IMG/VR virus record: IMGVR_UViG_3300018080_000222
Coordinates: 1-54,119 of that record
Origin: a virus
Taxonomy: Duplodnaviria > Caudoviricetes
Length of the DNA stretch: 54,119 nt
Direction: 5' to 3' (one strand)
The number at the start of each line of letters is the position of its first letter. Within the stretch, counting starts at the first letter, position 1. The position numbers and the translations under genes were made by a program. The notes beneath the pieces are model-generated. The model worked only from the letters and a program-made list of their open reading frames with translations, made no database searches and was not told where the DNA came from. This document shows positions 1 through 54,119 of the stretch, piece after piece.

Positions 1-2163
1 CAAGGTCTTCAGTTCTCTCCGATTTCCCTCGGTATGCGTGCTAACCGAAGGTTCCGGAAGTTGCTTTTTCAATGTTTCTAATGCACCATTGAGAGTCCAA
101 TCATCCTGTGGTGGTCTCATCGTGTTATTGAACTCAGCAGCCTGACGACGAAGTTTATCCAACAAATCCTGTTGCTGTCTTAGATATTTCGACAATTCGG
201 TAGCATACTGCGATGATTTATAGGTGGTCTTGACACCGTTGATTGAAAATACAATCTGCATTGATGTTATAGTACCAGTTGTCTGTAGTTGATCACCAAT
301 ATTGACAGCAGGCAATCCTGCCACCTCTAGCTCAGCGGTTTTCGCATCTAGCGTCACATCTGCCACTGTTTTAATCTTTGACCTGGCTACCTGGTCCATT
401 AGGCTGATACCAGTAGAATTTGTAATGCCACGATAGCCAAATGCCCATGGAGTCAGAGAGGAGTCGATAATAACCTCGGCGCGGCCAATCGCAGTATTTC
501 TGTTGGACCATGGACCATATGTTTGCCTTTGATCCTGAAGTGCCAAATAGGTGTTATCTAGCTCAGTGAGTCTGGTCTTCGTTATAGTTCTACTGTTTCC
601 AGAATGCGCTACCTTTTTTACTCTCAGTGGTGTTGCTAGTGTAAGCACAAAATATTGATCGCTAAAGCTTTCACTCCATTCGTCTTTGAGGGCATCTGTG
701 TAAATCAATGTGCCGTTGGCAACTTGGGCTATATCGCTACTGATACTGGTAATGAACCTGGTAAAATCTAGTCGAGTCGTTGTTGATATATCGGGATATT
801 CATTGAAAAATAAGATCAGGGCCGAAGCTACGCTCGTAAACGTAATAGAATTTTGTATAAATACAATGAATAACTCAAGCCAATATTCCATCTCGGCAAA
901 GCCATCGACAATCTCTAGTGATGCCTTCAGGGATACATTTCGCTCATCATCTATGTAGCTATTAGGATTAGAAAAAAGTTCGTCATCCCACTGATATGTT
1001 AAGATAACGCCACCGGAAGAGGCCCTTTTACCAGGAATCGGTAGCGTAACAAATGTTACCCATCGTCCATCATCTGTTTGGAATTTCAATTGTCCATCTC
1101 TATTAAAGTCCATCGGAATAGAACTAGACTCATTCCATGCTGCACTGGTAGGCACTACCCAGGATTTACCATCCGATCCGATCGTCGAAGTTGGTGTAAT
1201 AAGACCGATGAATTTTCTTCCCCAATATTCATTTGCGTAGGACAATATCTTCTGAGCATCTTCTTCCGTAAAATCCTCCGAGGTGAAATCATTGTTAATC
1301 ACCTGTTCCATCACGGCCTCAGAATATACCGGGTCTTTCCTCTTATTCCCGGTTGCGTCAAATCCCCAAAACTGCTCCCACAAAGAACCATCGGCCTGGT
1401 GTAAGTACGATCGATATCCTCCTGATAGCACCACCTTCTGAATCGCATCTCGATTTTCCAATCCCTCATGTTTGCGAATGACAGCACCAGAATGCATGGC
1501 CTCTAATTGACTAACGGTAACATCAGTCAGATTAGTTCTGCCAAAAAAGTTGACAGAAATAACATTGCTTGACGACGTAGTAACGTACCAGTTATAACCG
1601 TGATCATTGGCAATCTGCGAGATCAACTCCACAAGGGACATGGTCCTGCCCTTTATTGAGTATTCAACAGAACTGCCTCTGGTTGGTAGCGTGAAATTAA
1701 AGTTAACCGTATATCTCTGGCTACCATACTTAATCGTAGCAGCTTCAACAGCCGTAGTGATCTCGCTAATCGGTATCCCATTTGATATCTGTGATGCGTT
1801 CTGTGGAGCAACAGATATCACATTATCTCCGTAGTCGTATGCCTGTGTATTGCCAGTATTAAAAGACGACCCTATCACAACCTGAGTGGCTTCTAGAACC
1901 GGCTTTGCATCCGTAATCCTAACCTGAAACACACCAGTACCAGCAATATCTTTCTTGGCCTCGCTCCACGACTGAACGACACCCCTAAAGTCAAGCTCTC
2001 CAACAGAAATATCAACCGCTTGTCGATTTGAGATACTGACAGTCTGAGCATCCCGAACAACAGTAGCAGTTATGACCGTTGGATTCTGATTAATGCCAAG
2101 TGAGACATTCAGACTTCTCACCTTACCATTAAAGAGTTCGTATGTGGTAATCGTGTCAGCCAC
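1..2163 (-). CDS. Tail/baseplate hub-like protein, 3'-partial (runs off window start)
   Basis: Not in ORF track (no stop in window). GTG start at 2163 after AAGGAGG; reads (M)ADTITTYELFNGKVRSLNVSLGINQNPTVITATVV...FRGVVQSW; lies downstream of tape measure. Confidence 0.6.
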   Translation of the reverse strand, partial: MADTITTYELFNGKVRSLNVSLGINQNPTVITATVVRDAQTVSISNRQAVDISVGELDFRGVVQSWSEAKKDIAGTGVFQVRITDAKPVLEATQVVIGSSFNTGNTQAYDYGDNVISVAPQNASQISNGIPISEITTAVEAATIKYGSQRYTVNFNFTLPTRGSSVEYSIKGRTMSLVELISQIANDHGYNWYVTTSSSNVISVNFFGRTNLTDVTVSQLEAMHSGAVIRKHEGLENRDAIQKVVLSGGYRSYLHQADGSLWEQFWGFDATGNKRKDPVYSEAVMEQVINNDFTSEDFTEEDAQKILSYANEYWGRKFIGLITPTSTIGSDGKSWVVPTSAAWNESSSIPMDFNRDGQLKFQTDDGRWVTFVTLPIPGKRASSGGVILTYQWDDELFSNPNSYIDDERNVSLKASLEIVDGFAEMEYWLELFIVFIQNSITFTSVASALILFFNEYPDISTTTRLDFTRFITSISSDIAQVANGTLIYTDALKDEWSESFSDQYFVLTLATPLRVKKVAHSGNSRTITKTRLTELDNTYLALQDQRQTYGPWSNRNTAIGRAEVIIDSSLTPWAFGYRGITNSTGISLMDQVARSKIKTVADVTLDAKTAELEVAGLPAVNIGDQLQTTGTITSMQIVFSINGVKTTYKSSQYATELSKYLRQQQDLLDKLRRQAAEFNNTMRPPQDDWTLNGALETLKKQLPEPSVSTHTEGNRRELKTL

Positions 2164-2168
2164 CTAAA

Positions 2169-3839
2169 CTAACCCTCCTTCAGGAACCTGGTGGTTCTCT
2201 CTGCGGCTCCAGTTTGCGGATTCCAGTTATTGACATCACTGATGATAGTACCACCATCCCCGTACGGTACCGTATTCAACGTGGGTTGCGTCGAGTGTCG
2301 CTTCGAACGGATCGTGACATTTATAATTTCTGACGTTACCGTCCCCATATCCTGTATAATGGGACCAGCAGCACGACCAGGGATAGGTATGTTGGCATAG
2401 ACAGAAACAGCTTCCTGAGTCTGAACCGTAATTTCAGTGCCGTGTGCATCCCTGTCTGTCCATGTCCAGCTACCCCTTACGACGCCACGCTTTTTATCGA
2501 AAGATTTTACTACTGAGACCTTGTTATATGTCAAGGTCGTGTTGGCAAGGTCTTTGGCGCTAGCCAATGCAACGGTATCGGTGGACAAACCTGTTTCAGC
2601 ATTAGCCAATCTTGTTGCAGAGGTTTCTCCCTTGCCCTCTATTGTTTGTGTATAGGTAAGGGTATTTAATTGGGTGTCGAGAGCATAAGAATGTTGAGCC
2701 TCCTCTGTTACAAAATAAGTAGCATTATCAGATGTGCTCCACTGATATGTGAAGCTAACTGTGCCGTCTTGCTGATTCAACGAAAAGGTCTTTTTACCAG
2801 GATACGTAGGTAGTGTTTTGCCGCCCAATAGCGAACCAACATATGATGTAGCAGTAGTTCTCGCGGCAGATATCGATGGAACAGCAGATTTCGCATGATC
2901 CATATTAACGATATTGCCGTCACGACTACCGTCCCCAACGCCGTAAATGGTTCCCTGGTATGTAACATCATACTCACCAGTAGTCTGATTATACTCTACG
3001 GTGAACTGACGTTCTTCGTACGAATTATCCTCCGATAAAACCCATTCTTCCGTGACACCATAAGTCCCGCCATCTTTGTCTATTTTAGTAACAGTACTAT
3101 AATGGCCAACAATCTGGTCTGTCGCGCCCAATGCAGCAAACATAACTGCACTGTCAACCGAACCACTCACCTTCGTATCTACCCAGTCCTTCGCCCGTTG
3201 CCACGGCTGTTTGTTCTCATACGGGTCTCCACCACCATCATAACCTAATTGGCCACCAGCATTAACATCATGCGTTACTCTATACTGCTGATTATTCCTG
3301 CCATCGGTCTCCTCAAATGACCATGTTTCCGATGATGTAGAAAGTAAATCTGTCGAGATATCATCTTCTAGGCTAACGGTACCATTGATATAAATCCACG
3401 GAGCTTCTAGCTCTATTGTATAATCGCACCTATCTGCCCATGGCCCTTCGGCAAACTTGATAGAAATAATGCGAGGATAGCACTTCATTGGAGGCTGACC
3501 ACCAGCAGGTTGCCACTCTAGCGAACCACCATCTTCGCTAAATAACCATCTTAGAGCTTCTTGTTTCCTAAGTATGGAATCAAATGTATCCTGGTCAAAG
3601 ACTCCAGGAGACTGATCCGGAGGATATCCCCCAACCGTCCAATGCGCATCGGCAATATTAATATAGTTTCCACTTGGACTACCCCTATATGGCAACAGCG
3701 TCCCCGTCAACACGATCGAATACTTAGCTCCGATTTTAGTTCCATCGCCGCGAGAGACATAATTTTTGCTAACAGTAACCAGCGGAGCAGGAATCACTTT
3801 ACGTCCAATGCTGTCTGATTTCGTATAAAAAACTGACAT
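2169..3839 (-). CDS. Tail tip/distal tail-like structural protein
   Basis: 556 aa, beta-rich with repeated E-x-W/F-[ST] elements; lies after tape measure. Confidence 0.55.
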   Translation of the reverse strand: MSVFYTKSDSIGRKVIPAPLVTVSKNYVSRGDGTKIGAKYSIVLTGTLLPYRGSPSGNYINIADAHWTVGGYPPDQSPGVFDQDTFDSILRKQEALRWLFSEDGGSLEWQPAGGQPPMKCYPRIISIKFAEGPWADRCDYTIELEAPWIYINGTVSLEDDISTDLLSTSSETWSFEETDGRNNQQYRVTHDVNAGGQLGYDGGGDPYENKQPWQRAKDWVDTKVSGSVDSAVMFAALGATDQIVGHYSTVTKIDKDGGTYGVTEEWVLSEDNSYEERQFTVEYNQTTGEYDVTYQGTIYGVGDGSRDGNIVNMDHAKSAVPSISAARTTATSYVGSLLGGKTLPTYPGKKTFSLNQQDGTVSFTYQWSTSDNATYFVTEEAQHSYALDTQLNTLTYTQTIEGKGETSATRLANAETGLSTDTVALASAKDLANTTLTYNKVSVVKSFDKKRGVVRGSWTWTDRDAHGTEITVQTQEAVSVYANIPIPGRAAGPIIQDMGTVTSEIINVTIRSKRHSTQPTLNTVPYGDGGTIISDVNNWNPQTGAAERTTRFLKEG

Positions 3840-4616
3840 TTATACCACCCCATCAACAATTTCAGGCATACGGTCTCTTTTAACAAAACGGTTACATCTG
3901 AAGCACAAAAGCGTTAAATTATCAAGATAATATAATCGTCTAAGTTTATCAATAGTTGTAGCTGATGATAATGGTATTACATGATCTATGTCAAATCTAT
4001 TAATATCATAAGAAGTACCACACATCGGACACCGGTTCTTCTGTAACCTTCTAATGTGTTCCAGATGCTTGTGTAGTTGGTCGGCATTATATGGCAAATG
4101 ACGAGAAAAAGATATTTTGTGTCTTGCATACGCTTGCAGTGAACTTTGGATTCTAGTCTTATAATTGCCAAGAGACGATTTTCTGTATTCTCTTAGCCAT
4201 TCCCTACTGCATTTTATGCATTTTAGTCTATGCCCATACCGATAATATGTAGTCACACCATGTTTTTTACATTCAGCAACTACCCTATTGGTTCCACAAG
4301 ATCGCATAATCGGTTTTCGCAGTGCCTCTTTGTTTATATTGCGTATACCCATCTTGTGAGCCTTAGACCTTATGGCGTGATGGGTTCGTCCTGGTAATCT
4401 ACTAGCGATAATTACTCCTTCGGTAGGATAAAACTGAATCAATATCCGAATTTCCTCTTCTGACCACTTGGATGTAAGACCAAGTCTCGATATGCGAGAC
4501 TGAACTGATGTCAATGATCTACCCAGAATTACAGCAATATCCCTGGCAGTTTTATCTACATGATATTTAGTCAAGATACTATCTTCTGATTCTGTCCATT
4601 TTTTGTATTTCATCAT
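3840..4616 (-). CDS. HNH homing endonuclease with N-terminal Myb/SANT-like repeats
   Basis: KKWTESEDSIL and KWSEEEIRIL repeats; C-terminal CPMCG...DIDHVIPLS...NLTLLCFRCN. Confidence 0.8.
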   Translation of the reverse strand: MMKYKKWTESEDSILTKYHVDKTARDIAVILGRSLTSVQSRISRLGLTSKWSEEEIRILIQFYPTEGVIIASRLPGRTHHAIRSKAHKMGIRNINKEALRKPIMRSCGTNRVVAECKKHGVTTYYRYGHRLKCIKCSREWLREYRKSSLGNYKTRIQSSLQAYARHKISFSRHLPYNADQLHKHLEHIRRLQKNRCPMCGTSYDINRFDIDHVIPLSSATTIDKLRRLYYLDNLTLLCFRCNRFVKRDRMPEIVDGVV

Positions 4617-6374
4617 TTAATACCCGTGCGTATATAGATCAGCAGATTGGTTGTATTCTCCGATATCAGTAACCTGTATGAATAACGTATGATCACCCGA
4701 AGCAATACCCTCTACACCGAAGACAAACAGGCTAACATTATCATTTATGGTATCCTTACCATAGGTATACACATCCATCGACCCAGAACTCGTTCCAGAT
4801 ATACCAAATATATATAGATTAGACGTGCCAGAGTACAGCGTTGGCCCAGCATACCCAGAGGTAAACAGATTGAGTCCACCACTAAGGCCAAGGTGAACTT
4901 GCGCAAATGCAGCTATCTCGGCGTTAAGCGCATAGTAGCCGTCGGATAATAATCCTGTATCACCACCATAGACAGATTTTCCTTCGACAAATAGACCAGC
5001 CGAACCAGTAGTCAATATCCCGTGAGGACTATCTCCCGACGCATGGCCTTGAATGTATAAGTTGGCCGTATTGTTAGAGGTATTTCCAACCTTTATGAAC
5101 GATGCCCATGTACTACTAGCATCAATTAGTGCAGGATCATCAACTTCAACAAATGATGACCACTCACCAGTTGTTGTTGACACCTCGGCAGTATCCTTGA
5201 TGAATAGTGTAATGTTGCCATTGGTGTAGAATAAATCGGGTTCCCCAGGAGTAGCTCCATGCACAAATAGATTTAAATCACCAGATGGATTGTTCGTAAC
5301 GACTTCAACATATGCATCAATATATTCTAGGCGTCCACGCATGTATAGTGACATATCACCAGATGCAACTGCGTGCCCCCAAGTATGTAAGTCGAGATTG
5401 TCGGTAATAAATGGGACACCAGATATGTATAAATCCATAGAACCAGATGATGGATTGTGGCCATGCATGTAATGGTCAATACTGCCGGAATACGGCGCAT
5501 TGGCCCGAACAAAAAGACTAAAGTCGCCAGACACAAAAGTTTGGGCCTGCAAGAATAATGGGATATTCGCAGTTTCTACTTGTCCAGGTATATACAGATT
5601 GAGTGAGCCAGAGGTATCAGTATGTCCATGGGCAAACAAATCGGTACTACCAGATGTTGTAGTGCCAAAAGTGCTGGTATACTCATTCATTGTCCTGCCA
5701 TGAGTATCGCCAAGCTCATACAAATTAGCAAGTTCCTGATCTGTGAATAGATCATTGCCTGCCCACAGGACAACTTCATCTAAGGCAAAGTCGACAGCAT
5801 CACTTCCCTGAGTACCAGCTACTCGGACCCTATCATCCGAGCCTGGGACACCAGTATTGGTATCTACACCCAGATCAACCCATCCACTCCCATCCAGACT
5901 AACTCGATGCCGCCATCCGCTAGTTTCATAGCGACCATCCACCAAGATTAAGTGCCATCCTGGATCATTGACCGGCGCGGGGGTCCAGTCTTTATATTGC
6001 GCCGTATTATCAACTTCTACATAAATCCGAAAACCAGTAGCCGTAGTTGCCTTATAGAACCACAAGGCATTTCGCAAAGAATCAGAGCTATTAGAATAAC
6101 CAATCTGGACGTACCTAAAGGTGGTATCATTTGTAAGAAAACCGCTGGTCCAGCAGGCACAGGTAAACCCACTCACACTGGCCATATCGCCATATGGGCT
6201 CAATACATGTTTCAGAGCGATGGAAGTGGTGGGAGCCTCTACGCCGCTAGTGAAAATAGATGGAGTAAACTGAGCAGCATCACCAGTCCAAGCTATATCT
6301 TGAGTGTACTCCGTTAGGTTATCTAACGGAAGATAATACCTGACATGTTCATCATGTAACAAGCCCGATGGCAC
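4617..6374 (-). CDS. Virion protein: LamG/ConA-like domain plus 14-aa SG-x-x-x-L-F/Y repeats
   Basis: PGWHLI...VSLDG...ALDEVVLW...ELANLY LamG-like signature, followed by repeats such as SGSTDLFAHG and SGSLNLYIPG. Confidence 0.65.
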   Translation of the reverse strand: MPSGLLHDEHVRYYLPLDNLTEYTQDIAWTGDAAQFTPSIFTSGVEAPTTSIALKHVLSPYGDMASVSGFTCACWTSGFLTNDTTFRYVQIGYSNSSDSLRNALWFYKATTATGFRIYVEVDNTAQYKDWTPAPVNDPGWHLILVDGRYETSGWRHRVSLDGSGWVDLGVDTNTGVPGSDDRVRVAGTQGSDAVDFALDEVVLWAGNDLFTDQELANLYELGDTHGRTMNEYTSTFGTTTSGSTDLFAHGHTDTSGSLNLYIPGQVETANIPLFLQAQTFVSGDFSLFVRANAPYSGSIDHYMHGHNPSSGSMDLYISGVPFITDNLDLHTWGHAVASGDMSLYMRGRLEYIDAYVEVVTNNPSGDLNLFVHGATPGEPDLFYTNGNITLFIKDTAEVSTTTGEWSSFVEVDDPALIDASSTWASFIKVGNTSNNTANLYIQGHASGDSPHGILTTGSAGLFVEGKSVYGGDTGLLSDGYYALNAEIAAFAQVHLGLSGGLNLFTSGYAGPTLYSGTSNLYIFGISGTSSGSMDVYTYGKDTINDNVSLFVFGVEGIASGDHTLFIQVTDIGEYNQSADLYTHGY

Positions 6375-9300
6375 TATGCAAGCTCCTGTGCAGTATCCGT
6401 GGCTGCGATAGAAACTTCAGAATCACTCTTCGCGGCTAAACTTTCCAAGGCTTTACGGGTAATAGTTTTGGCTATGGCGACTGCTGCCTCTTCCAACAAT
6501 GGTTTAACCTCATCGGAAACATCTGACGGAAGAGTAGACAAATCCAAGTCGATTCGTTGATCGGTAACAACCCTTAGCTCATTAGGTTCTGCGAGGGCTG
6601 TTCTTAATCCGTCAATACTTTCGGTAAGCTGGCCAATTTGCTCACTAGACTGTTCCCCTACTTCTCGTGTTCCTGGAGCAGCGGGGGATTCAGTCCTTTC
6701 CAGCGGATTCTGTTCTTGACGGTCGTGAATCGCCTGTAAGATATCGGTTATGGCCCTGTTATTGGCATTTAACTCCAAACTAAAGCCCTCAAGTGCCTCT
6801 TGGGCCTGCCGGATGGTTACAGCACCAGAGCTTATCTGAGCGGGTGTAACCCCAGGCACTCCAAGGTTGGTTCCGGATTGGGACAATCCACCTAGACTCT
6901 TAAAATCAATAACAGCCTGCCCGAAGCTGGCGATATGATGCTTCATCATTTGGGCAGCATCCATTTGTGTACGAACAGACTCGCCAAACACACTAACGGA
7001 CATATCAAAATTCTGGACAACCTCTTCTTGCGTCTTGGTGTTATTGCTTACTTCTTTTGCCAAGTCTGCTCGTATCGCATTATCCTTTTCTATTATTACA
7101 TCAAACTTATCTTGCAGTGCCAACTGTTCCTGTAGGTGCTCCTGCTGTAGATCAAACATGATCCTTTGCGATCGTAGCGGACTCATGCCCCTTTCCTCTA
7201 TAGTCTCTCTCTGCTGCTGAGCCTCAAGCTGCTGCCTCAGCTTAAGGGTTTGCAATTCATAATCAAGTGCCTGCTTGGTACCCTGGCTTAGGGCTTCCAT
7301 GGATGTCTGCAATTCTATAATCTTGCGACTCAGATTCCCTGCCCTCTCGGTAACCGCCAAGAATCCCTGAGAACCTGGCTTAAGGGTTGCCAAAGCGGAC
7401 CTCGCTTCGGAAAGCTCAAGGGTAAGCCTGCGGAAACTATCTCGAACCTGCTGACGTACTCGTTCATCACCAGCGACATCAGCCAACCTTCTTCCGCGAC
7501 CCTCGAAGAAATCTGCTGTCGGAGTAGCGATACCAGCACGACCACCTCTCGCTATCCGCTCCTGTTCCAACAGTTGTAGCTCTTCGAATGTGCCTCTCTG
7601 TTGTCTTGAGGGAGTTCTGCCCCTAGCATATATACCGGATCGCCTTAACTGCTGCTCTAGGAAAACAGCCTGCGACTCTGGCCTGACAGGTACAGCTAAT
7701 TCCAGCCTACGGACAACCGCTAACCTATTCAACTCATCCTGAAGACGATCGAATGTATTTCGCAAAAACTGTCCGATAGTCTCTACGGCAGCATTAGACG
7801 CACCGAGACCTATGTCGGCAAATTCCTGCTTGAACCTACGCTTAATTTCTTCTGGATCAATGAGCTTACCTTCAGAAGCTAGCTGGATATCCTCTGCGAT
7901 AGTTTGGAAGAAATTCTCAAAATTATCCTTGACAGAGTCTGGGACATTTCGCTGGAATGCGAAGAACTTATCTATCTCACTACCCAAATCGACGCCAGAC
8001 GGCAAATTAGACACGTTAATGATGAATTGATCGATCAAGTCTTCGATCTCGGATATCCCGCCGACGAACCGTGGTATGTCTGGAGTAAAGGCGAACAGGT
8101 CCTTAAGACCATTGGTGCGGACAAGTTGTTCTATCTGCTGGGCACCGAAATCAAAGTCAAAAGAGGGTGCCTGAATCCCACCACGGATAATTGCTATGTC
8201 CCCCTCGAACAATTTTGCGGCAGTAGTTATCATCCGGGTAGTTTTATCGATTGCCTTAGAAAACTGCAATAGTTGTCCGACCAATCTAGGAGGTATAACC
8301 TGGGTTGTAAGTTGTAGAATCTTCTTCCGTTTCTCGGCTTCGTCCCTAATTACCTTAGCACTTTCGTTTACTTTGTTGGTCCACACCTCAAGGCCACCAG
8401 CAGATTCGATGACAGCACTAGCGAATTGATTAGCATCTGTGACGCTATACCCTTCGTCGAGGCCAGCCTCAACTAGTTTTCGTCTAGCTATAAATGGGGT
8501 TTCATCTATCTGGTTATCCTGAATAATGCTCCTGGCCGTACCCTCTATAATACTATTGATAATTTTGGGACTACCTTTAAGTATCTGTCTAACGTGTTCC
8601 TTGATATCAGATTGTGTTAGCCCACTTCTAGTCAATAGTGTGCCATAATCTCCCTCTAATACATTGCTTAGTTTTCTCCCTATACTATTAAAGACCTTAG
8701 AAAGATTAAAGTTTTTTCTTGGGTCTGAGCTAATAATTAATTCATTAACGCTTGCGTTGATATTGCTGTATAGTTGATCAATCCCACCAGATAGCGATTC
8801 CGCGTCTATCGGGTCTATATCTATGGAAGAAACTGACTGTATAGCAGTTTGCACTATTTTGTCACTTAGTTCTTTAGCTGTTTTAGTTGCCTGTAGTGCG
8901 GCAAGAGGTAGGGCAATAGCTGTTGTAGACAGTAGTGTTCCACCAATACCTCCTAGCAGGCTGTTTTTCTTCGATAGATTGCCGACTAATCCACCGCCAC
9001 TGATAAATTGAGCTATGGTTTGTTTTCTAAACAGGGCAATGGCCGCAGTAACAGCAGCGGTTGATGTGATTAATGTGGAAGCAAAAGTTCTGGTACCGTC
9101 AGCAGTTGTTAGAAAAGATGCTGCTAATTCAGAAGCTGCAATCAACAACCCTGCCTGAGCAAAAGGACTGGCTACGATACCGGCCCCAATGCCACGGGCT
9201 CCACCACCAGCAGCAGCAAAAGCAGCGGGACCAGCAAGTTGGCCGATCTTTGGACCTATGAAGCTACCAATCCCACCGAGTATTGCAGTACCCGCGAAAA

Positions 9301-10630
9301 GTGCACCCAATTTTGTCATAGTCGGAATGATTGGTTTCAGGGCATCTAACAAAACGATGGCACCCTCGGCAGCACTTGTCAATCCCTGGATGAACGGTAT
9401 GAATACACTTTCGCCCAATTCAATGGCAAGTTCCTTAGCTTTGGCTATTAAGATATCGACTTGCTTGCCAACTGCCTGCAAGCCCTGTTCAGCAGTTCTG
9501 TTCAGAGTTCCCCACGAATCTTGCGATTTGCCCAAAATCTCATTGGTCATCTTGGCGTTACGAGCCAGCGCTATAACACGACTGAATTGTCTTCTACCGC
9601 CGAGTCTAGTAAGTAGCTCGATATTTTCTTGGGTATCTAGATTACTTTCTAGAAATTCACCGATTCTTTTCAGAGCCTGAATGGGTCCGACAAATTGACC
9701 TTGTTCGAATATTCTAACGTTCTTAGTTTCCAAAAATTTAACTATTTTTGGATCGGCTAGTCTGGAAGACAATGTTTTAAGAGATGTGCCAACCGCAGAT
9801 GCACTTTCTCTCGTCTCTGCTCTGATTGTAACAAACGCAGCAATAAACTCATCCAGTGTTCCACCAATAGCCTGAAAAGCTGATCCACCTCTCTTAAGAC
9901 CTTCAATGATATCCGGGAAAGACGCAGCATAATCATTTTGCACCTTGAGCATTTTATCAAATACCTGTTCGACGGTTAATCCTTCTTGATCGAACTGTCT
10001 CATTGCTGCGATGACACCATCAACAGATTGCTCCATACTTTGAAAGATGGGCGTAAGTGGAATTTTAGCTAACTGTTCAATGGCTTCGGTTAACTCTTCG
10101 CCTCTGAACCCAGCTTGAGCCAGTAACTTCGCGGCGTCAGCGATATCGGAAGCACTAGTACCTGTGGTTACAGAAAGGTCTAAGAATTGTTGAGATAAAG
10201 CACCAAGTTGGTCAACAGATGTATTTAGAATCTGGGACAACGAAACCAGAGCCTGATCAAACTCTATAACAGATTTGGTACCAGCACCTATTAGTTGTAT
10301 ACCCTTGAATGCCCCGACTGTAGCGGCGAGAAATGCAGAGTACCTTTTCCCGGCAAGATATACCTGATCCCCAAAACTTTGAGCACCCTTGGCAGCTACA
10401 CCCAATTGTTTCCCGGCCCGTTGTGCGTTTTCCCCCAACTTAATGGTGACATTTGCTCCTTTGCCAATTTGTACCGCTGCTGTAGCAGCATTAAGCCCAA
10501 CGGTCTTGAGCCCAGCAGATAGTTTCCCAACGTTGCCCGTTTGTATACCGGCCAATTGCTGTTTAACCTTTGCTAGTCCTAAGACTTGCTGGACACGCAA
10601 ATTGACATCAAGAACGAAAGGAGTTGCCAT
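6374..10630 (-). CDS. Tail tape measure protein
   Basis: 1418 aa, helical Ala/Gln-rich; TP901-like core (EFDQAL...LAQAGF...SASAVGTSLKT); hydrophobic Gly-rich stretch. Confidence 0.9.
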   Translation of the reverse strand: MATPFVLDVNLRVQQVLGLAKVKQQLAGIQTGNVGKLSAGLKTVGLNAATAAVQIGKGANVTIKLGENAQRAGKQLGVAAKGAQSFGDQVYLAGKRYSAFLAATVGAFKGIQLIGAGTKSVIEFDQALVSLSQILNTSVDQLGALSQQFLDLSVTTGTSASDIADAAKLLAQAGFRGEELTEAIEQLAKIPLTPIFQSMEQSVDGVIAAMRQFDQEGLTVEQVFDKMLKVQNDYAASFPDIIEGLKRGGSAFQAIGGTLDEFIAAFVTIRAETRESASAVGTSLKTLSSRLADPKIVKFLETKNVRIFEQGQFVGPIQALKRIGEFLESNLDTQENIELLTRLGGRRQFSRVIALARNAKMTNEILGKSQDSWGTLNRTAEQGLQAVGKQVDILIAKAKELAIELGESVFIPFIQGLTSAAEGAIVLLDALKPIIPTMTKLGALFAGTAILGGIGSFIGPKIGQLAGPAAFAAAGGGARGIGAGIVASPFAQAGLLIAASELAASFLTTADGTRTFASTLITSTAAVTAAIALFRKQTIAQFISGGGLVGNLSKKNSLLGGIGGTLLSTTAIALPLAALQATKTAKELSDKIVQTAIQSVSSIDIDPIDAESLSGGIDQLYSNINASVNELIISSDPRKNFNLSKVFNSIGRKLSNVLEGDYGTLLTRSGLTQSDIKEHVRQILKGSPKIINSIIEGTARSIIQDNQIDETPFIARRKLVEAGLDEGYSVTDANQFASAVIESAGGLEVWTNKVNESAKVIRDEAEKRKKILQLTTQVIPPRLVGQLLQFSKAIDKTTRMITTAAKLFEGDIAIIRGGIQAPSFDFDFGAQQIEQLVRTNGLKDLFAFTPDIPRFVGGISEIEDLIDQFIINVSNLPSGVDLGSEIDKFFAFQRNVPDSVKDNFENFFQTIAEDIQLASEGKLIDPEEIKRRFKQEFADIGLGASNAAVETIGQFLRNTFDRLQDELNRLAVVRRLELAVPVRPESQAVFLEQQLRRSGIYARGRTPSRQQRGTFEELQLLEQERIARGGRAGIATPTADFFEGRGRRLADVAGDERVRQQVRDSFRRLTLELSEARSALATLKPGSQGFLAVTERAGNLSRKIIELQTSMEALSQGTKQALDYELQTLKLRQQLEAQQQRETIEERGMSPLRSQRIMFDLQQEHLQEQLALQDKFDVIIEKDNAIRADLAKEVSNNTKTQEEVVQNFDMSVSVFGESVRTQMDAAQMMKHHIASFGQAVIDFKSLGGLSQSGTNLGVPGVTPAQISSGAVTIRQAQEALEGFSLELNANNRAITDILQAIHDRQEQNPLERTESPAAPGTREVGEQSSEQIGQLTESIDGLRTALAEPNELRVVTDQRIDLDLSTLPSDVSDEVKPLLEEAAVAIAKTITRKALESLAAKSDSEVSIAATDTAQELA

Positions 10631-11515
10631 TTAACTCACCGTTTTCTTTTCTCTCTTCTTTGGCTTTTTTGCTTTCCCACCTCTGGACTTACCTAGCGGC
10701 TCCCCGGTATCATCATCTAAAAATGGCTTAGTTTTCACAATAAAATCACCATTCTCGTCCACTGGTCTTCCTTGATTGTCGATAAAATTGCCTTTTCCAT
10801 CAACAAATCGTCCGTTCTCATCAATAAGTTGACCATCTTCGTTAATCAACTGTCCCTTATCGTTGACAAGCCTCCCCGAATCATCGGCGAATCTAAACTT
10901 TCTCAACCATTCGTTCTCAACAAGGCTTGCCTCTGACTGCTGATCGTAACCATATAGAATTCCAGCCAAGACGGTTGCACTATCCACAGCAGCCTGTTCT
11001 GCTTGTCTTGCTTCATAGTCTATAACATCAACAAAAAGAGGCTTATTGTCACCTTGTGTCATCACGCATTTTGTCATAAGAAACTTGAACTTCTTATTGT
11101 CAGCAATCGATTCCATTGTTATAGCGTCAAACTGCGACCGCTTTGCATATAGGGCCATCATGATTTTTCTTTTGGTCCTAATGGCTATAGCGATGTTTCT
11201 CCCCTCTGAGACGGTAAGGCCACCCTTCTTCAGTTCATATTCGAGAGATCGTAGCTCCAACTGCAACGTTAGAAAAGTTTTGGCATCTTCTTCTGTCCAG
11301 ATACCCAGGTCACTGAGGTGCTTGTCAAGTTGCTGCTTCGAGAAAAGCTGGTCACCATCTGAGACACTTTTTCTCATTAGTCTAGTCAATTCGATACTAT
11401 AGACCATCTGAGCTTCTTGTAGTATCTTGTGACCCGGAGTTCTAACAACCAACTTGATATCCTGACCATCAACGTCTACTGTATCTACAACCGTAGTCTC
11501 CACAACATTATCCAT
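10631..11515 (-). CDS. Putative tail assembly chaperone with 7-aa D/N-x-x-G repeats
   Basis: Directly upstream of tape measure; start reassigned to MDNVVE (GGAGGAG RBS); DDSGRLVNDKGQLINEDGQLIDENG repeat. Confidence 0.55.
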   Translation of the reverse strand: MDNVVETTVVDTVDVDGQDIKLVVRTPGHKILQEAQMVYSIELTRLMRKSVSDGDQLFSKQQLDKHLSDLGIWTEEDAKTFLTLQLELRSLEYELKKGGLTVSEGRNIAIAIRTKRKIMMALYAKRSQFDAITMESIADNKKFKFLMTKCVMTQGDNKPLFVDVIDYEARQAEQAAVDSATVLAGILYGYDQQSEASLVENEWLRKFRFADDSGRLVNDKGQLINEDGQLIDENGRFVDGKGNFIDNQGRPVDENGDFIVKTKPFLDDDTGEPLGKSRGGKAKKPKKREKKTVS

Positions 11516-11873
11516 CACTTTCTCCTCCAAAACTAATACTATATCCTCGGAAACTGATTTGATGCAAATCAATCTCCATTCCTAAAGCACGCGACTGTGC
11601 GTTCCCTTTATCCAATATGTTCTTGCGAATCTGTTCCCATCTCTTTCTGTTGGCTATTTGTTCCGGACTCAATACATCTTCTGGCAAATTGTGTCCCCAA
11701 AGTTCCTGACCAAAAGTATTCTCGAATTCAGACAATGCAGCTATAAAACAAGTCCGAAACTTTCTTTGCGATATCCTCTTGAGACGGTTCCTGGAATCTT
11801 GGTCAACCCTCTCTTTGTGAACACTCCGCTGTGATCGATTTAGGGCTGCCAATTCTTCTTCTTTACTTGACAT
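11508..11873 (-). CDS. Hypothetical phage protein (tail morphogenesis region)
   Basis: 121-aa ORF with RBS, coupled to neighbours. Confidence 0.6.
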   Translation of the reverse strand: MSSKEEELAALNRSQRSVHKERVDQDSRNRLKRISQRKFRTCFIAALSEFENTFGQELWGHNLPEDVLSPEQIANRKRWEQIRKNILDKGNAQSRALGMEIDLHQISFRGYSISFGGESDG

Positions 11874-11883
11874 CGGAATCTCC

Positions 11884-12969
11884 CTATCTACGACGACTGA
11901 TGTCCTTAACCGTTTTTCGCTGCATAGCTGCCAGTTGCTCTCTCATTTCCTGCTGGCTATCTGGCATATCCTGTTCTCGCACCGAACCACATCTTTCCAA
12001 TACCTTTTGTCTAGCTCGTATTTTGGCCCTAGCTCCAGGATCATTCATGTCATACACCCGCTTAGCACCATCTCTATCGGCCATGATGAACTGCTCATTA
12101 CGACCAGGCTTTGTCGGTCCATTAGCCATATTGGCCTTAGACGTTTTGTCGGTCTTTTTGCTTTGCCGCATAAACCAGGAATCTAACAAATCATCATCAT
12201 CTATTACATCTTGTGAAGGTCTTTCATACGCACCATAAACCGAATCATATACGGTAGACCAATAAACCAAATCTCTCTGATTCGGGGACCATAAAGAGAT
12301 ATTGTTGCCGAACAAATCCCCCGTATTTTTGGCGATCTCCCAGTACACCCTCCATGGCTGAGACCTTGCAACCCTACGTATAATCTTAGAAGACATCTTC
12401 GATTTTCTGAAAAAGATATCACATAATTGGGTTATTAGCCCGATGTCGTCACATTGTTCGAAATCATCTATCGTTTCCCAAAATGGCTTACCATCTTCTG
12501 CCTCAGCAATGCGACTAATCAGATATCGCTGCTGACTAATAAGAGCATGGGCCTCTGCACTATTTTGGGTTAACTCCTGTCTATTCGATAATCTTTCTAC
12601 CAACGCAGCTTCAGCACGACGCAATAGAGACCGTGTTTTCTCCAACTTGGTCATATCGAACAAGAAATCAAGCAGCCCCAGCCTTATCTTATATATGTCG
12701 TCTTGCAAACCTGATATCTCGGCTTCCTGCTTATCACTCCATTGTCCCAAGTCAATTAGCTGTTGTATTATGTCAGCCTCACACGACAATCCAAGTATCA
12801 GTGCTTTCTGACATTCTGTATTATATACAATGGTTGACCTAGCCTGTTCCATCTGGGTGGGAGGACGTAAAAGGAGTGAAAGTTCGGTGCCACTCTTGGT
12901 AGTTACAAATGCCGGGGTATTACTCCAGCTAATAGTAGCGATTAATCGTTCTATTTCACCGTTATCCAT
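11884..12969 (-). CDS. Putative tail assembly chaperone-like protein
   Basis: 361 aa helical; C-terminal YERPSQDVIDDDDLLDSW; follows a TGGTGTATAA promoter. Confidence 0.5.
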   Translation of the reverse strand: MDNGEIERLIATISWSNTPAFVTTKSGTELSLLLRPPTQMEQARSTIVYNTECQKALILGLSCEADIIQQLIDLGQWSDKQEAEISGLQDDIYKIRLGLLDFLFDMTKLEKTRSLLRRAEAALVERLSNRQELTQNSAEAHALISQQRYLISRIAEAEDGKPFWETIDDFEQCDDIGLITQLCDIFFRKSKMSSKIIRRVARSQPWRVYWEIAKNTGDLFGNNISLWSPNQRDLVYWSTVYDSVYGAYERPSQDVIDDDDLLDSWFMRQSKKTDKTSKANMANGPTKPGRNEQFIMADRDGAKRVYDMNDPGARAKIRARQKVLERCGSVREQDMPDSQQEMREQLAAMQRKTVKDISRRR

Positions 12970-13029
12970 GTTTTTCCCAGTCCCAAATCAACAAGGCACT
13001 GTCTGTCCCTACCACTTCTGTCCACAGGT

Positions 13030-13039
13030 TTATACACCA
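13030..13039 (-). promoter_or_regulatory. Class L (late-type) promoter TGGTGTATAA
   Basis: Exact copy of recurrent motif, ~60 nt upstream of start 12969, just after a terminator. Confidence 0.7.
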
Positions 13040-13074
13040 TTGTTATTCTAGGAAATAGGGGCCAACTAACCAAT

Positions 13075-13106
13075 AAAAAAAGGCCGACAGCTTTCGCCAT
13101 CGGCCC
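13075..13106 (-). terminator. Rho-independent terminator
   Basis: GGCCGATGGC-GAAA-GCTGTCGGCC followed by T7. Confidence 0.85.
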
Positions 13107-13127
13107 AATGGGTATCAATTTAGCCTA

Positions 13128-13676
13128 TTAGAATCGGCCCTGATCTGTTACCTCGGTTGGGATACAAGTGACAATTGCCAACAGTTCCACGGGAGTTGAT
13201 CCTGCGACCCCGATAGCGTCCTTAGCCTGAGCAGATAGGGTAGCCCTCAAGGAACCTCCCTTTGGAACGGCCACGTAAGTCTGGTCTAGGCTTAAATTGA
13301 AAAGACCACTGGCATTGGAAGGTGCACGAAGTAGCAGCTTGTCGGTACTGGATACCGATCCAGAAGCATCCTGCGTCACCACTGTATTCCACGAAGCACT
13401 AGATGGTTGTGTCGGAGACGTATCTTTCGTAGTTGAGCTTTGTAAAGCTACAGTGAGATTTGATCCACTGCCACTGAAACCAGCACCGGATACAGAAACA
13501 CATTGCACTTCAAAATCAAGTACCTTGATCGGAAATGGACAATTCTTGTTGTAATAGTTCTCAGTATCAGTTGTTGCTGACCCAGAGACAGCCGTTACCG
13601 ATAGCGTTTTATACATCTTGATCGGCTTTGGCGACGGATTCCGATTTGCTCCCCAAGTGTCTGTTACGAGTGTCAT
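13128..13676 (-). CDS. Putative virion structural/decoration protein (Ser/Thr/Gly-rich)
   Basis: Start reassigned to MTLVTDTW (GGAGG RBS); own late promoter and terminator; beta-sandwich-like composition. Confidence 0.55.
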   Translation of the reverse strand: MTLVTDTWGANRNPSPKPIKMYKTLSVTAVSGSATTDTENYYNKNCPFPIKVLDFEVQCVSVSGAGFSGSGSNLTVALQSSTTKDTSPTQPSSASWNTVVTQDASGSVSSTDKLLLRAPSNASGLFNLSLDQTYVAVPKGGSLRATLSAQAKDAIGVAGSTPVELLAIVTCIPTEVTDQGRF

Positions 13677-13755
13677 AGCACTACCTCCATCAAAAGATAA
13701 GGCCAAAGGGATTCCGGCCACGCAACCGAAGGCCCAGTGGATTCACCTGTTCTGG

Positions 13756-13765
13756 TTATACACCA
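13756..13765 (-). promoter_or_regulatory. Class L promoter TGGTGTATAA
   Basis: Exact intergenic motif copy. Confidence 0.7.
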
Positions 13766-13857
13766 AATGGAGGTTTAAATGGAGTGTTTTATTGTCCATG
13801 GTGACATTTAATTCGCCACAGTTCAGTTGGAGGTGAACCATGTCTAATCATGGGATA

Positions 13858-14046
13858 CTAACTCCTATGTGTCGGCCATCTATCCGGATCAATCCGCCTA
13901 AGCTGTCGGACGGCCATAATCCGCTGGCATTCGTGAATGCTGCGACGAAAATCATCTATATCATCTGGATGTGTCGGCGTGAGTTTCACGAAATGATTCC
14001 AGGCAGATATGAGATTGTCGGAAATTTCTTGTTCTATCTTACACAT
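13858..14046 (-). CDS. Small hypothetical protein
   Basis: 62 aa with GGAG RBS, immediately after tRNA-Gly. Confidence 0.55.
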   Translation of the reverse strand: MCKIEQEISDNLISAWNHFVKLTPTHPDDIDDFRRSIHECQRIMAVRQLRRIDPDRWPTHRS

Positions 14047-14059
14047 TAAACATCTCCGA

Positions 14060-14132
14060 AGTCGCCATTCGGATTTGCACCGAGACCCCCTGGTTGGAAA
14101 CCAGGAATGCTGCTGTTAAACACCACGGCGAC
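14060..14132 (-). tRNA. tRNA-Gly(TCC)
   Basis: GTCGCCG/TGGCGAC acceptor, U73, anticodon arm CCTGG-TTTCCAA-CCAGG, atypical T-loop TGCAAAT; no encoded CCA. Confidence 0.85.
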
Positions 14133-14135
14133 GAA

Positions 14136-14207
14136 TACCAGCGACAGGAGTCGAACCTGCATTACCTGGTCCACAGCCAAGCGTTCTACCGTTAAACTAC
14201 GCCAACC
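14136..14207 (-). tRNA. tRNA-His(GTG), degenerate acceptor stem
   Basis: Anticodon arm CTTGG-CTGTGGA-CCAGG; T arm GCAGG-TTCGACT-CCTGT; acceptor GTTGGCG/CGCTGGT has four G-U pairs and A73. Confidence 0.7.
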
Positions 14208-14238
14208 ACTACAACCGACTTTCGAGACCAATCCCAGT

Positions 14239-14421
14239 TTACTGTCTCCCAAAGACAGATGGTGAGTCCCCACATCTGATACATCGTTTCATAAAATGTG
14301 TATTGTTACCCCAACGGTCATGTTCAACCAGAGTATGGGGCTCAGCATAACTGTGACCCAAGACCCAACACACCGCACGACGCAACCAGTACCTTAAATT
14401 CCTTGGCGGTATTCTTTTCAT
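14239..14421 (-). CDS. Small zinc-binding phage protein (DUF1660-like)
   Basis: CWVLGH...CIRCG pattern; ATGA overlap with upstream gene. Confidence 0.5.
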   Translation of the reverse strand: MKRIPPRNLRYWLRRAVCWVLGHSYAEPHTLVEHDRWGNNTHFMKRCIRCGDSPSVFGRQ

Positions 14422-15014
14422 TTCTTATCTCCTGTCTGATTAATTTCCATAATCTTTTTTAATTCATCTCTCGGGGTTAGACTGGATGACCTATAAACCC
14501 ATCCGTCATTAGTCAGCAATAGGTGTCTAATCGCATGGTGATTGTGGCACAGAATCTCTAGGTTGGCTATGTTATTGTTGTTTTTATCCCCATCTATATG
14601 GTGAACCACCAACATATATCTATGTTTAACACCACAATCCGAACATTGGTTAGGGAGCATCCGATACGCAATATCTCGATAATTAGATGGACTTACCGGG
14701 TTATAGTGTCGTGGATGTATGTCAGAACAACTACCCAAAAAGCTTTGTGCATAATCTTTACACCGTCTGCTACAAAAGGTTTTGCCGTGCTTAGAGTTTT
14801 TAAGCTTATTGGGGGTGCGGCTAAATGGTTTTCCACAATTATCGCAGACAACAACAATCCTGTTTCTGCGACCGATATTAGAACAATTGTGTGAGCAATA
14901 TTTTGGCTGCGGTCTTGTATCAGAGACCAATCTCTCCACAAATTCTAAGCCACAGGTTTGACACACATATATCTTCCCACGACGTTTGTGTCCATATTTG
15001 TCTGTAAAGGTCAT
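14418..15014 (-). CDS. HNH endonuclease with Cys-rich zinc-finger repeats
   Basis: Start reassigned to MTFTD (track start lies inside tRNA-Ala); CQTCG..YCSHNC, CDNCG..FCSRRC, VHHIDGDKNNNNIANLEILCHNHH. Confidence 0.85.
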   Translation of the reverse strand: MTFTDKYGHKRRGKIYVCQTCGLEFVERLVSDTRPQPKYCSHNCSNIGRRNRIVVVCDNCGKPFSRTPNKLKNSKHGKTFCSRRCKDYAQSFLGSCSDIHPRHYNPVSPSNYRDIAYRMLPNQCSDCGVKHRYMLVVHHIDGDKNNNNIANLEILCHNHHAIRHLLLTNDGWVYRSSSLTPRDELKKIMEINQTGDKK

Positions 15015-15028
15015 ACAGTTACCTCCAC

Positions 15029-15100
15029 TGGAAGCATTCGGATTCGAACCGAAATCTCCTGCGTGCAAAGCAGGCGTGTTCCCATTATCACTATGCCCCC
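15029..15100 (-). tRNA. tRNA-Ala(TGC)
   Basis: GGGGGCA/TGCTTCC-A acceptor with G3-U70; CCTGC-TTTGCAC-GCAGG; GGTTCGAATCC. Confidence 0.9.
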
Positions 15101-15567
15101 TAATCTAACTGAATCTTTCTTTTCAGGTCATAACCAATCGCCTTCTTCTCCGGTTCGTGCTCCGGAGGTGGAGACTCGTGATCGTCTGGCGGGTCATCTG
15201 TAGAGGTATAAGAATTAGTATTAGCAGCACCAGTTAGCTCTGGACTGGGCAAATATTCAAATGAATCACCCGGCTGTGACATCATGAATTTGACGGCACT
15301 CCCATGCATTTTGTATATCTTGCCAGGAGGCACATAGTCACTAGCGATAATTTTAATACCACATATCATCATCGTTGTTCGCGAATGTTCGACCACAGCA
15401 CTGCCAGGCCAGTCGTTACGCTGCCTCAATTGAAAAGTTATGTGCTCAAAATCACCGCCCCATACCAAAAGCGTATCTACGGGATTGATATTGCCGTCCT
15501 GGTGGTGTACTTCAGCAATTATTTTCATAACATCATCAAGACTGACGACATGTTTATCTTTGTCCAT
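15100..15567 (-). CDS. Hypothetical protein
   Basis: 155 aa; TAG stop overlaps the first base of tRNA-Ala. Confidence 0.55.
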   Translation of the reverse strand: MDKDKHVVSLDDVMKIIAEVHHQDGNINPVDTLLVWGGDFEHITFQLRQRNDWPGSAVVEHSRTTMMICGIKIIASDYVPPGKIYKMHGSAVKFMMSQPGDSFEYLPSPELTGAANTNSYTSTDDPPDDHESPPPEHEPEKKAIGYDLKRKIQLD

Positions 15568-15577
15568 ACTTCAATCC

Positions 15578-15895
15578 TTATCGAGACAGTCGTTTTAGCA
15601 TCTCTTGATACTCCTTACGGAGTTTTTCCAGTACCGCCTTCACTTCTTTGCGCCCATGTTCCAATCCTTCGTTATACCAGATTTTATTAGTCGCAGAAGT
15701 TTTTCCACCACACCTAGAACACCGGTAATCACGAATTAATTGTTTCCCTTCTACCGGTATCGGTTGGAAATCGTGAGGTCCCCTGCAACTCCTCAGCTTA
15801 GCCTGATTGGCCTTAACATCCCTCCATATCTGATCTACAGTTTCAGGTTCCACGTCAGCAAACTCCAATATCTCTTCGATATCATTTAGGTTCAC
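15578..15895 (-). CDS. Hypothetical protein with CxxPH..CxxC motif
   Basis: 105 aa, overlaps upstream stop. Confidence 0.55.
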   Translation of the reverse strand: MNLNDIEEILEFADVEPETVDQIWRDVKANQAKLRSCRGPHDFQPIPVEGKQLIRDYRCSRCGGKTSATNKIWYNEGLEHGRKEVKAVLEKLRKEYQEMLKRLSR

Positions 15896-16310
15896 CTTGG
15901 GTTATCTCCGCTTTTCTTATTGGCCAAACATATGGCAACTGGTCCGTTTCGCTCCACCCAAATTGTCCATACCACTCATGGTTCTTGCGCAATAAATTCG
16001 ACCTATGAGAAGCATGGAATTTTTCATTCCCGAACCACGGTGGCATCTCAACTGGTTCTGTTACTTCTGCAATCTGCATCGTATTGTTATATCCACGTCG
16101 AATCCACTCATGGATACACTTATTCATGTACAGCCGCAATGCATTCTCGTATCCCCACCACATTAAAACGGCAGGGTGATTTGCCCACCGACTACCGTGG
16201 ACAAGAGTATTAATAATCTGCATGGCTTCTACTCTTTGCTTACCAAGCCTTTTATAATCAAGACATTGCACACTCTTGCCAAAATTGGCATATGGAAGAA
16301 AAGTTTGCAT
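15882..16310 (-). CDS. Pyrimidine-dimer DNA glycosylase (T4 endonuclease V-like, MSMEG_6728 family)
   Basis: MQTFLPY...LDYKRLGKQRVEA...NHPAVLMW...HASHRSNLLRK...YVWP signature. Confidence 0.85.
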   Translation of the reverse strand: MQTFLPYANFGKSVQCLDYKRLGKQRVEAMQIINTLVHGSRWANHPAVLMWWGYENALRLYMNKCIHEWIRRGYNNTMQIAEVTEPVEMPPWFGNEKFHASHRSNLLRKNHEWYGQFGWSETDQLPYVWPIRKAEITQGEPK

Positions 16311-16324
16311 CTTATTCTCCAAAA

Positions 16325-16397
16325 CTTACCCGATGGGATTCGAACCCATGACCTAACGGTTAACAGCCGTTCGCTCTGGCCCCTGAGCTACGGGCAA
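16325..16397 (-). tRNA. tRNA-Asn(GTT)
   Basis: TTGCCCG/CGGGTAA-G acceptor; AACGG-CTGTTAA-CCGTT; GGTTCGAATCC. Confidence 0.9.
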
Positions 16398-16400
16398 GGT

Positions 16401-16649
16401 CTAGTCGTCATCTGGCCAATTCCTATCAATTTGTTCCTGGGCAAAACTTCCAGGACGCCTCGCGATACCTGCCCCCGGCATGGATGACTCCAGAGCTATA
16501 CAGGCAGCTATGTCACACCTTTTGGAGCACACCGGACCACCGTAGAAGTTCATGGGGAGCCTATCACCTGTGTCAGGATGCAAAACAACTCCACCAGATG
16601 TTTTCTTAAGCAAACGTTCACAATAACGACATCGAACTTCATCATCCAT
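16401..16649 (-). CDS. Small Cys-rich hypothetical protein
   Basis: Start reassigned to MDDEV; CRYC...VCSKRC. Confidence 0.55.
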   Translation of the reverse strand: MDDEVRCRYCERLLKKTSGGVVLHPDTGDRLPMNFYGGPVCSKRCDIAACIALESSMPGAGIARRPGSFAQEQIDRNWPDDD

Positions 16650-17274
16650 CGATAATCTCCACAGTAATCCCTCGCTTCTTCGCTTCCCGGACAATATGCT
16701 TCGTGCCCTTTGATTTCGACATATCATCATGGAAGGCGATAAGCAAATCTGGTTTCGTATTCAACATCCTAATGTTCCTTTTGGGTCCTGCTGCTTTACC
16801 ATATTTCTTCCACGCTGCCGGGAATTCAACCACCTCTAATCCGATATCCAGAGCAACTTCGCGAGCGATCAAGTCAGCCCCTTCGCACCCACCCTCGATC
16901 ACAGTGGTGATATGTGGCAACTCAAGTAATCTCTTACGTATAGTTGGGATATCTTTCCAGTCCCGCGAGCCACATACAATAACCTTCATGTTTCCATCCA
17001 AGTATTCGACGATCACATCTCCGTGACACGCCTTGGGTTTACAAAAACATCCGAGTCTTTTGCCTCTGAGTAATTCGATACGTGCAACAAACTCTGGATC
17101 AACCCGTAGCCGTTGATAAAAGTAATCACGATATAACTCAATTACTCGCTCTCTGCCGCCATCCTTACCTATGGCAAACGGATTTCCAAAGTATCCATCA
17201 TCACCATCCCTCGCCCGGCCAACATAAACATCGCACTTATTGGTCCGTATGTTGACTACCGTGGTTTTCCCCAT
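16642..17274 (-). CDS. DUF4326 domain fused to YspA-like SLOG (DUF2493) domain
   Basis: DVYVGR..FGNPF..GKRLGCFCKPKACHGDV, then VIVCGSRDW..GGCEGAD..AAGPKRNIRML..SKGT. Confidence 0.85.
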   Translation of the reverse strand: MGKTTVVNIRTNKCDVYVGRARDGDDGYFGNPFAIGKDGGRERVIELYRDYFYQRLRVDPEFVARIELLRGKRLGCFCKPKACHGDVIVEYLDGNMKVIVCGSRDWKDIPTIRKRLLELPHITTVIEGGCEGADLIAREVALDIGLEVVEFPAAWKKYGKAAGPKRNIRMLNTKPDLLIAFHDDMSKSKGTKHIVREAKKRGITVEIIDG

Positions 17275-17470
17275 CTATTTCTCTCTTGGCCAAGACTAAT
17301 ACGTCTATATAACCGATGTTTTCTCGATCCCACTCCTGATGCATCTCAGGACGACCAGCGAGATATCCTGCGACTAAATCATGACACTTCTCGTTACAAC
17401 GAATAGTGTCCGGATCATTCAAGCAGGATAATCCCCATCTTACCCACCCCGACTTCTGAAACAATGGCAT
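17237..17470 (-). CDS. Hypothetical protein, first gene after the attenuator
   Basis: Start reassigned to MPLFQK (track start lies inside the terminator hairpin). Confidence 0.5.
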   Translation of the reverse strand: MPLFQKSGWVRWGLSCLNDPDTIRCNEKCHDLVAGYLAGRPEMHQEWDRENIGYIDVLVLAKREIDGENHGSQHTDQ

Positions 17471-17499
17471 GATCCACCCCCTATGTCCGATATACCAAC

Positions 17500-17524
17500 A
17501 AAAAAACCCGTGATTTCTCACGGG
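17500..17524 (-). terminator. Attenuator terminator
   Basis: CCCGTGA-GAAA-TCACGGG followed by T7; its 5' arm overlaps an alternative 11-bp hairpin. Confidence 0.85.
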
Positions 17525-17549
17525 TAAAGTCCTCGATTCTCATGGGACC

Positions 17550-17618
17550 TTACCCAGGCGCGCACCAACCCCCAGCGGCATTATGATTGGGTACATTTGG
17601 TCTGCATAAGGTTCTCAT
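17550..17618 (-). CDS. Putative attenuator leader peptide MRTLCRPNVPNHNAAGGWCAPG
   Basis: GGAGG-N8-ATG just after promoter; TAA lies within the antiterminator 5' arm. Confidence 0.7.
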   Translation of the reverse strand: MRTLCRPNVPNHNAAGGWCAPG

Positions 17619-17640
17619 ACGTCGTTCCTCCGGATGTTAT

Positions 17641-17668
17641 GTTATACCCCAAAGTGGTCAGTTTGTTC
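17641..17668 (-). promoter_or_regulatory. Class M promoter GAACA-N15-GGTATAAC
   Basis: One of five copies with identical spacing; upstream T-tract. Confidence 0.7.
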
Positions 17669-17678
17669 TAGGAAAAAT

Positions 17679-17713
17679 AAAAAAACCGCTGATTCGCCAG
17701 GCGGGCTCAGCGG
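17679..17713 (-). terminator. Rho-independent terminator
   Basis: CCGCTGA...TCAGCGG followed by T7. Confidence 0.8.
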
Positions 17714-17726
17714 AAGCCTTTGTGGA

Positions 17727-17993
17727 TTACCTGCCACTGGCAGAGAACTTAGCTTCTAGCCTTTTTTCGATTTCGGGCAAAAACTTAAGGCTATTATTCC
17801 ACCGACCGAAATAGAAATACCACTCAAACATTGTTAATTTCTTGCCATTGAAATTTTTCAGATGTTCCATATTCTTTGCAAAGTAATCCAAGGCAAATTT
17901 TGCATTATCCACAAATTCATTGACCGGAATAATATCGTCTGGTGGATCAAATAAGTCTATATCAGAAATATGCGACAAATCTTCCTGTGTCAT
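17727..17993 (-). CDS. Hypothetical protein
   Basis: 88 aa, AAGGAG RBS, TAATG coupling. Confidence 0.6.
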   Translation of the reverse strand: MTQEDLSHISDIDLFDPPDDIIPVNEFVDNAKFALDYFAKNMEHLKNFNGKKLTMFEWYFYFGRWNNSLKFLPEIEKRLEAKFSASGR

Positions 17994-18178
17994 TAATTGG
18001 TCTCCTTATGTTTAAAAAATTCTATTTGTCTAAGGCGATCCTGGGCTTTCTTCTTGGTTGGGTAGCATCCCAGCTTTTTCCCGCTCTTGCTGAATACACA
18101 ATACTGTGTTCCAACCTTCCGAACTACAGCCTGTACGTAATATTCCGGATTAACTACCTCTTTGTTCCAATCGGTCAT
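17993..18178 (-). CDS. Small basic phage protein
   Basis: Start reassigned to MTDWN; VRKVGTQYCVFSKSGKKLGCYPTKKKAQDRLRQIEFFK. Confidence 0.6.
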   Translation of the reverse strand: MTDWNKEVVNPEYYVQAVVRKVGTQYCVFSKSGKKLGCYPTKKKAQDRLRQIEFFKHKETN

Positions 18179-18434
18179 CACTTTCCCCCTTTTGCTCTCG
18201 ACATTCATAATATGCTGCCAAAGTTTTATCCCAGTCATGGGCCTTTTTGCCAGCAGCAATCAATGCTTCGCCCATTTGAATGGCCTGATCGCCGGTTAAA
18301 TCCATCCCATAAAATCCTGGAGTGAACCCCTTTGTTGAGACTCGATGGTCGTGGACATTGATCAAAACGTCCGGTCCATCGCCCCAGGTGCACGCAACTG
18401 CTATTTTTACCCCATAATTTGTCATAATATTCAT
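18150..18434 (-). CDS. Hypothetical protein
   Basis: 94 aa, AGGAG RBS. Confidence 0.55.
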   Translation of the reverse strand: MNIMTNYGVKIAVACTWGDGPDVLINVHDHRVSTKGFTPGFYGMDLTGDQAIQMGEALIAAGKKAHDWDKTLAAYYECREQKGESDDRLEQRGS

Positions 18435-18511
18435 TTAATTGGCTCCTAAGCGTTTCAGGGGTCCAGGACCCCGAGCAAGACGTCAAAGTGGCACACAGGC
18501 CGGGGAACGGA

Positions 18512-18730
18512 TTATTTGACCCCTTCTAGAAGGTCACCCGTGAGAGCAGAAGGGTCATTCCCCAGGTTATCTGCGTTATCCCAGTAAAATTGCCAACATG
18601 TGGAGAACCCGTCAACACATGCAGCGAAATTCCACCCTCCGACGTCACTGACCATCGTCTCCAGTAGCTTGCAGCCATTGCAAAACATGGCCCCAACTGT
18701 TAAAATGATAATACATAGACTTTTACGCAT
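18512..18730 (-). CDS. Putative small lipoprotein
   Basis: MRKSLCIIILTVGAMFCNGC: signal peptide with lipobox-like Cys. Confidence 0.5.
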   Translation of the reverse strand: MRKSLCIIILTVGAMFCNGCKLLETMVSDVGGWNFAACVDGFSTCWQFYWDNADNLGNDPSALTGDLLEGVK

Positions 18731-18938
18731 CTGTCCCACCCCATCCTCTCGTTCGACCTCGTTTACCCACGTTTGGTGGTTTCCGAAGCGGAGGAAAGCG
18801 ACTATAAATCTCTCCGGTAGATAGATTTCCCAGTTCAGACAACCACTGCTTTTCAATTGCTGGTGTCCACGGATTAGGATTGCCAATTAAATCAAGTACG
18901 GCCTGATTCGGTGGACTCTTTTTCTTGCTCTTACCCAT
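18723..18938 (-). CDS. Small basic hypothetical protein
   Basis: MGKSKKK start with GAGGTG RBS, after tRNA-Thr. Confidence 0.5.
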   Translation of the reverse strand: MGKSKKKSPPNQAVLDLIGNPNPWTPAIEKQWLSELGNLSTGEIYSRFPPLRKPPNVGKRGRTRGWGGTDA

Positions 18939-18962
18939 TTTATACACCTCTGCTAACTTACA

Positions 18963-19035
18963 AGCTAGGAGTGGGATTCGAACCCACAACCCCCGCTTCA
19001 CAAAAGCGGTGCTCTACCATTTGAGCTACCCCAGC
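18963..19035 (-). tRNA. tRNA-Thr(TGT)
   Basis: GCTGGGG/TCCTAGC acceptor; CCGCT-TTTGTGA-AGCGG (G37); GGTTCGAATCC. Confidence 0.88.
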
Positions 19036-19039
19036 ACTC

Positions 19040-19339
19040 TTAAAATCCACACTGCTTACCGTATTCTTCCCAGATTGCCTTCCGGAAATCTCTGGGCAAT
19101 CCCCAAAGAGCATCGACAAGCGACCTCTTCCTGCCAGTAGCTCGACAGAAATTATCATTAGGATGACAAACTGCCATTCCATCATTCGCCAATTTCCCAT
19201 CGATCAGTAATACGGCAGATGAACATCTTCGTGATTCATCTGTAACGATACCAGTTCGTCCCTCTACCTCGCCTGGCTTAAGACGACCATGGTAAAAACG
19301 TATTTCGGCTTTACATCCATCATGCGTAACTCTTAGCAT
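19040..19339 (-). CDS. Hypothetical phage protein
   Basis: AVCHPNDNFCRATGRKRSL-type motif. Confidence 0.6.
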   Translation of the reverse strand: MLRVTHDGCKAEIRFYHGRLKPGEVEGRTGIVTDESRRCSSAVLLIDGKLANDGMAVCHPNDNFCRATGRKRSLVDALWGLPRDFRKAIWEEYGKQCGF

Positions 19340-19683
19340 CCTTCTTCTCCATTTTCCAACTCTCTTTTCAAAACCTCACAAAGTTCTTCAACCGATGTAT
19401 AAACCGGTTTACCTAGTTGCTTGGCTAACTCTACTTCTTGGGTAGCCCCCTTGGAAGGACCGGCCAATCTTAGGACAATATCACATTGCCTAACCCACTC
19501 CATACACATATCCATCCACGTATGATAATTCTGCGGATGAACAAAATGCCAAAAATGAAACAAGTGTGGTACGAATGGAGCACAGTCAAACTCCACCAAA
19601 CGATTAGCAGCATCGATAGCTGCCCTGACGTTCAGGATAGTATCTCCCTCAGTATATGGTCCTGCTATGTAAACCTTGTACAT
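19333..19683 (-). CDS. DUF4406/DUF1937-like nucleoside 2-deoxyribosyltransferase-fold protein
   Basis: Start reassigned to MYKVYIAGPY (AGAGGAG RBS); CDIVLRLAGPSKGATQEVELA. Confidence 0.75.
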   Translation of the reverse strand: MYKVYIAGPYTEGDTILNVRAAIDAANRLVEFDCAPFVPHLFHFWHFVHPQNYHTWMDMCMEWVRQCDIVLRLAGPSKGATQEVELAKQLGKPVYTSVEELCEVLKRELENGEEGC

Positions 19684-19700
19684 TGAATCTTCTCCTCTAA

Positions 19701-19851
19701 TGGCTACGGGCTGGATTCGACCAGCAGTTCCCTGTTGCTTGCGGCAACTTTCGTTCATAGGTCCTAAAACTTGAACTTGGCAGTTTTGTGGGAACACCCC
19801 GCCAAAGCCGACTATCTGTCGAGTGTCGCCCTAACAAGACACACCGCAGCC
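19701..19851 (-). ncRNA. tRNA-like RNA with ~82-nt multi-hairpin variable region
   Basis: 8-bp end stem GGCTGCGG/CCGTAGCC, D-like arm TGTC/GACA, stem TCGAC/GTCGG, T-like arm GCTGG-TCGAAT-CCAGC. Confidence 0.55.
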
Positions 19852-19990
19852 TAGTCCAGGAATAGGGGGCCTCGCACTCCCCTCGGTGGTCACTATTCCG
19901 GCGTTCACCACTAACTACCGCGACTTCGGTTTCAGCACAATTTCTTGCGAGCCCATTGCTCGCTCATGCTCTCTCTAGTGTCGCCTAGAG
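19852..19990 (-). ncRNA. Structured non-coding segment between tRNA-Asp and the tRNA-like RNA
   Basis: Consecutive helices CTCTAG/CTAGAG, GCGAGC/GCTCGC, ACCG/CGGT, GGAATAG/CTATTCC, GGGG/CCCC; no credible ORF. Confidence 0.4.
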
Positions 19991-19996
19991 TTAGAT

Positions 19997-20069
19997 CGAC
20001 GATGATGGGATTCGAACCCACATCTCCTGGATCGACAGTCCGGGGCTCTACCAGTTAAGCTACATCGCC
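19997..20069 (-). tRNA. tRNA-Asp(GTC)
   Basis: GGCGATG/CATCGTC-G acceptor; CCGGA-CTGTCGA-TCCAG; GGTTCGAATCC. Confidence 0.88.
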
Positions 20070-20342
20070 ATTCTCTCGTATCTTTTCGTCCTCATAGGTG
20101 CTCATGTGTCTACGACGAAACTCAGCAGCAGCTTCGGTCATCGCAGACATAACAACGGCCATCCTGGCATATGATCTTTTGCCGCCAGTTTCCTGATTCG
20201 TGAGGAGCTTGGCGAGACGGAAAAGGATATAGTTAAGCTCTCCACCAACTGAGCCATCGCTTTCCCTCGTATTAAGAATATCTGCGAGTCTATCAATCAG
20301 TGGATCATATTTGTCTCGCTCTGGTTTCTTGATATATGGCAT
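20055..20342 (-). CDS. Conserved phage protein (MPYI...GELNY family)
   Basis: MPYIK...GELNY...EFRRR...YEDEKIRENGDV. Confidence 0.7.
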   Translation of the reverse strand: MPYIKKPERDKYDPLIDRLADILNTRESDGSVGGELNYILFRLAKLLTNQETGGKRSYARMAVVMSAMTEAAAEFRRRHMSTYEDEKIRENGDVA

Positions 20343-20974
20343 TATTGTTTAGTCTTTCTTTTTTGTCCAGGTACAACGGATAGGGCCTCTTCGACAGACC
20401 ATCCTGCCGCCAACCTATATTGAATAGTACCCACTTTTATTCCAATATCATCTGACCATTTGGTTATACATTGTGTCTTGCCCCCATATGTTAACACATG
20501 ATTATTCCTTCTGTTGGATTGCTGTTCTTTTCTGGTAGCCCACCTACAATTTTCTGGACAATAATTGCCATTGTTATCTATCCGATCCAGAGAACGTCCT
20601 TCGGGACGCTCTCCCATATCTGCCAAGAAGTTTTCAAATTTAAGCCATCTTCGGCAAACGACAATCCCGCGACCACCGTAATCTTTGTACTGTTGGTATA
20701 TGCGATTAGTACATCTTTGGATCATGTGATCCCATGATTTATAGGTACCAGATATTTGTCCCGTACTGTGCCCATGTCGAGTCATGATGTCCTTATGGAA
20801 GCAACCACAACTATTAGTGTGTCCATTAACCAAATGACTGCCTGCGACAACGGTCGTTTGGCCACAGTGGCACTCACATAACCACATAGAATTTCCACGG
20901 CTATTGTTGGAAACCCTTTCCACAACAGTCAAGCGTCCGAACTTATCACCGATTAATCTCAGGGGTTTAGACAT
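20342..20974 (-). CDS. HNH homing endonuclease
   Basis: GDKFGRLTVV..WLCECHCG; YGGRGI..DRIDNNGNYCPENCRWAT. Confidence 0.85.
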   Translation of the reverse strand: MSKPLRLIGDKFGRLTVVERVSNNSRGNSMWLCECHCGQTTVVAGSHLVNGHTNSCGCFHKDIMTRHGHSTGQISGTYKSWDHMIQRCTNRIYQQYKDYGGRGIVVCRRWLKFENFLADMGERPEGRSLDRIDNNGNYCPENCRWATRKEQQSNRRNNHVLTYGGKTQCITKWSDDIGIKVGTIQYRLAAGWSVEEALSVVPGQKRKTKQ

Positions 20975-21951
20975 TAGGATTTTGCCAGATATCTGTTGCC
21001 AACTACCTTCAACTTTAATCTACCGATCTTGGGAGAACTTCGTTCCGTCGGTAGAGACACGACTACTCCCTCCCGATGATGATTGGCTCCTGGATAGGCA
21101 GAATCTTCTTCTGCCATCGCTAAAACCTTCTCCTTAATATATGGTCCTCTGTATAAAAACGGCACCCATGGGAGAGCACTACCAATATCCCTTGCTTCAT
21201 CAAAATCAAGCCAACGATTACCCTGTAATAAATCAAAAGCCGCCACGAAAACCCTGCCGTTCATAGAACCATATTTAAGGTTTTGGACATTCCCGAAAAC
21301 TTCGGCATATATAGTTATTCCCTGATTGTGCCTACACCATGCGTCTAAGACCGGATAGTTGTAGAAGGCTTTCCACCATAAGTTGTCCTTGTCCTCGGCC
21401 TTCCACTGTTTGCGAGACCCACAATACATCTTGTCGTTAACACAAACAAAACGCGCAGAAGCCCCGTGAAGCTTCTCGGACAAACATATCTCTTCACCAT
21501 CCTCTAGTAAATAGGAATATTTTCTAAAATTTGGTACATCATATACCGGATAGAAACCATCTGGTCCAGCAATGTTCTCGACAGAATCTTTCTTTAGCGG
21601 ATTATTCGGTCCCATGCTGCATCGGATAGGTGGCTCATAGTGTTCGATACCAAGCTGTTCCATACAGTCATCGCCGACTTGGGCTCCGGGTGGTGCAGGA
21701 ATCAATAGCCCCATGGACCATTCGCCCCTGAGCCTACGAGCCTTAATGCGACGATTGCCATTCAGAAAAGCAAAATCTGGCGTATCTGGTACTATGCTGT
21801 CGGGCTCAATGTATACAGCAAGATCGCCGTCTCTCCAGTCATCGGTTCGAACTGCACACTGGAAATCATCAACCATGACCAAACTCAAAGAGTCGGCATT
21901 CGGATGAGGCTCTAGTTTGACCCGGACCACCTCGGCAGTATGTTCTAGCAT
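20974..21951 (-). CDS. ATP-dependent RNA ligase (DRB0094/Rnl5-like) with N-terminal OB fold
   Basis: EPHPNADSL..GDLAVYIEPDS..LRGEWSMGLL; motif I EKLHG; AEVFG, FD, REGVV, KLKVV..YL. Confidence 0.88.
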   Translation of the reverse strand: MLEHTAEVVRVKLEPHPNADSLSLVMVDDFQCAVRTDDWRDGDLAVYIEPDSIVPDTPDFAFLNGNRRIKARRLRGEWSMGLLIPAPPGAQVGDDCMEQLGIEHYEPPIRCSMGPNNPLKKDSVENIAGPDGFYPVYDVPNFRKYSYLLEDGEEICLSEKLHGASARFVCVNDKMYCGSRKQWKAEDKDNLWWKAFYNYPVLDAWCRHNQGITIYAEVFGNVQNLKYGSMNGRVFVAAFDLLQGNRWLDFDEARDIGSALPWVPFLYRGPYIKEKVLAMAEEDSAYPGANHHREGVVVSLPTERSSPKIGRLKLKVVGNRYLAKS

Positions 21952-22319
21952 TATCCCTCTCCCGACTCAGTTCCGGTAAATATGCCTTGGATGATCTCTC
22001 CCCCTAGACCGACCAGCTTGAGGTGTTTTTTGTTTAGCAAACGGCAACATCTATTAAACTGATCCAATATTTCTTCGTGAGATAATGCTTTCCATTCATC
22101 CAATACTCTGGCATCACGATATGCCGAGAAACACTTTATTGGATATCCATCTTCACCGGTCATAATACATAGGAGCAAATCGGACTCAGTTTCGTTCTCG
22201 AACCAAGACTCTTCTACTACCGAGATATCGGGTCTGAACGTCCAAATGTAACAGATATTGTTGCCATCCCGGTCTCTCATGGCACCATTGGATGGTCTCA
22301 GGAAGAGATTAGCCATCAT
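21951..22319 (-). CDS. Hypothetical protein
   Basis: 122 aa, translationally coupled. Confidence 0.55.
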   Translation of the reverse strand: MMANLFLRPSNGAMRDRDGNNICYIWTFRPDISVVEESWFENETESDLLLCIMTGEDGYPIKCFSAYRDARVLDEWKALSHEEILDQFNRCCRLLNKKHLKLVGLGGEIIQGIFTGTESGEG

Positions 22320-22663
22320 TCATCGCCTTTGTCGCTACCAAATACATCAGGTCCAACTCTGGGCTTTGGGACATCTTTGCTGTCTCGCACCCATCGTTGT
22401 GGGTTGATTTCTTCTATCGGCAGATTGGGTGGTTCAACATGATCTAATGGACGCTTGGCCGGATGGATAATTGTATCTGGTCCGGCACATCCTTGGCACA
22501 TAGTCAGAGACGTTGGCGATGGAAGTTTCTCAAGTTCACCCAATACAAACCCAAGTACCGAAGCCAACTCACTGACCAAAACCTTCGGATGCTTAGTCCC
22601 AGTAGACTTACTGATGTCTGCTAGCTTCTTTTTCGCTGACTCTAAATTCATCTCTACCTCCAT
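22316..22663 (-). CDS. Hypothetical protein
   Basis: 115 aa (start may be MNLES at 22651). Confidence 0.5.
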   Translation of the reverse strand: MEVEMNLESAKKKLADISKSTGTKHPKVLVSELASVLGFVLGELEKLPSPTSLTMCQGCAGPDTIIHPAKRPLDHVEPPNLPIEEINPQRWVRDSKDVPKPRVGPDVFGSDKGDE

Positions 22664-23165
22664 CCGTTATGTACGGCAATTCACGACACAGGCCATCCCT
22701 ATCTAGTCCGTAACCGAATACAAATTTGTCCGGTATGTCGAACCCAACGAAATTGGCCACAACACCATTGGTCGCCTTACCCGGTTTCCTTAACAATACT
22801 GCCGTCGTAATATCTTCTGGATTAGAAAATCTGAGTTCCTTCTTGACTACACTTAGTGTAACGCCGGTATCCAGAATATCATCTATTAACAGGACTCTGG
22901 TACCGAATAGTGAGGTAATCGGTTCGGCAATAATCTTCGGCATCTGGGGAACAGTAGCTAGACCAGGATAAGTAGATGTCCTGATAAAATCAATCTGGAC
23001 TTCGGTTTTCATCTTTCTGATCAGGTCAGTCATGAAAAAGAGGGCACCAGACAGAACTCCGATTACGACAATAGGTCTTCGCTCGTTCCTGTAATAGTCA
23101 TCAACCCTACCAGCCATTGCCGCGATTCTAGCTTGGATTTGATCTGCGCTGATAAGCTCTCTCAT
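22608..23165 (-). CDS. hpt: Hypoxanthine-guanine phosphoribosyltransferase
   Basis: GVLSGALFFMTDL, PRPP motif VLLIDDILDTGVT, FVFGYGLD..RELPYI; start MRELIS (ATGA overlap). Confidence 0.92.
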   Translation of the reverse strand: MRELISADQIQARIAAMAGRVDDYYRNERRPIVVIGVLSGALFFMTDLIRKMKTEVQIDFIRTSTYPGLATVPQMPKIIAEPITSLFGTRVLLIDDILDTGVTLSVVKKELRFSNPEDITTAVLLRKPGKATNGVVANFVGFDIPDKFVFGYGLDRDGLCRELPYITDGGRDEFRVSEKEASRHQ

Positions 23166-23443
23166 AAGTCCAGCCTTATCTTTCGAATACAACCGATAGC
23201 CCTATAAACAGCCTTCTTCAGCCTGGCAACGTGTCCGTCAACCGAACAATTCTCTGGGTCTGTATTGACCGGCAATTTGGTCCATCTGCTCTTGATCACT
23301 ATGCCGTCTAGCGTTATAACGATATCAGCCTGTCGCTGTAAAAAATCATCTTCAGTGTCCTTGAAGTCGCTATCGACTATCAGGATTTTCCCGGTAATCA
23401 TTCGGGCCTTTATTCGTTTAACGCCCTCTAGCTTGTGGTACAT
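23162..23443 (-). CDS. Hypothetical protein
   Basis: 93 aa, coupled to hpt. Confidence 0.55.
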   Translation of the reverse strand: MYHKLEGVKRIKARMITGKILIVDSDFKDTEDDFLQRQADIVITLDGIVIKSRWTKLPVNTDPENCSVDGHVARLKKAVYRAIGCIRKIRLDL

Positions 23444-23446
23444 ATC

Positions 23447-23593
23447 TTAGTAGTCGTTTACCTGACTCTGTATGCCGGAATCGTGACGCTCATGGGAATA
23501 ATTGCCAGTTGATGCGCAACCCAAAAGGGTAGCAGCCAACATCACAATTGCACCAACCACTATAATGGTTGGAAGAACATTTCTTAGCTCCAT
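23447..23593 (-). CDS. 48-aa lipoprotein (not in ORF track)
   Basis: MELRNVLPTIIVVGAIVMLAATLLGCASTGNYSHERHDSGIQSQVNDY; LLGC lipobox; GGAG RBS; first gene after a class M promoter. Confidence 0.65.
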   Translation of the reverse strand: MELRNVLPTIIVVGAIVMLAATLLGCASTGNYSHERHDSGIQSQVNDY

Positions 23594-23639
23594 TTCTTTT
23601 CTCCAAAACAGACCATGTCAAGTTTGTCTCGACTACTAC

Positions 23640-23667
23640 GTTATACGTTGAAACCCGGTGCTTGTTC
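23640..23667 (-). promoter_or_regulatory. Class M promoter GAACA-N15-CGTATAAC
   Basis: Motif copy with exact spacing. Confidence 0.7.
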
Positions 23668-23681
23668 TCAAAAAAGCCAGA

Positions 23682-24155
23682 TTATTTTTTTCTTGTAGCG
23701 GCTTTTCTGTATTTCCGAACCGGTGTCGTAAGAGCCTTGTCTATAGACCAATTATACCTATATATTCTGTCATAAATAGCAGCGTATGGAATACCAGTTT
23801 TCTCGGACCACTCAAGCAATAGCACAGTAACCCCACCGTACGTTAGGTAGATATTATTTCTTCTGTTCCTATTGTTCTCGCGAGAAGTGACCCAACGACA
23901 ATTTTCGCAAAAATATCCTTTGCTATTATCAAGGCGATCTATTTGTAGGCCCGGTTCCCACCGGTCTCCCATATCTTCTTTAAAGTTATCAAACCTTAGC
24001 CAACTGTCACATACCGTAATGCCTCTCCCTCCATAGTTTGCATAATCTTTGTCTTTTGGGTTAGCGCATCTTTGTAGCATATTATGCCACGATTCATATA
24101 ATCCGGTTGTCGTACCTTTTCTGGCATGGCCATGCCTGATATTTTTTACAGACAT
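23682..24155 (-). CDS. HNH homing endonuclease (paralog of 20342..20974)
   Basis: YGGRGITVC..IDRLDNSKGYFCENCRWVT. Confidence 0.85.
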   Translation of the reverse strand: MSVKNIRHGHARKGTTTGLYESWHNMLQRCANPKDKDYANYGGRGITVCDSWLRFDNFKEDMGDRWEPGLQIDRLDNSKGYFCENCRWVTSRENNRNRRNNIYLTYGGVTVLLLEWSEKTGIPYAAIYDRIYRYNWSIDKALTTPVRKYRKAATRKK

Positions 24156-24168
24156 ATCTAAATACTCC

Positions 24169-24489
24169 CTATCGTAGTGTCATACAGAATATAACCCACC
24201 ATCCGACCAAAAATAAGCAAACCGAGAGTCCGAATACTGAAACTGCTACACTCCATCGATAATCCTTGTGTCTAATAATATACACCATTAGGATGCAAGA
24301 CACCAAAGTGACAGTCAGCTTGAATGTTACCAGACCTACTGTGCCGTGGGTTTCCCAAATGTATTCTGCTACTGGGTTGGCTTCCTCGAAGTGTTCGACA
24401 TGACGATCACAATATAAAGTGGCACCTAAATCACAGATAGAAACCAACAAGACAATAGTTGGCAGGATGAGGTACCAATATCTTTTCAT
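24169..24489 (-). CDS. Membrane protein (DUF5658-like)
   Basis: Three hydrophobic segments; D...T...EANP...K motif. Confidence 0.7.
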   Translation of the reverse strand: MKRYWYLILPTIVLLVSICDLGATLYCDRHVEHFEEANPVAEYIWETHGTVGLVTFKLTVTLVSCILMVYIIRHKDYRWSVAVSVFGLSVCLFLVGWWVIFCMTLR

Positions 24490-24501
24490 CGATTATCCAA
24501 T

Positions 24502-24530
24502 AAAAAGAGGGGACCGTCTTTCAGGTCCCC
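24502..24530 (-). terminator. Rho-independent terminator
   Basis: GGGGACC-TGAAAGAC-GGTCCCC-TCTTTTT. Confidence 0.75.
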
Positions 24531-24602
24531 GTTCTAAGGTAGCGAAACGACGCGCAAGGATGGCGTAACTAACTTTCGACGCCTGCTATTTGCCTCGTTC
24601 CA
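24502..24602 (-). ncRNA. Candidate ~100-nt small RNA or regulatory leader
   Basis: Between a class L promoter and a terminator; rod GAACGA/TCGTTT, GCAA/TTGC, GGCGT/ACGCC. Confidence 0.45.
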
Positions 24603-24607
24603 TATAA

Positions 24608-24617
24608 TTATACACCA
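24608..24617 (-). promoter_or_regulatory. Class L promoter TGGTGTATAA
   Basis: Exact motif, formed by the last codons (G-V-stop) of the upstream ORF. Confidence 0.6.
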
Positions 24618-24769
24618 CTGTCGTTACGAAATACCCCCAGAGCATCCTGCTTCCATTTAGGCCACTTTCTCCATATTTCGGTTGCCTTGTCTAGGGTTCG
24701 GAGGATAGATTTTTTCTTTTCTTCTCGGCTCTTACGACAGTTATCGCAAGCACATTTACAATCGCACAT
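24608..24769 (-). CDS. Small Cys-rich basic protein
   Basis: Start reassigned to MCDCKCACDNC (GAGAGG RBS). Confidence 0.45.
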   Translation of the reverse strand: MCDCKCACDNCRKSREEKKKSILRTLDKATEIWRKWPKWKQDALGVFRNDSGV

Positions 24770-25133
24770 ACAGCCTCTCCCTACCCAAATACCCACTGAG
24801 ATTTTCATGGGTTTTATCCTTGATGACCTTTTCGATGTCCTGCGGTGTTTTCTCAACCGGTCCAACTATAGACAAACAGTCTATCTTCACAAAATGTTCG
24901 GTGGTAGCATTATGATCTTCTAAGTACGATATTGCCTCATCAACAGACACAATAGTCCAGTGTCCTTCTCTAATCATATGATCTGCATATCCTGGATAGT
25001 CTATGGAGACTTTGGCCTGCTCTATTTTCCCATCCATTCGAACTGTGTAACATTTTCTTTCTGATTCTACGACTACCAACAGCGTCCTTTCCCAATCGTC
25101 GCGGCTGCTGCGATAAATGAGTGGATATTCCAT
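24756..25133 (-). CDS. Hypothetical protein (paralog of N-terminus of 25134..25757)
   Basis: PLIYR...EAISYLEDHNATTEHF. Confidence 0.6.
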   Translation of the reverse strand: MEYPLIYRSSRDDWERTLLVVVESERKCYTVRMDGKIEQAKVSIDYPGYADHMIREGHWTIVSVDEAISYLEDHNATTEHFVKIDCLSIVGPVEKTPQDIEKVIKDKTHENLSGYLGRERLYVRL

Positions 25134-25757
25134 CTAATCATCTCCCCCAAATGCACGTCGTAAGTTATCATCCCGTTGCTTCTTAAGTCTTGCATCTACG
25201 TCGTGAGAATTAGGATGGCGTCCGTAGTCTTCTAGGTTCCTCAAAACCCAATCTTGTTCGAGAGTATGGACTGATCCGCAACAACACATTCCCTGGATAA
25301 CATCGCATGGGTCATTGGACAAATAGAATCTTGGGGGCCAGTGGGACGGATACGAGATAGTTTCAGTACCCGTTGCTAGTTCCTGGCAATCTACACATAT
25401 CTTAGAATTGGGTGCTTGCTTATTCTTCTGACAACTGATACAGATTCCAGCCTTCAGTGGCATTGACTCCTCCTGTTTGCTAAAACATTCAAGTTTTTTG
25501 AACGATTCTGTCGGAACATTATGATCTTCTAGGTATTGCAAAGCTTCTTGGAATGATAATGATAACCAGGTTCCCATATTGATATTAAAAGTTATGCGCA
25601 ATACTTCCTGTTGCGGGATATTTGAAAATATTCTAAGATGTCCATCCCTCTTAAGGTGATATACCGTATCGGTAGAATAAAGAACACAAAAGACAATATC
25701 TCCCCAGAGTGTTTCATCTTTACCACGGTAAATCAATGGGCAAGTTGGCTTATTCAC
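25134..25757 (-). CDS. Hypothetical protein with Cys-rich C-terminus
   Basis: PLIYR...EALQYLEDHNVPTESF; CISC..CVDC; PCD..CCCG..H. Confidence 0.6.
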   Translation of the reverse strand: MNKPTCPLIYRGKDETLWGDIVFCVLYSTDTVYHLKRDGHLRIFSNIPQQEVLRITFNINMGTWLSLSFQEALQYLEDHNVPTESFKKLECFSKQEESMPLKAGICISCQKNKQAPNSKICVDCQELATGTETISYPSHWPPRFYLSNDPCDVIQGMCCCGSVHTLEQDWVLRNLEDYGRHPNSHDVDARLKKQRDDNLRRAFGGDD

Positions 25758-25845
25758 GTTCCTCTACCTTAAACTCAAAAACCTCATCGGCTAGCTTTGA
25801 CAACAGTTCTTCTCCTGTTGGTCAAATGTGCCCTTTTCCACTACT

Positions 25846-25873
25846 GTTATACGATGAAACAGCCTACTTGTTC
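25846..25873 (-). promoter_or_regulatory. Class M promoter GAACA-N15-CGTATAAC
   Basis: Motif copy with exact spacing. Confidence 0.7.
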
Positions 25874-25892
25874 AAAAAATTTTAACAATTAG

Positions 25893-26705
25893 TCAGGTTT
25901 TGTCTTTATCGGCACATAGATCGATTTCAGCTTGTGGCAGGGTTCCGCCATTAATGTGTCTTCCAAAGTTACAATTGTGACAAAGGACTCTGAAGCCTTC
26001 CGGGAAGTTATTATCAACCAACCACTTATAGAACGTTGATCCATATTTATTGATTTGTTTCCGATGACTATTGCCCTCACCATCGTTTATGTGATCTATC
26101 GCTAAGCACTCGGGCCTACTCTCTCCGCAGTGAACACATTTGCCCCCATAATGTTCGATAACAATAGCCCGACGCTGTTCCCGCCTAGATTTGTCCTTAG
26201 CCTGAGTTGGTGATCCTTTGTACCAATCATTTCGCTTGTCGATGCAGGTTTGGCATCGTTTGCCTTTACCAGCCGGATGGTTTTTGCCACACTGAGAACA
26301 AAGGCCGCTTCGCGAATTACAGTCTCGCTTATCTTTCTGGAGAGAAGCCCGTCTATCTGCACATTGCTGGCAAGTGTTTTTGCCGGGGACAGCCTGCCTG
26401 GAGCAGAAAACACATTGACCTTCAGATTTTCTGGTAGCATACCTCTTAACATGCGCGTTGTGGCTATATTCGGATGCATTGGACCTGCAAGTTTCGCAGA
26501 GACGAGAAGAACCAACCGGAGGGTTTTCCCCACAGTTGGTACAAAGATTAGCCTTAATCTTTTTCTGTCTATGTCTCTCGGTTTTTTCAGCCGCCTTCTT
26601 AAGACAATACTCACACATTTTTCGCCCAGGTTTATTGGGCCTGCCATCGCGAGGGCACAGATCGTGCTCTTTTCGATAAGCCAATGTCTTTGGATCAGTT
26701 GCCAT
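25893..26705 (-). CDS. HNH endonuclease with four tandem zinc-ribbon repeats
   Basis: Repeated C-x2-C...C-x2-C units; YGGKCVHCG..LAIDHIN..VLCHNCN; start reassigned to MATDP (GAAGGAG RBS). Confidence 0.8.
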   Translation of the reverse strand: MATDPKTLAYRKEHDLCPRDGRPNKPGRKMCEYCLKKAAEKTERHRQKKIKANLCTNCGENPPVGSSRLCETCRSNASEYSHNAHVKRYATRKSEGQCVFCSRQAVPGKNTCQQCADRRASLQKDKRDCNSRSGLCSQCGKNHPAGKGKRCQTCIDKRNDWYKGSPTQAKDKSRREQRRAIVIEHYGGKCVHCGESRPECLAIDHINDGEGNSHRKQINKYGSTFYKWLVDNNFPEGFRVLCHNCNFGRHINGGTLPQAEIDLCADKDKT

Positions 26706-26727
26706 AACCATATCTCCTTCTATGTGT

Positions 26728-26755
26728 GTTATACGTGTAATCTTGAGGTTTGTTC
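26728..26755 (-). promoter_or_regulatory. Class M promoter GAACA-N15-CGTATAAC
   Basis: Motif copy immediately after the tail-tube terminator. Confidence 0.7.
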
Positions 26756-26764
26756 TCAAAAAAT

Positions 26765-26796
26765 AAAAAAAAGGAGTGGTCCGAAAACCACTCCTT
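26765..26796 (-). terminator. Rho-independent terminator
   Basis: GGAGTGGT-TTTCGG-ACCACTCC followed by T8. Confidence 0.88.
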
Positions 26797-26823
26797 CTGA
26801 GATATATCTTATATTGTTGTTCG

Positions 26824-27939
26824 TTATGTAGCTAGGCCAGCAGGGTCTTGCGTGTGAGTAACGCGTAAGCTGTTGAAATTCGAATAGTTGTAGCTTGTGG
26901 CGACATTGCCACCACCTGCATCCCCACCGCCGTAGCTCACAGACGATAGTTTGTTCTTCGCCCCGAGGTTAATTCTTGTACCCTCTTCAACCCAGATGAA
27001 AATCTTATGTTCGGTAAGGTTACTGCCACCGACTGGGTCTGCCATGGCGTCAATCAGATCACCCTCAGATGAAGTAGAGTCGATTGCACAGGTGACTTCG
27101 GTCGGGAACGAAACAAACCGGTGATACGGTCCTCGGCGTCCTAGTTCGAATAGCTCTTCACGACCAAGGTCCGTAGAAATCGTTACGGTCTGGAGGTGAG
27201 CAGCATATGCATCCCCGTCTACCAGGTTCCAGCCGTTGGCATCGATTCCATCGATCTCCGTGGGCCAAATACTACCACTAACACCAGTAATGACCCCAGC
27301 ATCACTCATGGAGCAACCTGAACCCATCAATACGTTTTCTCTACGGGCTACGCCACCAGAAGCAGCGAGAGAGAGTGGTTCATCTGAGCCATCGAATACA
27401 GATGGAGCGAAGTGGGTTAATCCAGAAGCAGTCCATTCCTTGTTATTGCCCACTAGGGTAATATCTTCGGTAGAACTACCCTCAACATTCAGTGTATACG
27501 TCAGAGTCGAGACGTACATACCGGACATACCCACAGACTGTAGCGGCGTTCCGGAAGCATTATCATTGGTATCTGGATAGATATTCAGAGCAGCAAAGCA
27601 CCGCTCATTGGACCTTCCAACCAGGGTCGCAGAAGTAGCACCAGGAGTTGCTAGGTGATACAGCAACGGATAGCCATCCAACACCTTCTGTGCTGTTAGC
27701 TCAATATCGGGGATACCCTCGACATTCTCATACAGTTCTAGTTGACCAAGCTCAAATACCTGCTCAAGATTGAATGTGGTATTTAAACCAACACTTTGAA
27801 CACCATGCGCAGTTCTGAATCCAGACGGGTGCGTTCCGGAACCAGCATGGAGTGCACCGGCGTCAAGCGGACATAATTGATCATGCTCCGCGAACCCCAA
27901 TGCCTGCCCGGCGTAGAAAATTCTTGAATTAACACTCAT
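26824..27939 (-). CDS. Major tail (tube) protein
   Basis: 371 aa with two repeats of V/LQ[ST]V...E.[VL]FELG tube-like motif; follows neck genes; own promoter and terminator. Confidence 0.7.
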   Translation of the reverse strand: MSVNSRIFYAGQALGFAEHDQLCPLDAGALHAGSGTHPSGFRTAHGVQSVGLNTTFNLEQVFELGQLELYENVEGIPDIELTAQKVLDGYPLLYHLATPGATSATLVGRSNERCFAALNIYPDTNDNASGTPLQSVGMSGMYVSTLTYTLNVEGSSTEDITLVGNNKEWTASGLTHFAPSVFDGSDEPLSLAASGGVARRENVLMGSGCSMSDAGVITGVSGSIWPTEIDGIDANGWNLVDGDAYAAHLQTVTISTDLGREELFELGRRGPYHRFVSFPTEVTCAIDSTSSEGDLIDAMADPVGGSNLTEHKIFIWVEEGTRINLGAKNKLSSVSYGGGDAGGGNVATSYNYSNFNSLRVTHTQDPAGLAT

Positions 27940-27993
27940 CTTATTACCACCTCACTTTACAAAGGATACTTTCCCAAACTGTCCATCAATGTA

Positions 27994-28003
27994 TTATACA
28001 CCA
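27994..28003 (-). promoter_or_regulatory. Class L promoter TGGTGTATAA for tail tube
   Basis: Formed by terminal codons (I-G-V-stop) of the LAGLIDADG gene. Confidence 0.7.
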
Positions 28004-28773
28004 ATAGCACTCAAATATTTCCGTGTTAATGATATGCTAGTATTATCATAAAGAGCACACAATAATCTGGCTATATATTTACCAGCATACTTAATTTCCC
28101 AACAACAATCTGTTTTTTTATATGGCGATACATTCGGTGACCATCCCAAAATATGGCTTATGAATTGATGGAAATTAACAACTACATCATAGGTACCGCA
28201 AATACCGAGTATTTTCTTGCTCACCCACCCATCCCCATCAATCATCCCTCGCCAAAAATGCCTATTGCTTTTCAAAGCTTCGGGAACTTTAGCAATCCTA
28301 CTTTTTCGAGGAACAATCCCATATTCTGCCAATTTTTCCACAATTCTGTTGGAATAAATACTCAAGAAGACTCCATTTTTATTGTAATACAACGGCTTAT
28401 CAGAACCAACGAATTTTTTGAACTTTTCCAAGTGCTCCCAATCCTTAGCAGCCAACCCTAAGTTCAATTGCTTCGATCTTCTCGGGGGATGGTAGATATT
28501 ACCATCAGCCAAAATAAAGCCTACCCAATAGGCGCTTTCTTCCGTAATTGTATCGAAGATATTTTCTCTAATCTGATTCGTCCTTTTCGCGTTGCTGCGA
28601 TTCCGGACAAAAACCCCTCGCCTTTTTAATAGAGACGTAATCGTAACATCAGCAACATTATATTTAAATCCTAATTGTCTGGCAGACTTTCCTCCTTCAT
28701 ATTCCCCTATTATTTCCTGCGTTACTGCCTCGCTCGGATTCCACTGATCTGATCTACTTTTTCTGTCCTGCAT
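27994..28773 (-). CDS. Free-standing LAGLIDADG homing endonuclease with N-terminal HTH
   Basis: AYWVGFILADGNI and HFWRGMIDGDGWV. Confidence 0.88.
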   Translation of the reverse strand: MQDRKSRSDQWNPSEAVTQEIIGEYEGGKSARQLGFKYNVADVTITSLLKRRGVFVRNRSNAKRTNQIRENIFDTITEESAYWVGFILADGNIYHPPRRSKQLNLGLAAKDWEHLEKFKKFVGSDKPLYYNKNGVFLSIYSNRIVEKLAEYGIVPRKSRIAKVPEALKSNRHFWRGMIDGDGWVSKKILGICGTYDVVVNFHQFISHILGWSPNVSPYKKTDCCWEIKYAGKYIARLLCALYDNTSISLTRKYLSAIGV

Positions 28774-28795
28774 AAGTTCTACCTCCTTGCATTAC

Positions 28796-28805
28796 TTATA
28801 CACCA
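28796..28805 (-). promoter_or_regulatory. Class L promoter TGGTGTATAA
   Basis: Exact motif upstream of the LAGLIDADG gene. Confidence 0.7.
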
Positions 28806-28820
28806 ACTTTATGCAATCCA

Positions 28821-29759
28821 TTATATATTTCCTACGTCAATTTCGATCTCCCAGGTGACCCTAGCCCTGAATAATTTAGAATTCAATGAATTAATTGTGG
28901 CTGGAGTACTATCTATCACTCTCATTAATTTCCAGGGATGGGCAGAGACCAAATCAGACCAATTTGTTGCCCCAGAAACCACATCGCCATATTCGTCAAA
29001 TGGGAATGTAATACCATTTAAATCAGCCAGCCAGAAGGTGCTCCGACTCTGGTAATCTAGCCAATCCATCAACAGATTCCTAGTTCCGGGACGATCGGCG
29101 AAAATGTGGAATGTGACATACCTGGTCTTAATTTGACCACCACCAAGCTGTAGTCCCCTTGCTGATCCATTAATTACCTCGATAAATACGCTGGGTAGCC
29201 ATATTTGATGCTCCCTGGTCGGGGTGCCAGACGGCAAAGCGTCAGTCTGAAACTCCTCAACCGCATTCAACATCATCGTCCTGAACTCGGGGTCATCTGC
29301 AAATCCAACATGTACCTGTCTACCAGTATATTCAAGTCGGATATCATCGTCATCGGCATTTTTGGGTTCATCGAAAATAACTCGCCCATTTAGGTAATCG
29401 ATGTGGTGAGCATAGATACCACCAGCAGTAGTAGAGTGGAAGTTTCCATTCACATATACTCCAGAAACACGGAATGGATCAGCACTGCCGCTGCCGAAGG
29501 TAACTCCACTTTCCCACACGAATTCCCTAGCGGATGCCTCCCAAACCCGTCCCTGGCCATATCTCTCATCTTCGACCGGATGCAATTTGGACTCATCGTC
29601 ATCCCAATGGCTGGCCGAGCTATACTCATAAATACTGAATCCACCATTGCGGACAAAGTTCCAGTCTGCGAACCACCTCAGGTTGTACAGAAGCTGATCG
29701 GTCATTGAGTATCCACCGAATCCAGCATCTTCGATTCCCTTAAAAGTTAAGGCACACAT
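28821..29759 (-). CDS. Putative tail terminator/completion protein
   Basis: 312 aa between neck genes and tail tube; LPSVFIE...QLGGG. Confidence 0.55.
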   Translation of the reverse strand: MCALTFKGIEDAGFGGYSMTDQLLYNLRWFADWNFVRNGGFSIYEYSSASHWDDDESKLHPVEDERYGQGRVWEASAREFVWESGVTFGSGSADPFRVSGVYVNGNFHSTTAGGIYAHHIDYLNGRVIFDEPKNADDDDIRLEYTGRQVHVGFADDPEFRTMMLNAVEEFQTDALPSGTPTREHQIWLPSVFIEVINGSARGLQLGGGQIKTRYVTFHIFADRPGTRNLLMDWLDYQSRSTFWLADLNGITFPFDEYGDVVSGATNWSDLVSAHPWKLMRVIDSTPATINSLNSKLFRARVTWEIEIDVGNI

Positions 29760-29771
29760 ATTCCCCCCTAG

Positions 29772-30467
29772 CTAGACCGTGGCCATTAATATCTTCGCTG
29801 CATCTTCTGCCACATGTGGTTGGCCCAGACTGTACTCTATAAAATTTTGGCCAGATTGTCCCGAAATTATATCTGGCAATACATACCCACCTGTGCCGCC
29901 AAGTGCCTTGAGTGAAACCATGATGGCCCTACCACTTCTCGACACCTTTTGAATCCTTACGTCTAGCTGTTGGTTTTCCCCACGAAACACTATGTCATAT
30001 GCCGCTTGACCGATATCGATAGTCGGGTCCATAAGTAGCCACCTAACGACCGGAATTACTACGCTCGAAGGACTAGAAACATATTGTGCGCCGGGAAGAG
30101 CCAAGTAACTATTCCAATCTCTCGGAACCGCCTGAATACGCAACGATACCTCCTTGGCACTACCGCGACTCAAAATCCTCACAGATGATCTAATCAGTTC
30201 GGCCATACCATCAGCAAGTGCATTGGCCATGCTATTCGTGAGACCAAAGTGCGCTGGCAAATCTTCCGGACCTTGTCCCCTAAGAGACTTGGCAACAGGG
30301 GTATTGTTGAAAGTAGTTACTAACATCCTACCAATTTTTTGGCTTGTGGTCGATGCCTTGGCCATTGCTCGTCTTGCCCACGTTTTCGAACCTTCCCTAA
30401 GAACTCCCTTAAAAAGCTGGGAATTAAAGTTCATAGTTGGTACCACTCTAATATCGAAATTAGCCAT
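29772..30467 (-). CDS. Putative neck/tail completion protein
   Basis: Position; start MANFDIR (TAATG coupling). Confidence 0.5.
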   Translation of the reverse strand: MANFDIRVVPTMNFNSQLFKGVLREGSKTWARRAMAKASTTSQKIGRMLVTTFNNTPVAKSLRGQGPEDLPAHFGLTNSMANALADGMAELIRSSVRILSRGSAKEVSLRIQAVPRDWNSYLALPGAQYVSSPSSVVIPVVRWLLMDPTIDIGQAAYDIVFRGENQQLDVRIQKVSRSGRAIMVSLKALGGTGGYVLPDIISGQSGQNFIEYSLGQPHVAEDAAKILMATV

Positions 30468-31057
30468 TATAGCAACTCCCAATAACTGATACAGTACCTG
30501 TCTTCTCTAAGACCCACGGGAATCGGCCCTTTGACCTTACGGACTCTCAACTGCATAACATTACGAATATCATAATTGACTATCGCAGTCTCGGCTCTCG
30601 TCAGACTGGGTGCATGTGTCAGGTAAGTCTTTATCCGTACGATACCCTTGTGGTCAGCAACTGATATACCGAAATCTTCTGCGTCATGCGGATTCCATTT
30701 CAGCAGAGCGTGGATACACTCCGTAGCTGCTGTTTCCAGAAAGCCTCTCCCCTTACAATATGGGCACCTACGTCCTCTCTCGAACGGACGTGGTCCTCCA
30801 GGTCTGTATACGCCATTCGATCTTTTGCGTATTGTATCGTAATAACAGTTGGTACACGGCGACTTGGTCGGGGTAAATTCTATCCACACGTATTTGCCAA
30901 GTTGATTGATAAGTGCATCAATTCTATCCTGGTATATGGTAATCAATTCATCACTAATCTGGATAGCTGCGTCTGGATCAAGGATGGGACATGATGAATC
31001 ATCAGGGACCGGGCTTCCATTCATAAATAGATTTAGCGTTCCACTCGTACTAGCCAT
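30467..31057 (-). CDS. Putative head-closure/neck protein with Zn-finger insertion
   Basis: CTNC...CPYCKGRG; start MASTSG; paralog of C-terminal domain of 31057..36666. Confidence 0.55.
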   Translation of the reverse strand: MASTSGTLNLFMNGSPVPDDSSCPILDPDAAIQISDELITIYQDRIDALINQLGKYVWIEFTPTKSPCTNCYYDTIRKRSNGVYRPGGPRPFERGRRCPYCKGRGFLETAATECIHALLKWNPHDAEDFGISVADHKGIVRIKTYLTHAPSLTRAETAIVNYDIRNVMQLRVRKVKGPIPVGLREDRYCISYWELL

Positions 31058-34000
31058 TAGATGGTCCTCCAAAAACTAATGCAATATTTGTCCTCCCTGA
31101 GACCGATCGGATACGGGCCTTTAACCAATGTAGCCCGGTATTTGACCAGGTTTATCACCTGACGATCTATTATGGCTATTCTGGCCCTCTGTAGGTCCGG
31201 AGCGTTGTCAATCAATGTCTTGAGCTTAACTATTTCTTCACTTTTCTGTACCGAAATGCCAAACTTGGCCACATCGGTAGGATTCCATGTTATCAAACAT
31301 TTTATACACAATTCTGAGACTTCCTCCAGAACACCCCTTCCCTTACAGTACGGACACCGACGCCCATCTTCAAACGAGACAGGCCCTCCAGGTACGTAAT
31401 GACCGGACGATCTTTTCCTCACCGGATCATATTGGCAGTTGGGACAATCGGTTATTGCTGGTTCAAATTGCAGGGTGACATTCTTCCCTGCCTGGTTCAG
31501 CAAGGCATCAACCCTACCTTGATATATATCAATTATACTTGATGGTATTTGAATCGCAGCGGTAGGATCAAGAATGGGGCACGCTATAGGTTCTACCGGT
31601 TCATATCCATTAATTACAAGAGTAATCTCTCCAGAATGGGGAATAATGCCTGACCCCGTCATCACCAGAGGTATGTTACCACTGGTTGTTTCATGTCCAC
31701 CTATAAATAGTGTTGTATCTCCAGAGGTACCCAGGTAACCATGGATAAACAGAGTAATGTCGCCAGAAGGTACATCGTACCCACCAATAAATAATGGGAT
31801 ATCTCCTGAAGCACCAATATGACCACCAATATATAATGGGATATCACCAGAGGCAAGCTGGTATCCGCCTACGAATAAGTCCATGCTACCGCTAGTGGTA
31901 CTATGTCCTTCAATAAACAGTGGTATGTCACCGGAAGCTATAGTATGTCCATTGATATACAAAGGAATATCACCGGACGTACTACTGTAACCATTGATGT
32001 ATAGGGGAATATTGCCAGACGACAAAGTATAGCCACCGATGAACAGAGTTGTATCACCAGAAGCCCCGGTGTGGCCTCCAATGAACAGTGGGATGTTTCC
32101 CGACGCTTCAGTTATAGCCGCTGTTCCACCTATGAAGAGTGTTGTGCTGCCAGAAGTAGTACTGTAACCATTGATATATAAAGGTATGTCACCGGAAGCA
32201 TTGACGTATCCACCAATGAATAGCGGGATATCCCCAGATACCGAACTGTGACCATGGATGTATAGTGTTGTGTCGCCAGAAGTAGTATCGTAGCCCCCGA
32301 TGAATAGATCAACGCTACCACTTGTGGTTTCGTAACCTTGGAGAAACAGGTCTATAGAGCCCGAAGTAGTTTGGCCAACCCCTGTCCCACCGATGAACAG
32401 TGGAATATTCCCAGATGCAAGATTATGCCCGCCAACGTAAAGCGAAATATCACCTGAAGCTAGACCATATCCTCCTATGAATAAATCGACAGAACCAGAG
32501 GCTGGTTCGTCTCCATGGATGAATAACGGAATATTATCTGTACCACTTTGGCGTCCTGCTATATATAGATCAATACTACCGCTAGCAGATTCATCTCCAC
32601 CTATAAAGAGGGTGGTTTCGCCAGACGCAGAAGTGTAGCCACCGATAAATAATGGGATATCACCTGAACTACCGGTGTGACCACCAATGTATAGTGGAAT
32701 ATCTCCGGAAGCAAGCTGATGTCCACATATGAATAGATCAATATTGCCACTTGCAACACTGTATCCGTTGATGAATAATGGGATATCTCCAGATGCGACA
32801 GCATATCCACCAATAAATAGTGTAATATCCCCAGAGCTTGGAGAGTAACCACCTACATATAAGGGTATGTCTCCGGACGCCGTGGTATATCCACCGATGA
32901 ATAAATCTGCATTCCCACTTGTGGTATCATGTCCCTGTATAAATAGGTCTATCGAACCAGAAGTCGTTTGACCGACTCCTGTGCCACCGATGAATAGTGG
33001 AATATTCCCAGATGCAAGATTATGCCCGCCAATGTAAAGTGGGATATCACCTGAAGCTAGACTATATCCTCCTATGAATAAGTCGACAGAGCCAGAGGCC
33101 GGTTCATGCCCACGGATGAACAGTGAGATATTACCCGATGTCTCTTCGTGACCACCGATGAAGAGTGAAATATCTCCAGACGCAATGGTATAGCCACCAA
33201 CAAACAGATCAATCGAACCAGAAGCCGTAGCTTCTCCTTTGATAAACAGCGGGATATCGCCCGAAGATGCAACATGTCCACCTATGAACAAGTCGGCTGA
33301 GCCAGAAGCCGATTCGTATCCATGGATAAATAGTGGGATATTGTCAGTGCCACTTTGGCGTCCTGCAGTATATAATGGCAAGTCTCCAGTGTTCTCTTGA
33401 TATCCACCGACGTACAAAGGCGTAGTACCACTGGACGTGCCAAGACCTCGAACGAAGAGATCGCGGCTAGTCAGGCGGTGATCATCTGTGGCTACTTTGA
33501 TATCAGGAGTTTGTCCCGACGGATATGTAGCAAAAATTTCTGTAGTATCTATTGGTTGTTTAACATAACCAATGTCACTGTCCGGACTGCTATCGGTACG
33601 AGCGAAATATATCCACTGACGGATAGAATTGATATCTATTTTTTCGGTATTCTCAGGCAGATTAGTGGCGATCACCGTTTCGTTGCTGCCACCCAAACTA
33701 CGACGTCGTATGTCTTTTCTGTTGGTCGTAAGGTAATATATGTGGCCATTGTCCGGGTCTATGCAAATGTCATTGTAGTAACGGGACCATTCGGCCCATA
33801 ACAGATAAGGAGATGAGCCATCTAAATTGGATCGCCATACTTCGGCTCGACCAAACTGTATGGAATTTTCGATCCAGTATAATTTGTCATTGATGGAATC
33901 AATGTCGAACCCAGTTATTGTAGCTGGACCGCTTCGGTCGAGTATAACTATTGGGTCGGACCCATCGATATTGGCTCGCATAAACCATAGTGCAGTCTCG

Positions 34001-36666
34001 TCTACCCAATACAAATAGTCATTGTCTATGTATAATGGACCAGGATTGCCGCTGGTGATAATATTTCTAATAGCTTGAGTGCTGGCTTCAAAGCGGTTTA
34101 TCTCTCCATGAGATGATTCGGACCAAAATACATTGCCATTGGAATAATCAAGCCCCAAGTGTCTAGGATATGTATTGCTAATATCGAATAGAGTTGTATC
34201 AGATTGGCCATTCACATCATATAGCGCCACGAATCTTGATCCAGTCGGGTCATTGTCATCATAAATATGATAAATCGAATCTCCCGGAAGTTTTTTGTGT
34301 CCTTGGATGTATAGAGTCATATTGCCCGAACACGGAATGCCGCCACCCCGGACAAATAGGTCTACATCGCCACTGATAGGCTGCACGCCTTCGACAAACA
34401 GGGCAACTTCGTCGTTAGCCTCATCAACGCCACCGATGAATAGTGATATTGAGGACAAATTCGGGTCATTATTCACTAACGCTACGGTGGGTTCTGAGTT
34501 AGGATCGTCATCAACCAGAATCACCAATTCATCAGTGACTAAATTAAGCGAACCTATCTGGCCCTTATCTAATCCGTCGGGAGTTGACCAGAATAATTGA
34601 TGCTGATTCTGATCAATAACAATTTCGCCGATATATTGTGGTAAATCCTCAGCGACAGTGGTGACATTGCTGCCATCAAGATGTGACTTGAATATGGCTT
34701 TGTACGTTTGAGTTTCGGAATAATATAGGGCATCATCATCAACATCTAGGGCAACTCCACGATAGTACTGGTCTTCTTCTACTCGCAACAGTTCTAGGTC
34801 AGAACCATCAAAATTAGCCCGATATATCGCACCAGAATTGCTCGGGATGTTATAATTTTCAGACCAATATATTTTCCCGTTATCGACATCGATGTCGAAA
34901 TAACTGGTCACATTTGACCTAGAGAATAACGCCTGGGAGTTTTCTCCATCCAGGTCTGACGCCACAAACGATGCAGAATCACCATCCACCCAATAGATTT
35001 TTCCATTGGTCTCGTCTATGCGAAGACCCCACGGCGATCCGCTGGCCAAAACATCATAAGTATCGCCATCCCGTTGGCGGTAGACCTTAATTTTGTCAGA
35101 ACCCAGCTCTTGCCAATAAACATCACCATTAGTAGTATCGACATCTAACTTACGGGGGTTGGTATTGCCAATATCATACAGAGTTTCATCTACGTCTGAT
35201 CCTACTGAGTATCGGTTCAGGTTGGCATTGCCCATCGAGTCTGAAATATGATATAGTGCATTACCAGGATAAGAATCGTGGCCGTGCACGAGCATAACAC
35301 ATGACCCAGACGCTAAGCCATGGCCGTTTGTATATAGGGAAACATTACCACTGGTGGTTTCTGAAACTGAGCCCTTAGACCTAACCCACAGCATACTATA
35401 CCATGGACCACGATGGTCGCCTGAACTAGTAGTCAAATTAGCATCATTAATCGATCCGCCAGAAGCAGGTTCGCAAGTCCAGTTGTGTATATGTGCACTG
35501 CCCTTTGCTCCAATAACAGATTGTTTGTTTGGAGAAGTAGTGTTCGCAGGAAATGCGTCGTTCCAGAAAAATTGTCCAATTATAATGTGGATGTGAGAGC
35601 CAGAAGTTTCATGGTCGTGGGATGACTCGTGCGTATGATAATCACTAGACGAATCAGTATCACCAATCTCCGAGTAATCTGTAGTGATTTTAATTTGGGT
35701 ACTGGTTAAGTCTATGGTAGTGCCACTACCGTTGCATATCTCCCACCATTCCGTATCTAGGCTACCGGAACTGCCAACATACCCAAATATCAAACCAGAT
35801 GGAACATCACTGGTACCGGTAGTTTGCACACCAAGCAACTTAGTGTAGGCTGGCTCTAGCCCACTGGCACTAGCATCTGTCGTAATGGTACTACTTGCAG
35901 CACCTGATGTCGACGCAACTGCCGAAGCTAGTGTGTGGTGTACCGGCTGAGCACGTCCTGGGATAGAAACCCCTGGTGAAGTGTTGAAGCTTCCAGCTAG
36001 ACCACAATCAGTTATTGGGTGATTATGATCATCGGCATCATGCCCATGTAACCCGCTAGTCTCGTGTGCATGACCACCAGAGGCAGCATTGACAGTTCCA
36101 CCATCTTGACCAGATGCAGCACCAACTACAAATAGGCCACTTAAACTGGGATAGCCGTTTACTCCACTGGCAATGGAAAACCCGTCTGGAGGAGTTTCTC
36201 GGTCAGTAAACGCAACAATGCCGCTTGGGATAGATGATGTCTCACTATCCGGTTTAATAACAATTGCGGTAATGTGTTGAGGGAAAAGTCCGGATATAGC
36301 TGTCGTTCCACCCGGATCAGAGGTGCTATAGTCAATTGAAGCAGGAGCAATATCATCACTATAGTGGGTATGTATTTGATTCGGTGCTAATATCCCTCCA
36401 CCCGCGTTGTCATATTGATTTACACCAGTTGCAGGTCCACCACTATCACTATTTACCCAGTGAAAGTGAGTATCCGAGGTATGTTCGTGTTCCGGGATGG
36501 TGTGATAGTGTCCGCTGCCACCGCCAAAAACTCCACCACTGACGGCACCCTGTAGGGCTCTACCATCACCAGAATTATCCCTAGAAAATCCCGCAGGGAT
36601 ACCACTGGGTCCAGATTCATCATGAATCCAGATCAAGCGGAAATTAGAGTCAAATGTTGGGGGCAT
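31057..36666 (-). CDS. Giant fibre-like virion protein (collar/HxH modules, two YWTD-like propellers, 14-aa repeat shaft, C-terminal neck-like domain)
   Basis: 1869 aa; HxH clusters; KIYWVD, KIYWSE, KLYWIE with RANxDGS; SGDIPLFIGG repeats. Confidence 0.75.
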   Translation of the reverse strand: MPPTFDSNFRLIWIHDESGPSGIPAGFSRDNSGDGRALQGAVSGGVFGGGSGHYHTIPEHEHTSDTHFHWVNSDSGGPATGVNQYDNAGGGILAPNQIHTHYSDDIAPASIDYSTSDPGGTTAISGLFPQHITAIVIKPDSETSSIPSGIVAFTDRETPPDGFSIASGVNGYPSLSGLFVVGAASGQDGGTVNAASGGHAHETSGLHGHDADDHNHPITDCGLAGSFNTSPGVSIPGRAQPVHHTLASAVASTSGAASSTITTDASASGLEPAYTKLLGVQTTGTSDVPSGLIFGYVGSSGSLDTEWWEICNGSGTTIDLTSTQIKITTDYSEIGDTDSSSDYHTHESSHDHETSGSHIHIIIGQFFWNDAFPANTTSPNKQSVIGAKGSAHIHNWTCEPASGGSINDANLTTSSGDHRGPWYSMLWVRSKGSVSETTSGNVSLYTNGHGLASGSCVMLVHGHDSYPGNALYHISDSMGNANLNRYSVGSDVDETLYDIGNTNPRKLDVDTTNGDVYWQELGSDKIKVYRQRDGDTYDVLASGSPWGLRIDETNGKIYWVDGDSASFVASDLDGENSQALFSRSNVTSYFDIDVDNGKIYWSENYNIPSNSGAIYRANFDGSDLELLRVEEDQYYRGVALDVDDDALYYSETQTYKAIFKSHLDGSNVTTVAEDLPQYIGEIVIDQNQHQLFWSTPDGLDKGQIGSLNLVTDELVILVDDDPNSEPTVALVNNDPNLSSISLFIGGVDEANDEVALFVEGVQPISGDVDLFVRGGGIPCSGNMTLYIQGHKKLPGDSIYHIYDDNDPTGSRFVALYDVNGQSDTTLFDISNTYPRHLGLDYSNGNVFWSESSHGEINRFEASTQAIRNIITSGNPGPLYIDNDYLYWVDETALWFMRANIDGSDPIVILDRSGPATITGFDIDSINDKLYWIENSIQFGRAEVWRSNLDGSSPYLLWAEWSRYYNDICIDPDNGHIYYLTTNRKDIRRRSLGGSNETVIATNLPENTEKIDINSIRQWIYFARTDSSPDSDIGYVKQPIDTTEIFATYPSGQTPDIKVATDDHRLTSRDLFVRGLGTSSGTTPLYVGGYQENTGDLPLYTAGRQSGTDNIPLFIHGYESASGSADLFIGGHVASSGDIPLFIKGEATASGSIDLFVGGYTIASGDISLFIGGHEETSGNISLFIRGHEPASGSVDLFIGGYSLASGDIPLYIGGHNLASGNIPLFIGGTGVGQTTSGSIDLFIQGHDTTSGNADLFIGGYTTASGDIPLYVGGYSPSSGDITLFIGGYAVASGDIPLFINGYSVASGNIDLFICGHQLASGDIPLYIGGHTGSSGDIPLFIGGYTSASGETTLFIGGDESASGSIDLYIAGRQSGTDNIPLFIHGDEPASGSVDLFIGGYGLASGDISLYVGGHNLASGNIPLFIGGTGVGQTTSGSIDLFLQGYETTSGSVDLFIGGYDTTSGDTTLYIHGHSSVSGDIPLFIGGYVNASGDIPLYINGYSTTSGSTTLFIGGTAAITEASGNIPLFIGGHTGASGDTTLFIGGYTLSSGNIPLYINGYSSTSGDIPLYINGHTIASGDIPLFIEGHSTTSGSMDLFVGGYQLASGDIPLYIGGHIGASGDIPLFIGGYDVPSGDITLFIHGYLGTSGDTTLFIGGHETTSGNIPLVMTGSGIIPHSGEITLVINGYEPVEPIACPILDPTAAIQIPSSIIDIYQGRVDALLNQAGKNVTLQFEPAITDCPNCQYDPVRKRSSGHYVPGGPVSFEDGRRCPYCKGRGVLEEVSELCIKCLITWNPTDVAKFGISVQKSEEIVKLKTLIDNAPDLQRARIAIIDRQVINLVKYRATLVKGPYPIGLREDKYCISFWRTI
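31605..33470 (-). repeat. ~42-bp (14-aa) degenerate tandem repeat, roughly 40-45 units
   Basis: Consensus (A/T/S)SG(D/N/S)(I/T)(P/D/T)L(F/Y)IGG(Y/H)xx. Confidence 0.9.
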
Positions 36667-36667
36667 G

Positions 36668-36925
36668 TTATGTCACTTCGGGTTGTGCTCCCTGAATTGC
36701 CTTGTCTATCTGCTGTTGTAGCTCTATCTTATTAATGGTCTTTTCAATGCATACCTCCAAGCCATGGACAGCACACGCAACAGCCACCAAATCACCTTCG
36801 TGACGGAAAACAAACTTGTCGTCCACCATAGCTGCTAGCCCAAAGAAACGAACGTTTTCTAGCACCCTTACTGGAATTGGACTACCATTATCGTCGTTTT
36901 TTTCTGGGTCAATATAAATTTTCAT
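36668..36925 (-). CDS. Hypothetical protein
   Basis: 85 aa in structural operon. Confidence 0.6.
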   Translation of the reverse strand: MKIYIDPEKNDDNGSPIPVRVLENVRFFGLAAMVDDKFVFRHEGDLVAVACAVHGLEVCIEKTINKIELQQQIDKAIQGAQPEVT

Positions 36926-36927
36926 TA

Positions 36928-37149
36928 CTATCTCGATCCAAAAAGCAACAGTGCATCAATAACGTTTTGCGAACAACTATCCAGTATGCCACGATAATGA
37001 TTCAATAGTCTTGTTAATACTGTTTCATCCCCCATGGTGCTTCTCATCTTGAGCAAATACCTTAGACCATGTGCCGCTTCTAGTCCTTGTCCAAGGTTAG
37101 TCTCTATCGTCTCGATAATAGACTTGATCTCTGTATCGGAAAGTGCCAT
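36928..37149 (-). CDS. Hypothetical protein
   Basis: Start reassigned to MALSDTE (GAGG RBS). Confidence 0.55.
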   Translation of the reverse strand: MALSDTEIKSIIETIETNLGQGLEAAHGLRYLLKMRSTMGDETVLTRLLNHYRGILDSCSQNVIDALLLFGSR

Positions 37150-37150
37150 T

Positions 37151-37690
37151 TTACCTCGTACTCCTTCTGCCTGTTGCGAATTGATCATAGTACCAAGATA
37201 TTGTATCAGAAGAAGTGCCGGTCGGTAGGCGATATGGTCCGAAGACTGCCTTACCGACACCTCCACCAGACAAAACACCCGCTGCCTCAAGAGACCATTT
37301 AAGTTTCTCATAAGCAGCGCACGGTCCTAACTCCAGTATATCCCGATACCCACGAAAACTAACGCTGGTATCGATCATACTATCTCCATCCCTAACCTTG
37401 ATTCCCTGGCCAAGAGCCTTCTTGAATTCACCCTGGTTCAGAATACACGCAGCCTTCAACGGAATCATCGCCATGAAAACTTGGTCTTCAGAAGTAACTG
37501 GATCAGGAGAAATAGTCAAGTCTTCTATATCATAGGTGTATGTGTAATCAAATGCTACCTCAGCATCGACCATTATACCAGCCGTAATTAGCACCCTCTG
37601 GATGTAGGCATCAGTATATGTCTGTGGGGTATCTATATCGCTCACGAGGACACGAACCATCAAAACCAAATCTGTTGACCAGGCCATCAT
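37151..37690 (-). CDS. Putative head-tail adaptor
   Basis: VRVLVSD....YTD..I helical adaptor-like N-terminus; position. Confidence 0.6.
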   Translation of the reverse strand: MMAWSTDLVLMVRVLVSDIDTPQTYTDAYIQRVLITAGIMVDAEVAFDYTYTYDIEDLTISPDPVTSEDQVFMAMIPLKAACILNQGEFKKALGQGIKVRDGDSMIDTSVSFRGYRDILELGPCAAYEKLKWSLEAAGVLSGGGVGKAVFGPYRLPTGTSSDTISWYYDQFATGRRSTR

Positions 37691-37699
37691 ACCCTCCCA

Positions 37700-38050
37700 T
37701 TAATTCTGAACAATATATGAAGACTTGTCATTAAGGGATGGCATTATACCATCCTTGCCCTCATTAGTGATCAGGATAAAGTCACCATCGTCCGTAGCAC
37801 CAGCCAATGACTCCATCCTGTAGGAATATTGTGCTCGGCTAGTAGTTGTTACGGGTAGGTTGGCAGTAGACCAGCTAAACTTACCGGTCGTGTCGATTTC
37901 AGTGCAGCCACTAGACGTCAAAACCTGCTCAACGCCACTTTGCCATACGGTTATCGTTACCGTAGCACCTGCTGCTAGTTCTCCTACAATTACTGGAGGA
38001 TCATCGACAGAATAGTGGTAGGTTCTGATTAATGATCCAGTACTTGCCAT
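37700..38050 (-). CDS. Small virion protein, paralog of C-terminal domain of 38062..41211
   Basis: ATVTITVW..SSGC.EI..TG.FSWST.NLPV....R.QY.YRM. Confidence 0.65.
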   Translation of the reverse strand: MASTGSLIRTYHYSVDDPPVIVGELAAGATVTITVWQSGVEQVLTSSGCTEIDTTGKFSWSTANLPVTTTSRAQYSYRMESLAGATDDGDFILITNEGKDGIMPSLNDKSSYIVQN

Positions 38051-38061
38051 GTTACTCTCCT

Positions 38062-41000
38062 TTACAGTAGGTATTCACTCTGTGACCCAGGATGGAACCA
38101 TCTTATACTTTCTGGTACATCAATCTTGAACTCGCCATCAGAAACACCACCGGTATTGCCAACCATACGGTAGAAGAACTGTTGACGATCAGTATTCATC
38201 ACTGGCAGGTAAGATGTTGACCAGCCCCATCTTCCAGTACTGCCGATCGCATAACATCCACTTGAGCCCAGTGACAATTCGGTATTAACCCCTCCGGTAA
38301 TGTTCCATATCTGGATAGTCACCGTTGCTGGACTACCGCTTACGCTTCCAACTAACTGTGGCGTATAATCAGCAGTCTTGATAAACTCTTCGGCAGACCT
38401 ACCCTGATATGTCCAGGCAACAGTCGTATCTCCGAAAATATACAGGGGTATATCTGCGTATTCTCTTTGTCCTGCTATGTATAGGTTGCCAGAAGCTGTA
38501 ATCAATTCGTGTCCTGGCACGACTAGGTTAACAATATCATTATTATATACACCAAGCTCTATGCCATCTGGATATTGGAGTCCAGCAGTTATGATGTCCT
38601 GAAGATTCGAACCGTCTAGATCGCATCTCTGCAATTTATCGGTCCCAAGATCAACGAAAAAGATATGTCCGTTAACCAAGTCGAGCGTTAGGCCGTGTGG
38701 GGTCTGGAGGGTGCCAGACGCAATAAGGGTCTCAATGCTGGTACCGTCCATGTTGGCCCGTTTGATAGTATCGTTACCAAAGTCTGTCCAGTACATCTTG
38801 CGATTAGGTAGGTCTAACTCCAGTCCTACCGGCAGGTCTAAGTCGGTATTAATGATTTCGACAAGATTTGAACCGTCTAGGTTGGCTCGATAAATAGCGT
38901 CATATATATTATCCACAAAATACATATGGCCACTAGCGACATCGAGACAAATACCCTGTACCCCACTTATGCCGGTCGTTATTAAGTCTGTTACTTCGGT
39001 ACCATCGTATTTTGATCTCTGCACCTTGTGGGCAGCAGCGTCAGTCCAGTAGAGTAACTCATTATCTGCATCAAATGCGATCCCACAGGGATTATCCAGT
39101 CCTGTGACAACTGTTTCAAGATTACCTCCGTCTAGATCGCATCTTTGAATTATGTCAGTATTGCTGTCAAGCCAATATACCTTCCCGTTAATCTCGTCAA
39201 CAGTCAAGTCTCTAGGTTCTGGAACACTACCGACCAAAATCTCGATATCCGAACCATCAAGGTTACATCTACGGATATTCTCGGTGTCTCTGTCTGAGAA
39301 GTACAACTTGCGGGTCTCACCGTCGTAGACATAGCAACCTTCAATAAAGCAATCCATACTACCAGGTGTTGGTCCCTGCCCTGCCGTATAAAGGTTACAT
39401 GTACCAGTCAAAGAAGCTGCCCAGTACGACGTATAGTTGGGCATGACATCATCGTATGTATCTTTCAAATCGTATAGGTTTCCGAGTTCTACGGCGGTAA
39501 GTTGACTAAAGCCGCTTCCACCCCAAACGATTACTTCGTCAATCCAGCTATCATAGTTATCGGTTCCAGATGCCATGATTGACGGAGCACTTCCACTACT
39601 GCTCAATACCGAAGCTGTGCCAGTATTTTGGGTACCCTGGTCAACCCACCCTGAACCATTAACAGATGTAGATAGTGTCCAATTAGTCCCTCCGGTATTC
39701 GCAAAATCGAATACGACAAAATGCTGCGAACCATCATTAACCGAAGTCATCAGATCAGAAATGCCAGAATCGTTCCATGTGGCATCACCGTCACCAAACA
39801 CAATGCTGCCACTGGTAACACCAATATTATAACCAGCATCGATGTACCACTCAGATGCTAAGACGGTTGGTTTCTGAGTCCAGAAAGCCAGGGTCAACCT
39901 ATCTGCATCCTCCAAAGAAGGATATACTCCTTGATCTGATGCGTAAATATGCGCAACACCACTAGTTAATAACACCTGTAAGTCGCCACGATCTTCCGTG
40001 ATATCATTGTCGTAAATTACGAAGCTAGTATTGCTCAGCGGTATAACTTGAATTTCGGTACCTTCGTCAGTTTCGTATGCCTCACTGACTATACCAGATG
40101 TTGCCGTTAGTCTTACTATCTGTGTCTGGATACCAAATGTGTTCTTACAAGTACTGACAATAAGGTTATTGCTGTTGAGAACATTCATGTCGCGGCGATC
40201 TGAATGCAAAACCTCAATCCCGCTAGCCGGGACACCACTGGTGGTTCCTCCAGTCAGGTAGAATTGGAATATTCTATCATTCTCATCGGAGATTTTCGAA
40301 TACATCGCGAGACGATTTGCCTCTACTCGCCTAACTATCGGTACTTCGACTAACGTACCCTCGCGAACGCTACCACTTGTGCCCATCGTAACGGTCAGGC
40401 CACTGAGACTACCTTGGATATAGCGACCAATTTCATCTGCGGCTGGTGCCTTTGGCGTGAAGAATGCTAGAAAATCATCGGAGTTAAACGATCCAACGGC
40501 CAGATATCTACTGTGATCAAGATCATCTATTACCACCGCAGAACCACTATCAACAGTAGTACCGCTAACAGCTAGCGCTCTCATGTAGCATTTGTTGTCA
40601 GTATTGCTTTTATTGGTAAGGGCATATATGCCCGAAGATGTCCCACTGACATATGGGGTCATCTCACACATAGTCATCTCGTATACAAAATTGCCATCGA
40701 ATTCTGTGGTCGATCCTTCGCTGATGGTAGTGCCATCAACATTTAGTACAGCCACATGTCCCTTATTGGGATCAGCACCACGGGTAACAATAAAACTATC
40801 ATCGGTGACCCTTTGTACGGCGACAGCATTGGAATATGTGGTATAGCTCTTACCGGCAATAACGGTATACTCATCCCCGGAGGTAGCCACATTATCCGTA
40901 AACTCTATGACTTTGGCAAAAAGGTCTTTGTTAAACCCAGTCTCTTTGATATAGACGCAAACATGTTTAGTGTCGGTTAGTTTGGTTGACCACAGGGCTG

Positions 41001-41211
41001 GAGTACCAGTTCCACTAGGCCCCATATAGGTTTGGGTCGGCAATGCCGTCAAATCATTGCCCTGATCTGGTGCGAAGCCCACGGGGTCGCCAGACGGCAA
41101 AACACCAGATACAAAAAGTCCGGAACCTGCCCAGATTTGACTTTGGGTATTCTCGGTGTTGTCGTCTACGGGATGATAGAAGTTAACTTCATTGGTTCTT
41201 AGGAATGCCAT
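38062..41211 (-). CDS. Virion/adhesin protein: split LamG-like domain plus LDL-receptor class B (YWTD) propeller
   Basis: LYFSD, VYWLD, LYWTD, MYFVD, MYWTD, IFFVD, each followed by an R-x-x-x-DG motif. Confidence 0.8.
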   Translation of the reverse strand: MAFLRTNEVNFYHPVDDNTENTQSQIWAGSGLFVSGVLPSGDPVGFAPDQGNDLTALPTQTYMGPSGTGTPALWSTKLTDTKHVCVYIKETGFNKDLFAKVIEFTDNVATSGDEYTVIAGKSYTTYSNAVAVQRVTDDSFIVTRGADPNKGHVAVLNVDGTTISEGSTTEFDGNFVYEMTMCEMTPYVSGTSSGIYALTNKSNTDNKCYMRALAVSGTTVDSGSAVVIDDLDHSRYLAVGSFNSDDFLAFFTPKAPAADEIGRYIQGSLSGLTVTMGTSGSVREGTLVEVPIVRRVEANRLAMYSKISDENDRIFQFYLTGGTTSGVPASGIEVLHSDRRDMNVLNSNNLIVSTCKNTFGIQTQIVRLTATSGIVSEAYETDEGTEIQVIPLSNTSFVIYDNDITEDRGDLQVLLTSGVAHIYASDQGVYPSLEDADRLTLAFWTQKPTVLASEWYIDAGYNIGVTSGSIVFGDGDATWNDSGISDLMTSVNDGSQHFVVFDFANTGGTNWTLSTSVNGSGWVDQGTQNTGTASVLSSSGSAPSIMASGTDNYDSWIDEVIVWGGSGFSQLTAVELGNLYDLKDTYDDVMPNYTSYWAASLTGTCNLYTAGQGPTPGSMDCFIEGCYVYDGETRKLYFSDRDTENIRRCNLDGSDIEILVGSVPEPRDLTVDEINGKVYWLDSNTDIIQRCDLDGGNLETVVTGLDNPCGIAFDADNELLYWTDAAAHKVQRSKYDGTEVTDLITTGISGVQGICLDVASGHMYFVDNIYDAIYRANLDGSNLVEIINTDLDLPVGLELDLPNRKMYWTDFGNDTIKRANMDGTSIETLIASGTLQTPHGLTLDLVNGHIFFVDLGTDKLQRCDLDGSNLQDIITAGLQYPDGIELGVYNNDIVNLVVPGHELITASGNLYIAGQREYADIPLYIFGDTTVAWTYQGRSAEEFIKTADYTPQLVGSVSGSPATVTIQIWNITGGVNTELSLGSSGCYAIGSTGRWGWSTSYLPVMNTDRQQFFYRMVGNTGGVSDGEFKIDVPESIRWFHPGSQSEYLL

Positions 41212-41214
41212 GGG

Positions 41215-41979
41215 TTATGTCGTCCTTTCGCCAACAACAGCCTGGATCGCGTTGATTACCGACGGCGTCATGAAGTGCTGTTGAAACTCTTCTTCACTGT
41301 AGCCGATATCGACAGCAACTGCCTGGGTTCTGGTTGGAAAACTGATAGACTGCAATCTCTTCGTTACCGTAGAAGCATGAACTCCCAGTAGTCTCCCAAC
41401 CTGTGATGCAGATAAACCCAAGTTGTATAGAATTATGAATATAAAATCGGGGAAAACCTTATTGGCGGCAGACCTGCTTCGGAATTGTACGCCCATTTTC
41501 TTGAGCTTGTTATAAATTGTCGTCTCACTGCAAAGGGCCATTTGAGCAATTTCCGCACAACTCTTGCGTTCTTGCTCATAAAAATACTGGATTTGAGCGT
41601 CCGATATATGTATATATCCGCTGTGCCTCATTCTGTCTTGGGTATTCTCCGCGTTAGTACCATATTGCAAATTTTCTAAACGATTATTGGTTGAATTTCC
41701 GTCTAAATGACGAGTCTCTAGGCGCTCTGGACGTGGACCCACAAATGCCGCTAGAACCAGGTGATGTATTCTGTATGGCTTACTCCTGCCATTTTGGCAA
41801 AGACTAACTGTCTGATAGCGATTAAATCTGTCGGTTCTACTGGGCGAAAGAAGCCTTTCACGACGACAATTATGTCCCGCCAACCTTTTAATTCGTCCAT
41901 GGCTAGAGACTTGATATATGCCTTCGTACTCCGGTATATCTTTCCAAATTTCAGCAGACATTATGCCATTTATCTCCAA
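41215..41979 (-). CDS. NUMOD4-HNH homing endonuclease with C-terminal HTH domains
   Basis: EIWKDIPEYEGIYQVSSHGRIK; IHHLVLAAFVG..RHLDGNSTNNRLENL. Confidence 0.9.
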   Translation of the reverse strand: MEINGIMSAEIWKDIPEYEGIYQVSSHGRIKRLAGHNCRRERLLSPSRTDRFNRYQTVSLCQNGRSKPYRIHHLVLAAFVGPRPERLETRHLDGNSTNNRLENLQYGTNAENTQDRMRHSGYIHISDAQIQYFYEQERKSCAEIAQMALCSETTIYNKLKKMGVQFRSRSAANKVFPDFIFIILYNLGLSASQVGRLLGVHASTVTKRLQSISFPTRTQAVAVDIGYSEEEFQQHFMTPSVINAIQAVVGERTT

Positions 41980-42009
41980 GGAATGAAAGACCTTTCACCA
42001 ATCAATTGA

Positions 42010-42019
42010 TTATACACCA
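42010..42019 (-). promoter_or_regulatory. Class L promoter TGGTGTATAA
   Basis: Exact motif after terminator; shares TGGTGTATAATCAAT with the portal promoter. Confidence 0.7.
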
Positions 42020-42032
42020 GGAGTGGGAAAAG

Positions 42033-42056
42033 AAAAAACCCGCCAGGATGGCGGGC
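42033..42056 (-). terminator. Rho-independent terminator
   Basis: CCCGCCA-TCC-TGGCGGG followed by T6. Confidence 0.8.
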
Positions 42057-42091
42057 AGTGGGATGCTTCGGCAGGAATTATTGTGTCGGTT

Positions 42092-43345
42092 TTACTCTTC
42101 CATAACGTTTCTAATAGTAGCCTCGCTCACTTCATACATCCTAGCCAGTTCAGGAATTGTAACCCCAGCCTTACTCAATTGGATCACCCGATCTTTTTCT
42201 TGTCTCGCCTTGCTTTCAACAGACTTCTTCCTATTGCCGGGCGTTATGTTATTCTCTCGCAGTATCTTATATAAAGTGCTACTGGCAATTCCATACCTGT
42301 TGCATATTGCCCGAGTAGTCTCACCACGAATGTACGCTTCTAGGACACCAGACTTAGTTTCATCAGAAATTTCAAATCTCTCCCTATTATAAAAGCTCGT
42401 ACTCCTCCTGGCTTGACCTATCGCCATGAACCTGGCACGAACAAAGGACAATGACTTACCAAAATGCCTGGAAATTCGCTGGCAGGACCACCCCCGATCA
42501 TGCAGAGCCAATAATTCTTCATCCTTAATCCCATTGTGCATGTGCAGTCTCTTGTGCATATCGGCTGTTACGGTCATTCCATTATTAATGTCCCAGAACT
42601 GTTCAAATGATTGTGCTAGTTCGAACAATTGATCACAGTTATCTATGGGGTTCAAATTCGAATGTTCCTTCAGGAATGCGTTGAAAATCTTAGAAAAACT
42701 AGCAGGATAATGGTGCACTTCCAGCTTCCCGGTCTCTCCAGTAACCCTACACTTATAATCATCTCTCTCCATACACGCCCTTCGCCAAAATTCTGCCCTT
42801 TCACAATGACGAATTCTATCATGCAGTCGAGTGACGCCACCTTTGTATGATTTAATTCTGGCACCCTCATGCTCCGGGGTAATGCCGTTCGCTTTCAGTA
42901 TATTAGCTATCGTACCCTTATGGACCCCGTAGTCTTTTGCGATATCTGCACAGCTTTCGCTTTCGTTGGCCTGGTATCGATCACAAATAGCCTGGTATTC
43001 CGATTCTGGAATTTTGCGGATGGCCTTCGCAGCTTCTGCCTTCCTATCTCTCATCTTGACACCGTTCTTTGATAATCTTTCCCATACTGATGATGCGTTC
43101 ATTCCATGTTTTTCGGCGATCTCGGTAGTAGACATATGAAGGTCTTCATATTCACATCGGATAGTTTCGTCATCTACTTTACTCCTCAAGCCACCAAGAC
43201 CACGTATCTCTACGCCATTATCTCTTAATCGATTGATCAGCGTTTGAACAGCACAGCCGACAATCTTCGCAACTTCTGTACTTGATTTACCTTCATCCCG
43301 ATACAGTCTTGTCGCCAATTCGACATCTATTTGTTTCTTCGCCAT
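42092..43345 (-). CDS. HNH-like endonuclease flanked by about six HTH repeats
   Basis: ERDDYKCRVTG...LEVHH...NNGMTV...HKRLH; repeated S..EIA..[YH]G.....I...L. Confidence 0.7.
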   Translation of the reverse strand: MAKKQIDVELATRLYRDEGKSSTEVAKIVGCAVQTLINRLRDNGVEIRGLGGLRSKVDDETIRCEYEDLHMSTTEIAEKHGMNASSVWERLSKNGVKMRDRKAEAAKAIRKIPESEYQAICDRYQANESESCADIAKDYGVHKGTIANILKANGITPEHEGARIKSYKGGVTRLHDRIRHCERAEFWRRACMERDDYKCRVTGETGKLEVHHYPASFSKIFNAFLKEHSNLNPIDNCDQLFELAQSFEQFWDINNGMTVTADMHKRLHMHNGIKDEELLALHDRGWSCQRISRHFGKSLSFVRARFMAIGQARRSTSFYNRERFEISDETKSGVLEAYIRGETTRAICNRYGIASSTLYKILRENNITPGNRKKSVESKARQEKDRVIQLSKAGVTIPELARMYEVSEATIRNVMEE

Positions 43346-43366
43346 AACTCAATCTCCTTCTACATC

Positions 43367-43394
43367 GTTATACGTCGAAACGACTGTTCTGTTC
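43367..43394 (-). promoter_or_regulatory. Class M promoter GAACA-N15-CGTATAAC
   Basis: Motif copy after the capsid terminator. Confidence 0.7.
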
Positions 43395-43423
43395 GTGGAA
43401 AAAAATATTTTCTTAGTCCAAAT

Positions 43424-43452
43424 AAAAAAGGGGCTGACAAATTGCCAGCCCC
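43424..43452 (-). terminator. Rho-independent terminator after major capsid gene
   Basis: GGGGCTGGCAA-T-TTGTCAGCCCC followed by T6. Confidence 0.85.
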
Positions 43453-43473
43453 ATATTTGCTGTTAGAAACAGC

Positions 43474-44508
43474 CTAAAACGATCCTAAGAGGACCCTGCG
43501 ACCATCTAACGCCGCAAAACCATGCTCCTGCCACCCGTAAAATCCGGCCTTCTGACGTCTGTGCAGCATGTCGTCCTCGAAGATCGAGAGCGGACGCTTG
43601 ACAGGCATGACGAAGGAATCACCGTGTGAAAGGTCGAGACCGATCACGATTTCCTCATCACTCGTACCCATACTTGCACCTAGAGTTGCGAAGTATGTCT
43701 GGAATTCCTGACCCACTCCCAGTTCGTCCAGTGGATGCAGGTTAACCCCATAGATACGGGCCATAGGACCACCATCATCACCAGCCGTAAAGATTTCCCG
43801 ACGAGTCAGGTCATCTACCTCATCAGCATCCCACTCGCGAATGTCTTCGAGAGCTTCAGGACTGATATAGAGGTCGGTCAAGCGACCACGGTTCGGAGTG
43901 GCACTGTTGCCACCAGCAAGACGAGTCATTGTGGTCTTCATCAAGGAGACAAGACGCTTGGTGAATTGACCAGCAGTAGCTGCACTATCATAAACCATAG
44001 GAGCACCACTGTTGTAGTCAGTCCGACCAGCACCGGCAGCAATGATTACTCTCCAGCCATCGGTGTTCATCTTCTTAACAAAACCAGCCTCAAGAACCTC
44101 CATAGCACGTGCAACGATGTTCCAACGCGCAGACGTGGCATACTTCAGTGGCCAGTCAATCGCATTACCGACATCGTATGTGCTGACGGTTACAGCATCC
44201 CCGACGACTGCACGCAATGGTAGAGCGCCTTCGCTAGGTAGCATGTAAGCGACAAAGTCATTCTCATCGGCAGTCTGATAGAAATCCAATGGATACTCAG
44301 CAACTGCACTCGGGTCCAAGACTTCCGGCGTATAAATCCCACCAAGAATGTCGCCATTCAGGAGTGCCGAACGCAGAGGAACCTGTAGCGCGACAGCGAG
44401 AGAATGCATGGCCTCAAGTGCCTCGGCCTTATTCTCAGAACCTGTTCGCTTAAGAAGCGCAATTTGATCTTCAGTTGGTCTTACAATTTTCCTACTCATT
44501 CTTTTCAC
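43474..44508 (-). CDS. Major capsid protein (HK97-like fold)
   Basis: 344 aa after scaffold and decoration genes; LYISPE..EDI; C-terminal GFYGWQEHGFAALD; strong terminator. Confidence 0.8.
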   Translation of the reverse strand: MKRMSRKIVRPTEDQIALLKRTGSENKAEALEAMHSLAVALQVPLRSALLNGDILGGIYTPEVLDPSAVAEYPLDFYQTADENDFVAYMLPSEGALPLRAVVGDAVTVSTYDVGNAIDWPLKYATSARWNIVARAMEVLEAGFVKKMNTDGWRVIIAAGAGRTDYNSGAPMVYDSAATAGQFTKRLVSLMKTTMTRLAGGNSATPNRGRLTDLYISPEALEDIREWDADEVDDLTRREIFTAGDDGGPMARIYGVNLHPLDELGVGQEFQTYFATLGASMGTSDEEIVIGLDLSHGDSFVMPVKRPLSIFEDDMLHRRQKAGFYGWQEHGFAALDGRRVLLGSF

Positions 44509-44513
44509 CCCCT

Positions 44514-45005
44514 TTATGCTAGTTTGGACGGGATTGACAGACGGACCTTACAGAATCCATTTGCATCCTCAGTTGACTCAAATCTACCCACACTGGGTGC
44601 TCCACCAGCAGATGATGTAGCAAACAGTCCACTTGCACCGAGATAAGCGATACCACCAGCAGTTGGCGTGCCGCTAATCATGTCGGTTACAACAAAGCCA
44701 TCCGTAATGAGAGTACACTTGTCGCCAGGACGAATCTCATTCTTCTCAAGATTCGGAAAATCTCTGGTGGTACTCATTTCTGGAGCCACACTCTGGATCA
44801 AAACACCGATCACATGCAGAGCACCGGCAGCAGTAGCGTAAGTCACCGTGTTTGGATCGTCGGTACTATTTGTACCCATTGCGATACCAGAGCCTACGCC
44901 AGACGCTACGGCAAGACCACCTGGTGCAGCAGTCGTTGGAGTAGCTGCCCAGAAGAAAGAAATATCTGTGGTCTCGTTATAATCGCGATCACCCTTCATT
45001 GCCAT
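44514..45005 (-). CDS. Capsid decoration/cement protein
   Basis: 163 aa between scaffold and capsid; G.VVTD.ISGTPTAG..AYL...G. Confidence 0.65.
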   Translation of the reverse strand: MAMKGDRDYNETTDISFFWAATPTTAAPGGLAVASGVGSGIAMGTNSTDDPNTVTYATAAGALHVIGVLIQSVAPEMSTTRDFPNLEKNEIRPGDKCTLITDGFVVTDMISGTPTAGGIAYLGASGLFATSSAGGAPSVGRFESTEDANGFCKVRLSIPSKLA

Positions 45006-45008
45006 AAC

Positions 45009-46523
45009 CTATTCACCCCCTTCGTCTGTTTCGTTTTTCTTGCCGCACAAAGCGTGCGCCATACCAACCCACTGGCCAGCCTCTGACTTCTCAACATCTT
45101 CCGATGCATTAAATTCAGGACCACCATCTTCGTCCACATTATCCAGAGCAGCTTCGGCTGCTTCTGCCTCATCATCCTCAGTCGTCTGCTCTGCCTTCTC
45201 AGCTTGGTCACTTTCGGTAGCTTCTGTCTTATCTTCAACTACCTCTTTCTCGACCTTAGCCTCTCCAGCAAACTTCATAACAGACTCAAATTCTGAGTCT
45301 TCCATGTCTCGTAGTGCAGCTAGTGTTGCGTCTTCGTCTTCAATAGACCTTACTGCCGCCAACTTAGCTAGTCGTTCCCGAGCCACTTCGGTCTTCCGGA
45401 TTTCACTCAATTCAGCTTCACTTGTTTCAGCACGCTTCACCGCTTCGTCGAGCTTCGTCTGAAGTTCCACCTTCTCAGCCTCTACAGCCTCGATTTTCTC
45501 AGACGTCTCTGTGACATTAGCAGTCAATGTCGCAACCTGACCGTCATAGTCCTTCTCTTCAAAATCCTGAACGGTCTTCTTCAACTCCGCTACTTCCTGC
45601 TCCTTCTCATTGAGTTTTGCCGTTACCTCATCCAGCTTTGCCTGAAGTTCCTCCATTTGTTTTTCATCCACGTCTTCTACACCTCCTTCCAATAGGTCTT
45701 TGAGTTCAGCAGTCACGAAAACCTGAGAAGCAGCCTTGCGATTAGCTGCCACCCTTATCACAGATTCTGGATTAGCAGGCGTATCAACGAACCCCTGCGC
45801 ACCAAAAACAAAATCCTTTAATACTCTACCAACCCTATACTCTTGGTACTGGCCAGTCCCGCCATAAGCTCTTAGGTGCTTGGTGAGAAAGGCCGTATTC
45901 TCATTCCTGGAAATAAGCTTGGTCTCTCCGGTCGCCGAATCGATCAACCCATAATCAAAATCAGGGAACCATGCCTCCATAGAAACAAAAATATCCCCAG
46001 CCTGAGCCTTCTCTATAATTTCGTTGATCCTATCTCTGAGGTCGGGGAACTGTCTATACAGAACACCAGCAACCTCAAGATCAAAGTCGGCAGGGAGGTC
46101 ATCGCCCTCTCCAATACTTATCTCGTCGCCAGACTTATCGATAGCCTTACTCTGAACGATGTGGCCCAAAATCTTGGTTGCATCATGCTGATCATTCATC
46201 GGCTTGTGAACTGGGGACGACCGAGCTTTCCACACTTCTGCCGGAACAAAGACATCGTCGTTTAAATTCCAGCCGGTACTCACTAGGATAGAAACAACTA
46301 GCGCCAGATCGAACTGCTCTTTGCCAAGAAGTTCCTCGACACTCTGAACAGACGCTGCGGCATTCTTGATCAGATCGGCTACGGACATATCCTTGAAATA
46401 CTGCTCTACGTCTCCAAGTTGTACTTGTGCCGTAACAAAAGCGGAAGAACGACCGTCTTCGCCCGATTTGTGGTCTATCCCAGCATCCTTTTCAGCTTGG
46501 TAAGTTCGCACAAAACCCTCCAA
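45009..46523 (-). CDS. Prohead protease/scaffold protein
   Basis: N-terminal N.NDDVF..KPMN.QH...ILGH..VSMEAWF..G.V..PANP.S domain plus acidic coiled-coil C-terminus. Confidence 0.75.
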   Translation of the reverse strand: MEGFVRTYQAEKDAGIDHKSGEDGRSSAFVTAQVQLGDVEQYFKDMSVADLIKNAAASVQSVEELLGKEQFDLALVVSILVSTGWNLNDDVFVPAEVWKARSSPVHKPMNDQHDATKILGHIVQSKAIDKSGDEISIGEGDDLPADFDLEVAGVLYRQFPDLRDRINEIIEKAQAGDIFVSMEAWFPDFDYGLIDSATGETKLISRNENTAFLTKHLRAYGGTGQYQEYRVGRVLKDFVFGAQGFVDTPANPESVIRVAANRKAASQVFVTAELKDLLEGGVEDVDEKQMEELQAKLDEVTAKLNEKEQEVAELKKTVQDFEEKDYDGQVATLTANVTETSEKIEAVEAEKVELQTKLDEAVKRAETSEAELSEIRKTEVARERLAKLAAVRSIEDEDATLAALRDMEDSEFESVMKFAGEAKVEKEVVEDKTEATESDQAEKAEQTTEDDEAEAAEAALDNVDEDGGPEFNASEDVEKSEAGQWVGMAHALCGKKNETDEGGE

Positions 46524-46532
46524 TCATTTGTT

Positions 46533-46542
46533 TTATACACAA
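46533..46542 (-). promoter_or_regulatory. Class L promoter variant TTGTGTATAA
   Basis: One mismatch to consensus, directly upstream of protease/scaffold. Confidence 0.5.
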
Positions 46543-46591
46543 TAATTAAAAGAGAAAATGATAAAATGATGACTTTTCACCACTATGTCGG

Positions 46592-46918
46592 CTACGATCG
46601 ACGTCGCTCCTGTAGGAAGGCGATTACGTCTTTTTGGGCTACTTCGTCGTCATGCACCACCTTCGACGCAAAACCATCCTCATTCAATCCGGCATGAGCC
46701 TCTGTGGCCACCTCTTCTGGTGTTGGAAGATAATATTGCTTCCTTTCCTTGAGGCCATTTTCATTGGTGCTTTCTACGGTATACGCAAACCTCACGTATT
46801 CCTCACCTTCATATGTGTGCTTTTCCAAATAGCAGTCAGAAAGCGGCACAACAACACCATTAATTGAAAGAACAACCTGTCTGCTGCCAGTATCCAACGA
46901 TACATTAACAATCGCCAT
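46592..46918 (-). CDS. Hypothetical protein
   Basis: 108 aa in head operon. Confidence 0.6.
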   Translation of the reverse strand: MAIVNVSLDTGSRQVVLSINGVVVPLSDCYLEKHTYEGEEYVRFAYTVESTNENGLKERKQYYLPTPEEVATEAHAGLNEDGFASKVVHDDEVAQKDVIAFLQERRRS

Positions 46919-46920
46919 AA

Positions 46921-47619
46921 CTACCCCCTATCCGTTTCCAAGTTCTTGTTGACAAATAGATGGCAAGGCCAATCATTCTTTTCCTCGACCACCCAGAAAA
47001 ACTCCGACATTTGTTCGACCAGATCGACTGTCTCCTCTTGGGGATAAATACGTCCCCCATGAAATGATACACAAAGTTGACCCATTTTGGCTCGCAATTC
47101 CGGTTTGGCCAGCACTTCCTTCAAAACGCCTACTTCTCCACCTTCACAATTTAGGAATAGCAGGTCAATCCTATCACAGTTGTTTTCGTCCATAATCGTC
47201 TCAAGACTCACAGACCTTACCTTGCTGGTCCTGCGAAGATGTCTCCCCTCACCAATGTGTCTTGGATATATGCTGTTAGACGATTCTTCCTGGAATTCGA
47301 AAAACTCTACCTCGCCATCGGAACCGGTAACAGCGGCTCTGTGGGTGATTACAGGACGATAGAAATTGCCACCTGAACCTGGGAAATGATAGCTTACTCC
47401 CTGACATAATGTTGCAAAGTTCTCTTTGCCAGCCTCATATGCGATCATTGTTAGTGCATATCTGTGATCCCTATAAAACCTGTCACACAGTTTAATCCCA
47501 TGTGCTCCATGGATCGATCCTACCTCTACAATCGTAGGATTATCTGGCAACATATTGGATGCAAAATACATATATTTATCACATCGATCAAACTCAAGGG
47601 TCGGTTTATCAGCCACCAC
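46921..47619 (-). CDS. FkbM-family SAM-dependent methyltransferase
   Basis: IVEVGSIHG, AYEA..NF..L, AAVT, IDLLFLNCEGGE..VL, QLCVSFH. Confidence 0.85.
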   Translation of the reverse strand: MVADKPTLEFDRCDKYMYFASNMLPDNPTIVEVGSIHGAHGIKLCDRFYRDHRYALTMIAYEAGKENFATLCQGVSYHFPGSGGNFYRPVITHRAAVTGSDGEVEFFEFQEESSNSIYPRHIGEGRHLRRTSKVRSVSLETIMDENNCDRIDLLFLNCEGGEVGVLKEVLAKPELRAKMGQLCVSFHGGRIYPQEETVDLVEQMSEFFWVVEEKNDWPCHLFVNKNLETDRG

Positions 47620-47626
47620 TGATCTC

Positions 47627-49789
47627 CTAATTCGGTGTATCTTCCCAAGTTCCGTTGGCCAACGCTGCCCATACGAGAGAGGTTAGCATTCGTTTTTCTT
47701 TGACGTTGGGTTCTCGCTTCGTCGAAGAGGTAAAGTCTGACACCATTTCATTAAACCTGTATTCAAAGATTGTAGATGGCTTTTCGGCATTATCTAGCCT
47801 GGAAGCTATTAGCTTTTTGGTTACTTTGTCACCAGGTTGCAGGACAGACAAGATACCCCTCTTGACGCGATCCAATTGATTTCGCTGAGCCTTTGTTAGA
47901 GACCGCATATTCTTGATATTGTGTTCTTTGAGGAATGCTTCGTCTATTAGGCCATCGACTTGGTCGATAAAGCCATCGGCAACGATGTTGAGGACCGAAA
48001 GGGTAGTTGGAGTGCGTTCATCTCTATCTTTAGTGTCCTTTGTGGCCGGTGGTCGTCCTGGGTCATTATCTCCATCATCCCTTGGTTGATCGCCGATTGG
48101 GTTATCTCCACCTCCGTTGTCATCACCTGGATGGTCGGGGAATTTGGTATCGTAACGGTAACCAAGCTTGACTCTTTCCAGTTGCAAGGCTAGTTCGCTT
48201 TGTTTTTCCATCACCGAAACAGGTCGGTAGTATGGACCAGCCTTTTCGAGCACTCCCGGATTATCCTCTCTTATTCTCTGTTCGCCCTTCATCCTCTCTA
48301 GTTCGATCATGTAATTAACGCCGAATACCTCTGTCGTCTTCTCCGAAGAGATAATGCCTCTATCTAGTAATTGAATCATCAATTGTTTTTCAGCGGCTTC
48401 ATCTCTAAGCGACATAATGCCGAAGTTGATCGCTGGGATTCTCTTGAAGCCCATGGCGTCTGCGACTAGCCTAAGTTCTCCTTCGATCCAGCGAATCGCT
48501 TTGCTTCTAACGTACTCAAGTCTTTCTACAAGGGTCTTCAACTGGACAAAAGCTGACTGAGCATTACGTGTTCCGAGATCAGCCCCACCAACTAATGAAT
48601 CTGGGATACCGAGACCACGGACGATATCTGCATTAACTCCAGCATATTTCTCTGCACCGAGAATTTTATCTGTCGGAGGATATTCAACCTTTAGGTCGAT
48701 CATATCGTCCCACACCAGGTCCATGACTCCTCCACCGCCATTGTGCTGAAGAATATCTACCAGCTTATCAACCGCAGCAGCAGTCGGAAGAATCTGTTGA
48801 TCAGATTTGCCCAATCTCCACAGACGGATTACGTTAATAACGCCGTCTAGAGCAGCCATATCAGCCAGCCTCATTTTCTCCTTGAACATCACATCTTCAA
48901 GCACGCCGTAGAGGAATGGGGTACCCCAGTCCTCCCAGTCGTCCTTCTTGTAATAATCAACATATATTTTATCCATATTCAGCGCTATCATGCCGCCCTT
49001 TTTCTTAGCTGCCGCAACCACTTCCGCTGGCAATTCTTTGACAAATTGTCTAGCAGCAGCAGTTTTGGGAGACTTAATCGAATTCGCCAAATCGTGTGGA
49101 ATGCGCATCCCCAGCGCGTCTGAGCCGAAGAACCTACCAAGATCACCACCAATTTTTTCTATAATGGTCGGAGACAGAAATGTGTATTTCCACGGTATTT
49201 CACGTTTCTTGGCTTTTCTTTTGTCTAGTCCGATTTTTTCTGGTGGTTCAGCGACCTTGCTTTCATCGACTGTCCCAGTCGGAGTCACGCCGCCCTTAGC
49301 CATTTCGTTAGCAGCCGGTACGGATAGAATACCGTTCTTGCGACGGACGATCACATTCGCATCACGCATTAATAGCTTCATAAAGTCGTGGGCTCTACCT
49401 TGTAGGTCAACACGTCTTGCCCACTCCCTGAAGAACCTCTCTTGCTTTTTGGTGGTATGCTGTAATTCAAGACCCTCAGCCGCAAAATCGGTCATTAGGT
49501 CAATAATATTGCGGACCATGCCGACCCTGCGATAAATAGCCTGACATGCCATGATTATCTCTGCATGTTCTGTCGGCAACTTATCGTGTGGACGGTCAAG
49601 ATCATAATCGTGCCTATTGTGTCCTGCCCTCAGACTAACGTCAGTCGCTATCGTGCGAGTGGGTAAACCGTGGCTGGCATAACATGCCTCTGGCAGACTG
49701 TGGTTATTAAGACCTTGGGTGCCCTTTGTGTAAAGTTTACCTTTTGATTTGGCTGCTTCACTTTTTGGACTGGCTTTTCTCTTGGCCAC
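47627..49789 (-). CDS. Portal protein
   Basis: 720 aa directly after terminase; Y....VRNIIDLMTDF; YYKKDDWEDWG.P. Confidence 0.8.
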   Translation of the reverse strand: MAKRKASPKSEAAKSKGKLYTKGTQGLNNHSLPEACYASHGLPTRTIATDVSLRAGHNRHDYDLDRPHDKLPTEHAEIIMACQAIYRRVGMVRNIIDLMTDFAAEGLELQHTTKKQERFFREWARRVDLQGRAHDFMKLLMRDANVIVRRKNGILSVPAANEMAKGGVTPTGTVDESKVAEPPEKIGLDKRKAKKREIPWKYTFLSPTIIEKIGGDLGRFFGSDALGMRIPHDLANSIKSPKTAAARQFVKELPAEVVAAAKKKGGMIALNMDKIYVDYYKKDDWEDWGTPFLYGVLEDVMFKEKMRLADMAALDGVINVIRLWRLGKSDQQILPTAAAVDKLVDILQHNGGGGVMDLVWDDMIDLKVEYPPTDKILGAEKYAGVNADIVRGLGIPDSLVGGADLGTRNAQSAFVQLKTLVERLEYVRSKAIRWIEGELRLVADAMGFKRIPAINFGIMSLRDEAAEKQLMIQLLDRGIISSEKTTEVFGVNYMIELERMKGEQRIREDNPGVLEKAGPYYRPVSVMEKQSELALQLERVKLGYRYDTKFPDHPGDDNGGGDNPIGDQPRDDGDNDPGRPPATKDTKDRDERTPTTLSVLNIVADGFIDQVDGLIDEAFLKEHNIKNMRSLTKAQRNQLDRVKRGILSVLQPGDKVTKKLIASRLDNAEKPSTIFEYRFNEMVSDFTSSTKREPNVKEKRMLTSLVWAALANGTWEDTPN

Positions 49790-49842
49790 GCTAACCTCCT
49801 CAGCAAATCAATGGCAATGCAATCAGACTAGAATACGATTGA

Positions 49843-49852
49843 TTATACACCA
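49843..49852 (-). promoter_or_regulatory. Class L promoter TGGTGTATAA
   Basis: Exact motif upstream of portal. Confidence 0.7.
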
Positions 49853-49855
49853 AAG

Positions 49856-52800
49856 CTATATCCTCTTACCCCTCTTTACGGCCTTGAAGATACCCCCACT
49901 GCGAGCATCGTTCGCATTTCGCATACGACCTACCCCAGAGCCCCGATACATGGGTTCATCCTTCGGCGCATTTGATCGCTTAACGATATTGCCGGGCACA
50001 TCCTCATAATCGATATCATTAGTCGGCGTAACTTCAGTATCATATACATGTTTATGAACCAATAGTAACGCAGTGTATCTGTCCTTCCTCAGCCTACCCT
50101 TTCGGGTCCTGCCCTCAACTGCCCCCGGCTGAACCACCTGTGGGGTATCGAATCTTTCTTTCCCAGTTGCTGTCTCGCTCATATGGATGGTGCAAAGCTC
50201 ATTTTTAAGCTCCTCAATGTTGAAAACGTTATCCTCGAATGTGTCGAAAATGATACCGGCAGCCTTTTCGGCTTCGATGGCACCGTACATCTTGACACTA
50301 TCGAACGCAGGAAACAATAGCGTTCTGGTCTCAAAGCTCTTGTGGAGTACTACGTTGGCCTTTTGGTTAAATTCATTGCTTTGCTGAACCAGATGCAGAA
50401 TGTGCCGTCCATCGACTTCACCATCGGTTTCCTTGGGCTCATCTGGATCAATAACCTCATAGATCGGGAAATCACCATCATCAAGATTCATTAACTTTTT
50501 ATTCCGCAACATCTCTGAAACAGCGTATCCACCACCCTGGCTATCCATCTCTATCCGGACGGGATTAAATATCTTGGTAACATCACGAATCTTTGAACAG
50601 CAATAGGCATAATAATCATCGTCAGTAACAAGACCATTCTTCTTCCTTTTGGAAAACTCCTTTTTGTTCACAGACCAGCAATATACCACCCTATAGTGAT
50701 TCGGCCAAATTTCTAGGACAACAATAGTCAAGTTGTCTCTCTCGGCAGCGGGATCAATGCCAATAACGTACTTACGTTTCGATTGTCCCCTCATTAGTGG
50801 GGTGAAGGTAACCGGACCATCCGGTGTCTCAATCGGCTTATTCGGCCCAACGGTACATCCTTCGATCAGACTTCTTGAAAAGAACCCGTCGGAATCTTTA
50901 ACAAAACAATTGTGATGAATACAACCATTGCCCATATAGCTATGATCGTCTTCTACCTCAAGATTATAAACATAGCCTTCATAGTGCTCTTCTCGATAAT
51001 TTTCAATGTCAACCCAAACTTCACGACATGGTTCGACAAGATTGCCTGCGATAATCGATTCAAAAATATGCTTATACCCACCTTTAATCTTGAGCAGCCA
51101 TGATTCTAATCCATCAAAATATCTATCCTCTTTGGCAAAATAGGTTCTTTTCGGTGGTCTCCTCCTAATATATGAATAGCATCCAAGAGATAAAAGAAGT
51201 CGTTTTATGTCAGAAACCAAAGATATTGAAATAGACGCAGCATGATAATCATTCGTGCCTAAGTGTCCATCCGCGTACCAATAACCACTGATAAGTCCCA
51301 TCGCTCCCGATTCGGTCAAAATATTCGAACAACGTATCCTTTTGTCCTTAGCTCCACGGCCTATCAAAGCATTCAACAATTGACAAACTATCTTGCTATT
51401 TATGTGAACCCTAGTGACATTTTCATATTCTCTATTAGTAATAGTGCAATCTACCCCAAAAACTGATTTTACTGCATCTATGAATTGGTTGACATATTGT
51501 CGCTGCTTTCTATTAAATGTAATATTCACTTGAGTAAGTTTTGAATTTATATCTCCATCGCCAGCGTAAAAGCCCAATATCATACCAAGACAATAGTTAA
51601 CTGGTATGTACCTTGGAATATTATTTTTGGTCCTATATCTAGTGACTTGCCTACTAGATTTATCGCTTCCCCATCTTGGGTATATGAATTCATCACCATC
51701 ATAATTGGCCAAGCAATAATCTCTACAATAATCTGTAAGGTCTATCGAAAATCCATCTTTTAATTTATCTCCAACCAACTTGACCCTATCTCTGGGATGT
51801 AAATCTCTGACAGAGACAAAGCCATTATTCGTATATATCGGATGATCGATTGTGACACTAACTGCATCATTGAGACCACAATTGAATTTTGAAATAACTC
51901 CATTGTAATATCTATATTTTCTTGCAGAAACTCTTTTCCATCTACCCTTGTGTGTAAAAACGACGTCTCCTACAACAATATCTTCTATTCTCTTAACGCC
52001 ATCTAGGGTATCAACCAATGATCCCGGCAACTGACAGGCACCATACTCCATGAGATATATATTTCTTGGAAGAGTGGCTTTGGCATGTGCCAACTGTCTT
52101 TTATCTAATAGGCCATCTGGTAGGTGTGTATGGGGAATACGGATTATAGCATAGTCACGATGATTGAAGCCGTCTGGAATCAGATTCTCTCCCCCAAATA
52201 TTTGTGAAACTCTATCTTGATCCCCCTTGCTGCGAATGATATCCTGCCACATATCATGCTTTTTGGCAAAGTGATTAAAGGCATAATAGGCAGTACCAGA
52301 ATATACGATCTGGTTGCCGTGCATTCTCCCGTCATCCGTAGTCAGTTCAGTCTTGATGTCTTTTGGGAGGTCCATTTTTGCCAGTTGCCTATCAAACGCT
52401 GCCTTCTTAGCTTCTTCTACTGGTGTCTTGGCAGTAGCAGCAAAACCACGGACGACTACGTCAAAAACATCTTCGGGAATTGATGCAAATTCGTCTGCGA
52501 TTACGACGTTGGCGCGGAAACCCCTAATTTTTGTGTTGTGACTATGAAACCCGTTCGCGCAGTATTCATGGCCATCTGGGACATGCACATCGAACGTAAC
52601 GCATTCATCATCTTCTATGGATACGATTTCATCGTAATAGATATTGGGGTCAGCAAGACAACGAATAGTGTCGATTCGTGGATCATCTATGTGGCCGTAA
52701 ACTCTCAAAAAATTATCGACGAGAGGACGAGAAGCGGATTTCTTAATCCTTAATCTGGCTGCGCAAACAGATGTACAATTCCCCGTATTCCTCGCCGCCC

Positions 52801-54119
52801 TATAGTTCTCCGCAATATCTACCATATCATCCAAAATATCGGGAATATTATCATTTTGATCCATCCATCGCTTTTTCTTGTCTATGCCTGCCAGCAAGAC
52901 ATCTTGTTTTCTTTTGAGCCTAAAACCAATTTCAGTGGCAAAAATCAACACGTCCCTACCAGTTATCGAAAGCTCATAGCATTCTTCCCATTCATCTTTT
53001 CTTTTACGGGACTTAACATGGGCTACGATACCATAATGAAGCAATATATACTGAAGTTGTCTAACAAGCTCCTTGCTGGTATTATAAAATGTGACACCTA
53101 TCTGGGTACCGCCACGTTCAGTAGTAACCTGAACAGAACCATCCGTGTCGAAAAGACCCGAAATAAATGCAGAAGTTACATCGCGAGGAGATTTAAGAAT
53201 GGTTGATGGAAATCGTTTATCTTTGGTTTTGAGATGATCAAAACCAATCCCAAATTTTGTAATCAAATCGTCAATTTTCTTTTTCCCATACATATTCCAA
53301 TGGACAACATCTGCTGATTGCTTAAAGCCTCCAACAACCTGAATCGCGTCTGCCAATTCCCTATCTTCCGTGGCAAAACCCAATCTGTATCCGTTTTGTC
53401 CGATAAAACATCCATCACCTGTCAATAACCCTAGTGCATACGCTTCCTCATCAGTAACTCCAGAATCACCATTGTGCCATCTGGCAGAACGATCCAACAG
53501 AATACGATCACCAACCCGCATTTGATCCATTCTAGACCAAACAATTCCGCCATTTCTGACAATTTTCAACTTATGATTGTGCGTGCCCTCAATCTCAAAA
53601 CCATGGTGTGTTCTTGCCCTTTTTGTCTGCGACTTCCCATTGCAATAAGATTCATCACTCAGTCTAAATTCGCCATTGCCCCAAATTTTTCTATCACGCT
53701 CAATTGTATTGTTTGTAGTCTGATCTGCTGGTTGATCATCGGCAATGGTCCCAAAACAGTTTTCATAAGTCGTTGTGGTATAAGGACTTACGCAGCCGTC
53801 TCCCATCGGCAGAGCATATATTATGCTGTCGCCTACCCTGAAATAACATAGATCGACATTTTGTCGCGGACCAGACTTTTTGCCACCACCGACTATGTTT
53901 CGCAATACCGGTGAACTATTCCAGATAGTGTCAATGTAATTAAATACCAGCCTTGCCTGACGCAAACCAGCACCAACAATAACAACCTTCGTTCCGGGGT
54001 CTAGCAGTGCCCTCAGTACGGCATAAACTGCAAGCATAAATGATTTACTACCACCACGACATGCTATCAGCATTGGGAATGGTGTGTTCCACATCATCTG
54101 AAGAATAGCAATCTGAATA
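49856..54119 (-). CDS. terL: Terminase large subunit with two inteins (5'-partial)
   Basis: Walker A ACRGGSKS, IRGFRANVVIADE Walker B, nuclease YVIGIDPA; frame open to window edge. Confidence 0.92.
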   Translation of the reverse strand, partial: IQIAILQMMWNTPFPMLIACRGGSKSFMLAVYAVLRALLDPGTKVVIVGAGLRQARLVFNYIDTIWNSSPVLRNIVGGGKKSGPRQNVDLCYFRVGDSIIYALPMGDGCVSPYTTTTYENCFGTIADDQPADQTTNNTIERDRKIWGNGEFRLSDESYCNGKSQTKRARTHHGFEIEGTHNHKLKIVRNGGIVWSRMDQMRVGDRILLDRSARWHNGDSGVTDEEAYALGLLTGDGCFIGQNGYRLGFATEDRELADAIQVVGGFKQSADVVHWNMYGKKKIDDLITKFGIGFDHLKTKDKRFPSTILKSPRDVTSAFISGLFDTDGSVQVTTERGGTQIGVTFYNTSKELVRQLQYILLHYGIVAHVKSRKRKDEWEECYELSITGRDVLIFATEIGFRLKRKQDVLLAGIDKKKRWMDQNDNIPDILDDMVDIAENYRAARNTGNCTSVCAARLRIKKSASRPLVDNFLRVYGHIDDPRIDTIRCLADPNIYYDEIVSIEDDECVTFDVHVPDGHEYCANGFHSHNTKIRGFRANVVIADEFASIPEDVFDVVVRGFAATAKTPVEEAKKAAFDRQLAKMDLPKDIKTELTTDDGRMHGNQIVYSGTAYYAFNHFAKKHDMWQDIIRSKGDQDRVSQIFGGENLIPDGFNHRDYAIIRIPHTHLPDGLLDKRQLAHAKATLPRNIYLMEYGACQLPGSLVDTLDGVKRIEDIVVGDVVFTHKGRWKRVSARKYRYYNGVISKFNCGLNDAVSVTIDHPIYTNNGFVSVRDLHPRDRVKLVGDKLKDGFSIDLTDYCRDYCLANYDGDEFIYPRWGSDKSSRQVTRYRTKNNIPRYIPVNYCLGMILGFYAGDGDINSKLTQVNITFNRKQRQYVNQFIDAVKSVFGVDCTITNREYENVTRVHINSKIVCQLLNALIGRGAKDKRIRCSNILTESGAMGLISGYWYADGHLGTNDYHAASISISLVSDIKRLLLSLGCYSYIRRRPPKRTYFAKEDRYFDGLESWLLKIKGGYKHIFESIIAGNLVEPCREVWVDIENYREEHYEGYVYNLEVEDDHSYMGNGCIHHNCFVKDSDGFFSRSLIEGCTVGPNKPIETPDGPVTFTPLMRGQSKRKYVIGIDPAAERDNLTIVVLEIWPNHYRVVYCWSVNKKEFSKRKKNGLVTDDDYYAYCCSKIRDVTKIFNPVRIEMDSQGGGYAVSEMLRNKKLMNLDDGDFPIYEVIDPDEPKETDGEVDGRHILHLVQQSNEFNQKANVVLHKSFETRTLLFPAFDSVKMYGAIEAEKAAGIIFDTFEDNVFNIEELKNELCTIHMSETATGKERFDTPQVVQPGAVEGRTRKGRLRKDRYTALLLVHKHVYDTEVTPTNDIDYEDVPGNIVKRSNAPKDEPMYRGSGVGRMRNANDARSGGIFKAVKRGKRI
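50909..52036 (-). mobile_element. Intein 2 in TerL (376 aa) with LAGLIDADG endonuclease
   Basis: YGA|CQLPGSLV...VYNLEVEDDHSYMGNGCIHHN|C; LGFYAGDG and ISGYWYADG. Confidence 0.92.
52535..53794 (-). mobile_element. Intein 1 in TerL (420 aa) with LAGLIDADG endonuclease
   Basis: MGDG|CVSPYT...TFDVHVPDGHEYCANGFHSHN|T; LGLLTGDG and FISGLFDTDG. Confidence 0.92.

What the first reader, a model, noticed from the sequence alone, without database searches (positions are those of the whole stretch)
14060..17713. Phage attenuator whose leader peptide matches the tRNAs it controls: candidate tRNA-depletion-sensing switch
Seen (minus strand): insulating terminator (17679-17713), promoter (17641-17668), GGAGG RBS and a 22-aa leader (17618-17550, MRTLCRPNVPNHNAAGGWCAPG). 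Mutually exclusive helices follow the classical 1:2/2:3/3:4 layout. Protector: TACCCA (17593-17588) with TGGGTA (17556-17551). Antiterminator: 11-bp GGGTAAGGTCC/GGACTTTACCC (17555-17545/17532-17522), containing the leader stop. Terminator: CCCGTGA-GAAA-TCACGGG-T7 (17524-17500). Leader codons 11-17 (17588-17568; AAT CAT AAT GCC GCT GGG GGT) read N-H-N-A-A-G-G, and the four tRNAs downstream are exactly Asn, Ala, His and Gly; I saw no intervening terminator. tRNA-Thr and tRNA-Asp lie upstream, outside the unit. Established: trp/his-type attenuation works by ribosome stalling at such codons, and hosts cleave tRNAs as anti-phage defence. Inference: the phage senses loss of these charged tRNAs and then transcribes replacements (plus the SLOG, glycosylase and HNH genes). 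I know of no described attenuator gating phage tRNA genes. Caveats: the match is post hoc, antiterminator/terminator overlap is only 3-4 nt, and GCC/GGT need extended wobble by UGC/UCC anticodons.
Basis: partly seen in the sequence, partly recalled or inferred. Interest (0 to 1): 0.9.

Follow-up and report, generated by a model that had tools for sequence, protein, structure and literature searches.

The report
Phage leader-ORF attenuator before tRNA genes
A large uncultured phage and three relatives carry a conserved promoter, short reading frame and switchable terminator just upstream of a block of their own tRNA genes, which looks like a classic ribosome-sensing attenuator, but the frame's codons do not track which tRNAs each phage carries.

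Summary
Three other uncultured phage genomes of 160-181 kb (G001, G003, G004) hold a homologous single-copy module. It lies at the same place, between an upstream terminator and a DUF4326/SLOG gene followed by tRNA genes.

In all four genomes the ORF's stop codon sits at positions 7-9 of the 5' arm of a 14-15-position hairpin. The hairpin's 3' arm overlaps the 5' arm of an intrinsic terminator by 6, 6, 6 and 3 nt. On a model-fitted alignment 54 of 55 cells pair and 5 pairs changed on both sides. So the architecture of a translation-coupled attenuator is supported.

The claim that the codons match the tRNAs is not. Downstream tRNA sets differ widely (4, 5, 17 and 6 genes), yet Asn/His/Ala/Gly make up 10/22, 11/27 and 11/27 of the three short leaders. 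That includes G003, which has none of those tRNAs.

Most likely this is a general sensor of translation speed. Nothing has been tested experimentally, and only four genomes were available.

The parts
17679..17713 (-). Upstream intrinsic terminator that insulates the unit (CCGCTGA, 14-nt loop, TCAGCGG, T7).
   Evidence: Read directly. An equivalent hairpin plus T-run precedes the promoter in G003 and G004. The stretch 17677-17748 is also shared with many unrelated-looking metagenome contigs.
17641..17667 (-). Conserved promoter-like element: AACAAAC, 7 nt, TTTGGGGTATAA(C/T).
   Evidence: 1 match in the window, 0 expected. It is identical in G001, G003 and G004 at the same place. The core TTTGG[GT]GTATAA lies only on the coding strand in G001 (4 reverse, 0 forward, 0 in the controls). 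Promoter function was not tested.
17627..17631 (-). Shine-Dalgarno GGAGG, 8 nt before the leader ATG.
   Evidence: GGAGGAA and the ATG are invariant columns in the G000/G003/G004 alignment.
17550..17618 (-). Leader ORF of 22 codons plus TAA.
   Evidence: Frame 0 is open in 3 of 3 short leaders, while frames 1 and 2 carry 1-3 stops each. The chance of an open frame is 0.30-0.40 per sequence.
17588..17612 (-). Region 1, the candidate anti-antiterminator partners of region 2: ACCTTAT (17612-17606) and TACCCA (17593-17588).
   Evidence: RNAfold of the transcript cut at the end of region 2, and of the full length, pairs region 2 with ACCUUAU. TACCCA/TGGGTA evaluates to -5.27 kcal/mol. The partner is not conserved in position among the four genomes, so the evidence is weak.
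17545..17558 (-). Region 2, the 5' arm of the antiterminator (CCTGGGTAAGGTCC). It contains the leader's stop codon at arm positions 7-9.
17519..17532 (-). Region 3, the 3' arm of the antiterminator (GGACTTTACCCGTG). Its last 6 nt are the 5' arm of the terminator.
   Evidence: 13 of 14 positions pair in the window. On the four-genome model-fitted alignment 54 of 55 cells pair.
17500..17524 (-). Intrinsic terminator CCCGTGA-GAAA-TCACGGG-T7 (regions 3 and 4).
   Evidence: -12.4 kcal/mol. Homologous terminators in G001, G003 and G004 carry compensatory C-G to T-A changes.
14060..17470 (-). Downstream block with no recognisable promoter of its own. In order: 77-aa ORF, DUF4326-SLOG gene (17274-16642), 81-aa ORF, tRNA-Asn (16398-16324), pyrimidine-dimer glycosylase, two ORFs, tRNA-Ala (15100-15029), HNH gene, 60-aa ORF, tRNA-His (14206-14136), tRNA-Gly (14132-14060).
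   Evidence: The next TTTGG[GT]GTATAA motif on this strand is at 13767-13756. Terminator-like sites in 13500-20500 number 6 against 5.2 expected.

Best explanation
This is a conserved ribosome-mediated (leader-ORF) transcription attenuator of a clade of large uncultured phages. It sits between an insulating terminator and a block that holds a DUF4326/SLOG gene, small accessory genes and most of the phage's tRNA genes.

Proposed mechanism:
1. Transcription starts at the conserved promoter, and the short ORF is translated from a strong Shine-Dalgarno sequence.
2. If the leading ribosome keeps pace and reaches the stop codon, it covers the 5' arm of the antiterminator (region 2). Region 3 is then free to form the intrinsic terminator with region 4, and transcription ends after about 135 nt.
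3. If the ribosome lags or stalls earlier in the ORF, region 2 pairs with region 3. That hairpin is more stable than the terminator. It removes up to 6 nt of the terminator's 5' arm, and RNA polymerase reads on into the SLOG gene and the tRNA genes.

The signal is most likely slow translation elongation in general, meaning low supply of charged tRNAs or loss of transcription-translation coupling. It is probably not shortage of the four particular tRNAs encoded downstream.

Shown here: the sequence features, their homology, their conservation and base-pair covariation in four genomes, and the lack of a link between leader codons and tRNA sets.

Inferred: promoter activity, translation of the ORF, regulated read-through, and the nature of the signal.
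For: 1. Homologous modules occur in G001, G003 and G004 at the syntenic place, one per genome. The covariance model R1 was built from G003 and G004 only. It finds the window at 17498-17570(-) with 30.5 bits (E 1.6e-5) and G001 with 31 bits.
2. The stop codon (TAA, TAG, TAA, TAA) lies at positions 7-9 of the 5' arm in 4 of 4 genomes. The arms pair at 13/14, 14/14, 14/14 and 13/15 positions. The 3' arm overlaps the terminator's 5' arm by 6, 6, 6 and 3 nt.
3. Covariation: 54 of 55 cells pair and 5 pairs changed on both sides. No shuffle of 500 reaches the covariation score, and slid controls pair at 48% or less. The alignment is fitted to the model, so it leans towards the structure.
4. Hairpin energies are -17.2, -25.8, -25.2 and -13.1 kcal/mol for G000, G003, G004 and G001. 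Terminator energies are -12.4, -15.7, -17.2 and -12.2. The full-length minimum-energy fold in G000, G003 and G004 pairs region 2 upstream and forms the complete terminator. Cutting the transcript at region 3 gives the antiterminator in G000 and G004. Masking a ribosome footprint at the stop gives the terminator in 4 of 4.
5. The SD and ATG are invariant in G000, G003 and G004. Frame 0 is open in 3 of 3 short leaders and the other frames are not. The window's leader is 15 nt shorter, which is 5 whole codons.
6. No TTTGG[GT]GTATAA-type promoter lies between the terminator and the tRNAs in any of the four genomes.
Against: - Only four genomes carry the module, and two of them (G003 and G004) are close. 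There is also one 190-nt near-identical variant, whose 3 listed differences are uninformative; two of them lie in the hairpin loop.
- In G001 the ORF is 85 aa. It has a 75%-identical 75-aa homologue with a different C-terminus, so it may be an ordinary protein gene, and the overlap there is only 3 nt.
- The peptide is not conserved. G003 and G004 differ at 2 synonymous and 9 non-synonymous codons. The G000 leader is not significantly similar to those of G003 or G004.
- No run of one control codon is shared among the genomes.
- The region 1:2 pairing is not conserved in position.
- In the window the two states differ by 1.6 kcal/mol, and the leader as a whole folds no better than shuffles.
- An open frame is expected by chance in 30-40% of shuffles per sequence.
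- There are no expression data. The one RNA run laid on the region covered only tRNA-like pieces and the upstream terminator.
- Two relatives with the SLOG gene have no such element: G005, which is complete, and G002.
Confidence: 0.55

Rival explanations
1. The leader's codons 11-17 (N-H-N-A-A-G-G) are control codons tuned to the four tRNAs encoded downstream, so the switch senses loss of exactly those charged tRNAs.
For: The run is rare in the window: 2 runs of 7 or more in 108,234 six-frame codons, and 1 of 367 small ATG-ORFs. Only 3 of 4845 four-amino-acid sets give a run of 7 or more in this leader. The codons lie where a stalled ribosome would leave region 2 free. The N-H-N triplet is specific to the window, which does carry tRNA-Asn and tRNA-His.
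Against: The share of N+H+A+G is the same in G003 (11/27) and G004 (11/27) as in the window (10/22). G003 has no such tRNA in a 96%-complete genome, and only 3/27 of its leader codons match its own Leu, Trp and Tyr tRNAs. The permutation of leaders against tRNA sets gives 5 of 24. The Ala-Ala and Gly-Gly codons sit in segments conserved in all members. GCC and GGT need extended wobble. The match was found post hoc. tRNA-Gly is below Rfam's gathering score.
Confidence: 0.07
2. There is no regulation. The module is a promoter driving a small gene (22-85 aa) that ends in a conserved 3' hairpin and a leaky intrinsic terminator. Downstream genes are expressed by constitutive partial read-through.
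For: G001's ORF is 85 aa and has a protein homologue. The G003 leader weakly resembles the C-terminus of that ORF (218 of 5000 shuffles), so the short ORFs could be remnants. In G001 the minimum-energy fold has the hairpin and the terminator side by side. In the window the two states are nearly isoenergetic.
Against: In 3 of 4 genomes the hairpin takes 6 nt of the terminator's 5' arm, and it does so through compensatory changes. A mere stabilising hairpin has no reason to do that. The stop codon is held at the same helix positions in 4 of 4. The SD and ATG are conserved although the peptide is not.
Confidence: 0.2
3. Factor-dependent control. A phage or host protein decides between the hairpin and the terminator, or makes RNA polymerase terminator-resistant as lambda Q does at pR'-tR'. 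The ORF would be incidental.
For: A promoter-proximal terminator in front of a gene block is the layout of lambda pR'-tR' (recalled knowledge). The hairpin core (C/G)TA(A/G)GG..TC(T/C) is more conserved than pairing alone needs. Phages often encode their own transcription factors.
Against: No candidate factor or binding motif was identified. The antiterminator is already more stable than the terminator, so it does not need a stabilising protein. The conserved SD, ATG and in-frame stop are left unexplained.
Confidence: 0.12

Closest known systems
Leader-peptide (ribosome-mediated) attenuators of amino-acid operons: trpL, hisL, thrL, ilvL (recalled textbook knowledge)
   Same: A promoter-proximal short ORF with an SD. 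An intrinsic terminator before the structural genes. An alternative antiterminator hairpin whose 3' arm is the terminator's 5' arm. The stop codon lies in or next to region 2, so a ribosome that finishes the ORF favours termination.
   Different: The element is carried by a phage. The downstream genes are tRNA genes and accessory genes, not biosynthetic enzymes. No shared run of one control codon exists, and the peptide is not conserved. The 1:2 helix is not conserved in position. No Rfam leader family matches at E <= 1 in 13500-20500.
pheST attenuator with the pheM leader (recalled)
   Same: Attenuation applied to a component of the translation apparatus, so that translation capacity feeds back on its own supply.
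   Different: pheM is rich in Phe codons and controls an aminoacyl-tRNA synthetase. Here the product is the tRNAs themselves, and no single amino acid dominates the leader.
Lambda pR'-tR' (6S RNA) with Q antitermination (recalled)
   Same: A phage promoter followed within about 135-200 nt by a strong terminator that gates a downstream gene block.
   Different: Q acts on RNA polymerase at the promoter. No leader ORF or competing hairpin is involved there. No Q-like factor or site was seen here (not tested).
T-box riboswitches (tRNA-sensing antitermination)
   Same: An antiterminator/terminator choice linked to tRNA charging status.
   Different: There is no specifier loop or UGGN bulge, and no Rfam T-box match. 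Sensing here would go through the ribosome.

Membership tests
Ribosome-mediated leader-peptide attenuator | Short ORF with a ribosome-binding site directly after the promoter | tested here: met
   The ORF is 22 aa in the window and 27 aa in G003 and G004, with invariant GGAGGAA and ATG. G001 has an 85-aa ORF without a clear SD.
Ribosome-mediated leader-peptide attenuator | Intrinsic terminator between the leader and the first structural gene | tested here: met
   GC-rich stems of 7-8 bp, a GAAA-type loop and T6-T8 in 4 of 4 genomes.
Ribosome-mediated leader-peptide attenuator | Antiterminator helix mutually exclusive with the terminator | tested here: met
   The overlap is 6, 6, 6 and 3 nt. 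54 of 55 cells pair and 5 pairs have changes on both sides. It is weakest in G001 and nearly isoenergetic in the window.
Ribosome-mediated leader-peptide attenuator | The leader's stop codon is placed so that a terminating ribosome blocks the antiterminator | tested here: met
   The stop codon is at positions 7-9 of the 5' arm in 4 of 4. With the footprint masked, the terminator forms in 4 of 4 folds.
Ribosome-mediated leader-peptide attenuator | Anti-antiterminator (1:2) helix that overlaps the leader ORF | tested here: inconclusive
   Each genome has some upstream partner for region 2, but the partners lie at different places in the ORF.
Ribosome-mediated leader-peptide attenuator | Clustered control codons for the regulated amino acid(s) or tRNA(s) | tested here: not met
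   A run matching the phage's own tRNA set is seen in the window (7). G004's run of 16 reflects a set covering 12 amino acids. G003's longest run in its own set is 1 and G001's is 2. The permutation test gives 5 of 24.
Ribosome-mediated leader-peptide attenuator | Read-through rises when translation of the leader stalls | not testable with these tools
   This needs reporter, in vitro or Term-seq experiments.
Curated Rfam leader, T-box and riboswitch families | Match to a curated covariance model | tested here: not met
   cmscan of 13500-20500 at E <= 1 gave only tRNAs, one weak Tymo_tRNA-like hit and one weak TEG147 hit on the terminator (22.7 bits against a gathering score of 56.1).
Processive antitermination (lambda Q/N, put RNA) | A factor-binding site or put-type double stem-loop, and a cognate factor gene | not tested
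   No search for such factors was made. Only the promoter-proximal terminator layout is shared.

The most novel reading that the evidence does not exclude
The module is a phage-encoded speedometer of translation. It reads the lag between RNA polymerase and the first ribosome on a short ORF. When elongation slows, for example after host defence nucleases cleave tRNAs or when the host tRNA pool does not fit the phage's codon usage, it switches on transcription of the phage's own tRNA genes and of the neighbouring SLOG and accessory genes. That would be homeostatic feedback control of tRNA supply by leader-ORF attenuation. My six literature searches found no description of this for tRNA genes or for phages.
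Probability: 0.3. Interest if true: 0.85.

Novelty: new variant of a known kind. Interest (0 to 1): 0.68.

Why it matters
Phage tRNA genes are now discussed as a counter-measure to host tRNA depletion and to tRNA-cleaving defence systems. I saw this only in the search listings and abstract openings of PMC10264068 and PMC11555353.

How phages control expression of these genes is hardly addressed in what I could search. The main text of PMC10264068 has no occurrence of words starting with 'attenuat', 'terminator', 'promoter' or 'leader'.

A conserved leader-ORF attenuator in front of the tRNA block would be a simple, testable circuit that makes tRNA supply respond to translation stress. It would also extend classic attenuation to a new class of controlled genes and to viruses.

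The negative result matters too. The striking codon/tRNA match in this one genome does not hold in its relatives, so it should not be cited as evidence for tRNA-specific sensing.

Tried and rejected
- **Gene remnant.** I tested whether the 22-aa ORF is a remnant of the 85-aa ORF of G001. The peptide similarity is not significant (4045 of 5000 shuffles; 4128 of 5000). DNA local alignment is at shuffle level. The G003 leader against that ORF gives 218 of 5000, which is only suggestive.
- **Hairpin and terminator simply adjacent.** This was my reading after seeing G001 alone. I dropped it when G003 and G004 showed a 6-nt overlap.
- **Searches for more relatives that found none:**
  - INPHARED blastn with the window's module and with G004's module: no match.
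  - The two flanking small proteins in IMG/VR: no relatives.
  - The exact hairpin/terminator string in IMG/VR: 0 hits.
  - A terminator-loop pattern in IMG/VR: 85 stretches, of which only G003 and G004 are family members. The next best local alignment score is 29, against 145-212 for those two.
  - A specific terminator-plus-RBS pattern in genome contigs: 0 hits.
  - The promoter pattern in genome contigs: 3 hits, all without leader, terminator or tRNAs, against about 4 expected by my own estimate.
- **My error.** It could not match the family, and its 8 hits are unrelated. The metagenome collection therefore remains unsearched for this element.
- **Outer extension of the antiterminator.** The leader's GGTGGTG pairs with the terminator's 3' arm in the RNAalifold fold. 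27 of 28 cells pair, but there is no covariation (241 of 500 shuffles), so I do not claim it.
- **An independent promoter after the terminator.** GTTGGTATATCGG matches the promoter core at 8 of 12 positions by my reading. The aligned stretch in G003 and G004 is the RBS and start of the next gene.
- **Sequencing runs.** Only contigs were available. The RNA run covered tRNA-like pieces and the upstream terminator only, so it says nothing about expression of the leader.
- **A T-box or a known leader family.** No Rfam match.
- **Literature.** Six searches and one in-paper word search found no description of a leader-peptide attenuator before phage tRNA genes. Subscription journals and supplements were not searched.
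- **Not used.** Structure prediction, complex prediction, the protein-atlas search and the search of protein representatives were not called.

Full report
**What is in the window**

The window is an IMG/VR virus record of 54,119 bases, estimated 32% complete. All long ORFs lie on the minus strand. It encodes a portal-like protein, an RNA ligase and HNH endonucleases.

- a terminator at 17713-17679;
- the motif AACAAACTGACCACTTTGGGGTATAA at 17667-17642;
- GGAGG 8 nt before an ATG;
- a 22-codon ORF at 17618-17550, MRTLCRPNVPNHNAAGGWCAPG;
- a hairpin whose 5' arm contains the TAA;
- the terminator CCCGTGA-GAAA-TCACGGG-T7 at 17524-17500, which is also the best hit of the terminator scan.

ARAGORN finds tRNA-Asn, Ala, His and Gly downstream and Thr and Asp upstream. 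Rfam confirms five of them above threshold. tRNA-Gly reaches only 24 bits, against a gathering score of 29. Pfam confirms DUF4326+SLOG (YAcAr), Pyr_excise and HNH_3 in the block. No curated RNA family matches the leader.

**The window on its own is not convincing**

- The 146-nt leader folds no better than shuffles (z = -1.38; 20 of 200 shuffles fold as well).
- An 11-bp hairpin with a 4-bp terminator stub scores -21.2 kcal/mol. An 8-bp hairpin with the full terminator scores -19.6 kcal/mol. The difference is only 1.6 kcal/mol.

**The codon run is rare**

- Runs of 7 or more residues from {N,H,A,G} occur twice in 108,234 six-frame codons.
- They occur in 1 of 367 small ATG-ORFs, and that one is this ORF.
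- Only 3 of 4845 four-amino-acid sets give such a run in this leader.

**Relatives**

INPHARED has nothing similar, and the small flanking proteins have no relatives in IMG/VR. The DUF4326-SLOG protein, an alignment of it, and the promoter motif with the correct 7-nt spacer led to three uncultured phage records with the same module:
- G001: 181 kb, with terminal repeats;
- G003: 160 kb, 96% complete;
- G004: 161 kb, 97% complete.

In all four genomes the order is the same:
1. an upstream T-run or terminator;
2. AACAAAC, 7 nt, TTTGGGGTATAA;
3. an ORF;
4. a hairpin that contains the ORF's stop codon;
5. an intrinsic terminator;
6. the RBS of the next gene;
7. the DUF4326 and/or SLOG gene, directly or after one or two small ORFs;
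8. small genes interspersed with tRNA genes.

The promoter core TTTGG[GT]GTATAA recurs only on the coding strand in G001 (4 reverse, 0 forward, 0 in reversed-pattern controls). It stands in front of ribosome-binding sites. I therefore accept it as a promoter class of this clade, untested.

A covariance model built from G003 and G004 alone finds the window's element (30.5 bits, E 1.6e-5) and G001's (31 bits). It finds exactly one copy in each of G001, G003 and G004, and none in G002 or G005.

**The switch**

| Genome | ORF length | Stop codon | Positions paired | Overlap with terminator 5' arm | Hairpin (kcal/mol) | Terminator (kcal/mol) |
|---|---|---|---|---|---|---|
| G000 (window) | 22 codons | TAA | 13/14 | 6 nt | -17.2 | -12.4 |
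| G003 | 27 codons | TAG | 14/14 | 6 nt | -25.8 | -15.7 |
| G004 | 27 codons | TAA | 14/14 | 6 nt | -25.2 | -17.2 |
| G001 | 85 codons | TAA | 13/15 | 3 nt | -13.1 | -12.2 |

- The stop codon occupies positions 7-9 of the 5' arm in every genome.
- On the model-fitted alignment 54 of 55 cells pair, and 5 pairs carry changes on both sides. No shuffle of 500 reaches the covariation score, and sliding the partner by 1-3 columns leaves 22-48% paired. The alignment is fitted to the structure, there are four sequences, and two of them are close, so this is support and not proof.
- The terminators carry their own compensatory changes: GCCCGCGA/TCGCGGGC in G004, GCCTGCGA/TCGCAGGC in G003, and CCCGTGA/TCACGGG in the window.
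- In G000, G003 and G004 the full-length minimum-energy fold pairs region 2 with an upstream part of the ORF and forms the complete terminator.
- Transcripts cut after region 3 form the antiterminator in G000 and G004.
- Masking a ribosome footprint at the stop codon gives the terminator in 4 of 4.
- The upstream partner of region 2 differs between genomes, so the 1:2 helix is the weakest part.
- RNAalifold suggests that the conserved GGTGGTG of the leader can also pair with the terminator's 3' arm. 27 of 28 cells pair, but there is no covariation (241 of 500 shuffles).

**Is the ORF translated?**

- GGAGGAA and the ATG are invariant among G000, G003 and G004.
- Frame 0 is open in 3 of 3 short leaders, while the other two frames have 1-3 stops each.
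- The window's leader is exactly 5 codons shorter.
- An open frame is expected in 30-40% of shuffles per sequence, so this is moderate evidence.
- The peptide itself is not conserved. G003 and G004 differ at 2 synonymous and 9 non-synonymous codons, and the G000 leader is not significantly similar to theirs. This argues against a specific arrest peptide. It fits a role for ribosome position only.
- G001's 85-aa ORF has a 75%-identical 75-aa homologue with another C-terminus.

**Codons against tRNAs**

Downstream tRNA sets:
- G000: Asn, Ala, His, Gly.
- G003: Leu(taa), Leu(tag), Trp, Leu(caa), Tyr.
- G004: 17 tRNAs for 12 amino acids, containing the window's four in the same order.
- G001: Leu x3, Ile, Gly, Arg.

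G003's whole record has 7 Rfam tRNA hits and none for Asn, His, Ala or Gly. Even so, N+H+A+G make up 11/27 of its leader and 11/27 of G004's, against 10/22 in the window. G003's own set (L, W, Y) accounts for 3/27.

The longest runs in each genome's own tRNA set are 7 (G000), 1 (G003), 16 (G004, whose set covers 12 amino acids) and 2 (G001). Permuting leaders against tRNA sets gives an excess at least as large in 5 of 24 permutations.

The Ala-Ala (GCCGC) and Gly-Gly (GGTGG/GGGGT) codons lie in GC-rich segments conserved in all members. Only the N-H-N triplet is particular to the window. It aligns with A-N-L in G003 and A-I-L in G004.

The rarity of the run in the window is best explained by the family's composition plus chance. 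A window-specific adaptation of three codons cannot be excluded.

**Near-identical variant**

One 190-nt contig of run X3 covers 17449-17636 with 6 differences. The 3 that are listed fall at 17479 and at two positions of the hairpin loop (17538, 17541). No difference is listed within the leader ORF; the 3 unlisted differences were not located. This fits the structure but carries little weight.

**Conclusion**

The best reading is a ribosome-mediated attenuator that gates the SLOG/tRNA block and responds to slow or uncoupled translation in general (confidence 0.55). The rivals are:
- an unregulated small gene with a leaky terminator (0.2);
- factor-dependent control (0.12);

Six literature searches and one in-paper word search found no description of such an element before phage tRNA genes. 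That statement is limited to the open-access library that was searched.

My one metagenome scan was wasted by a miscounted spacer, so the family may be larger than the four members seen.

Noticed in passing
window 17677-17748 (minus strand: end of the 88-aa ORF plus the upstream terminator): This roughly 70-nt stretch occurs with 3-6 differences in contigs of several other metagenome runs, among them an 84-kb contig and one RNA-library contig. Those contigs run on unlike the window at both ends. In one of them the terminator is followed directly by an SD and ATG instead of the promoter. It may be a shared or mobile terminator cassette.
   Followed up: partly
window 20974-21951 and 20342-20974 (minus strand): An RNA ligase gene (phrog_968, E 1.6e-34) and an HNH endonuclease gene lie just upstream of tRNA-Asp and tRNA-Thr. 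An RNA ligase next to tRNA genes suggests tRNA repair. That function is recalled from the T4 Rnl1 analogy and was not tested.
   Followed up: no
window 13756-13767, 27994-28005, 28796-28807, 49843-49854 (minus strand); G001 at 82370, 86918 and 158874: The motif TTTGG[GT]GTATAA (exact at 13756 and 49843) or (A/G)TTGGTGTATAA (27994, 28796; 2 mismatches to the searched pattern) recurs in intergenic positions on the coding strand only. It lies 25-60 nt before ribosome-binding sites. It is a likely promoter class of this phage clade.
   Followed up: partly
window 13701-13767 (minus strand): The promoter-like motif at 13767-13756 is followed about 35 nt later by a terminator-like hairpin (13719-13701) and then an RBS and ATG. 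This may be a second promoter-proximal structure.
   Followed up: no
L002 4001-5567; L024 2905-3339; L033 514-6272; window 16324-17274: DUF4326 and/or SLOG (YAcAr) genes sit inside or right next to tRNA gene clusters in several otherwise different phage contigs. In L024 the gene starts 30 nt after tRNA-Ile. In L033, 14 tRNAs surround it. This hints at a tRNA-related function. tblastn finds relatives of the protein in 2533 cultured-phage records.
   Followed up: partly
window 17470-17500 (minus strand): The stretch TGG-NN-TATCGGAC(C)ATG after the terminator is the RBS and start of the next gene in G003 and G004. In the window the ATG reads ATA, and a 77-aa ORF with no relatives in IMG/VR starts 17 nt further on. 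The site looks like a hotspot for small-gene turnover.
   Followed up: partly
window 14060-14132 (minus strand): tRNA-Gly(tcc) is called by ARAGORN but scores only 24 bits with Rfam's tRNA model, against a gathering score of 29 (E 0.16). It may be atypical or decaying.
   Followed up: no
G003 98208-98267 (minus strand): A partial tRNA-like Rfam hit (31.1 bits, model positions 8-63) that ARAGORN does not call lies between tRNA-Leu(taa) and the DUF4326-SLOG gene. It may be a tRNA remnant.
   Followed up: no

What the first reader, a model, noticed from the sequence alone, without database searches (positions are those of the whole stretch)
19701..19851. tRNA mimic with a giant, possibly pseudoknotted variable domain
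Seen: tRNA-like spacing throughout. G(-1) plus 7-bp acceptor GCTGCGG/CCGTAGC with C73 (or an 8-bp stem plus A), U8, 4-bp D stem TGTC/GACA with a GG-containing loop, 5-bp stem TCGAC/GTCGG with only a 5-nt loop (AGATA), and T stem GCTGG/CCAGC with a 6-nt TCGAAT loop. The 82-nt variable region (19807-19726) holds TTGGCGG/CTGCCAA, TTCA/TGAA and GTTGC/GCAAC helices and a possible GTTCCC/GGGAAC pseudoknot. Established: G-1:C73 is the HisRS identity element. Inference: it cannot decode, so it may be a decoy for anticodon nucleases, synthetases or stringent-response sensors, or a processing handle for a larger RNA. It is too short and lacks G3-U70 for tmRNA.
Basis: partly seen in the sequence, partly recalled or inferred. 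Interest (0 to 1): 0.75.

Follow-up and report, generated by a model that had tools for sequence, protein, structure and literature searches.

The report
Phage tRNA-like RNA that cannot decode
An uncultured large phage carries, inside its tRNA gene cluster, a conserved 151-base RNA that keeps the top half of a tRNA but has a short stub and a knotted extra domain where the anticodon arm should be, so it is a new tRNA look-alike of unknown job, comparable to the still unexplained small RNAs of phage T4.

Summary
It is one of 10 distinct homologues from a lineage of uncultured ~160-kb phages. On the model-fitted alignment, 96.4% of cells pair. 18 of 37 pairs change on both sides, against 10.2±1.8 in shuffles (0 of 500 reach it) and 3-8 in slid controls. 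The pseudoknot is 100% paired, with 3 of 6 pairs compensatory.

Rfam gives no hit even at E≤10, and ARAGORN finds nothing here. The same tools find true tmRNAs in relatives.

The RNA has an 8-bp (7-bp in 3 of 10) acceptor stem, a purine discriminator, a D arm with GG and a T arm. A 4-bp hairpin with a 4-5-nt loop stands in place of the anticodon arm, so it cannot decode. The G-1:C73 histidine reading is not supported.

In 5 of 10 members a real tRNA ends 1-6 nt upstream. It is single-copy in five related genomes.

I read it as a tRNA-processed, stable, non-decoding tRNA mimic: a functional analogue, not a homologue, of T4 species 1 RNA. Its function was not shown.

The parts
19701..19851 (-). 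Whole tRNA-like RNA gene (151 nt, 5' end at 19851, discriminator A at 19701; no encoded CCA)
   Evidence: Covariance model R1 matches 19701-19851 end to end at 129.3 bits, E 1.7e-33. In 5 of 10 homologues a real tRNA ends 1-6 nt before the equivalent 5' end.
19844..19851 (-). Acceptor stem, 5' strand (8 nt)
   Evidence: Pairs with 19702-19709. The helix has 8 pairs, 5 with changes on both sides, 98.7% paired.
19823..19842 (-). D arm: 5-bp stem (19842-19838 / 19827-19823) and a 10-nt loop holding the invariant motif UUGUURGGG with the GG
   Evidence: 4 of 5 pairs change on both sides in the length-based parse. 3 of 5 do in the model alignment, where the window row is partly gapped. The loop motif is invariant in A2, but homologues were collected with a pattern that contains it.
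19809..19821 (-). Stub hairpin in place of the anticodon arm: 4-bp conserved stem, 5-nt loop
   Evidence: 4 pairs, 3 with changes on both sides, 100% paired. The loops are 4 or 5 nt in all 10 members, so there is no anticodon loop.
19779..19803 (-). P1 hairpin (5 bp) whose 15-nt loop carries the 5' strand of the pseudoknot (19795-19790)
   Evidence: 5 pairs, 1 with changes on both sides, 100% paired.
19753..19776 (-). P2 hairpin (5 bp here, 4 in six members) with a 14-nt loop holding invariant GGACC
   Evidence: 4 of 5 pairs change on both sides. GGACC is invariant, but the metagenome and genome search patterns contained it.
19734..19748 (-). P3, a variable hairpin (window-specific form)
   Evidence: It is replaced by longer nested hairpins in G001 and L049, and is short or absent in L010, L043 and L029. 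It is not a conserved helix.
19727..19732 (-). 3' strand of the pseudoknot, pairing with 19790-19795
   Evidence: 6 pairs, 3 with changes on both sides, 100% of cells paired.
19710..19725 (-). T arm: 5-bp stem and a 6-nt loop (one U short of the canonical 7)
   Evidence: 5 pairs, 97.9% paired. The loop is 7 nt in 5 of 10 members and 6 nt in 5 of 10.
19702..19709 (-). Acceptor stem, 3' strand
   Evidence: See the 5' strand entry.
19852..19995 (-). Neighbouring but separable conserved structured RNA block (not part of the tRNA-like RNA)
   Evidence: It aligns across the window, G001, L050, L053 and L010. RNAalifold gives 40 pairs, 3 with changes on both sides. It was not found in G002, G004 or G005.
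19040..19339 (-). Conserved 99-aa gene that follows the element in relatives; a possible partner or merely the next gene
   Evidence: It is 57% identical to the G001 protein. It starts 28-39 nt after the element in 8 of 9 related loci. In the window the DUF7768 gene 19333-19665 lies between them.

Best explanation
This is a gene for a stable, non-decoding tRNA-like RNA that belongs to the phage's tRNA cluster.

How I think it works:
- It is transcribed on the minus strand with the neighbouring tRNAs and small genes.
- It is cut out by the tRNA maturation machinery: RNase P at the G at 19851, then 3' trimming to the purine at 19701, then CCA addition.
- It keeps the acceptor/T coaxial stack and the D-loop/T-loop elbow of a tRNA. 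A 4-bp stub plus a pseudoknotted three-hairpin domain replaces the anticodon arm and variable loop.
- It would therefore act in trans as a tRNA mimic. The tRNA-like top half would engage proteins that read the tRNA elbow and acceptor end. The conserved pseudoknot domain, with the invariant GGACC loop, would give it a partner of its own.

Shown: the structure, its conservation, the strand, the single copy, its placement as a unit of the tRNA cluster, and the absence of an anticodon loop.

Inferred: processing, CCA addition, stability and action in trans.

Unknown: the partner.
For: 1. Covariation supports every helix, including the pseudoknot (96.4% paired; 18 of 37 pairs compensatory against 10.2 ± 1.8; 0 of 500 shuffles; slid controls 3-8). 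One search agrees.
2. Wobble pairs are G-U or U-G on the minus strand, with one non-canonical cell in total. The constraint therefore acts on a minus-strand RNA, not on DNA.
3. A real tRNA ends 1-6 nt upstream in 5 of 10 distinct members: L009, L015, L010, L043 and L029. The 5' end thus sits where the next tRNA of a cluster would start.
4. The neighbouring tRNA-Asp of this window also lacks an encoded CCA, so the missing CCA fits tRNA-type maturation.
5. The element is present once in each of five related genomes, three of them 96-100% complete, and once in the window.
6. No sigma-70-like promoter or terminator of its own appears on the minus strand.
7. Precedent: T4 carries two small stable RNAs directly after tRNA-Arg in its tRNA cluster. 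The 3' domain of species 1 RNA has a T arm and an 8-bp acceptor-like stem. Their roles are still called unknown (passages of PMC3014915 and PMC9697503).
Against: - There are no expression data. No RNA run is listed for this sequence, so a discrete transcript, processing and CCA addition are all unshown.
- In L049 no tRNA lies directly upstream; the gap to tRNA-Asp is 113 nt.
- The T loop has 6 nt in 5 of 10 members, which is not a canonical T loop.
- The alignment used for one search was fitted to the model structure, and the parse to my own. Both therefore lean towards that structure.
- The 10 sequences come from one phage lineage, so relatedness inflates the shuffle control.
- RNAalifold on the raw alignment recovers only 3 of the 7 helices.
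- The constant position about 30 nt upstream of one gene also fits a cis-acting role.
Confidence: 0.55

Rival explanations
1. Anti-defence decoy. The mimic soaks up a host immune protein that recognises the tRNA elbow or acceptor end, for example toxins that modify or cleave the 3' end of tRNAs. It would thereby protect the real tRNAs.
For: - It sits in an accessory region with an RNA ligase.
- It lies next to a 99-aa protein whose only PDB sequence match is the sponge Acb4, although weakly (E 0.068).
- The top half of the tRNA is conserved while the decoding half is discarded.
Against: - No defence protein or target is identified.
- The Acb4 similarity is below significance, and Pfam gives no family for the protein.
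- A decoy for anticodon nucleases is excluded by the missing anticodon loop.
- A conserved pseudoknot domain is not needed for a plain decoy.
Confidence: 0.13
2. Cis-acting leader or punctuation signal. The structure is the 5' leader of the downstream 99-aa gene. It either marks an RNase P cut that frees that mRNA, or serves as an operator bound by the protein itself, which has a dsRBD-like fold.
For: - The 99-aa gene starts 28-39 nt after the element in 8 of 9 related loci.
- The Atlas places the protein near Rv2632c-like/dsRBD-fold clusters.
Against: - In the window another gene (DUF7768, 19333-19665) lies between the RNA and the 99-aa gene.
- In L050 the RNA is intact and scores highest (163 bits), while only a 32-aa remnant of the protein frame remains.
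- A mere cut signal would not need a conserved pseudoknot.
Confidence: 0.12
3. Aminoacylated tRNA mimic. A synthetase that ignores the anticodon (LeuRS, SerRS, AlaRS or HisRS type) charges it. It then serves as an amino-acid donor or enters the ribosome like a tag-less tmRNA.
For: - It has a 12-13-bp acceptor/T stack, a purine discriminator and a large extra arm, as in class II tRNAs.
- The lineage does deal in trans-translation. True tmRNAs are present in G001, G002, G005, L043 and L049.
- That class II synthetases ignore the anticodon is recalled knowledge, not tested here.
Against: - There is no G3-U70.
- The G-1:C73 reading is not supported.
- There is no tag frame.
- No encoded partner such as SmpB or a transferase appears among the 20 proteins scanned.
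- The discriminator varies: A in 8 and G in 2 of 10.
Confidence: 0.08
4. 3' domain of one larger RNA of about 295 nt, formed together with the conserved upstream block 19852-19995.
For: - The whole 295 nt aligns at 76% identity with G001.
- The two parts abut in the window, G001, L050 and L053.
Against: - A complete tRNA-Glu separates them in L010.
- The block was not found by DNA search in G002, G004 (100% complete) or G005, all of which have the element.
- The acceptor stem closes the element on itself.
Confidence: 0.05
5. Decaying tRNA gene that picked up an insertion; no function.
For: - The T loop is 6 nt in half of the members.
- ARAGORN calls part of the L029 copy a 96-nt tRNA-Ile.
Against: - Compensatory changes occur in all seven helices, including the inserted domain.
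- It is retained as a single copy in five genomes.
- ARAGORN calls nothing at the element in the window, L002, L009, L010, L015, L043 or L049.
Confidence: 0.03

Closest known systems
Phage T4 species 1 RNA (rnaC), with species 2 RNA (rnaD)
   Same: - Both are small stable RNAs encoded inside a phage tRNA cluster directly after a tRNA, two in tandem (119 and 139 nt in T4; 145 and 151 nt here), with a homing endonuclease gene in the cluster.
- The 3' domain of rnaC has a canonical T arm and an 8-bp acceptor-like stem with hairpins in between and no anticodon arm.
- The function is unknown (passages in PMC3014915 and PMC9697503).
   Different: - It is not a homologue. The family model scores rnaC at only 10.4 bits (E 0.026 in 8 kb), carried by the T arm and acceptor.
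- rnaC has a 45-nt 5' extension.
- My reading shows no D arm and no counterpart of the pseudoknot.
tmRNA tRNA-like domain with pseudoknot PK1 (RF00023)
   Same: - An acceptor/T-arm mimic joined to an H-type pseudoknot.
- No anticodon.
- Phage-encoded examples exist in this same lineage.
   Different: - 151 nt against about 350 nt.
- No G3-U70, no tag frame, and a real 5-bp D stem.
- No Rfam hit at E ≤ 10, while the relatives' tmRNAs score 124-141 bits.
- The element coexists with tmRNA in G001, G002 and G005, and persists without it in G003 and G004.
Class II tRNAs, tRNA-Sec and 'allo-tRNAs' with 8-bp acceptor stems (recalled from the literature, not read here)
   Same: - A long extra arm between the anticodon stem and the T stem.
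- An 8-bp acceptor in 7 of 10 members.
   Different: - Those all have a 7-nt anticodon loop and decode; this RNA has a 4-5-nt loop.
- The extra region here is 53-99 nt, with a pseudoknot.
- There is no tRNA or tRNA-Sec model hit.
Bacterial Y-RNA-like YrlA and herpesvirus MHV68 tRNA-like RNAs (recalled, not read here)
   Same: Non-decoding RNAs with tRNA-like D, T and acceptor modules that are handled by tRNA-processing enzymes.
   Different: - In YrlA the RNA ends form the Ro-binding stem, not the acceptor stem.
- No Rfam match was found.
- No Ro/Rsr gene was looked for in the window.
tRNA-like structures at the 3' ends of plant RNA virus genomes
   Same: tRNA mimicry combined with a pseudoknot.
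   Different: - Those are 3' ends of RNA genomes, and their pseudoknot builds the acceptor stem.
- Here a DNA phage encodes a free-standing gene, and the pseudoknot lies in the variable region.

Membership tests
canonical tRNA (RF00005) | Acceptor stem of 7 bp closed by the 5' and 3' ends, with an unpaired discriminator | tested here: met
   8 bp in 7 of 10 members and 7 positions in 3 of 10 (one with a G-A end). A purine discriminator is present in 10 of 10.
canonical tRNA (RF00005) | Anticodon arm with a 7-nt loop | tested here: not met
   The loop is 4 nt in 4 members and 5 nt in 6 of 10.
canonical tRNA (RF00005) | Detection by the Rfam tRNA model (29 bits) or by ARAGORN | tested here: not met
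   There is no hit at 19701-19851 at gathering score or at E ≤ 10, and none by ARAGORN. The one ARAGORN call, inside the L029 copy, uses the P2 loop as anticodon loop.
canonical tRNA (RF00005) | D arm with GG and T arm with a U-U-C-R-A-type loop (the elbow) | tested here: met
   The D stem has 5 bp and an invariant GGG in the loop. The T loop is canonical (7 nt) in 4 of 10 members, has 7 nt with A first in 1, and has 6 nt in 5.
tmRNA (RF00023) | G3-U70 alanine identity pair | tested here: not met
   Pair 3 is C-G in 9 members and U-G in 1.
tmRNA (RF00023) | Internal tag reading frame ending in a stop codon | tested here: not met
   By reading the aligned sequences, the stop after P1 in the window and G001 is not kept in L009 or L010. 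ARAGORN reports no tmRNA here but reports one with a tag peptide in L029.
tmRNA (RF00023) | Match to the Rfam model | tested here: not met
   There is no hit at E ≤ 10. As a positive control, the model scores 124-141 bits in related phages.
T4 species 1 RNA (rnaC) | Small RNA gene placed directly after a tRNA within a phage tRNA cluster, with a T arm and acceptor-like stem | tested here: met
T4 species 1 RNA (rnaC) | Homology of sequence and structure | tested here: not met
   R1 scores rnaC at 10.4 bits, against ≥103 bits for family members.
T4 species 1 RNA (rnaC) | Accumulates as a discrete stable RNA in infection | not testable with these tools
   No RNA run is listed.
tRNA-His-type substrate (G-1:C73) | An extra 5' G paired with C73, followed directly by CCA | tested here: not met
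   In the 3 members with a canonical 7/5 stack the first G is position 1. All 10 have a purine after the stem. Aminoacylation itself cannot be tested here.
YrlA / Y RNA | Ro-binding stem formed by the RNA ends; rsr gene nearby | not tested
   The only evidence is the absence of an Rfam match. No search for a Ro/TROVE protein was made.

The most novel reading that the evidence does not exclude
The RNA and the 99-aa protein encoded next to it form a phage counter-defence pair. The protein has a dsRBD-like fold and is a distant relative of the Acb4 sponge family. In this reading, a CCA-tailed tRNA mimic without an anticodon is held or delivered by the protein. It then traps or misleads host immune enzymes that act on the tRNA acceptor end or elbow. 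That would be the first RNA decoy of this kind.
Probability: 0.1. Interest if true: 0.85.

Novelty: new variant of a known kind. Interest (0 to 1): 0.6.

Why it matters
Phage tRNA clusters are usually read only as a supply of codon-matched tRNAs. T4's two extra small RNAs in its cluster have gone unexplained for decades.

This is a second, unrelated family of such RNAs. It has a well-supported structure that keeps exactly the tRNA parts read by processing enzymes, the CCA-adding enzyme and many tRNA-binding proteins, and it replaces the decoding part with a conserved pseudoknot. That suggests non-decoding tRNA mimics are a recurrent phage device.

The family gives a compact 136-173-nt RNA with a defined fold to test for partners. 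It is timely now that many anti-phage systems are known to attack tRNAs.

It also shows that tRNA finders and Rfam miss such genes.

Tried and rejected
**Rfam.** The window was scanned at gathering score. Positions 19000-20400 were scanned at E ≤ 10, and five related loci at E ≤ 1. No family covers the element or the upstream block.

**Cultured phages.** blastn 'distant' against 50,697 GenBank phage records found no match, with 19600-20100 and with the L050 copy. The RNA ligase finds 241 records, all below 60% identity. A 504-aa protein of the window finds none. There is therefore no cultured relative.

**Bacterial and archaeal genomes.** The family pattern matched 4 stretches, all in GC-rich coding-like DNA without the rest of the element. 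No host or prophage copy was found.

**Wider search.**
- A relaxed pattern gave 40 stretches in viral contigs.
- None of the 34 new loci matched the model; the best scored 14 bits, E 0.094.
- Of the 35 stretches, 6 are members and 29 are chance.
- Of the 13 stretches, 9 are members and 4 are chance.
- Of the 6 stretches, 3 are members and 3 are chance.
- The search for related loci with the DUF7768 protein found nothing.

**Expression.** No RNA holder is listed. Three DNA runs were listed, and read laying was not used.

**tmRNA.** None lies in the window region syntenic to G001's tmRNA.

**Alternative pairings.** RNAalifold proposed pairing the GGACC loop with the T arm, and the D-loop GGG with the P2 strand. 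I rejected both. They involve invariant columns only. The first is broken in L015 by my reading. The second is broken in the window.

**Literature.**
- Searches returned no paper describing this RNA.
- PMC10690425 reports 8,495 candidate structured RNAs from IMG/VR, some of them tRNA-like (passages). Its supplementary tables could hold this motif, but supplements are closed, so I cannot say that it is unreported.

- One search failed on a term that was too short and was corrected.

Full report
**Where it lies.** The window is a 54,119-base viral contig, estimated 32% complete. Nearly all long ORFs are on the minus strand. ARAGORN finds six minus-strand tRNA genes between 14060 and 20070, and Rfam confirms five of them. 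They are interspersed with small ORFs, homing endonuclease genes and an RNA ligase. The finding lies between tRNA-Asp (19996-20070) and a DUF7768 / nucleoside-deoxyribosyltransferase-like gene. By its Pfam alignment and ribosome-binding site, that gene starts at the ATG at 19665.

**The observation.** The single sequence folds better than shuffles (z = -2.86; 1 of 200 shuffles folds as well). The minimum-energy fold differs from the cloverleaf in the 5' half, so one sequence alone is not decisive.

**Homologues.**
- The RNA ligase led to one related contig of 160,681 bases, G001. There the whole 295-nt intergenic stretch aligns at 76% identity.
- Exact and degenerate motif scans then gave further copies in viral contigs and metagenome contigs. 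None came from 185,579 species genomes (all 4 matches were chance).
- A covariance model built from ten distinct copies scores 16 places at 103-163 bits over 542,707 bases. The best non-member scores 21.9 bits.
- After removing identical copies there are 10 distinct sequences of 136-173 nt.
- The model finds exactly one copy in each of five related genomes, three of them 96-100% complete, and one in the window.
- A relaxed scan added no members.
- GenBank phages hold nothing similar.
- The family is therefore real but, as far as these searches reach, confined to one lineage of uncultured phages of about 160 kb. The search patterns contained the D-loop and P1 motifs, so more divergent members would have been missed.

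**Structure.**
- On the model-fitted alignment with the pseudoknot added, 96.4% of 358 cells form standard pairs. 18 of 37 pairs show changes on both sides. Shuffles give 10.2 ± 1.8, none of 500 reach 18, and partners slid by 1-3 columns give 3-8.
- Each of the seven helices has at least one compensatory pair. The stub hairpin has 3 of 4, and the pseudoknot has 3 of 6 with 100% pairing.
- My own parse, made by slicing the stored sequences at segment lengths, gives 21 of 38 pairs with two-sided changes and one non-canonical cell.
- Both alignments were fitted to the structure, and the sequences are related, so these numbers are generous.
- RNAalifold on the raw MAFFT alignment recovers only the acceptor, the stub hairpin and P1. 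MAFFT misregisters the 5' end of two rows there.
- Wobble pairs are G-U on the minus strand throughout. This fixes the transcribed strand and argues for an RNA-level constraint.

**Anatomy.**
- The acceptor stem has 8 bp in 7 of 10 members and 7 positions in 3 of 10.
- One to five linker nucleotides follow, beginning with U in 9 of 10.
- The D stem has 5 bp, and its loop holds an invariant UUGUURGGG.
- A 4-bp hairpin with a 4- or 5-nt loop stands where the anticodon arm belongs.
- P1 has 5 bp, and its loop pairs with the six bases just before the T stem, forming an H-type pseudoknot.
- P2 has an invariant GGACC in its loop.
- A variable region holds a hairpin that is long in G001 and L049 and short or absent in three members.
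- The T arm follows, then the acceptor 3' strand, then a purine (A in 8, G in 2). None of the 10 has an encoded CCA.
- The acceptor and T stems sum to 12 bp in the four members with a canonical 7-nt T loop. They sum to 13 bp in the six others, five of which have a 6-nt T loop. If the innermost T-stem pair opens in those five, the sum is 12 there too. That last step is my inference.

**What it is not.**
- It is not a decoding tRNA. It has no 7-nt anticodon loop, no Rfam tRNA hit even at E ≤ 10 and no ARAGORN call. The single ARAGORN call, in the L029 copy, takes the 16-nt P2 loop as an anticodon loop and is not reproduced in the other copies scanned.
- It is not a tmRNA. It lacks G3-U70, a conserved tag frame and a model hit. 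The same tools find full tmRNAs 2.5-4.3 kb upstream in L029, L043 and L049, and also in G001 and G002. The element coexists with tmRNA in those genomes and persists in G003 and G004, which lack one.
- It is not coding. The GTG-started ORF 19333-19797 overlaps it only through an N-terminal extension that the Pfam match does not cover. In relatives a different gene follows.
- It is not the 3' part of a larger RNA. The conserved upstream block is a separate module.

**How it probably works.**
- In five of ten members a bona fide tRNA ends 1-6 nt before the first G.
- The neighbouring tRNA-Asp of the window also lacks an encoded CCA.
- No promoter or terminator of its own is seen on the minus strand.
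- The simplest reading is that the RNA is one more unit of the polycistronic tRNA cluster. RNase P would release it, 3' trimming would follow, and the CCA-adding enzyme would complete it.
- What is conserved is what those enzymes and many tRNA-binding proteins measure: the acceptor/T stack and the D/T elbow. That these are the parts recognised is recalled knowledge; for PMC4810234 I saw only the listing and abstract.
- The decoding half is replaced by a conserved pseudoknot domain. I therefore commit to a trans-acting, non-decoding tRNA mimic whose pseudoknot domain gives it its own partner (confidence 0.55). I cannot name the partner.

**Context leads.**
- A 99-aa gene follows the element at 28-39 nt in 8 of 9 related loci. 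Its window copy is 19040-19339, 57% identical to G001's, with the DUF7768 gene inserted between.
- This protein has no Pfam or PHROG family.
- A profile search finds 2,619 representatives at E ≤ 0.001.
- Two of ten distant hits scanned touch PF13876 or PF08962 below their cut-offs.
- The only PDB sequence match is the cyclic-nucleotide sponge Acb4, at E 0.068.
- Atlas neighbours include Rv2632c-like/dsRBD-fold clusters. Acb4 is described as dsRBD-like in fold (PMC11722364, section 8).
- This allows two readings: an RNA-binding partner, or an unrelated sponge that is simply the next gene.
- In L050 the RNA is intact while only a 32-aa remnant of the gene remains. This argues against strict dependence of the RNA on the protein.

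**Comparison with the known.**
- The nearest analogue is T4 species 1 RNA. T4 places rnaD (119 nt) and rnaC (139 nt) directly after tRNA-Arg, with segB in the cluster.
- The 3' 94 nt of rnaC have a canonical T arm and an 8-bp acceptor-like stem.
- The roles of both are still called unknown.
- The family model scores rnaC at only 10.4 bits. The relation is one of kind, not of descent.
- No paper found describes this RNA. The supplement of PMC10690425 could not be checked.

**Verdict.** The feature is real, and its structure is well supported. It is a new family and a new architectural variant of non-decoding tRNA-like RNAs in phage tRNA clusters. Its function is open.

Noticed in passing
window 19852-19995 (minus strand): A second conserved, structured non-coding block lies directly upstream of the element, with no Rfam match. 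It is more conserved in sequence than the tRNA-like RNA across the window, G001, L050, L053 and L010. One variable hairpin carries an insertion of about 100 nt in L010. RNAalifold gives 40 pairs, 3 of them compensatory. The block was not found in G002, G004 or G005.
   Followed up: partly
window 19040-19339 (minus strand), protein P0001: A conserved 99-aa protein follows the tRNA-like RNA in relatives. It has no Pfam or PHROG family. A profile search finds 2,619 representatives. There are weak links to the Acb4 sponge (PDB 9e4w, E 0.068) and to Rv2632c-like dsRBD-fold proteins. In L050 only a 32-aa remnant remains.
   Followed up: partly
L029 7274-7620; L049 4084-4434; L043 3372-3722; also G001 and G002: Related phages encode a full-length tmRNA (124-141 bits; tag peptide reported in L029), 2.5-4.3 kb upstream of the tRNA-like RNA. 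G003, G004 and the window's syntenic region have none.
   Followed up: partly
window 20342-20974, 14418-15068, 27994-28773 (minus strand): Three homing-endonuclease-like genes (two HNH, one LAGLIDADG) sit in or near the tRNA region. This recalls segB in the T4 tRNA cluster.
   Followed up: no
L029 2987-3082: ARAGORN calls the 3' 96 nt of the L029 copy a tRNA-Ile (GAU), taking the P2 loop as anticodon loop. Automatic annotation could therefore mislabel members of this family as tRNAs.
   Followed up: yes
window 16642-17274 and 22608-23192 (minus strand): There is a DUF4326 + YspA-type SLOG fusion protein and a phosphoribosyltransferase. Both are nucleotide-handling accessory genes near the tRNA cluster.
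   Followed up: no
window 14136-14206 (minus strand): By my reading of the sequence, the acceptor stem of the predicted tRNA-His is made largely of G-U wobble pairs, which is unusual for a functional tRNA.
   Followed up: no
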